Origin: a bacterium
GTDB lineage: Bacteria; Patescibacteriota; Minisyncoccia; JBDRLZ01
Length of the DNA stretch: 16,293 bases
Direction of reading: 5' to 3'
Assembly: GCA_043812555.1 (NCBI GenBank)
Contig: JBDRLZ010000034.1
Span: 1-16,293 of the forward strand
How positions within the stretch are numbered: position 1 is the first letter of the stretch; each line of letters starts with the position of its first letter. Shown here in pieces: positions 1-16,293 of the stretch. The notes beneath the pieces are model-generated. The model saw nothing but the letters and a program-made list of their open reading frames with translations. It was not told where the DNA came from and ran no database searches. A program made the position numbers and the translations under genes.

Positions 1-24
1 AAACTTGAAAGACTGTCTTGGGGA

Positions 25-1281
25 TTGTTTTTACAGATAATGATTTTTATCGCGCTTTTAGCTGGCCTTATTCACAGCGAATGGGCTTTGGGTTTGTTAA
101 TTTGGTTAGCGCGAAAAATCAAGAATATGCTAATCAGATTACAGATAGATTATCATGAGACCATTGATGATTTTATTGTTCAGTTGCAGAAAGCTGGCAA
201 AAAAATCAAAATAGCTGTTAAAATTTTATGCTTGATTTTTATTAGCTTAATTTTAGCCAGCATTATTTTGCTTTTATGGCATCAGCCGGTTTATGCGGCT
301 TTATGCGTTTTAATTCTAGCCATTGGGCCATTTTTATTAGCTCATGCTTTAAGCGCTGCGGCTTTGGATTTAATTGCTATGCCAATAGCAGGTTTGGCTG
401 CTTGGCTATTGCTGATTGCTTTTAATTTTATTGTCTGGCCGCCAGGAACAATTATGCTTGGCTGGCGATTGAGCATTTTAATTCTCTTAATGCTTATCTC
501 TTCGGTTTTTGTTATCAGCGGCCGCAAAACCAGAGGACTGCCTCTTGTTTTGGCTATTACTCTGTCAGTCTCTATAATGATTTATTCATCATCTTCTTTT
601 CTGCAAGCTGTTGGCCATAAGTTAGGCGGCAAATTCGCCATAGGCACTGCTTCAAGCAACCGCTGGGCAGGCGCAGATCAAAGAAAAGCTGAAGCAATTA
701 GAGAGTTTACTAAAGGCATTGTTATTGAAGATGGTTTGTTTAGAGATAAAGATAATCCTCAAAACACTAAGAAAGCTGTTAAGAATATGTCTGTATTGAT
801 TGAATATCAGAGCGGCAAGCCAATTAGGCCGGAACCAGTTTCAGAATTGTCGCGACAATTTAAGGGCAGTTTCTGCAAAGTTTATCTGCCGGATCAAAAT
901 GGCTCGTTTCCAAAAACAGGCCAGGGCTGGTGGATTGAGGATATTAAAATTCAGGATACTAAGCTTTTTGTGCCAAGGGTTTCCAAAGGCGGATTCGCGA
1001 AAATACAAGCGGCAAGCACAGGAAGCGCCAGCGCTAGAACTAGCCGTAGATCTTTTGCAAAATCAATTGTTCTCAAGGGACCAAGTATACCCTCAGAAGC
1101 AATTGATTTAAACAGGTATCCGGCTTATAGAGTAAATTGGTGGGGGCCGGACAATGCCAAAGTGGTATTGGGTGATGGCAGGTCCGGCGATCTCACAAAA
1201 AATTTCGGAACCATCACTGGCCGAGTGTGGTTCCAAGGGCCGGCTGGAGCAACTGTTACAGTTGTCTTCACGCCGAGGTAA
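25..1281 (+). CDS. hypothetical polytopic membrane protein with a soluble ~220-aa C-terminal domain; no family recognised; possibly 5'-partial
   Basis: Long ORF. The N-terminal ~190 aa is a series of hydrophobic helices (IMIFIALLAGLI, ILCLIFISLILASIILLLW, ILILLMLISSVFVI) and the C-terminal half is hydrophilic. TTG at 25 is only the first in-frame start, and the frame has no stop between positions 1 and 24, so the gene may begin upstream of the window. A hairpin plus T-run follows. Confidence 0.6.
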   Translation: MFLQIMIFIALLAGLIHSEWALGLLIWLARKIKNMLIRLQIDYHETIDDFIVQLQKAGKKIKIAVKILCLIFISLILASIILLLWHQPVYAALCVLILAIGPFLLAHALSAAALDLIAMPIAGLAAWLLLIAFNFIVWPPGTIMLGWRLSILILLMLISSVFVISGRKTRGLPLVLAITLSVSIMIYSSSSFLQAVGHKLGGKFAIGTASSNRWAGADQRKAEAIREFTKGIVIEDGLFRDKDNPQNTKKAVKNMSVLIEYQSGKPIRPEPVSELSRQFKGSFCKVYLPDQNGSFPKTGQGWWIEDIKIQDTKLFVPRVSKGGFAKIQAASTGSASARTSRRSFAKSIVLKGPSIPSEAIDLNRYPAYRVNWWGPDNAKVVLGDGRSGDLTKNFGTITGRVWFQGPAGATVTVVFTPR

Positions 1282-1310
1282 AAAAGGAGGCAAAAAAATT
1301 CAAAAAATAA

Positions 1311-1347
1311 AAAGGCATCGAAAAAAAACGATGTCCTTTTTTATTTT
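1311..1347 (+). terminator. rho-independent terminator candidate
   Basis: GGCATCG (1314-1320), an A8 loop, then CGATG(T)CC (1329-1336), followed by TTTTTTATTTT. Lies 30 nt after the stop at 1281. Confidence 0.6.
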
Positions 1348-1506
1348 CTAAAAATTATACCAAAAAACTTCTAATCACAAATTCAGCGCCCAAACCTCTT
1401 TAATAATCATAAGCGAAGCTATGTTCTTATTTTAATCTATTTTCAAAACCGCGTCAAATTTTTGTACGAGATGACCACATAGGTAAGGGGGCTTATAGCA
1501 AAAGAC

Positions 1507-2052
1507 ATGGCGGTTGAGGTAATTGACACTTTAAATTCAGTGAATTTATCTGAATACAGAGAAGTTATTAAATACTGCCAGAATTTTGATATTCCTTGCA
1601 ATTTCAGTTTATTCAAACCATTTAAGCCGGAGCATAATGCTTTAATTCCCGATCCCGAAGAAATCTTTGCAATAATTGTGGATTTGCTGAGCTTGCGTTC
1701 TGGCTCTGATGGTTATAAAAAAATTGGCCTGTCTAACGCAGCCATTGTTGCTGATTTACTTGAATTGCCTCAGCGGAATGAATACCGAGCAACCTTGTCG
1801 GGATTAGTGATTGATGTATCCGGACGAATGATTACCTGCCCCTCGCTAGTAGAGGCTGGTTATTACCGAGGAGAGGAATTACCATTTTTTGATGAAAACT
1901 TTTTGGAGACATGGAGAAATCATGAGATGTTCATGAAGTTTAGAGAAAACGGGTTTCGCGAGTGTCAAGCACGCAGTTATATTTTTAGCAAAGATATTAA
2001 GGGCTATGATCCTTATGGAATAAATGCTTTCAAAAAGACTTGGGCCTCCTAA
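1507..2052 (+). CDS. hypothetical protein resembling only the C-terminal (SPASM/auxiliary-region-like) half of a radical SAM enzyme; possible gene fragment
   Basis: DVSGRMITCPS followed by FFDENFLETWRNHEMFMKFRE resembles the 'dG.v.pC ... sl.eiW.s..f...r' layout of SPASM-type C-terminal domains. There is no CxxxCxxC core and no downstream Cys cluster. The 225 nt upstream is non-coding. It has its own strong terminator. Confidence 0.4.
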   Translation: MAVEVIDTLNSVNLSEYREVIKYCQNFDIPCNFSLFKPFKPEHNALIPDPEEIFAIIVDLLSLRSGSDGYKKIGLSNAAIVADLLELPQRNEYRATLSGLVIDVSGRMITCPSLVEAGYYRGEELPFFDENFLETWRNHEMFMKFRENGFRECQARSYIFSKDIKGYDPYGINAFKKTWAS

Positions 2053-2077
2053 TAATAACAATGTTAGCTAAATTTAT

Positions 2078-2112
2078 GCTATTCGTCTTAAACCGGACGA
2101 GTAGCTTTTTTT
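2078..2112 (+). terminator. rho-independent terminator
   Basis: 10-bp stem GCTATTCGTC (2078-2087) / GACGAGTAGC (2096-2105, one G-U pair), 8-nt loop, then T7 (2106-2112). Confidence 0.8.
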
Positions 2113-2192
2113 CCAGAACGATAAAGATCTGGGAGTTAATGACAAGAAAATCAAAAAGGCGGCAGAGCAATATAGATAATATACTACTTTTA

Positions 2193-2201
2193 TGCTATAC
2201 T
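2193..2201 (+). promoter_or_regulatory. extended -10 promoter (TGCTATACT) placed 6 nt before the ftsX ATG; predicts a leaderless mRNA
   Basis: TGnTATACT at 2193-2201 and ATG at 2208. No Shine-Dalgarno in between. A weak -35-like TAGATA lies at 2173-2178. Confidence 0.5.
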
Positions 2202-2207
2202 ACTATT

Positions 2208-3122
2208 ATGAAATTAGTAACTCTAAATCGCGTTATTAAAACAGGGCTTTGCAACTTCTGGCGAAACAGCTGGCTCTCAAGCGTGACCATTAGCATTATG
2301 GCTTTTACTCTTTTGATTATTGGATTTTTGCTTTTTCTTAACACAGCCACCAATGTAATTCTAGATAGCTTGCAGGAGAAAATTGATATCTCTGTTTATT
2401 TTAAGCCTGGCACAAACGAAGAAGAAATTTTTAAAATAAAAAACGAATTAACAGCTTTGCCAGAAATTCAAAATATTACTTATGTTTCCCAAGAAGAAGC
2501 CTTGGCGCGTTTTCGCGAAAAACACAAAGACAATTCTTTAATCAGCCAATCTTTGTCTGAGCTTGACGAGAATCCTCTTGAGCCGTGTTTAAATATCCAA
2601 GCCAAAGAAGCCAGTCTCTACGGCGCTGTTGTTAGTTTTTTAGAAACAAGTCAGTTTAAGCCGTTAATCAGCAATATTAATTATCAGGAAAGCAAAAAAG
2701 ATATTATTGAGCGCTTTGCTTTAATTTCTAAAAACATGCGGCGAGGAGCTTTGGTTTTATCTTTGATTTTTGCTATTATTGCTGTTCTCGTGGCTTTTAA
2801 CGCTATTCGGCTGGCGATTTATGACTCAAGGCAGGAGGTTGAAATTATGCGCTTGGTCGGAGCAAGAAATTGGTTTATTAGGGGTCCGTTTATTGTCAGC
2901 GGCTTGCTTTACGGAATAATTGGCGCTATTATTTGTTTGATTTTGCTTTATGCTGGCATTAACCTTGTTTCGCCTCAATTAACTGCTTTTGCGCCCAAGC
3001 TTGATTTAATTTTATATTTTCACAACCATATTTTGCTTATTTTTGGTTTAATTTTTTCAAGCGGCATTGCTTTGGGTGTTTTTAGCAGTTTAATCGCGAT
3101 TAGAAAGTATCTTAAAGTTTAG
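2208..3122 (+). CDS. ftsX: cell-division ABC transporter permease-like protein FtsX
   Basis: MKLVTLNRVIKTGLCNFWRNSWLSSVTISIM..., then a periplasmic loop (ISVYFKPGTNEEEIFKIKNELTALPEIQNITYVSQEEALARF) and three C-terminal TM helices. This is the canonical FtsX layout. The start was moved from the track's 2040 to 2208 because 2040-2207 contains a terminator and a promoter. Confidence 0.85.
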   Translation: MKLVTLNRVIKTGLCNFWRNSWLSSVTISIMAFTLLIIGFLLFLNTATNVILDSLQEKIDISVYFKPGTNEEEIFKIKNELTALPEIQNITYVSQEEALARFREKHKDNSLISQSLSELDENPLEPCLNIQAKEASLYGAVVSFLETSQFKPLISNINYQESKKDIIERFALISKNMRRGALVLSLIFAIIAVLVAFNAIRLAIYDSRQEVEIMRLVGARNWFIRGPFIVSGLLYGIIGAIICLILLYAGINLVSPQLTAFAPKLDLILYFHNHILLIFGLIFSSGIALGVFSSLIAIRKYLKV

Positions 3123-3189
3123 TACTTGGGGAGTAGCCAAGCGGCCTGCCCGCATCGCTACGCGAAGCGTTGCGGGCGGGTAAGGCAAT
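3118..3189 (+). repeat. relic copy of the 5' flank plus 5' half of tRNA-Gln (to tRNA position 27), interrupted by a 36-nt GC-rich hairpin
   Basis: 3118-3144 (TTTAGTACTTGGGGAGTAGCCAAGCGG) matches 3431-3457 at 26/27. 3181-3189 (TAAGGCAAT) matches 3458-3466 at 9/9. The copy lacks the anticodon loop, T arm and 3' acceptor strand. Confidence 0.85.
3145..3180 (+). other. 36-nt GC-rich imperfect hairpin inserted in the D-loop position of the relic tRNA half
   Basis: CCTGCCCGCA (3145-3154) pairs with TGCGGGCGGG (3171-3180) with one G-U. An inner ACGC-GAA-GCGT hairpin is present. The segment is absent from the intact tRNA copy and far more GC-rich than its surroundings. No T-run follows. Confidence 0.7.
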
Positions 3190-3435
3190 ATGTATTATAC
3201 CTATGTTTTAAAAAGCAAAAAAGATAAAAACCTGTATGTTGGTTTTACAAGAGATCTTAAAAGACGCTTTATCAAGCACAATAAAGGGTTGATTAGGTCT
3301 ACTGGCAAAAGAAGACCGCTTATTTTAGTATATTATGAAGCATGCCGCAATAAACAAGATGCAGCAAGACGAGAGAAATCTCTTAAAACAGGATTTGGAA
3401 GAGCATATTTAAAAAGAAGGTTAAGCGATATTTAG
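3190..3435 (+). CDS. stand-alone GIY-YIG nuclease-domain protein (COG2827/YhbQ-like, 81 aa)
   Basis: YYTYVLKSKKDKNLYVGFTRDLKRRFIKHNKG...GKRRPLILVYYEACRNKQDAARREKSLK matches the GIY...YxG...R...H/N...E catalytic pattern of small GIY-YIG proteins. No additional DNA-binding domain. Confidence 0.85.
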   Translation: MYYTYVLKSKKDKNLYVGFTRDLKRRFIKHNKGLIRSTGKRRPLILVYYEACRNKQDAARREKSLKTGFGRAYLKRRLSDI

Positions 3436-3466
3436 TATTTGGGGAGTAGCCAAGCGGTAAGGCAAT
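3190..3466 (+). mobile_element. putative one-gene GIY-YIG insertion cassette that carries or regenerates the 5' flank and 5' half of tRNA-Gln
   Basis: This is the segment between the end of the relic tRNA half (3189) and the equivalent point (3466) in the intact tRNA. It holds only the GIY-YIG ORF plus the duplicated 36 nt. Confidence 0.4.
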
Positions 3467-3510
3467 GGACTCTGAATCCATGATCGTAGGTTCGAATCCT
3501 ACCTCCCCAG
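3440..3510 (+). tRNA. tRNA-Gln(CUG): tRNA-Gln, anticodon CUG
   Basis: Hand-folded cloverleaf. Acceptor TGGGGAG/CTCCCCA, D arm GCC-AAGCGGTAA-GGC (as in E. coli tRNA-Gln), anticodon stem ATGGA/TCCAT with loop CTCTGAA, T arm GTAGG-TTCGAAT-CCTAC, discriminator G. CCA is not encoded. Confidence 0.9.
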
Positions 3511-3534
3511 CTTGAATAATTAACATTAAAAAAC

Positions 3535-4251
3535 ATGAATATAAAAATGCAAAACAAAGATTTTTTTATTAAGGCTTTTGTTGTTGCTCTTTTAACGCTT
3601 TTAGTAATTTTTGCCGGCAATGAGCTGATTGATTGGCGCAAGCAGGATAATGTTTTTCAAGTCTCGGCTGACGCTTCAATTTTTGCCAAGCCGGATTTAG
3701 CAAAAGTTAATTTAGAAATTATAAGAGAAAGCAATGCCCTGACTATTCTCCAACAGCAAATAAGCCAAGCTTCAAGCGCCCTAATAGACCAACTAAAAGA
3801 AATCGGCCTTGGAGAAAAAGACATTAAAACAACTAATTATTCTATTTCGCCGAAAACTTCATGGAACAGAGAAACAGGAGAAAGCTATATTTATGGCTTT
3901 AGAGGCGCTTTAGAAGTTGAAGTAAAAATCAGGGATTTTAATAAAATAGATCAAATTATTAGATTAGCCCAGGTTAAAAATTTGAGCTTTGAGATAGAAA
4001 ATAAAGACGAGCTTTTGGCTAAGGCTCGCGAAGAAGCAATTCAAGAGGCAAAAATTAAAGCACGAAAAATAGCTCAAGAAGCAGGCGTGTCTTTGGGCAA
4101 ATTAGTTAATATTAATATTGTTGAGAATCAAGATAATATTTATTCTAGATACGAAGCGCAAGCAATGACTAAAGAAGATCAAGGCGCTCAAATCCAGCCC
4201 GGGGAAAACGAGATTAAAGTTTATGTTAGCTTGAGTTATGAGATTAAATAA
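3535..4251 (+). CDS. SIMPL/DUF541 family protein (YggE-like), with N-terminal membrane anchor or signal
   Basis: N-terminal hydrophobic segment FIKAFVVALLTLLVIFAG. Further landmarks are DLAKVNLEI..., TTNYSISP..., YGFRGALEVEVKIRDFNKIDQII, ELLAKAREEAIQEAKIKARKIAQEAGVSLGKLVNI and IKVYVSLSYEI. This is the typical DUF541 layout. The alternative start at 3547 is not excluded. Confidence 0.75.
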   Translation: MNIKMQNKDFFIKAFVVALLTLLVIFAGNELIDWRKQDNVFQVSADASIFAKPDLAKVNLEIIRESNALTILQQQISQASSALIDQLKEIGLGEKDIKTTNYSISPKTSWNRETGESYIYGFRGALEVEVKIRDFNKIDQIIRLAQVKNLSFEIENKDELLAKAREEAIQEAKIKARKIAQEAGVSLGKLVNINIVENQDNIYSRYEAQAMTKEDQGAQIQPGENEIKVYVSLSYEIK

Positions 4252-4584
4252 ATGCTTAAACAAGTAATTATAATAAATAATAAATTAGATATGTCGGCTG
4301 GCAAGATAGCGGCCCAGGCTTGTCATGCCAGTTTGGGCGCTTTTTTGCGCGCTGATGGCCGCAAAATTCAAGAGTGGCAAGAGCAGGGACAAAAAAAAAT
4401 AATTTGCAAATCAGACGACTTAATAATTTTAAAAAATCTAGCTGATAATTTAGAAATTGCAAATTTTTTAGTCAAAGACGCTGGGCTGACAGAACTTGAA
4501 CCCGGCGCAATTACTGCTTTGGGCTTGGGGCCTGACCAAGAAGAAAAGATTGACAAGATTACAGGAAATTTGATGCTTTATTGA
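4252..4584 (+). CDS. pth2: peptidyl-tRNA hydrolase, PTH2 (archaeal/eukaryotic) type
   Basis: KQVIIINNKLDMSAGKIAAQACHASLGAF...QKKIICK...VKDAGLTELEPGAITALGLGP matches the PTH2 family signature. ATG directly abuts the upstream TAA. Confidence 0.85.
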   Translation: MLKQVIIINNKLDMSAGKIAAQACHASLGAFLRADGRKIQEWQEQGQKKIICKSDDLIILKNLADNLEIANFLVKDAGLTELEPGAITALGLGPDQEEKIDKITGNLMLY

Positions 4585-4588
4585 CCAA

Positions 4589-5596
4589 ATGCACAAGTCC
4601 CAAGTGTTTTTTTGGTTAGTTCTAAGTTTTTTAGCCGGCGTTGCTCTAAGCATAATTGGAGCGTTTACAGCCGGTTTTATTTTAATTTTGGGAATTTTGC
4701 TAATTAGCATTTCTTGGCGCAATAAAAAATTTGTTCTTGCCGGTTTTTGTTTGATTGCTTTATTCTTGGGAATATGCCGCGCAAATTTGCCTGATATAAA
4801 ATTTAATATTAGTTTTTCAGGCCTTTTGCTTCAGGCAAACGCGAGCATAGAAAAAATTCTGCCAGAGCCTCAAGCCAGCTTTTTAGCTGGGCTTTTGTTC
4901 GGTCTTGATAAAAATATTCCAAAAGATTTATTAGAAGATTTTAATAAAACCGGCACTCGGCATATAATTGCCCTGTCCGGCTATAACATAACTATTATTG
5001 CTAGTTTAATAATGAGTTTTTTATTATGGCTTGGCTTTTGGCGCAAACACGCTTTTTATTTGTCTATAATAGCAATTATATTTTTTGTGCTTGTAACCGG
5101 CGCCAGCGCTTCGGTTGTTCGGGCCGCTGTTATGGGCATTTTGGTTTTAATTGCCCAGCAATTTGGCCGGCTTTCTAACCCGCGCAATCTTTTGGCCAGC
5201 GCCGCATTTTTAATGATCTTAAAAGAGCCTAGCGGCCTTTTAGATAATATTGGCTTGCAATTGTCTTTTGCCGCAACTATTGGCATTATTTATTTATCGC
5301 CTTATTTGAAAAAATTGCCGGAAATTTTAAGAACTACTTTGTCAGCGCAGATTGCTGTCAGCCCGTTAATTTTATTTTATTTCAAGCAGATATCTTTGAT
5401 TTCTCCGATTGCAAATTTATTAGTTTTGCCGATTATCCCAATAACTATGCTTTTTGGATTTATTGCTTTGGCAATTAGCCTGCTCTATTTGCCAATCGGC
5501 ATATTTTTATCTTGGCCAGCATGGCTTTTTTTAACTTATGAAATAAAAATTATTGAACTTTTGGCAAAAGTCCCATTCGCGGGCTTGAATTTTTGA
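4589..5596 (+). CDS. comEC: ComEC/Rec2 competence channel (membrane 'Competence' domain only)
   Basis: Polytopic membrane protein with FLAGLLFGLDKNIP...FNKTGTRHIIALSGYNITII...VTGASASVVRAAVMG, the signature core of ComEC/Rec2. It ends before any MBL domain. Confidence 0.8.
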   Translation: MHKSQVFFWLVLSFLAGVALSIIGAFTAGFILILGILLISISWRNKKFVLAGFCLIALFLGICRANLPDIKFNISFSGLLLQANASIEKILPEPQASFLAGLLFGLDKNIPKDLLEDFNKTGTRHIIALSGYNITIIASLIMSFLLWLGFWRKHAFYLSIIAIIFFVLVTGASASVVRAAVMGILVLIAQQFGRLSNPRNLLASAAFLMILKEPSGLLDNIGLQLSFAATIGIIYLSPYLKKLPEILRTTLSAQIAVSPLILFYFKQISLISPIANLLVLPIIPITMLFGFIALAISLLYLPIGIFLSWPAWLFLTYEIKIIELLAKVPFAGLNF

Positions 5597-5636
5597 GAAA
5601 AATAAATTAAAATTATAAAAATGGAGGTGTTAAAAG

Positions 5637-5837
5637 ATGCTTTTGACAAAAGAATTAATAAAGGACATGAACCTTCCTGTTGTTCAAGAAGAGAATGGGG
5701 GCTATCGTTTTCTCCAATCGGTTTGTTTCTTAGACAATGGCCGGGTTTTAATTGGAGACGAAGCAAAAGAATTCAAATGTGTTATTATGTTTTTGATTTT
5801 TAATAATTTAAATGAGTTGCCGCCCAAAGAGGAATGA
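5637..5837 (+). CDS. small hypothetical ORF, possibly a relic with an Hsp70-like N-terminal segment
   Basis: Strongest Shine-Dalgarno I found in the window (GGAGGTG at 5623-5629, 7 nt before the ATG). Residues ~14-46 (PVVQEENGGYRFLQSVCFLDNGRVLIGDEAKE) resemble the DnaK segment 'vleNaeGdRttPSvvaf..dge.lvGq.AK'. The preceding GIDLGTTNS phosphate-1 motif and everything downstream are missing. Confidence 0.3.
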   Translation: MLLTKELIKDMNLPVVQEENGGYRFLQSVCFLDNGRVLIGDEAKEFKCVIMFLIFNNLNELPPKEE

Positions 5838-5950
5838 AAATTAAATTTATAATCTTTGGCAGTCTAGCAATGGCTGCCATTTTATTTTGGATGTGCTATA
5901 ATAAGAACAAATGCAATTATCAGAACTTAAAAAAGAACTGCGGCAAAAAA
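5834..5950 (+). pseudogene. relic duplicate of the 5' end of the downstream MBL (ComEC C-terminal) gene
   Basis: The 38-codon ORF MKIKFIIFGSLAMAAILFWMCY... parallels MPQKSKLIILGSLAITAFLVWLAVY at 6155. Hand alignment of 5840-5893 against 6164-6217 gives about 41/54 nt identical. It then runs out of frame into the next gene. Confidence 0.5.
5894..5902 (+). promoter_or_regulatory. extended -10 promoter (TGCTATAAT) 8 nt before the ATG at 5911; near-leaderless
   Basis: TGnTATAAT at 5894-5902, no SD before the ATG at 5911. It has the same 9-mer core as the ftsX promoter. Confidence 0.5.
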
Positions 5951-6150
5951 TATTAAGCTATATTACAGCCGCTTTTGGCTTAGTAGCGGCTTTGGCATGG
6001 AAAGACGCGATTAGCGCTATGATTGAATATCTTTTTCCATTAAGCCGCAATAATATAATTGCCAAATTTATTTATGCTTTAGTCATGACATTGGTTTTAG
6101 TTGTTATTTCGGTTTATCTGCTCAAGTGGCTGAAAAAAGACGAAGACTAA
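5911..6150 (+). CDS. small two-TM membrane protein, DUF5654-like (family assignment from memory)
   Basis: 79 aa. ITAAFGLVAALAWKDAISAMIEYLFP followed by a second TM helix (FIYALVMTLVLVVISVYLL) and a charged tail. Confidence 0.6.
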   Translation: MQLSELKKELRQKILSYITAAFGLVAALAWKDAISAMIEYLFPLSRNNIIAKFIYALVMTLVLVVISVYLLKWLKKDED

Positions 6151-6154
6151 AAAA

Positions 6155-6922
6155 ATGCCGCAAAAATCAAAATTGATTATTTTGGGCAGTTTAGCAATAA
6201 CTGCTTTTTTAGTTTGGCTTGCTGTTTATATTCAAGAAGAGCAAAATTTTTTAAAAGTTTATTTTTTTGATGTTGGCCAGGGAGACGCGATTTTAATTCA
6301 AAAAAACAGCCAGCAGATTTTAATTGACGGAGGGCCAAACAAAGCAATTTTGCAAAAGCTTGGTCAGGCAATGCCTTTTTGGGACAAAAACATTGAGCTT
6401 GTGATATCAACTCATCCTGATTATGACCATTTGGCTGGCTTGAATTATGTTTTAGAAAGATACAAAGTCAACTTGATTTTAGAAACAAGTATTTTATGCC
6501 AAACACAAGCCTGCCAAAAATACCAGAGCTTTGATAAATTGAGAAAAATTGCTGAAATTGGCCAGCAAATTAAATTAGGCCAGAATTGGCTGATAAATAT
6601 TTTGTCTGTTAAAGAATCTATTGTCGCGAAAATGCTTTATCAAGATAAGAGCTTTTTGTTTACTGGCGACGCTGGCTTTGTAATTGAAAAAGAGTTAATT
6701 AATAATAATTTTAATTTAAAATCTGATATTTTAAAAGTCGGACATCATGGCTCAAAAAACGCAACTAGTCAGGAATTTTTAGAACAAGTAAATCCTGAAA
6801 TTGCTGTGATTTCAGTTGGCAAAAATAATCAATACAACCATCCGGCTCCTGAAACACTAGAAAGACTAAAAGACATTCAGGTCTTGCGAACAGACGAAAT
6901 TGGTGATATAATTATAAAATAA
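6155..6922 (+). CDS. ComEC C-terminal-type metallo-beta-lactamase-fold hydrolase, encoded as a separate gene with an N-terminal TM anchor
   Basis: VYFFDVGQGDAILIQ, ILIDGGP, STHPDYDHLAGL (the HxDxDH variant, which I recall as typical of ComEC), FTGDAG, LKVGHHGSKNATS and YNHPAPETL. Confidence 0.85.
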   Translation: MPQKSKLIILGSLAITAFLVWLAVYIQEEQNFLKVYFFDVGQGDAILIQKNSQQILIDGGPNKAILQKLGQAMPFWDKNIELVISTHPDYDHLAGLNYVLERYKVNLILETSILCQTQACQKYQSFDKLRKIAEIGQQIKLGQNWLINILSVKESIVAKMLYQDKSFLFTGDAGFVIEKELINNNFNLKSDILKVGHHGSKNATSQEFLEQVNPEIAVISVGKNNQYNHPAPETLERLKDIQVLRTDEIGDIIIK

Positions 6923-6938
6923 GGGGGTGTACTTTGAC

Positions 6939-7334
6939 ATGAAAATCACGAAAAAAATTTTAATTTTTTTCTTTTTAGGACTTTCTGTCGGGCATTTAAT
7001 TAAAACGCAGTTTTTGTCTCCGGGAAAAACAGCCCTAAAAATAATAAAAAACGGGGAAACTATCAGCGTTTTTGCTTGTGAAGAGTCTGGCGAAAAATGC
7101 GTTGTTATCGCAGTTGAAACGCTCACGAAAAATAAAAATAAATACTTTGTGAGTACTCTTAAGATATCAGATTTTCTTGTTGAGATTGAGATTTCAAAAG
7201 CAGAAAAAAATAAAAATACATGGGCTATAAAGCCAGTCTTTTTCAAGAACTTTAATTCTCTTCCAAGGCAATGGGAGAAAATTTGCAAGAACAAAATTCA
7301 AGAATATCTTGTTCTTGTCAATAACCGCAGTTAA
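6939..7334 (+). CDS. hypothetical small secreted or membrane-anchored protein
   Basis: AAGGGGG (6921-6927) lies upstream of the ATG at 6939. N-terminus MKITKKILIFFFLGLSVG is signal-like. No family recognised. A terminator hairpin spans its stop codon. The track's GTG start at 6927 was replaced by the ATG. Confidence 0.55.
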   Translation: MKITKKILIFFFLGLSVGHLIKTQFLSPGKTALKIIKNGETISVFACEESGEKCVVIAVETLTKNKNKYFVSTLKISDFLVEIEISKAEKNKNTWAIKPVFFKNFNSLPRQWEKICKNKIQEYLVLVNNRS

Positions 7335-7350
7335 AAAAACCGCGGTTATT
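7320..7350 (+). terminator. terminator-like hairpin enclosing the stop codon
   Basis: AATAACCGC (7320-7328) / GCGGTTATT (7342-7350) form a perfect 9-bp stem. The stop TAA (7332-7334) is in the loop. The T tail is weak and A-interrupted. Confidence 0.5.
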
Positions 7351-7389
7351 TATTGAAATTAAACAAAATTTATATTAAGCTTAAAAAAC

Positions 7390-8433
7390 ATGCTAAATAA
7401 CAATTTTCCAATTTTTAAAACAAAAATTCCGGGTGATAAAACAATTTTTGATTTAGACGATCCTGTTGAACGCAAAAAATATTTTGAACATAAAGCTGAT
7501 TCTGAAATAGAAAAACTGCGCGATTATTTAAGAGACAATACTTTTGTCGGTTTTTTAATTGGTAAAAAAGGCTCGGGCAAAGGCACTTATGCCAAGCTTT
7601 TTGCCGAAGCAGTTGGCCCGAATTATATTGAGCATATTTCAGTCGGCGACATTGTCCGCAGTATTGACGCTGAATTCAAGAAAAAAGATTTTTTAGATTT
7701 TTTAAAAATAAATTATCGCGGACCAATTGCCCTAAAAGATATTATCAAATCTCTTTCTAAAAGATCGACTAAAATTCTTCTGCCAACAGAGTTAATTTTA
7801 GCTCTAGTTGAGCGGGAGATTTCAAAGCTTGGCCGCAAAGCGGTTTTTATTGACGGCTTTCCGCGCAATATGGACCAAATTTCTTATTCTCTTTATTTTC
7901 GGGCATTAATCGGTTATCGCAATGACCCTGACTTTTTTGTTTTTATTGATGTGCCAGAAGCTGTTATTGACGAGCGAATGAAATATCGCGTTGTCTGCCC
8001 AAAATGCCAATCTCCCCGAAATCTTAAACTGCTCTGCACCAAACAAGTCGGCTATGATAAAAATAACAAAAAGTTTTATTTAATTTGCGACCAGGACAAA
8101 ACGCAAATGCGGCCCAAAGAGGGAGATGAGCTGGGCATTGAAGCAATTCGCGACAGGATAGAGGCAGACGATAAAGTTGCTCAAAGCTTAATGCAAATGC
8201 AAGGCGTGCCAAAAATATATTTGCGCAATTCTCTGCCAGTCAGCACTGCTAAAAAATATGTTGATAATTACGAAATAACGCAAAGTTATTCTTACGAGTT
8301 TGATAAACAAGTAAAAATTATTAAAAAACCATGGGTGATAAAAGACAATCAAGGCGTAAAATCTTACAGCTTGCTTGCTCCGTCAGTTGTCGTGGCTCTG
8401 ATTAAGCAGATGGTTAAGATTTTGGGATTATGA
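7390..8433 (+). CDS. adenylate kinase family protein, atypically long (347 aa) with N- and C-terminal extensions and an enlarged Cys-containing LID
   Basis: P-loop GKKGSGKGT, ISVGDIVRS (compare ISTGDMLR), FIDGFPRNMDQ (compare DGFPRT..Q), and LID VCPKC...(long insert)...CDQD. Confidence 0.7.
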   Translation: MLNNNFPIFKTKIPGDKTIFDLDDPVERKKYFEHKADSEIEKLRDYLRDNTFVGFLIGKKGSGKGTYAKLFAEAVGPNYIEHISVGDIVRSIDAEFKKKDFLDFLKINYRGPIALKDIIKSLSKRSTKILLPTELILALVEREISKLGRKAVFIDGFPRNMDQISYSLYFRALIGYRNDPDFFVFIDVPEAVIDERMKYRVVCPKCQSPRNLKLLCTKQVGYDKNNKKFYLICDQDKTQMRPKEGDELGIEAIRDRIEADDKVAQSLMQMQGVPKIYLRNSLPVSTAKKYVDNYEITQSYSYEFDKQVKIIKKPWVIKDNQGVKSYSLLAPSVVVALIKQMVKILGL

Positions 8434-8442
8434 GAATGCAGC

Positions 8443-8482
8443 TTGACTGATTGTTATATGTCCGTTATTATGTACATATAAT
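8443..8482 (+). promoter_or_regulatory. sigma70-like promoter with an overlapping 10-bp palindrome (candidate antitoxin operator)
   Basis: TTGACT (8443-8448), a 17-nt spacer, then TATTAT (8466-8471). A perfect palindrome TATGTACATA at 8469-8478 overlaps the -10. Additional TATAAT at 8477-8482. Confidence 0.6.
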
Positions 8483-8499
8483 ATAATTAAACTAAAAAT

Positions 8500-8871
8500 A
8501 TGAATTCACAAAATTCTCTTTCTGTAACTGAAGCCCGCGGCAGAATTTTTGATTTAGTGCAAAAAACTGCTGCTGGCGCCAGATATTTTTTAACTGATCG
8601 CGGTAAGGCCAAGGCGGTTTTAATGTCAGCTGATGAATTTGATTCTTGGCAGGAGACTTTGGAAATAATGAGCGATCCTGAATTAATGAAAGATATCAAA
8701 GAAACAAAACAGGATATTAAGTCAGGTGCTTATAAAAATTATCCAACTTTGGAAGAAGTTCTAGCTGAAGAAGGATTTGTGCTGGCTGATAAAAGCAAAA
8801 AGAAATATGTACCAAGTAGTAGTCAAAAAAAGCGCTCAAAAAAGCTTGGCAAGACTGGATCCAAGATATAA
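8500..8871 (+). CDS. type II antitoxin, Phd/YefM family
   Basis: SVTEARGRIFDLVQKTAAGARYFLTDRGKAKAVLMSADEFDSWQETLEIMSDPELMKDIKE is a classic Phd/YefM N-terminal domain. The Lys-rich C-terminal tail overlaps the toxin gene by 65 nt. Confidence 0.8.
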   Translation: MNSQNSLSVTEARGRIFDLVQKTAAGARYFLTDRGKAKAVLMSADEFDSWQETLEIMSDPELMKDIKETKQDIKSGAYKNYPTLEEVLAEEGFVLADKSKKKYVPSSSQKKRSKKLGKTGSKI

Positions 8872-9058
8872 AGCCAGAATCCATTCTGCTTTGTTTAAAT
8901 TGGCTGAAAATCCGTATCTTGGTAAACGACTGGAAGGAAACTTGCGAGATTTTTTTTCTTTGAGGGTTTGGCCATATCGGATTATTTATCAGATAATTAA
9001 AAACGAACTCATTATTTTTGTGGTGCAAATCAAGCATCGCCAAGGTAGTTATAAATAA
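8807..9058 (+). CDS. type II toxin, RelE/ParE family
   Basis: MYQVVVKKSAQKSLARLDPRYKARIHSALFKLAENPYLGKRLEGNLRDFFSLRVWPYRIIYQIIKNELIIFVVQIKHRQ is the canonical RelE/ParE fold pattern. The start was moved to the ATG at 8807 from the track's 8777. Confidence 0.8.
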   Translation: MYQVVVKKSAQKSLARLDPRYKARIHSALFKLAENPYLGKRLEGNLRDFFSLRVWPYRIIYQIIKNELIIFVVQIKHRQGSYK

Positions 9059-9075
9059 ATTTTTGTAAGCGAAGA

Positions 9076-9147
9076 CGGAGCGTCGTATAACGGTTAGTAC
9101 ACAGGGCTGGGGGTCCTGTAATCTGGGTTCAATTCCCAGCGCTCCGA
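9076..9147 (+). tRNA. tRNA-Pro(GGG): tRNA-Pro, anticodon GGG
   Basis: Hand-folded cloverleaf. Acceptor CGGAGCG/CGCTCCG, D arm GTAT-AACGGTTA-GTAC, anticodon stem CAGGG/TCCTG with loop CTGGGGG (G37), T arm CTGGG-TTCAATT-CCCAG, discriminator A. CCA is not encoded. Confidence 0.9.
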
Positions 9148-9166
9148 CTAGAAAAAGCATAAAACT

Positions 9167-11644
9167 ATGCAAAAAGAAGCTAAAGCTAGAATTAAAATAA
9201 ATAATCTGCTCCAAGAAACCGGCTGGAGATTTTTTGATGATGAAAAAAAAGGCGCAAGAAATATTGAAGTTGAGGGCAATGTTAATTTAGAAAATTTAGG
9301 CGATGATTTTGAACACAGCATAGGTTTTATTGATTATCTGCTTTTGGATGTAAAAGGATCCCCTTTGGCTGTCTTGGAAGCGAAATCATCCAGTAAAGAC
9401 CCTGTTGCCGGCAAAAAACAAGCGGAAGATTACGCCAAAGCAAAAAGATGCCGTTTTATTATTTTAAGTAATGGCGACACACATTATTTTTGGGATTTAA
9501 ACCAAAATGCTGAAAAAATAATTTTAAAATTCCCGACACAAAAAGATTTAACGAAGTTGCTCAGCGCAACAACCGCAATGCCTTTATCCGGCATTGATGT
9601 AAAAAATGATTGGATTGTTTTAAGCCAAGGCGCAGTGGCAGAGGAGGAGAAAAAATATCTGCGGGATTATCAATTAGAAGCGTTAAAAACCATTGCCGCT
9701 AAATTTGACAGCAATACTAATAATCGCCGTTTTCTTTTGGAAATGGCAACAGGCACCGGTAAAACTCTGCTGGCCGCGGCTTTGATTAAATTATTTTTAA
9801 ATACCGGCAATGCCAGCAGAATAATCTTTTTGGTTGATAGAATTGAACTGGCGCAACAGGCATTGCAAAACATCAGTTCTTATTTAAAAGAATATAATCT
9901 TTGCATCTTTAAAGAAAACAAAGACCAAGCCTTGCAAAACCAAGTAGTAATTGCGACTATTCAAAGCTTATCATACAATCAAAATTATTTAAAATATTTC
10001 AGCCAGTTTGATTTTGATTTATTAATTTCTGATGAAGCGCATCGCAGTATTTACGGCAACAATCGGGCAATTTTTGAATATTTTCAAGCCATAAAAATCG
10101 GACTTACTGCTACGCCAAAGGATTATTTAAAAAACATTGATGAAAAAGATTTAGCAGACACGGATCCGCGAAAATTAGAAAAAAGAATTCTTTTTGACAC
10201 TTATAAAACATTCGGTTGCGAAAAAGGCGAGCCAAGTTTTCGATTTGATTTAAAAGCCGCGGTTAATCATCAGCCGCCTTATTTAGTAAATCCGATTATT
10301 TATGACAAGCGAAGCGATAAGACTAATCAAATGCTTTCAGATCAGGGCTGGACAGATGCTTTTATTGACGAGGTAACTGGCGAACGAGTGGAAGAAACAT
10401 TTAAAATCCGCCAGCTGGAGCGCAAAGTATTTTCTGATAGTTTAAGTCGTTTAATTGTTGATGAATTTTTAAAAACCTCCCAAAAAGATCCGATTACCAG
10501 AGAAACAGGCAAATCAATTATTTACTGCATATCTCAAAACCATGCCTCAAAAATTGCCCGCCTTCTAAACCAGGCGGCTGATAAAAATTGGCCAGGAAAA
10601 TACTCCGGACACAGCGGAGTTTTCGCGCGCCAAATTACCAGCAATGTAGTTGGCAGTCAAGATTTAGCCAAAAAATTCCGCAACAATCAATTAGGCGCAA
10701 CCAGGGTAGTAGTTACCGTTAATATGATGACTACTGGTTATGATTGCACTGATTTGCTAAATGTTGTTTTAATGCGTCCGATTTTTTCAATCACTGATTT
10801 TATTCAAATTAAAGGCCGAGGCACCCGCCTGCATACTTTTAAAAATGAGCTTACAAAAACAGAGATTAAAAAGGATAATTTTCATTTAATTGATTTTTTT
10901 GGCGTGTGTGAATACTTTGAGGAAAAATATGATTTCACAGTGCCAATCAAACTTTTATCTGTTCTTAGAGACAAACCAATTAGACATTATGGGCAAATTA
11001 AGACAGAAGACAAAACTGTCCTAGAGAAAGAAGAAGCGCCGATTGCTGTTTTGCATGGCCATTATATTTACATCGGCACAGACTTTTTAGTTCGCGACAA
11101 TCAATTAGTAGTTGGTCCGGAATGTATGCGCGTTGACCGCGAGGCCTATCGCGGTTATTTTGAAGAATCAGTTAAGGACTTGATAAAAATAGATCCGTTT
11201 TTTGAATCAGCCATAACCAAAGATGATATTGAGGCGACCGAAGAAATCGCTCAAGAAAAAATATTGGAAAAGCCGATTTATTATTTTACCCTTGATTCTT
11301 TGCGCAAAGCGTATCAAACCGGCAACGCGCTGATTGATTTTCTTAAAAAAGCCGCGGGCTTAATTCCGAAATTGCCGAATAAATATGACCGCCTGAATCA
11401 AGGTTTTGAAGAGTTTAAACTAATTTATTCTGATACGCCTTTTGAAAAGCTGAATTATTTTCAAAATATTTATGAGTGTTATCTTACTAGTCCAGACTAT
11501 CGCCTTGCTCTTGAAAAAGGCAATTTAGCCGCGCTTGACGACCAAGCTTTCGGCGGAATTGTGCCAGTCGGCAGAGTCAATCGCGAGGAAGTGGAAAAAG
11601 TAGTCAATTACATAAAAGAATCTAAAATCGCTTATGTCAACTAA
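9167..11644 (+). CDS. hsdR: type I restriction enzyme R subunit (COG4096/EcoEI-like HsdR)
   Basis: N-terminal PD-(D/E)xK nuclease (KINNLLQETGW..., IDYLLLD, LEAKSS). SF2 motor motifs LRDYQLEA, EMATGTGKT, SDEAHRS, LTATP, TTGYDC and QIKGRGTR. Long C-terminal helical domain. Starts 19 nt after tRNA-Pro. Confidence 0.85.
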   Translation: MQKEAKARIKINNLLQETGWRFFDDEKKGARNIEVEGNVNLENLGDDFEHSIGFIDYLLLDVKGSPLAVLEAKSSSKDPVAGKKQAEDYAKAKRCRFIILSNGDTHYFWDLNQNAEKIILKFPTQKDLTKLLSATTAMPLSGIDVKNDWIVLSQGAVAEEEKKYLRDYQLEALKTIAAKFDSNTNNRRFLLEMATGTGKTLLAAALIKLFLNTGNASRIIFLVDRIELAQQALQNISSYLKEYNLCIFKENKDQALQNQVVIATIQSLSYNQNYLKYFSQFDFDLLISDEAHRSIYGNNRAIFEYFQAIKIGLTATPKDYLKNIDEKDLADTDPRKLEKRILFDTYKTFGCEKGEPSFRFDLKAAVNHQPPYLVNPIIYDKRSDKTNQMLSDQGWTDAFIDEVTGERVEETFKIRQLERKVFSDSLSRLIVDEFLKTSQKDPITRETGKSIIYCISQNHASKIARLLNQAADKNWPGKYSGHSGVFARQITSNVVGSQDLAKKFRNNQLGATRVVVTVNMMTTGYDCTDLLNVVLMRPIFSITDFIQIKGRGTRLHTFKNELTKTEIKKDNFHLIDFFGVCEYFEEKYDFTVPIKLLSVLRDKPIRHYGQIKTEDKTVLEKEEAPIAVLHGHYIYIGTDFLVRDNQLVVGPECMRVDREAYRGYFEESVKDLIKIDPFFESAITKDDIEATEEIAQEKILEKPIYYFTLDSLRKAYQTGNALIDFLKKAAGLIPKLPNKYDRLNQGFEEFKLIYSDTPFEKLNYFQNIYECYLTSPDYRLALEKGNLAALDDQAFGGIVPVGRVNREEVEKVVNYIKESKIAYVN

Positions 11645-14048
11645 ACCTCAAGAATTAAATAAAATTATTGCTGACTTGCGCCAGATTATTGTTGGCGAGG
11701 TAACTTTGCCAACTGACCAGATTGAGCAGATAACTTTATTTTTGTTTCTTAAACAGCTTTCAAAAAAGCATGATGAGTTGGCGAGAAGCGGCGCAAAAGA
11801 ATTGATTTTCACCGGGGAACATGAACGGCATCATTTTGACATTTTAATAAAACACAGCGGCGAAAAACTTGTTAAAGAATGCCGGGAGGCGATTGAGTCA
11901 TTGCACAAAAATAAGAATATTGACGCGACCTTGCGGAGATTCTACGAACGAGCTTATTTAAAAATAATGGAGCCAAAAGTGCTGGCTTATTTTCTTGATT
12001 ATCTGAATAACAGTTTTGACCAATATGTTGATCTTGGAGATTTTTACGAAAGCTTGCTGGATATTTTGGGAACTCAAAAAAAGCTGGGGCAAGTGCGCAC
12101 TCCGCGTCATATTATTCAATTTATTATTGATGTAATTGACCCAAAAATAGGCGAGACTATTTGCGACCCTGCTTGCGGCACAGCCGGTTTTTTGCTTTTA
12201 TCTTTGTTTTATTTAAAAGAAAAATATACTGATAAAAAAGGAAAATTAAATTTGAATCCGGAGCAAAGGCGAAAATTATTTAATGAGACCTTTTACGGAT
12301 GGGACAAGGATCCGCTAATGGTTAAGTACGCGCTGGCTAATTTGTATTTTCATGATTTAAAAAATCCAAATGTTTATCAAAACGACACTTTGCTGAATGA
12401 AGATCTTTGGCAGAATGTTTTTGATATTATTGTCGCCAATCCGCCGTTTATTACGCCAAAAGGCGGCGCGCGCCGGCATTCCCGTTTTGCCATTGCTTCC
12501 AATAAAACCGAAGTGCTATTTTGCGAGTATATGGCGCATCGTCTTAATTTTAATGGCCGGCTGGGCATAATTGTGCCGGAAGGAATTATTTTTGACGGAA
12601 GCAAAGGACATCAGGCAATTAGAAAATTATTTTTAGATAATGGACTTTGGTGCGTTGTTTCTTTGCCGTCTCAAATTTTTCAGCCGTATTCCGGGGTTAA
12701 AACAAGTATTATATTTTTAGATAAGACATTAAAGCCGGAGCAAATTTTATTTTATGAAATAGAAAATCACGGCTTTAGTTTGAACACTAATCCAGCGCCA
12801 ATAGACAAAAACGATTTGCCTAATGCTTTAAAGGTGATTAAAAAATATCATGAGGATTTGCAAAATGGCAAGCAAGCGATAATTGATGAGGAAAAATATT
12901 ACACGATTGCAAAACAAAAAATTTTGGAAAATGAGACAACGAATTTGACGGGCAGGTTTTATAGAGAAAAAAATACAAGCAACAACTGCAAATGGAAAAT
13001 AGTTAATTTGAAAGAAGTTGCCGATATAATTGCTGGTCAATCTCCTAAAGGCAAATATTACAATGAGAAAGGCGATGGGGTGCCTTTCTATCAAGGAAAA
13101 ATAGAGTTTCAAGAAAAATATCTTGGGAAACCAACAAAATGGACAACACAGGTAACAAAAATTGCTCAAAAAGGCGATATTTTGATGTCAGTAAGAGCGC
13201 CAGTTGGTCCAATAAATTTTTGCGTTGAGAAAATTTGTATAGGCAGAGGGCTTGCGGCGATTAGAGCGAACGAAAAAATACACCCTGAGTTTTTGTTCTC
13301 TATTTTGAGACAACAAGAATCAGAAATTACTGGTAGTCAGGGCATTACATTTTCGTCAATAAACAAAGATCAAATTTCAAAAATCAAAATCCCACTTCCG
13401 CCGATTGAAGTTCAAAAAGAAATCGTTGAGCAGATTGAAGTCAAGCAAAACGCCATTTCAGCCGCCAAAGCGGTGATTGAGAATTTAGAGAGAGAGAGAC
13501 GCTATTTTGGCCAAGAGATTAGAAAAATAAAAGATGTTGAGTGGGTGAAGTTGGGCGAGGTTTGCGATGTTTTAGATAGTAAAAGAAAACCGGTTACGAA
13601 AGCAGACAGAACACAAGGAAAATATCCATATTACGGAGCAACTGGAATAGTGGATTATGTAGACGATTATATTTTTGATGAAAAATTAGTTTTGATTGGC
13701 GAAGACGGTGCAAAATGGGGCGTTGGCGGAAAAACGGCTTTTATCGCAGAAGGAAAATATTGGGTCAATAATCACGCTCATGTTTTACGACCAGACAGGA
13801 GCAAAATTTTAGACAAAGTATTAGTCGCATATATCAACTCAATTGATTTGATGCCATACATAACCGGCGTTACGGTGCCGAAATTGAATCAAGAAAAAAT
13901 GCGATCAATTAAAATCCCGCTTTTGACAATTGAAACCCAAAAACAGCTTGTCGCGGAAACAGAAGAGCAGGAAAAAATTATTGAGGCGAATAAAAAACTT
14001 GTCGGCATAATGGAGCAAAAAATCAGCGAAGTTTTAAGTGAAATTTAA
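11634..14048 (+). CDS. fused type I methyltransferase-specificity protein (HsdM N6-adenine MTase domain plus a complete two-TRD HsdS)
   Basis: MTase motifs GQVRTPRHI, DPACGTAGFLL and IVANPPF in aa ~150-280. TRD1 (WKIVNLKEVADIIAGQSP...VRAPVG...KIKIPLPPIEVQKEIV), a coiled-coil spacer, TRD2 (WVKLGEVCDVLDSKRKP...YPYYGATG...NNHAHVLRP...IKIPLLTIETQKQLV) and a terminal helix. One uninterrupted 804-codon ORF. Its ATG overlaps the hsdR stop by 11 nt. Confidence 0.85.
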   Translation: MSTKPQELNKIIADLRQIIVGEVTLPTDQIEQITLFLFLKQLSKKHDELARSGAKELIFTGEHERHHFDILIKHSGEKLVKECREAIESLHKNKNIDATLRRFYERAYLKIMEPKVLAYFLDYLNNSFDQYVDLGDFYESLLDILGTQKKLGQVRTPRHIIQFIIDVIDPKIGETICDPACGTAGFLLLSLFYLKEKYTDKKGKLNLNPEQRRKLFNETFYGWDKDPLMVKYALANLYFHDLKNPNVYQNDTLLNEDLWQNVFDIIVANPPFITPKGGARRHSRFAIASNKTEVLFCEYMAHRLNFNGRLGIIVPEGIIFDGSKGHQAIRKLFLDNGLWCVVSLPSQIFQPYSGVKTSIIFLDKTLKPEQILFYEIENHGFSLNTNPAPIDKNDLPNALKVIKKYHEDLQNGKQAIIDEEKYYTIAKQKILENETTNLTGRFYREKNTSNNCKWKIVNLKEVADIIAGQSPKGKYYNEKGDGVPFYQGKIEFQEKYLGKPTKWTTQVTKIAQKGDILMSVRAPVGPINFCVEKICIGRGLAAIRANEKIHPEFLFSILRQQESEITGSQGITFSSINKDQISKIKIPLPPIEVQKEIVEQIEVKQNAISAAKAVIENLERERRYFGQEIRKIKDVEWVKLGEVCDVLDSKRKPVTKADRTQGKYPYYGATGIVDYVDDYIFDEKLVLIGEDGAKWGVGGKTAFIAEGKYWVNNHAHVLRPDRSKILDKVLVAYINSIDLMPYITGVTVPKLNQEKMRSIKIPLLTIETQKQLVAETEEQEKIIEANKKLVGIMEQKISEVLSEI

Positions 14049-14053
14049 CTAAT

Positions 14054-16039
14054 ATGCGACATTTGATCAATGATAATGGAATTCCTTTTGATTCCACCGA
14101 GCTTCAAACTTTGCGAGGTGAGTTGGACATTTTGACTGACGATGAGCGTACTGAATATAGAAACCAAAACGCTTCGGCTATTGCTCAACATGGAGCAGTA
14201 AAGTTTTTAATTGTTTCAGGTCCAGGAACTGGCAAGAGTACTTTGTTTAAGAACAGGATTAGTTATTGGCTGGGGAAAAATTCTGCATCAAGAATCCTAT
14301 GCCTTACTTTCGTACGGAAACTCGTTGCAGATTTGGATAACGATATACAAAGTGATAAGAATTTAACACCAGCACAAAAAAAACAAGTTGAAGTCCACAC
14401 ATTACATCAATTTGCCCGCAGTATCGTTGAGCAAAATCACGGCACCAAAAAGTGGAGTTTTCAGTCGCATTTCCGAATTATAGGGCAGTCTTGGAAAGAT
14501 ATTGTGTGGAGCGATGTTTTGGCTTTCGATACCGCATTAGATAGGAATATTTATTCTTGGAAAAATTTTGAGGAGCAGTTGCACAATGCCGATTTTGATG
14601 AATCCGTGGAGTGGCAGGGTTTGAAAGAAACATATTTTAAGTTATGCCAATTTTTCAATGCGGCTGGTTTTGCTGATTTAATCTTACGCGCCAAAGATGC
14701 GTTAGCAGAAAATGCCGATCTCAATGAAAGTGATTATTTTATCATTGATGAATATCAAGATTTCAACTCTGCGGAAGACGCACTGATAAATCAATTAGTA
14801 AACGAGCCAAAGGGCTTGCTTATTGCTGGTGACGACGAACAAGTGCTTTATGAAAAATCAAGGTCAGGAAAACCAACTTTGATTCGCAATCTTTACAAAA
14901 ACTGTGATTACGCCAATGGAATGTTGCCTTTTTGCAGCAGAAGTAAGGATAACTTTCATATTACGAAATCAGCCGATTTTTTTATCAATCAGAACAGAGA
15001 TAAAGATTGCATTGAAAAAATTTATTTGCCAATTAAAACAGCTACCAATTACCCCAAAATTCAAATTATTGCTTGCCCCAGCCCTAATTCCGCAATTGAT
15101 TATATTGAAAAGTTTGTGGCTGATAACAAAACGGCAATTGATGAACGAAAAGCCAAATTGGTGGAAGGAGAAGAAAAGGACGCTTTCTTACTAATCTTAA
15201 CGCCACGGAAAATAGAAAAATTTTATGTAAACAATAGATTTGACGGAAAAAAGAAACTCGATGAGCTTATATCTGAATATAGAGCAGAAAATCGCTATTT
15301 TTCAGAGGATTATTACAAAATCTTGAGTTATTACTCTCTCGCCAATAATCCTCAAAACAATTTCACCTTTCGTAAGGTTTTGTACTACGAAAATATTACG
15401 GAAGTGAGAGTGCATGAATTGATCGATAGTGCACTACAAAATAATCAAAATTTTTCCGATCTTGAAGCCGAGGAAACTAGAAATGCGATACAAAAATGCA
15501 ATGAAATTAAGGCGATTTTGGAAGCAGGTGGTCAAACGATAGAGCAAAAAATAGAAGGCATTGCTCGTCATATTGCCATAGCCGACCGAAATCGGCTCAA
15601 AGAAGATATTGAAAGAAAATCCATCAATCAGGAAGAAGTGACAGCAATTGAACATCAAGAAGAGGAAGAGGCGGAATTGGAAGAAATTGAAGTAAAAAAA
15701 ATGGGTGCCATTGAGCTAATGACAATAATTGGCTCAAAGGGATTATCGGCTGATCATGTGATAATAGTTGGTTTTGATAATGTGAACATGGGTAATTGGA
15801 TTACCAGCAACGCTTTTTATGTTGCTATGACTCGCGCCAGAAAAAGTTTGCATGTCCTTACGGCGTTAAAATCGGGTGGCGCGAGGCAAGCGCATAATTT
15901 TTTGGAGCAATTGCCAGATGAACACGCTGAATATCACAGCTATAAAAAAAGTAACCACACAAAAAATCAATTACAAGGCAAACAAGGATTTAAGAATTAT
16001 TTGAATAATCTAAACTTGGCTTCGCAGCACAAACGATAA
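14054..16039 (+). CDS. UvrD/PcrA-like superfamily 1 helicase-family ATPase of unknown role, operonic with the type I R-M genes
   Basis: SF1 motifs I VSGPGTGKST, Ia CLTFVRKLV, II FIIDEYQDF, III IAGDDEQVLY, V TIIGSKGLSADHVII and VI FYVAMTRARKSLHV. A ~300-aa insert between III and V contains an acidic coiled-coil segment (EEEEAELEEIE). No nuclease motif recognised. Starts 5 nt after the hsdM-S stop. Confidence 0.8.
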   Translation: MRHLINDNGIPFDSTELQTLRGELDILTDDERTEYRNQNASAIAQHGAVKFLIVSGPGTGKSTLFKNRISYWLGKNSASRILCLTFVRKLVADLDNDIQSDKNLTPAQKKQVEVHTLHQFARSIVEQNHGTKKWSFQSHFRIIGQSWKDIVWSDVLAFDTALDRNIYSWKNFEEQLHNADFDESVEWQGLKETYFKLCQFFNAAGFADLILRAKDALAENADLNESDYFIIDEYQDFNSAEDALINQLVNEPKGLLIAGDDEQVLYEKSRSGKPTLIRNLYKNCDYANGMLPFCSRSKDNFHITKSADFFINQNRDKDCIEKIYLPIKTATNYPKIQIIACPSPNSAIDYIEKFVADNKTAIDERKAKLVEGEEKDAFLLILTPRKIEKFYVNNRFDGKKKLDELISEYRAENRYFSEDYYKILSYYSLANNPQNNFTFRKVLYYENITEVRVHELIDSALQNNQNFSDLEAEETRNAIQKCNEIKAILEAGGQTIEQKIEGIARHIAIADRNRLKEDIERKSINQEEVTAIEHQEEEEAELEEIEVKKMGAIELMTIIGSKGLSADHVIIVGFDNVNMGNWITSNAFYVAMTRARKSLHVLTALKSGGARQAHNFLEQLPDEHAEYHSYKKSNHTKNQLQGKQGFKNYLNNLNLASQHKR

Positions 16040-16070
16040 ATTATTGAGGAAATTGATTTTTTGTGAGATA

Positions 16071-16154
16071 ATCAAAATACTAATCCCACCCACCACCCAA
16101 TTTGAGGTCCCGCCGCTGCCTGAAAGAATCACCGAAGTTTTAAGCGAAATTTAG
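16071..16154 (+). pseudogene. relic 3' end of an hsdS-type gene
   Basis: 16122-16154 matches 14016-14048 (the last 11 codons of hsdM-S including the stop) at about 28/33 nt. It translates to ...FEVPPLPERITEVLSEI*, against ...KISEVLSEI* in hsdM-S. PPLPE resembles the conserved IPLPP(L/I)E(E/V)Q motif. Upstream AAAATACTAATCCCACC weakly echoes AAAATCCCGCT at about 13911. Confidence 0.6.
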
Positions 16155-16168
16155 GTGTGTCTAACTTC

Positions 16169-16209
16169 TTTACATCGTCCTTGACAAACTATTTTACATC
16201 ATCTAAAAT
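16169..16209 (+). promoter_or_regulatory. sigma70-like promoter flanked by direct repeats; predicts a leaderless XRE mRNA
   Basis: TTGACA (16181-16186), a 17-nt spacer, TAAAAT (16204-16209), then 6 nt to the ATG at 16216. Direct repeats TTTACATCGTC (16169-16179) and TTTACATCATC (16193-16203) flank the -35. Confidence 0.6.
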
Positions 16210-16215
16210 ATAACC

Positions 16216-16293
16216 ATGCTTTCAAAATTTATTTTAGAACAGCGAAAAAAGAATAATCTGACGCAGGAGTTTTTAGCGTCTAAAATCGGCGTT
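16216..16293 (+). CDS. XRE-family helix-turn-helix transcriptional regulator (3'-partial, runs off the window)
   Basis: MLSKFILEQRKKNNLTQEFLASKIGV matches the start of the Cro/C1-type HTH (R...LTQEELA.K.GV). Confidence 0.7.
   Translation, partial: MLSKFILEQRKKNNLTQEFLASKIGV

Follow-up and report, generated by a model that had tools for sequence, protein, structure and literature searches.

The locus raises the question of how the 5′ half of a tRNA gene, together with part of its upstream flank, came to lie on both sides of a very small nuclease gene, and whether this arrangement represents a mobile cassette, a host gene beside an old rearrangement, or the scar of an integration or assembly event. 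The window (the whole stretch of 16,293 nt that was analysed) displayed the following features around the duplication:

2208 to 3122, plus strand: ftsX, the upstream host gene, with Pfam FtsX_ECD and FtsX matches and a TAG stop at 3120 to 3122
3127 to 3144, plus strand: remnant part a, corresponding to nt 1 to 18 of the original tRNA-Gln and identical to 3440 to 3457
3145 to 3180, no strand assigned: H, a 36-nt G+C-rich imperfect palindrome (CCTGCCCGCATCGCTACGCGAAGCGTTGCGGGCGGG), found as an inverted repeat in the D-loop of the remnant
3181 to 3189, plus strand: remnant part b, corresponding to tRNA-Gln nt 19 to 27 (TAAGGCAAT) and identical to 3458 to 3466
3190 to 3435, plus strand: ORF of an 81-aa GIY-YIG nuclease (PF01541 match), located between the two repeat copies
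3431 to 3439, plus strand: copy of the native upstream flank (TTTAGTATT, compared with TTTAGTACT at 3118 to 3126), found by repeat comparison
3440 to 3511, plus strand: intact tRNA-Gln(CUG), detected by ARAGORN and by the Rfam tRNA model (70.2 bits, E = 4e-15)

The upstream gene encoded an FtsX 100% identical to database protein P0121 (304 aa), from whose length the ftsX start near 2208 was computed, and the last ftsX codons plus the TAG stop were what natively bordered the tRNA-Gln gene on its left. Repeat search and sequence reading gave two repeat blocks: (i) 3118 to 3144 and 3431 to 3457 (27 nt, 26/27 identical) and (ii) 3179 to 3189 and 3456 to 3466 (11/11 identical, composed of the 9-nt part b plus two G); the remnant and the intact copy differed at 1 of 36 nt. 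The 14-mer TGGGGAGTAGCCAA occurred only at positions 3127 and 3440 across the 16.3-kb window, and thus the repeat was not due to chance. Remnant part a was still joined to the native ftsX flank at 3118 to 3126, as at the empty sites L085 and L206 (see below). Part b was the end of the old copy and directly abutted the ORF (the A of the ATG being 3190), and the AAGG within it may act as the ribosome-binding site of the nuclease gene. The flank copy overlapped the end of the ORF (final codon plus stop) and constituted the right junction of the insertion, and a comparable overlap of a duplicated flank with the ORF 3′ end was found in L008, L012, L021, and L046. The TAG stops of ftsX and of the ORF (3433 to 3435) each lay 4 nt ahead of the tRNA 5′ sequence. 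The downstream tRNA-Gln, in which the original body carries the duplicated 5′ part, is presumably functional. A first-pass annotation of the same DNA had already described the duplicated tRNA-Gln 5′ half with its upstream flank, the complete downstream tRNA-Gln(CUG), the upstream copy ending at tRNA nt 27 just before the ATG, the 81-aa stand-alone GIY-YIG gene, and the equivalent placement of the two stops, all of which were borne out; it had missed that the 36 nt splitting the upstream copy were a conserved palindrome.

The cassette at the ftsX/tRNA-Gln junction was an insertion, because seven relatives (L081, L083, L084, L085, L206, L207, and L208; FtsX 59–82% identical) kept ftsX directly followed by an uninterrupted tRNA-Gln, which started 1–8 nt past the ftsX stop. 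H was not present at any of these seven sites, and the tRNA-Gln of the window was nearly identical to the tRNAs at the empty sites L085, L206, and L208. Both empty and occupied alleles of this junction therefore exist, as the first-pass annotation had anticipated. Its minimal selfish cassette of about 277 nt held as an insertion but not in size: the inserted DNA was 313 nt (3145 to 3457 in one register), with the palindrome as a third part.

Classically, integration takes place at tRNA genes and leaves direct repeats of part of the tRNA; a direct repeat such as the present one would be expected if the locus were a scar left at the attachment site by an island or prophage with an integrase. In tRNA-targeting islands and prophages, the integrase is of the tyrosine or serine type, and it is the 3′ part of the tRNA that is regenerated. 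The present locus resembled them in having an insert in a tRNA gene, a kept copy of the displaced part, and a direct repeat, but it had no recombinase and regenerated the 5′ part plus flank around an insert of 313 nt. The first-pass annotation had called the cassette integrase-free, and indeed no integrase, transposase, reverse transcriptase, or phage gene was found among the 17 longest plus-strand ORFs of the window (those scanned); the repeats enclosed merely 286 nt (3145 to 3430: H, part b, and ORF), and the nuclease family gave one match in 2.9 million viral contigs. An assembly artefact duplicating the tRNA start was likewise at odds with the presence of the same structure in dozens of independent assemblies, and a repeat interrupted by a conserved element is not a product of mis-assembly. 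The scar and artefact readings are already contradicted by these data, and we regard them as extremely improbable. A self-splicing intron or other catalogued RNA was also rejected: the insert had no Rfam ribozyme match and, at 313 nt, was too small for a ribozyme. In an Rfam E-value scan of 2900 to 3800, only the tRNA was matched, and the next overlap (frnS, E = 0.4) was at chance level. Promoter and terminator prediction between the remnant, the ORF, and the tRNA gave none.

The 81-aa nuclease matched PF01541 with E = 7.1e-17 (61.9 bits, cut-off 22.6) and displayed the motifs, conserved positions, and alpha/beta fold of the GIY-YIG superfamily; the window contained one copy of its gene, and more than 1000 homologues at 60–75% identity were found. 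Y5, Y16, R26, H30, and E62, which we take from reading the GIY-YIG motif to be the catalytic positions, were invariant in 31 homologues. The AlphaFold model (pLDDT 94.7) had the order beta-beta-alpha-beta-alpha-alpha, and the invariant presumed active-site residues together with this confident model make it likely that the enzyme is active. In profile comparison with PDB, the nuclease matched 1zg2 (UPF0213 BH0048; E = 8.9e-9), 1ywl (E = 8e-7), and SLX1 (7wme/7cq2; E about 5e-3); the best Foldseek match was again 1zg2, followed by Slx1 (7cq3, TM 0.72, rmsd 2.0; 6sei, TM 0.66), compared with TM 0.45 for I-TevI (1ln0). As judged from profiles and the predicted fold, the nuclease belongs to the Slx1/UPF0213 (YhbQ-like) clade and is closer to it than to the homing endonucleases of introns and phages. 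The first-pass annotation was right in recognizing a GIY-YIG domain, which it had described as the catalytic module of homing endonucleases; the nuclease is, however, not a homing endonuclease of the classical I-TevI/Seg type. The catalytic domain made up all of the 81 aa without a DNA-binding domain; the classical homing-endonuclease layout (catalytic domain, linker, and sequence-reading domain) was absent, the group I intron endonuclease model TIGR01453 reached 18 bits against a cut-off of 56, and no PHROG match was obtained for the nuclease. The constant link of the gene with palindromes (see below) is only suggestive of structure-specific cleavage of branched or hairpin DNA.

The comparison was also applied to 80 genomic loci of the family of this nuclease, to which all counts out of 80 refer. 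The order [target start]–H–[4–15 nt of target]–ORF–[intact target] was found in 33/80 loci, and thus the duplicated target ends that the first-pass annotation expected beside homologous GIY-YIG genes did recur; targets with this layout were Gln, Ile, Asn, Glu, Ala, Lys, His, Thr, and Leu tRNAs plus an epimerase gene. A same-strand tRNA started at −14 to +21 nt from the ORF stop in 23 of the 80 loci, and a same-strand tRNA followed extra remnant units in six more. The insertion sites were located in tRNA D- or T-arms and in GxGxxG and RDRDTMEQ motifs. Mirror-image versions were found at gene 3′ ends in L113 (tRNA-Val) and L002 (GlyRS gene). Identity between remnant and intact copy was 70% for L002, with six synonymous and six non-synonymous codon differences and the frame kept, a pattern in the codons that suggests two alleles, one of them brought in with the element; the two copies also differed in L153, L142, and L053. 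L048 and L054 harbored tandem units, always upstream of a single intact copy, in which the ORFs of the older units were decayed or deleted. Remnant plus H duplications without the ORF were present in L153 and L198. The first-pass annotation would have taken tRNA-half duplications lacking a GIY-YIG gene as evidence against a cassette; such duplications do exist elsewhere, but they most likely reflect ORF loss, as in the array of L054. ORFs that shared both target and H position were each other's nearest relatives (L008/L033, L025/L034, and L007/L057), while ORF clades agreed weakly with tRNA type: classes B and C were clear clades, and class A members were intermixed at about 70% identity. Between genomes, members of the family shared about 70% identity, and therefore no recent transfer was caught.

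A domesticated or housekeeping nuclease, acting for example in tRNA/tmRNA or DNA repair metabolism and co-transcribed with stable RNA genes, would leave the tRNA-half duplication as a fossil of one old local rearrangement and H as a dispersed repeat without relation to it that had ended up in dead DNA. Such a role would fit the strong purifying selection on the nuclease (23 invariant columns, nearly all copies intact) and the stable location of one clade, with smpB on one side and ssrA on the other, in 10 or more genomes; TrmH, the methyltransferase for tRNA Gm18, is reported to occur fused to GIY-YIG domains of the Slx1-like kind (PMC1564403). However, the gene was missing at the same site in close relatives (the seven empty sites), the adjoining tRNA changed between genomes, tandem or nested insertions and pseudogenes were found (L048, L054, and L041), and other genes were interrupted (four-helix-bundle genes and the ends of the epimerase and GlyRS genes). 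Moreover, H was located in the remnant in 24/24 tRNA-adjacent cases (the window plus 23 loci), which independent chance insertion cannot explain. A housekeeping origin is accordingly judged improbable.

H displayed 75% G+C, compared with 36.7% for the window; it folded by itself with −26.9 kcal/mol, and the 75-nt stretch from 3126 to 3200 including it folded with −34.1 kcal/mol (z = −3.1) into a dominant 11+4 bp hairpin. H lay 10–42 nt upstream or 13–53 nt downstream of the homologous ORF in about 40/80 loci and was almost absent elsewhere in these loci (320 kb), and so the ORF and H were linked. Its position within the remnant varied (after tRNA nt 8–9, 12–13, 15–18, or 21, or in the anticodon loop); the target piece linking H to the ORF was short and likewise variable in its end (anywhere from tRNA nt 16 to 32). 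When H was removed in silico, the tRNA was restored in 0/122 cases, and therefore H in a tRNA context was confined to truncated remnants. Three other accounts of H were tried and rejected: (i) a circle of H plus ORF opened at various points (circular permutation), as the piece between H and the ORF derives from the target; (ii) simple cut-and-paste transposition that duplicates a long target stretch, as H lay inside just one of the two copies; and (iii) a position at the tip of longer flank hairpins, which was not general.

The reading we favor, which we hold to be about evenly poised between right and wrong, is a three-part selfish cassette that comprises H, the Slx1-like GIY-YIG gene, and a replacement 5′ end of the target and that moves by homing. 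The cassette would occupy the first 27 nt of a tRNA-Gln gene formerly located right after ftsX: the old 5′ part would have become a dead remnant split by H and followed by the ORF, while the second copy (9 nt of flank plus tRNA nt 1–27) would rebuild a complete tRNA. For cleavage specificity, homing, and the expression route, we infer the following steps: (i) the nuclease would break an unoccupied copy of the target; (ii) host recombination would repair the break from the occupied copy, and because the remnant on the left and the tRNA body on the right would act as homology arms, H, the ORF, and the replacement 5′ end would be copied together, as happens when the fungal mitochondrial elements described below move; (iii) new target types would be gained rarely, via microhomology-mediated joining; (iv) H would destroy the leftover site in the remnant and break up a direct repeat that otherwise would delete the ORF; and (v) the ORF, having no promoter of its own, would be expressed by read-through from the ftsX or tRNA promoter, with RNase P freeing the tRNA from the same transcript. 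The empty sites, the tRNA adjacency, the recurrent layout, the mirror versions, and the successive insertions all speak for this cassette, as do the coherent lineages in which the same target and H position go with nearest-relative ORFs, and the insertion sites are conserved as homing sites would be expected to be.

The cassette also has a described analogue. In the fungal mitochondrial mobile endonuclease ORFs (mORFs), known from atp6 of Allomyces macrogynus and from atp6, atp9, cox2, and nad3 of Glomus, a stand-alone LAGLIDADG or GIY-YIG ORF has an intact hybrid gene on one side and, on the other, the displaced remnant of that gene's end; the ORF takes the replacement segment along, the sites are empty in relatives, and no intron, intein, or integrase is involved (PMC3630166). 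They are the closest known analogue, and the claim of the first-pass annotation that polarity and mechanism matched no described element did not survive: an ORF flanked by the intact gene and by a partial, displaced copy of its end was found in the window and in 33/80 loci, the uninterrupted gene was found in close relatives, and the mirror cases L002 and L113 had exactly the mORF order, so that 3′-end versions occur within the family itself. The present elements differed from mORFs in that they (i) resided in bacterial chromosomes (CPR/Patescibacteria and others), (ii) targeted mostly tRNA and tmRNA genes and replaced mostly the 5′ end, (iii) encoded an 81-aa Slx1-like domain without a DNA-binding part, and (iv) had a conserved palindrome always interrupting the remnant. 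In addition, mORFs avoid self-cutting because their replacement segment is diverged, whereas the replacement copy in the window was identical to the remnant and divergence-based immunity was not evident.

This last point weighs against homing: the intact tRNA retained exactly the sequence interrupted in the remnant, immunity was not obvious, and a nuclease that cleaved at that sequence would leave the host unprotected because the intact tRNA keeps it. Three more findings speak in the same direction: the 81-aa catalytic domain had no evident means of sequence reading, the variable H position and short-piece end gave no apparent single recognition site, and H alone spread in far larger numbers than the cassette, which also tells against simple cassette homing (at least 120 stretches with H in metagenomes, 110/122 copies being solo). 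Two further GIY-YIG subfamilies displayed the same layout with hairpins of their own, giving three nuclease subfamilies with three hairpin types, and these matched hairpins point to recognition of the hairpin, not of the empty target, by the nuclease.

A hairpin-directed system, built on a GIY-YIG enzyme but otherwise comparable to REP/RAYT or to insertion sequences with hairpin ends, is a possible explanation that we consider rather unlikely. The nuclease would recognize its own palindrome as a cruciform or a single-stranded-DNA hairpin and cut a few bases from its foot; H would be the true mobile unit, spreading mostly as solo copies, and the nuclease gene would persist through its position either 4–50 nt away from H or inside a split H, between the two arms. 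Duplication of the target end would arise by repair of staggered or H-proximal breaks through microhomology and sister-copy synthesis, and in essential genes only gene-rebuilding outcomes would survive. This explanation gains from the structure-specific Slx1 nucleases being the best structural matches to a protein without a DNA-binding domain, from the proximity of H to the ORF in about half of the loci, and from the distinct hairpin type of each subfamily, the type 2 stems showing compensatory changes. The ORF was found between split H arms in L015, L040, and L053 and between 13-bp AT-rich inverted repeats in class B; H was nested in the loop of another H in L020, L048, L090, L156, and L164; and the distance from H to the ORF junction was narrow (6–15 nt) while the tRNA position varied. 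The orientation of H relative to the ORF was random (8 versus 8), as a DNA palindrome would give, and this split ruled out a fixed orientation of the kind an oriented RNA signal would have. The microhomologies of 5–7 nt at ORF 3′ junctions and the ORF-less remnant plus H duplications of L153 and L198 also fit. Against it, no consistent target-site duplication was found around solo H (at least 7 nt in 4/114 copies), and the divergence between remnant and intact copies in L002, L153, and L142 fits import better than in-place repair. To our knowledge, GIY-YIG enzymes do not form the covalent intermediates used in HUH-enzyme transposition, which also counts against a hairpin-directed system. As a separate observation, the few target-site duplications seen lay in locally repetitive flanks.

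Other bacterial and phage systems come near to parts of the design. Seg proteins are larger and have DNA-binding domains. Stand-alone GIY-YIG genes of this type lie by tRNA genes in T4-like phages, for example SegB in the T4 tRNA cluster, which is reported to be inherited preferentially via double-strand-break repair with co-conversion of the flanks (PMC2330249). Seg genes are phage-borne and are not known to involve a target duplication or hairpin, while the present nuclease groups with Slx1/UPF0213 and not with I-TevI. In CPR rRNA genes, non-intron insertions with GIY-YIG ORFs, belonging to neither group I nor group II, are located mostly at stem-loops (PMC11270868); they share the host group and the location of GIY-YIG ORFs in a structured RNA gene with the present elements, but a hairpin partner, tRNA targeting, and restorative duplication are not reported there. 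Finally, REP/REPIN sequences are short palindromes with many copies and one linked nuclease gene, RAYT, flanked by repeats (PMC2817692, PMC3116915). H behaved like these and like the Rickettsia elements in being a short dispersed palindromic repeat (20–150 nt for the class); RAYT is a HUH/Y1 transposase whereas the gene linked to H encodes a GIY-YIG nuclease, REPs are mostly extragenic, and no tie to restorative duplication of tRNA genes is known for them. Full-text searches of freely accessible papers turned up no account of a GIY-YIG cassette in bacteria that has either a duplicated tRNA 5′ part or a palindrome as its partner. We put forward, tentatively and with confidence clearly below even, that a two-component mobile system of bacteria not described so far, the GIY-YIG counterpart of REP/RAYT, is made up of small nucleases of the Slx1-like GIY-YIG kind and the G+C-rich palindromes matched to them: a structure-specific nuclease would mobilize a hairpin of 30–47 nt, which would have colonized tRNA, tmRNA, and other conserved genes as well as, in the form of an in-frame insert of 12 residues, many CPR housekeeping proteins, and the nuclease gene would persist at gene termini with restorative duplication.

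Selfish endonuclease genes in essential genes are known to hide in introns or inteins. The favored cassette would represent a third route into essential genes, in which a spare copy of the gene end is carried along; this replacement-end route is documented in fungal mitochondria, and here it would be wide in bacterial chromosomes, with 5′ polarity, at genes for tRNAs and tmRNA, and its nuclease has about one-third the size of known homing enzymes. The cassette also ties the nuclease to a dispersed 36-nt palindrome and suggests the nuclease as its driver, a link that would be a case of structure-guided DNA mobility, and an 80-aa nuclease with a hairpin partner may interest engineering. For annotation, tRNA 5′ pseudo-halves, 'PARNA..AGG' inserts, and 'excinuclease ABC subunit C' labels in these genomes now become recognizable.

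About 40% of solo H copies were located within long open reading frames, and in 8/8 translated cases H was in frame. In CPR bacteria, in-frame copies give rise to 12-residue 'PARNA..AGG' inserts in core proteins. In Rickettsia, too, palindromic elements are inserted into protein genes with the frame kept. By motif reading, we take the core proteins that carry the H insert to be AlaRS, IF2, GatB, ribonucleotide reductase, and cysteine desulfurase.

The 5' part of a tRNA-Gln(CUG) gene and its flank were present twice in the window, with a GIY-YIG nuclease ORF between the two copies and a G+C-rich palindrome, H, within the upstream copy:

3118-3144: TTTAGTACTTGGGGAGTAGCCAAGCGG, first repeat block of the upstream copy
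3145-3180: CCTGCCCGCATCGCTACGCGAAGCGTTGCGGGCGGG, H, imperfect palindrome of 36 nt between the two repeat blocks
3179-3189: GGTAAGGCAAT, second repeat block of the upstream copy
3190-3435, forward strand: GIY-YIG ORF, 81 aa (PF01541, E = 7e-17)
3431-3457: TTTAGTATTTGGGGAGTAGCCAAGCGG, first repeat block of the downstream copy (26/27 identical; repeat search and reading of 2900-3700)
3440-3511: complete tRNA-Gln(CUG) (ARAGORN; Rfam 70.2 bits, E = 4e-15)
3456-3466: second repeat block of the downstream copy (11/11 identical; repeat search)

The downstream copy formed the 5' start of the complete tRNA, and the upstream copy comprised tRNA nt 1-18 plus 19-27 and ended at the ATG of the ORF. The TAG stops of ftsX (3120-3122) and of the ORF (3433-3435) each lay 4 nt ahead of tRNA 5' sequence, and the 14-mer TGGGGAGTAGCCAA was unique within the window to the two repeat copies. 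The duplicated 5' half with its flank, the complete downstream tRNA, the upstream break at nt 27 against the ATG, and the equal placement of the two stops had all been described in the first-pass annotation and were borne out here.

FtsX homologues, and then the contigs of the closest ones, were searched for the empty site that the first-pass annotation had proposed to look for; it was found in seven relatives (L-numbers denote fetched comparison loci), which carried an uninterrupted tRNA-Gln(CUG) 1-8 nt after the ftsX stop codon: L206 (FtsX identity to the window 82%), L085 and L081 (77%), L208 (66%), and L207, L083, and L084 (59%). The nuclease gene, the hairpin, and the duplication were absent from the ftsX/tRNA-Gln junction in 7/7 of these relatives, and the tRNAs of L085, L206, and L208 were almost identical to the window tRNA-Gln. 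It follows that the window retains the native ftsX/tRNA junction in its upstream partial copy. Judged from sequence comparison, the DNA from H through the second copy of the flank plus 5' part is derived. ftsE directly preceded ftsX in the relatives L082, L083, and L084 and was not seen upstream of ftsX in the window, where the two ORFs present (25-1281, 418 aa; 1507-2052, 181 aa) had no Pfam match.

H had a G+C content of 75% (vs. 36.7% for the window) and occupied the former D-loop of the old tRNA copy. It folded into an 11+4 bp hairpin (-26.9 kcal/mol for H alone), and the 75-nt stretch 3126-3200 folded at -34.1 kcal/mol (z = -3.1). No promoter or terminator was predicted between the remnant (the old target end, split by H), the ORF, and the tRNA; as the simplest reading, the ORF would be expressed by read-through and the tRNA freed by RNase P. 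The cassette (H, ORF, and replacement target end) is firmly a selfish insertion without a recombinase, with the target end disrupted and a substitute end supplied by the cassette. No recombinase genes were found among the 17 longest forward-strand ORFs of the window, and integrase-type tRNA islands were excluded as the identity of the cassette. The selfish, integrase-free, 5'-restoring cassette proposed at first was largely right in spirit, but that interpretation was incomplete because the palindrome had been overlooked.

The comparison was extended to 80 genomic loci with nuclease relatives, out of >596 existing. A same-strand tRNA started between -14 and +21 nt of the ORF stop in 23/80 loci and followed extra remnant units in six further loci; the adjoining tRNAs were Gln, Ile, Asn, Glu, Ala, Lys, His, Thr, and Leu. 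At the tRNA-adjacent loci, a repeat of the tRNA 5' part lay upstream of the ORF, in most cases together with 3-21 nt of the flank ahead of the tRNA. An H-type palindrome (33-79 nt, counting nested forms) split every one of these repeats, after tRNA nt 8-9, 12-13, 15-18, or 21, and a piece of 6-15 nt separated H from the ORF. L056 and L053 displayed the identical layout at the 5' end of an epimerase gene. This layout (class A) accounted for 33/80 loci, so that duplicated 5' portions, suggested at first as something to seek beside other GIY-YIG copies, did recur. As a general rule, the order ran from a long remnant joined to its native flank, through H and a short piece, to the ORF and then the intact copy, and the ORF pointed the same way as its target.

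Mirror-image cases were found at 3' ends: (i) L113 had a complete tRNA-Val, the ORF, and then GGTCGCA–H–GGTTCGAACCCTGCATCGCGCACCA, a remnant of the tRNA 3' part whose T-stem is interrupted by H; and (ii) L002 had a complete GlyRS gene, the ORF, and then an H-interrupted remnant of the last 20 GlyRS codons, which was 70% identical to the intact end with the frame kept (six synonymous and six non-synonymous codon differences), suggesting from sequence that the two ends derive from different alleles. Three other contexts were recognized. Class B (26 loci of one clade, many outside CPR: Desulfobacterales, Bacteroidota, Chlorobium, and Verrucomicrobiales; L010, L031, L060, L064, L074, and ~20 other loci, around 1975-2255) had an 84-aa nuclease with C-terminus RLKSYLTG, in an element with a 13-bp AT-rich inverted repeat at its ends (ACCCTGTTAAATA ... 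TATTTAACAGGGT), the right arm of which encoded the C-terminus; it was inserted precisely, without duplication, in four-helix-bundle (23S rRNA intervening-sequence protein-like) genes after '..SVPSNIA', and the host reading frame was regained when it was deleted. Class C (10 loci of one clade, at least 10 CPR genomes: L004, L005, L006, L014, L018, L029, L032, L035, L044, and L071, ~1990-2340) displayed smpB–ORF–H–tmRNA without duplication; the ORF came directly after the smpB stop codon, then came H, either single or as a pair with a degenerate older copy, abutting the GGGG with which the tmRNA gene starts, and the smpB/tmRNA arrangement also occurred in L099, L175, and L200. In class D (L015, L040, and L053), the ORF lay between split H arms.

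A scan of metagenomes with the H consensus gave at least 120 stretches (L086-L205). Among the matches listed, 110/122 H copies had no GIY-YIG gene in the fetched locus, and about 40% of the 122 lay inside ORFs of at least 450 nt (e.g., the solo copies L128 5246-5281; L120 760-795; L097 10901-10936; L149 301-336; L177 3643-3678; L190 821-856). The in-ORF copies translated were all in one frame (8/8), adding the 12 residues PARNA(T/S)HS(V/D)AGG to proteins that, by flanking motifs, resemble AlaRS, cysteine desulfurase, ribonucleotide reductase, IF2, and GatB. Around the listed metagenome copies there was no consistent target-site duplication and no flank stem, and in silico H deletion regained a tRNA in 0/122 copies. 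By these features, and with its random orientation relative to the ORF, H acts as a dispersed palindrome in its own right, much like REP or Rickettsia palindromic elements. H was nonetheless strongly enriched beside the nuclease gene, with ~40 copies <=60 nt from a nuclease ORF vs. 2-3 elsewhere in 320 kb. In L183, two opposite H copies (1366-1401 and 7735-7770) with mutually reverse-complementary flanks bracketed ~6.3 kb, pointing to a large inverted repeat or, alternatively, to an H-bounded invertible segment.

Repeated insertion and decay were also observed: (i) L048 (1913-2640) had two different GIY-YIG subfamilies inserted successively in one tRNA-Gln, each with its own hairpin type, the older unit being frameshifted and the newer carrying a different double hairpin; (ii) L054 had a three-unit array ahead of a single intact tRNA, with 2/3 ORFs internally deleted; and (iii) L153 and L198 had remnant–H–short piece and an intact tRNA ~40 nt on, without the ORF. 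The type 2 subfamily (L048, L100, and L003) paired with TCGCCTC.TCGGCGA + CC.RCCG..GAGG..GG, whose stems had compensatory changes, and type 3 (L170, 692-1166) with TCACCCAAAGGGTGA + CCAGCCTTTGGCTGG, a double hairpin lying within the anticodon loop of a remnant of tRNA-Glu, where canonical tRNA introns are found; there are thus three nuclease subfamilies, each with its own hairpin, in an identical layout. In L100 (3160-3613, minus strand), the nuclease ORF had no stop of its own and ended at a TAG that tRNA nt 7-9 provide. Further short G+C-rich hairpins (CACCCAAAGGGTG, CAGCCAAAGGCTG, and CCGCCTCTGGCGG; L082 1870-1905, L085 1258-1275, L117 about 10720-10760, and L153 5614-5646) recurred in intergenic DNA of these AT-rich genomes, often near tRNA genes, and resembled the type 3 hairpins.

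Homologues of the nuclease numbered >1000 (60-75% identity), most of them in metagenome-assembled genomes of Patescibacteria/CPR; there was a single relative among 2.9 million viral contigs and no PHROG match. The homologue alignment contained 23 invariant columns, including Y5, Y16, R26, H30, and E62, by our reading the catalytic residues of the GIY-YIG motif. The family profile matched the UPF0213 proteins BH0048 (1zg2) and EF2693 (1ywl) and, more weakly, SLX1; with a confident AlphaFold model (pLDDT 94.7), Foldseek ranked UPF0213 and Slx1 at the top (TM up to 0.72, rmsd 2.0 Å; I-TevI catalytic domain, TM 0.45). The protein thus belonged to the GIY-YIG superfamily and the Slx1/UPF0213 clade, and it departed from classical homing-endonuclease architecture because its 81 aa contained no DNA-binding domain: it consists of an Slx1-like catalytic domain and nothing more, and its gene resides on cellular chromosomes.

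The best-documented precedent for mobility is the fungal mitochondrial mORF: its endonuclease ORF moves together with a foreign segment for the C-terminus of the target gene, the displaced native C-terminus persists as a remnant, and mobility was shown to be driven by the endonuclease (PMC3630166); the first-pass annotation erred in finding no described element to match. The cassette was like the mORF in layout and empty sites. The mORF replacement end is foreign, and the near-identity of the window copies (26/27 and 11/11) is compatible with either a foreign or a native replacement end. Likeness to REP/RAYT held for the repeat H but failed for the enzyme. A 2024 survey of CPR rRNA insertions found GIY-YIG ORFs in non-intron insertions, judged them outside homing, and reported neither hairpin nor duplication (PMC11270868). 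No description of a bacterial tRNA-linked cassette or of a nuclease/palindrome pairing was found in the full-text literature, subscription-only papers aside; the nuclease/hairpin partnership has a substantial, though less than even, chance of being a new class of mobile system.

A homing-type model of mobility, drawn from the mORF, was given an even chance. Cleavage of empty targets by the nuclease would be followed by recombination with an allele that already carries the cassette; H, the ORF, and the replacement end would be copied in, with the remnant and gene body as homology arms, and arrays like L054 would come from renewed cutting of the intact copy. Consistent with this were ORF lineages coherent by target and H position, diverged remnant and intact copies in L002, L153, and L142, highly conserved target sequences, and the fit of L054-like arrays to re-cutting. 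Against it stood the lack of a sequence-reading domain, the variable H positions, the subfamily-matched hairpins with solo spread of H, and the interrupted sequence kept in the intact copy, so that there is no obvious immunity. These same observations, together with 5-7 nt microhomologies at the ORF 3' junction that agree with a repair origin, favour an alternative that we consider less likely overall: the Slx1-like enzyme would recognise the palindrome as a structure and cut nearby, mobility would reside in H itself, and the duplication would have arisen during repair. The homing-type and hairpin-directed mechanisms are partly compatible, not fully exclusive.

Further along, 8500-16039 could be a defence island beside tRNA-Pro(GGG), with no integrase among the window ORFs scanned:

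8500-8871: Phd/YefM antitoxin gene
9076-9148: tRNA-Pro(GGG)
9167-11644: HsdR-like gene, type I restriction-modification, immediately after tRNA-Pro
11634-14048: fused HsdM/HsdS gene of the same type I system
14054-16039: UvrD-like helicase gene

Follow-up and report, generated by a model that had tools for sequence, protein, structure and literature searches.

The window (the whole 16,293-nt stretch of DNA that was analysed) contains, towards its right end, an open reading frame for a UvrD-like SF1A helicase at 14054..16039 (ATG to TAA, 661 aa); this and all features described below lie on the forward strand. The helicase gene has the same orientation as hsdR (9167..11644) and an hsdM-S fusion gene (11634..14048) and is tightly coupled to both. 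As in the original prediction, hsdR and hsdM-S overlap by 11 nt, the hsdM-S stop codon (TAA, 14046-14048) is separated from the helicase ATG at 14054 by five nucleotides, CTAAT as read off the sequence (14049..14053), and neither a promoter nor a terminator was matched at this junction. The best promoter-like site of the region (11/12 matches) is located 3' of the helicase gene, at 16181-16209. In sister operons the same junction consists of 3-5 nt ahead of an OLD-like gene. Such operon coupling can also reflect nothing more than the need of a promoterless cargo gene for a transcript. The start codon ATG 14054 is supported by the alignments of homologues and by nucleotide homology, each of which begins there; a database entry of 658 aa (P0001) implies a start at TTG 14063, three codons downstream.

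The two upstream genes contain the components of a classical type I restriction-modification (R-M) system, i.e. HsdR with nuclease and SF2 motor, a methyltransferase for N6-adenine, and a specificity part that comprises two target-recognition domains. HsdR, the restriction subunit, has an N-terminal nuclease region, the SF2 motor, and an EcoEI_R_C-like tail (Pfam ResIII, 135 bits, HSDR_N, Helicase_C, and EcoEI_R_C; PADLOC REase_I, 209 bits), and it scores 226 bits with the NCBIfam EcoAI family, below the cut-off of 550. HsdM-S (804 aa) combines the methyltransferase (Pfam N6_Mtase, 159 bits; PADLOC MTase_I, 309 bits) with both target-recognition domains (two Methylase_S stretches in Pfam; PADLOC Specificity_I, 181 bits) and belongs to a large family, in which M-S fusions of ~800 aa are common among homologues.

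A tRNA-Pro(GGG) gene (9076..9148; ARAGORN, Rfam tRNA 56.5 bits) ends 18 nt upstream of hsdR and is possibly the left edge or the integration site of an island. The rest of the window holds no repeat of the 3' end of this tRNA, so that the right border of the island was not located. Over the whole window Rfam matched two tRNAs only, with no match at the element 3' of the helicase gene. On the other side, the promoter-like site (TTGACA-17-TAAAAT) and an ORF from 16216 together occupy 16181..16293; this ORF, cut short by the end of the window, belongs to the next transcription unit. By eye, its 26 N-terminal residues resemble an XRE-type helix-turn-helix protein, and no similarity to the C-proteins of other loci was detectable.

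Domains and fold of the helicase

The SF1 helicase motifs that had been predicted in the 661-aa ORF (I, Ia, II, III, V, and VI) are present and were placed as follows: motif I, or Walker A (GPGTGKST with K61), at aa 56-63 (14219..14242), motif Ia at aa 85-94, motif II (DEYQD) at aa 230-238 (IIDEYQDFN, the Walker B of DExQ type, 14741..14767), motif III (GDDEQ) at aa 257-267, motif V at aa 559-569, and motif VI at aa 589-600, preceded by a Q-like motif at aa 35-43. The Walker A sequence and D232, E233, Q235, and D236 are invariant in 58 homologues. Judging from its residues, the helicase is presumably catalytically intact, with all ATPase/helicase motifs kept. Pfam domains above the gathering score, together with motifs I-VI, place it among the UvrD-like SF1A enzymes: UvrD-helicase (PF00580, 98.9 bits, cut-off 23) covers aa 37-283, with a match to AAA_19, and UvrD_C/UvrD_C_2 cover aa 398-603 (PF13361, 27.9 bits, cut-off 25.6; PF13538, 28.9 bits, cut-off 27.4). 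In agreement with the original prediction, no nuclease domain was detected in the helicase with Pfam, PADLOC, or NCBIfam profiles.

The AlphaFold2 (AF2) model (pLDDT 77.3) has the four subdomains 1A/1B/2A/2B and superimposes along its entire length on UvrD (2is1; E = 1e-21, TM 0.59-0.60) as well as on PcrA (3pjr) and Rep (1uaa) (TM ~0.6), which are its best structural matches. Therefore, what had been taken as an insert of ~300 aa with an acidic coiled coil is actually the ordinary 2A/2B region of the UvrD fold, and an acidic linker ahead of motif V is found in UvrD itself too. Of the N-terminus reported as unrecognised, only about aa 1-30 are family-specific, as a conserved extension. The C-terminal tail (aa 605-661) is also family-specific and appears in the model as a short hairpin and a helix, not a Tudor domain. 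Thus the helicase shares motifs and subdomains with UvrD, PcrA, and Rep, but is only 14-18% identical to them and differs in the additional N-terminal 30 aa and in its tail; moreover, those three are core genes, whereas the gene in the window is mobile and R-M-linked.

Distribution of the helicase family

The helicase is a member of a small family that is highly conserved and spreads horizontally. Its members are compact, at 640-675 aa, and form a tight cluster of their own. The family profile was searched against 1.84 billion representatives, and among the 150 best family representatives (an 804-aa outlier left out) there was no informative domain fusion and no effector or toxin domain. The family comprises at least 879 clusters at 90% identity, and at least ~70 of these 150 representatives reach 200 bits. 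Close relatives are 63-88% identical across distant phyla in a patchy pattern, and the GC content of the helicase is ~35-41% as against 33-56% in the host flanks. Searches of phage and plasmid collections (tblastn) and of IMG/VR did not find the family, but only relatives at ~24-27% identity, so that it is no known gene of phages or plasmids. Every close relative stems from a metagenome-assembled genome, and mis-binning may affect some of the short contigs; close relatives are found on contigs of up to ~0.6-0.7 Mb, and a record of 2.7 Mb carries a deeper-branch helicase with 51% identity. These long contigs confirm chromosomal residence, for family members only. Our search of the literature, which was incomplete, did not turn up any account of this family or of UvrD-like helicases attached to the end of R-M operons.

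An ordinary housekeeping repair or replication helicase that lies beside an R-M operon by chance would also have general UvrD-family domains and the UvrD fold. This explanation is hardly credible, as the equivalog cut-offs of NCBIfam exceed the scores 12- to 20-fold (PcrA, 73.5 bits vs 911; Rep, 63.3 vs 951; UvrD, 54.3 vs 1144), helicase IV is likewise below its cut-off (59.1 vs 543), and housekeeping synteny and vertical inheritance are contradicted by the patchy cross-phylum identity, the foreign GC content, and the context of R-M genes and mobile elements. Orthology to UvrD/PcrA/Rep, the objection that the original prediction had itself raised, is therefore not borne out.

Several other assignments were also rejected. 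For MADS, mad8 matched over the P-loop only (E = 6e-6), and MAD2 (83 bits vs 720) and MAD5 (30 vs 400) remained below their cut-offs. The RTasHel profile of DRT in PADLOC matched aa 35-274 only (profile positions 5-240 of 675), and a reverse transcriptase domain is absent. Neither an integron integrase nor a cassette array was present in the loci examined, which excludes an integron cassette. In PADLOC v2, no PDC or HEC model matched the helicase.

A gene-neighbourhood census of relatives with 63% identity or more gave 30 informative loci, and in ~26 of these an R-M operon lies immediately upstream on the same strand, which agrees with the R-M linkage that had been proposed. In these ~26 loci the helicase is the last gene of the operon, with a gap of about -50 to +38 nt. 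In a control of distant UvrD-like helicases (~26% identity), only ~9/66 of the genes in the two upstream positions had R-M domains. At least seven unrelated R-M architectures precede close relatives, whose helicases are 64-82% identical to that of the window: type I HsdR + HsdMS; T1RH-type HsdR; a C-protein with an EcoRI-like methylase and GmrSD_N/HNH; a C-protein with an ApaLI-like endonuclease and a methylase; a C-protein with a methylase and TdeIII endonuclease; (PLD-)SNF2 with an Eco57I/MmeI-like methylase; and a Dam-like methylase with a 382-aa protein (L217). An eighth, type III Mod + Res, occurs in a deeper branch. This 382-aa protein, a 461-aa protein (L225), and the neighbours c28, c44, c61, u244, u276, u331, and u535 gave no PADLOC match, and for most of these neighbours Pfam was also blank; the partners c40 and c44 are mutually unrelated. 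In three cases (L009, L012/L218, and L221) a close relative stands alone among genes for housekeeping or defence; therefore, an R-M partner is not strictly required by the helicase. Many deeper-branch helicases adjoin recombinases, integrases, or housekeeping genes. Frequent neighbours across the loci are serine recombinases, integrases, transposases, and small GIY-YIG genes, as well as AbiE, Abi_C, MORC-like, and toxin-antitoxin genes.

The suggestion that the helicase is a fourth subunit of a type I-like system is not supported, since seven or more R-M architectures and type III share the helicase family. TdeIII-, EcoRI-like-, and T1RH-linked helicases share 78-82% identity with that of the window, but two type I-linked helicases share only 70-73%. 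In the helicase tree the R-M types are intermixed and the type I-linked helicases are not monophyletic. At L091 the helicase is 82% identical while the adjacent HsdR and HsdMS are 42-45% identical, so that the helicase is far better conserved than the R-M genes. A type I holoenzyme subunit, specific to HsdR, HsdM, and HsdS and co-evolving with them, is not what these data describe, and they argue for a partner-agnostic plug-in module over a co-evolving fourth subunit. Nucleotide homology between helicase cassettes begins at the ATG, in many pairs not more than 3 nt off. Overall, the helicase gene is one that moves among R-M architectures, and the family looks like a portable defence accessory rather than one of repair enzymes or type I subunits.

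The 3' flank and the slot behind the R-M genes

The last codons of hsdM-S (...KISEVLSEI) form the left copy of a 31-nt direct repeat (14017..14047), whose right copy (16123..16153) lies beyond the helicase gene and is identical in 28/31 nt (z = 14.6 in local alignment vs shuffles). The right copy is part of a fossil hsdS 3' end (16101..16154), which reads in frame FEVPPLPERITEVLSEI and then has a stop. The 5' part of this fossil is common to the helicase cassettes L001, L009, and L024, which belong to different R-M contexts. Between the helicase and the fossil, and overlapping the latter, is a conserved non-coding 3' segment (16040..16116) that travels with the helicase gene; across contexts, nucleotide homology of the cassettes extends ~71-116 nt beyond the helicase stop. 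A metagenome scan with an 18-mer of this segment returned 120 matches, of which 116 were chance matches and four had the extended segment, all four directly behind a family helicase. The helicase stop codon is also flanked by a perfect 15-nt inverted repeat (15958-15972 / 16051-16065), kept as a perfect repeat of 12-15 nt in L001, L009, and L024. The RNA fold of 15940-16160 is only as stable as that of shuffles (z = 0.01).

The duplicated hsdS 3' end around the helicase gene looks like an insertion scar. In L015 and L016 the 3' end of the upstream gene is likewise duplicated (z = 11.6 and 7.8), and the downstream copy is a diverged allele. Of all loci checked, only the window, L015, L016, L026, and L031 have significant flanking direct repeats, that of L031 being a palindromic element; they are absent in the remaining helicase loci and in the OLD-carrying loci, and therefore the insertion scar is not general.

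One explanation of these flanks is a selfish hitch-hiker or maintenance gene, in which a promoterless cassette enters the 3' ends of R-M genes, supplies a replacement end, and rides on addictive, often transferred R-M operons, while the helicase serves transfer or recombination of the cassette or island and not defence. The duplicated 3' ends in the window, L015, and L016 would fit, as would the 3' non-coding segment and fossil hsdS end that travel into non-type-I contexts, the GC content foreign to many hosts, and the recombinases, integrases, transposases, and GIY-YIG genes nearby. We nevertheless consider it distinctly unlikely: the cassette has no recombinase, Rep, or relaxase, a UvrD-like helicase cannot mobilise DNA by itself, most loci have no flanking repeats, and the family is not in the plasmid, phage, and IMG/VR collections searched. 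In addition, all helicase motifs are under very strong purifying selection across phyla, which implies that each host benefits from their function.

The slot occupied by the helicase is used by other genes as well. In sister HsdR-HsdMS operons (L224-226) it holds an OLD/AriA/GajA-like gene, with or without a Cas4-like nuclease, and in L134, which is type I-linked, an OLD-like gene is located ~1 kb downstream of the helicase. Cas4-like PD-(D/E)XK nucleases follow deeper-branch helicases in L027 (gap +1 nt) and L017 (overlap of 4 nt). The same Cas4-like family (53% identical) stands after the OLD/GajA-like gene in L224 and also behind a distant UvrD-like helicase in L052. Thus the absence of partner nucleases noted in the original prediction holds for the window but not for the wider family, whose helicases are found paired with Cas4-like and OLD nucleases. 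Since the window ends 254 nt past the helicase, a partner further downstream may exist.

With such a cargo position, the helicase may instead be a stand-alone defence or 'guardian' gene, for which the R-M operon is a mere transcription/translation platform and a defence-island address. For example, it could sense DNA mimics directed against restriction, or intermediates of phage replication, and respond with NTP depletion or growth arrest, without cooperation of the restriction enzyme. An anti-anti-restriction sensor role, as proposed originally, is possible by analogy with the OLD/AriA/GajA-like ATPase-TOPRIM protein that sits after hsdM-S in sister operons. Solitary family members, the frequent AbiE, Abi_C, MORC-like, and toxin-antitoxin neighbours, the documented embedded but independently acting systems PrrC, DarTG2, and BrxU, and the PADLOC GajB models that match over most of the helicase are all consistent with such a gene. 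We regard it as conceivable but doubtful. The 150 best family representatives show no effector or toxin domain or fusion, the structural similarity to GajB is weak in comparison with UvrD, and the preference for the last position in R-M operons of many types, where stop and start codons overlap or nearly abut, exceeds ordinary co-location in an island (26/30 vs ~9/66 neighbour genes of the distant controls).

Possible role after restriction

The explanation that we prefer, tentatively and at somewhat less than an even chance, is that the UvrD-like SF1A helicase, from a discrete and horizontally mobile family, is a partner-agnostic accessory of R-M operons, which would act on DNA cut by its partner. 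The mechanism inferred for it rests on gene context and family analogy. The helicase would dock on no particular R-M subunit; its target would be the common product of R-M systems, i.e. nicked or cut non-self DNA. It may load at ends or nicks and unwind 3'->5' like other SF1A helicases, and the unwinding might prevent restriction from being reversed, in that re-ligation or rescue by recombination would be blocked and nucleases of the host or the partner would be supplied with substrate. As another possibility, the helicase may burn (d)NTPs on meeting DNA ends in a GajB-like manner. In either case it could be seen as the helicase member of a pair that processes DNA ends in the manner of Gabija or AddAB, whose nuclease would be supplied by the restriction enzyme. 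Counted in favour of this accessory role are the non-housekeeping scores, the complete UvrD fold, the census against its control, the intermixed R-M types, the higher conservation of the helicase than of the R-M genes, its stable GC content, the homology that begins at the ATG, and the Cas4-like pairing; counted against it are the solitary relatives, the non-R-M contexts of the deeper branch, and the restriction of close relatives to metagenome-assembled genomes.

Roadblock clearing is an established role of UvrD, Rep, and PcrA. By removing R-M complexes that are tightly bound to host DNA or stalled on it, the helicase could lower the replication/transcription cost or the autoimmunity of a newly acquired R-M system. 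This cost mitigation would be useful to every R-M type, in line with the partner-agnostic distribution, and the fold is closest to UvrD/Rep/PcrA. It is very unlikely, since a module for interaction with DnaB or RNA polymerase is not recognisable, the tail is not a Tudor domain, and the Cas4-like pairing and the sharing of the slot with OLD-like genes are left unaccounted for.

Returning to the accessory role on cut DNA, a broader version of it can be described as follows. R-M operons across bacteria may share a small combinatorial toolkit of add-ons for the 3' end of any restriction system (UvrD-like helicase, OLD/GajA-like, and Cas4-like genes), in which the helicase cassette would insert with a replacement 3' end and boost restriction universally through its action on cut DNA, and composites of R-M with the helicase or with OLD might have been the source of two-gene systems such as Gabija, or the reverse; we consider this rather unlikely. 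The insertion scars hint at a grafting of promoterless defence cargo onto existing operons. R-M systems are usually viewed as self-sufficient. If the helicase attaches to every R-M class, a step after cleavage, for which end processing, repair prevention, or signalling are candidates, would often be limiting and repeatedly selected. This is relevant especially for CPR bacteria, which are assumed possibly to lack RecBCD or AddAB. The combination of R-M and helicase is a concrete candidate for defence-system synergy and ties Gabija-type components to R-M; the family is new with respect to the PADLOC v2 models, which hold no entry of its own.

GajB hydrolyses (d)NTPs at DNA ends. Like GajB, the helicase in the window is a nuclease-less UvrD-like SF1 helicase that shares its defence operon with a partner that cuts DNA. 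GajB HMMs in PADLOC, which have no curated cut-off, reach up to 79.6 bits, some near full length, but in Foldseek GajB (8sm3_B and 8jqb_E) gives a TM of 0.26-0.34 compared with ~0.6 for UvrD. The partner here is an R-M system of any type, and no GajA/OLD gene is present in the window. A Gabija system of GajA and GajB was therefore rejected, OLD-like genes being found only in the sister loci L224-226 or 1 kb off in L134.

RecBCD has an established role in degrading restricted DNA. With AddAB, AdnAB, and RecBCD the helicase shares the UvrD-like motor, the proposed role in processing restriction-made DNA ends, and, in deeper-branch relatives, a Cas4/RecB-family PD-(D/E)XK nuclease that follows. 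It differs in being a single small, unfused polypeptide, and neither Chi recognition nor a partner subunit is evident in the window. An AddAB/RecBCD-type complex was rejected, as there is no nuclease domain in the helicase and no RecB-family partner in the window, the Cas4-like nuclease being in trans elsewhere (L027, L017; L052).

Accessory or embedded defence genes in R-M loci have been described as PrrC, DarTG2, and 'guilt by embedding' (PMC12707154, PMC12255303, 10.1101/2024.01.29.577857), and they provide a precedent for reading the helicase as an R-M accessory. As with PrrC (EcoprrI), DarTG2 (between hsdS and hsdR), and the PADLOC 'guilt by embedding' genes, a further defence-related gene is found on a type I R-M transcript. 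Genes of the PrrC/DarTG2 type stand between hsd genes and have toxin/effector domains, whereas the helicase stands after the last gene and has no effector domain, and its family follows R-M types I, II, IIG-like, and III.

The H subunits of CglI and NgoAVII are SF2 DEAD-type motors and obligatory partners of one specific PLD-nuclease subunit. They resemble the helicase as helicase-like ATPases encoded inside an R-M operon together with restriction and methylase genes; the helicase of the window, in contrast, is SF1 UvrD-like and promiscuous across R-M types.

A helicase gene closing a type I operon

In the window, tRNA-Pro (9076-9148), hsdR (9167-11644), the hsdM-S methylase-specificity fusion (11634-14048) and the helicase ORF of 661 aa (14054-16039) are co-directional. 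The last 11 nt of hsdR already belong to hsdM-S. The hsdM-S stop codon TAA is followed by CTAAT (5 nt) and then by the helicase ATG, and a consensus scan of this junction gave no promoter-like or terminator-like match. The helicase ORF contains the Pfam domains UvrD-helicase, AAA_19 and UvrD_C, and the full SF1 motif set was located. The original prediction of a UvrD-like helicase coupled to a type I restriction-modification (R-M) operon is therefore borne out. The start codon at 14054 is supported, since homologues in the alignment share the beginning MRxLIN and nucleotide homology between loci with different upstream genes opens at this ATG, at most 3 nt off in many pairs. Past the helicase, a promoter-like site at 16181-16209 (11/12 matches), stronger than any other in the region, precedes a new ORF from 16216. 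The first residues of this ORF, which is truncated by the end of the window, resemble an XRE-type helix-turn-helix protein, and a further defence or regulatory unit may begin here. On the other side, tRNA-Pro(GGG) ends 18 nt 5' of hsdR and the R-M-helicase island may have integrated at this tRNA gene. The window was also scanned for a repeat of the tRNA 3' end, and none was found.

A housekeeping role, as an orthologue of PcrA, Rep, UvrD or helicase IV, is effectively excluded, because the respective NCBIfam equivalog models score only 54-73 bits against cut-offs of 543-1144. An AlphaFold2 model (58 homologues, pLDDT 77, pTM 0.71) aligns from end to end with UvrD, PcrA and Rep (Foldseek E ~1e-21, TM ~0.6), while AddA/RecB/AdnAB motors give weaker matches and GajB only TM 0.26-0.34. 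Therefore, what had been described as an insert of ~300 aa with an acidic coiled coil is the normal 2A/2B region, and UvrD has a comparable acidic linker directly before motif V. Specific to this family are ~30 conserved residues added at the N-terminus and, at the C-terminus, a tail of ~55 aa; a nuclease domain is indeed absent.

Of 1.84 billion representatives searched with a profile, 193 matched at E <= 1e-30. Among the 150 best, scores fall from 889 to ~140 bits, near-full-length members are uniformly 640-675 aa, many lower matches are fragments, and no informative domain fusion was seen. The family has no dedicated model in the searched copies of Pfam, NCBIfam and PADLOC v2. At aa 63-84 (window about 14240-14305), two sharply different alleles occur in the helicase alignment A1, TLFKNRISxWL...ILCLTF and HLFLxRIxxWYQQD...VFVTSF. 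Their distribution is independent of overall similarity; family protein P0002 is 88% identical to the window helicase yet has the other version, and the pattern suggests intragenic recombination.

Association with R-M operons of different types

For the neighbourhood census, ORFs were called in 80 genome loci and clustered, neighbours were annotated, and Pfam-annotated metagenome contigs were added. An R-M operon lies immediately upstream in ~26 of 30 informative loci with a helicase at least 63% identical to that of the window, on the same strand, with the helicase as the last gene and gaps of about -50 to +38 nt. As a control, 38 distant UvrD-like helicases (~26% identity) were taken, and of the two genes preceding each, only ~9/66 had R-M domains.

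The upstream genes (L numbers denote the compared genome or metagenome loci) are HsdR with an HsdM-S fusion (window, L001, L010, L039, L091, L095, L113, L115, L134, L216); T1RH-type HsdR with an unknown protein of 366 aa (L002/3); a C-protein with an EcoRI-like methylase and GmrSD_N/HNH (L004/5, L006-8, L222), with an ApaLI-like endonuclease and N6/N4 methylase (L013), or with an N6/N4 methylase and TdeIII endonuclease (L024, L036); (PLD-)SNF2 with an Eco57I/MmeI-like methylase (L015, L016, L033, L085, L220, L223); a Dam-like methylase with an unknown protein of 382 aa (L217); and, in a deeper branch, type III Mod and Res (L027). Exceptions are three solitary copies (L009, L012/L218, L221) and one locus with a divergent methylase only (L011).

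R-M types are intermixed in the neighbour-joining tree of the helicases. Identity to the window helicase is 78-82% for TdeIII-, EcoRI-like- and T1RH-linked copies but only 70-73% for two type I-linked ones. The adjoining R-M genes are in every case far less conserved than the helicase, at 42-45% against 82% for L091 and 43-47% against 73% for L010. The helicase does not appear, then, to be a fourth subunit of a type I-like system, as had been proposed. The varied architectures, the intermixed tree and the stronger conservation of the helicase argue for a partner-agnostic module which was repeatedly re-associated with R-M operons rather than a co-evolving type I subunit. That R-M loci can contain accessory or embedded genes is already known (PMC12707154, PMC12255303, 10.1101/2024.01.29.577857), and UvrD-like helicases such as GajB and DarH are known parts of defence systems; the literature searched gave no account of a UvrD-like helicase being attached systematically to R-M operons of every class.

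A word-indexed search gave 879 clusters, of which the top 120 are 63-100% identical to the window helicase; the few named ones among these carry labels from widely different phyla, namely CPR groups, Actinomycetota, Bacteroidota, Proteobacteria and Cloacimonadota. In the one-genome-per-species GTDB, close relatives are all from metagenome-assembled genomes. Family members lie on contigs up to 2.7 Mb (the helicase of this chromosome being of a deeper branch, 51% identity), and close relatives on contigs up to ~0.6-0.7 Mb. Since the GC content of the gene stays at ~35-41%, against 33% to 56% in the distal flanks, genuine recent horizontal transfer is indicated, and not mis-binning alone. Phage, plasmid and IMG/VR collections gave only relatives of ~24-27% identity.

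Cassette-like borders and a probable insertion scar

Homology runs ~71-116 nt past the helicase stop in several pairs (window, L001, L009, L024). The conserved non-coding segment at 16040-16116 accompanies the helicase into different contexts (L001, L009, L024, partly L010) and, in the metagenome sample, occurs only behind family helicases. A 31-nt direct repeat lies on both sides of the window helicase, at 14017-14047 (the hsdM-S end) and at 16123-16153 (28/31 nt, z = 14.6 against shuffles). The second copy falls within a fossil hsdS 3' end at 16101-16154, FEVPPLPERITEVLSEI then stop, and the 5' part of this fossil is also found behind helicases now in non-type-I contexts. L015 and L016 repeat this design at another target, having a methylase C-terminus (...DQLVYQLYGL...) upstream and a diverged allele of it from 18 nt past the helicase stop (z = 11.6 and 7.8). 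Such layouts look as if the cassette had gone into the 3' end of an R-M gene, bringing a replacement 3' end and displacing the original. The scar is missing from most loci examined for flanking repeats, and the cassette encodes no recombinase.

A perfect 15-nt inverted repeat (15958-15972 and 16051-16065) spans the helicase stop, one arm being coding and the other belonging to the 3' segment. In L001, L009 and L024 it is kept at 12-15 nt, and RNA folding around it was no better than for shuffles. In L026, a direct repeat of ~70 nt (9853-9923 and 12369-12440, z = 18.9) flanks a deeper-branch helicase, which adjoins an Mrr-like nuclease and an E2/ThiF-like gene.

Nuclease partners and possible function

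The position directly 3' of hsdM-S is not reserved for the helicase. It is missing from two sister HsdR-HsdM-S operons, whose HsdM-S is 53% identical, and they instead have an OLD-family ATPase-TOPRIM gene 3-5 nt past the hsdM-S stop, the product of which matches the PADLOC models Old (154 bits), AriA and GajA. Regions of this kind are L224 4687-7025, L225 5218-8384 and L226 5207-8373. In the latter two, the OLD gene is followed by an unknown protein of 461 aa; in L224, by a Cas4-like PD-(D/E)XK nuclease, 53% identical to the nuclease directly 3' of the L027 family helicase and 50% to a nuclease that follows a distant UvrD-like helicase (L052). The L017 helicase gene overlaps a Cas4-like and RNase-H-fold protein, and in L134 an OLD-like gene lies ~1 kb downstream of HsdM-S and helicase. 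The 3' ends of R-M operons are thus decorated with combinations of UvrD-like helicase, OLD nuclease and Cas4-like nuclease, types from which Gabija and AddAB-like end processors are also built.

The association with R-M is strong and directly testable, while the function is something we infer from sequence. Since the helicase is indifferent to R-M type yet pairs elsewhere with DNA-end nucleases, the most economical model is that it would act on what every type of restriction leaves behind, namely foreign DNA with cuts or nicks. Unwinding from ends or nicks would leave fragments which are neither re-ligated nor rescued and are passed to nucleases. Alternatively, it might hydrolyse (d)NTPs on meeting DNA ends, as is reported for GajB (PMC10681800; Cheng et al. 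2023, cited in PMC12707154). Rivals to action on restricted DNA are a helicase that clears roadblocks and mitigates the cost of R-M, a selfish cassette hitch-hiking on R-M operons, and an independent guardian which merely borrows the R-M transcript, for which PrrC, DarTG2 and PARIS-type sensing of anti-restriction proteins are precedents.

Small free-standing GIY-YIG proteins recur. They lie 75-330 nt from family helicases in L012/L218 (8236-8526), L023 (9413-9865) and L086 (10297-10563); in the window, one (3190-3435) is beside tRNA-Gln (3440-3511), at a distance of ~10 kb from the helicase. Any connection with movement of the cassette is speculative. A Phd/YefM-type antitoxin gene (8500-8871, 123 aa) encodes a long basic C-terminal tail, and no toxin partner was recognisable before the tRNA. 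ComEC-type Competence and metallo-beta-lactamase domains are on separate ORFs (4589-5596 and 6155-6922) ~560 nt apart, so that ComEC is either split or disrupted. The adenylate-kinase-like protein (7390-8433) is unusually long at 347 aa, with the ADK domain at aa 56-267 only.
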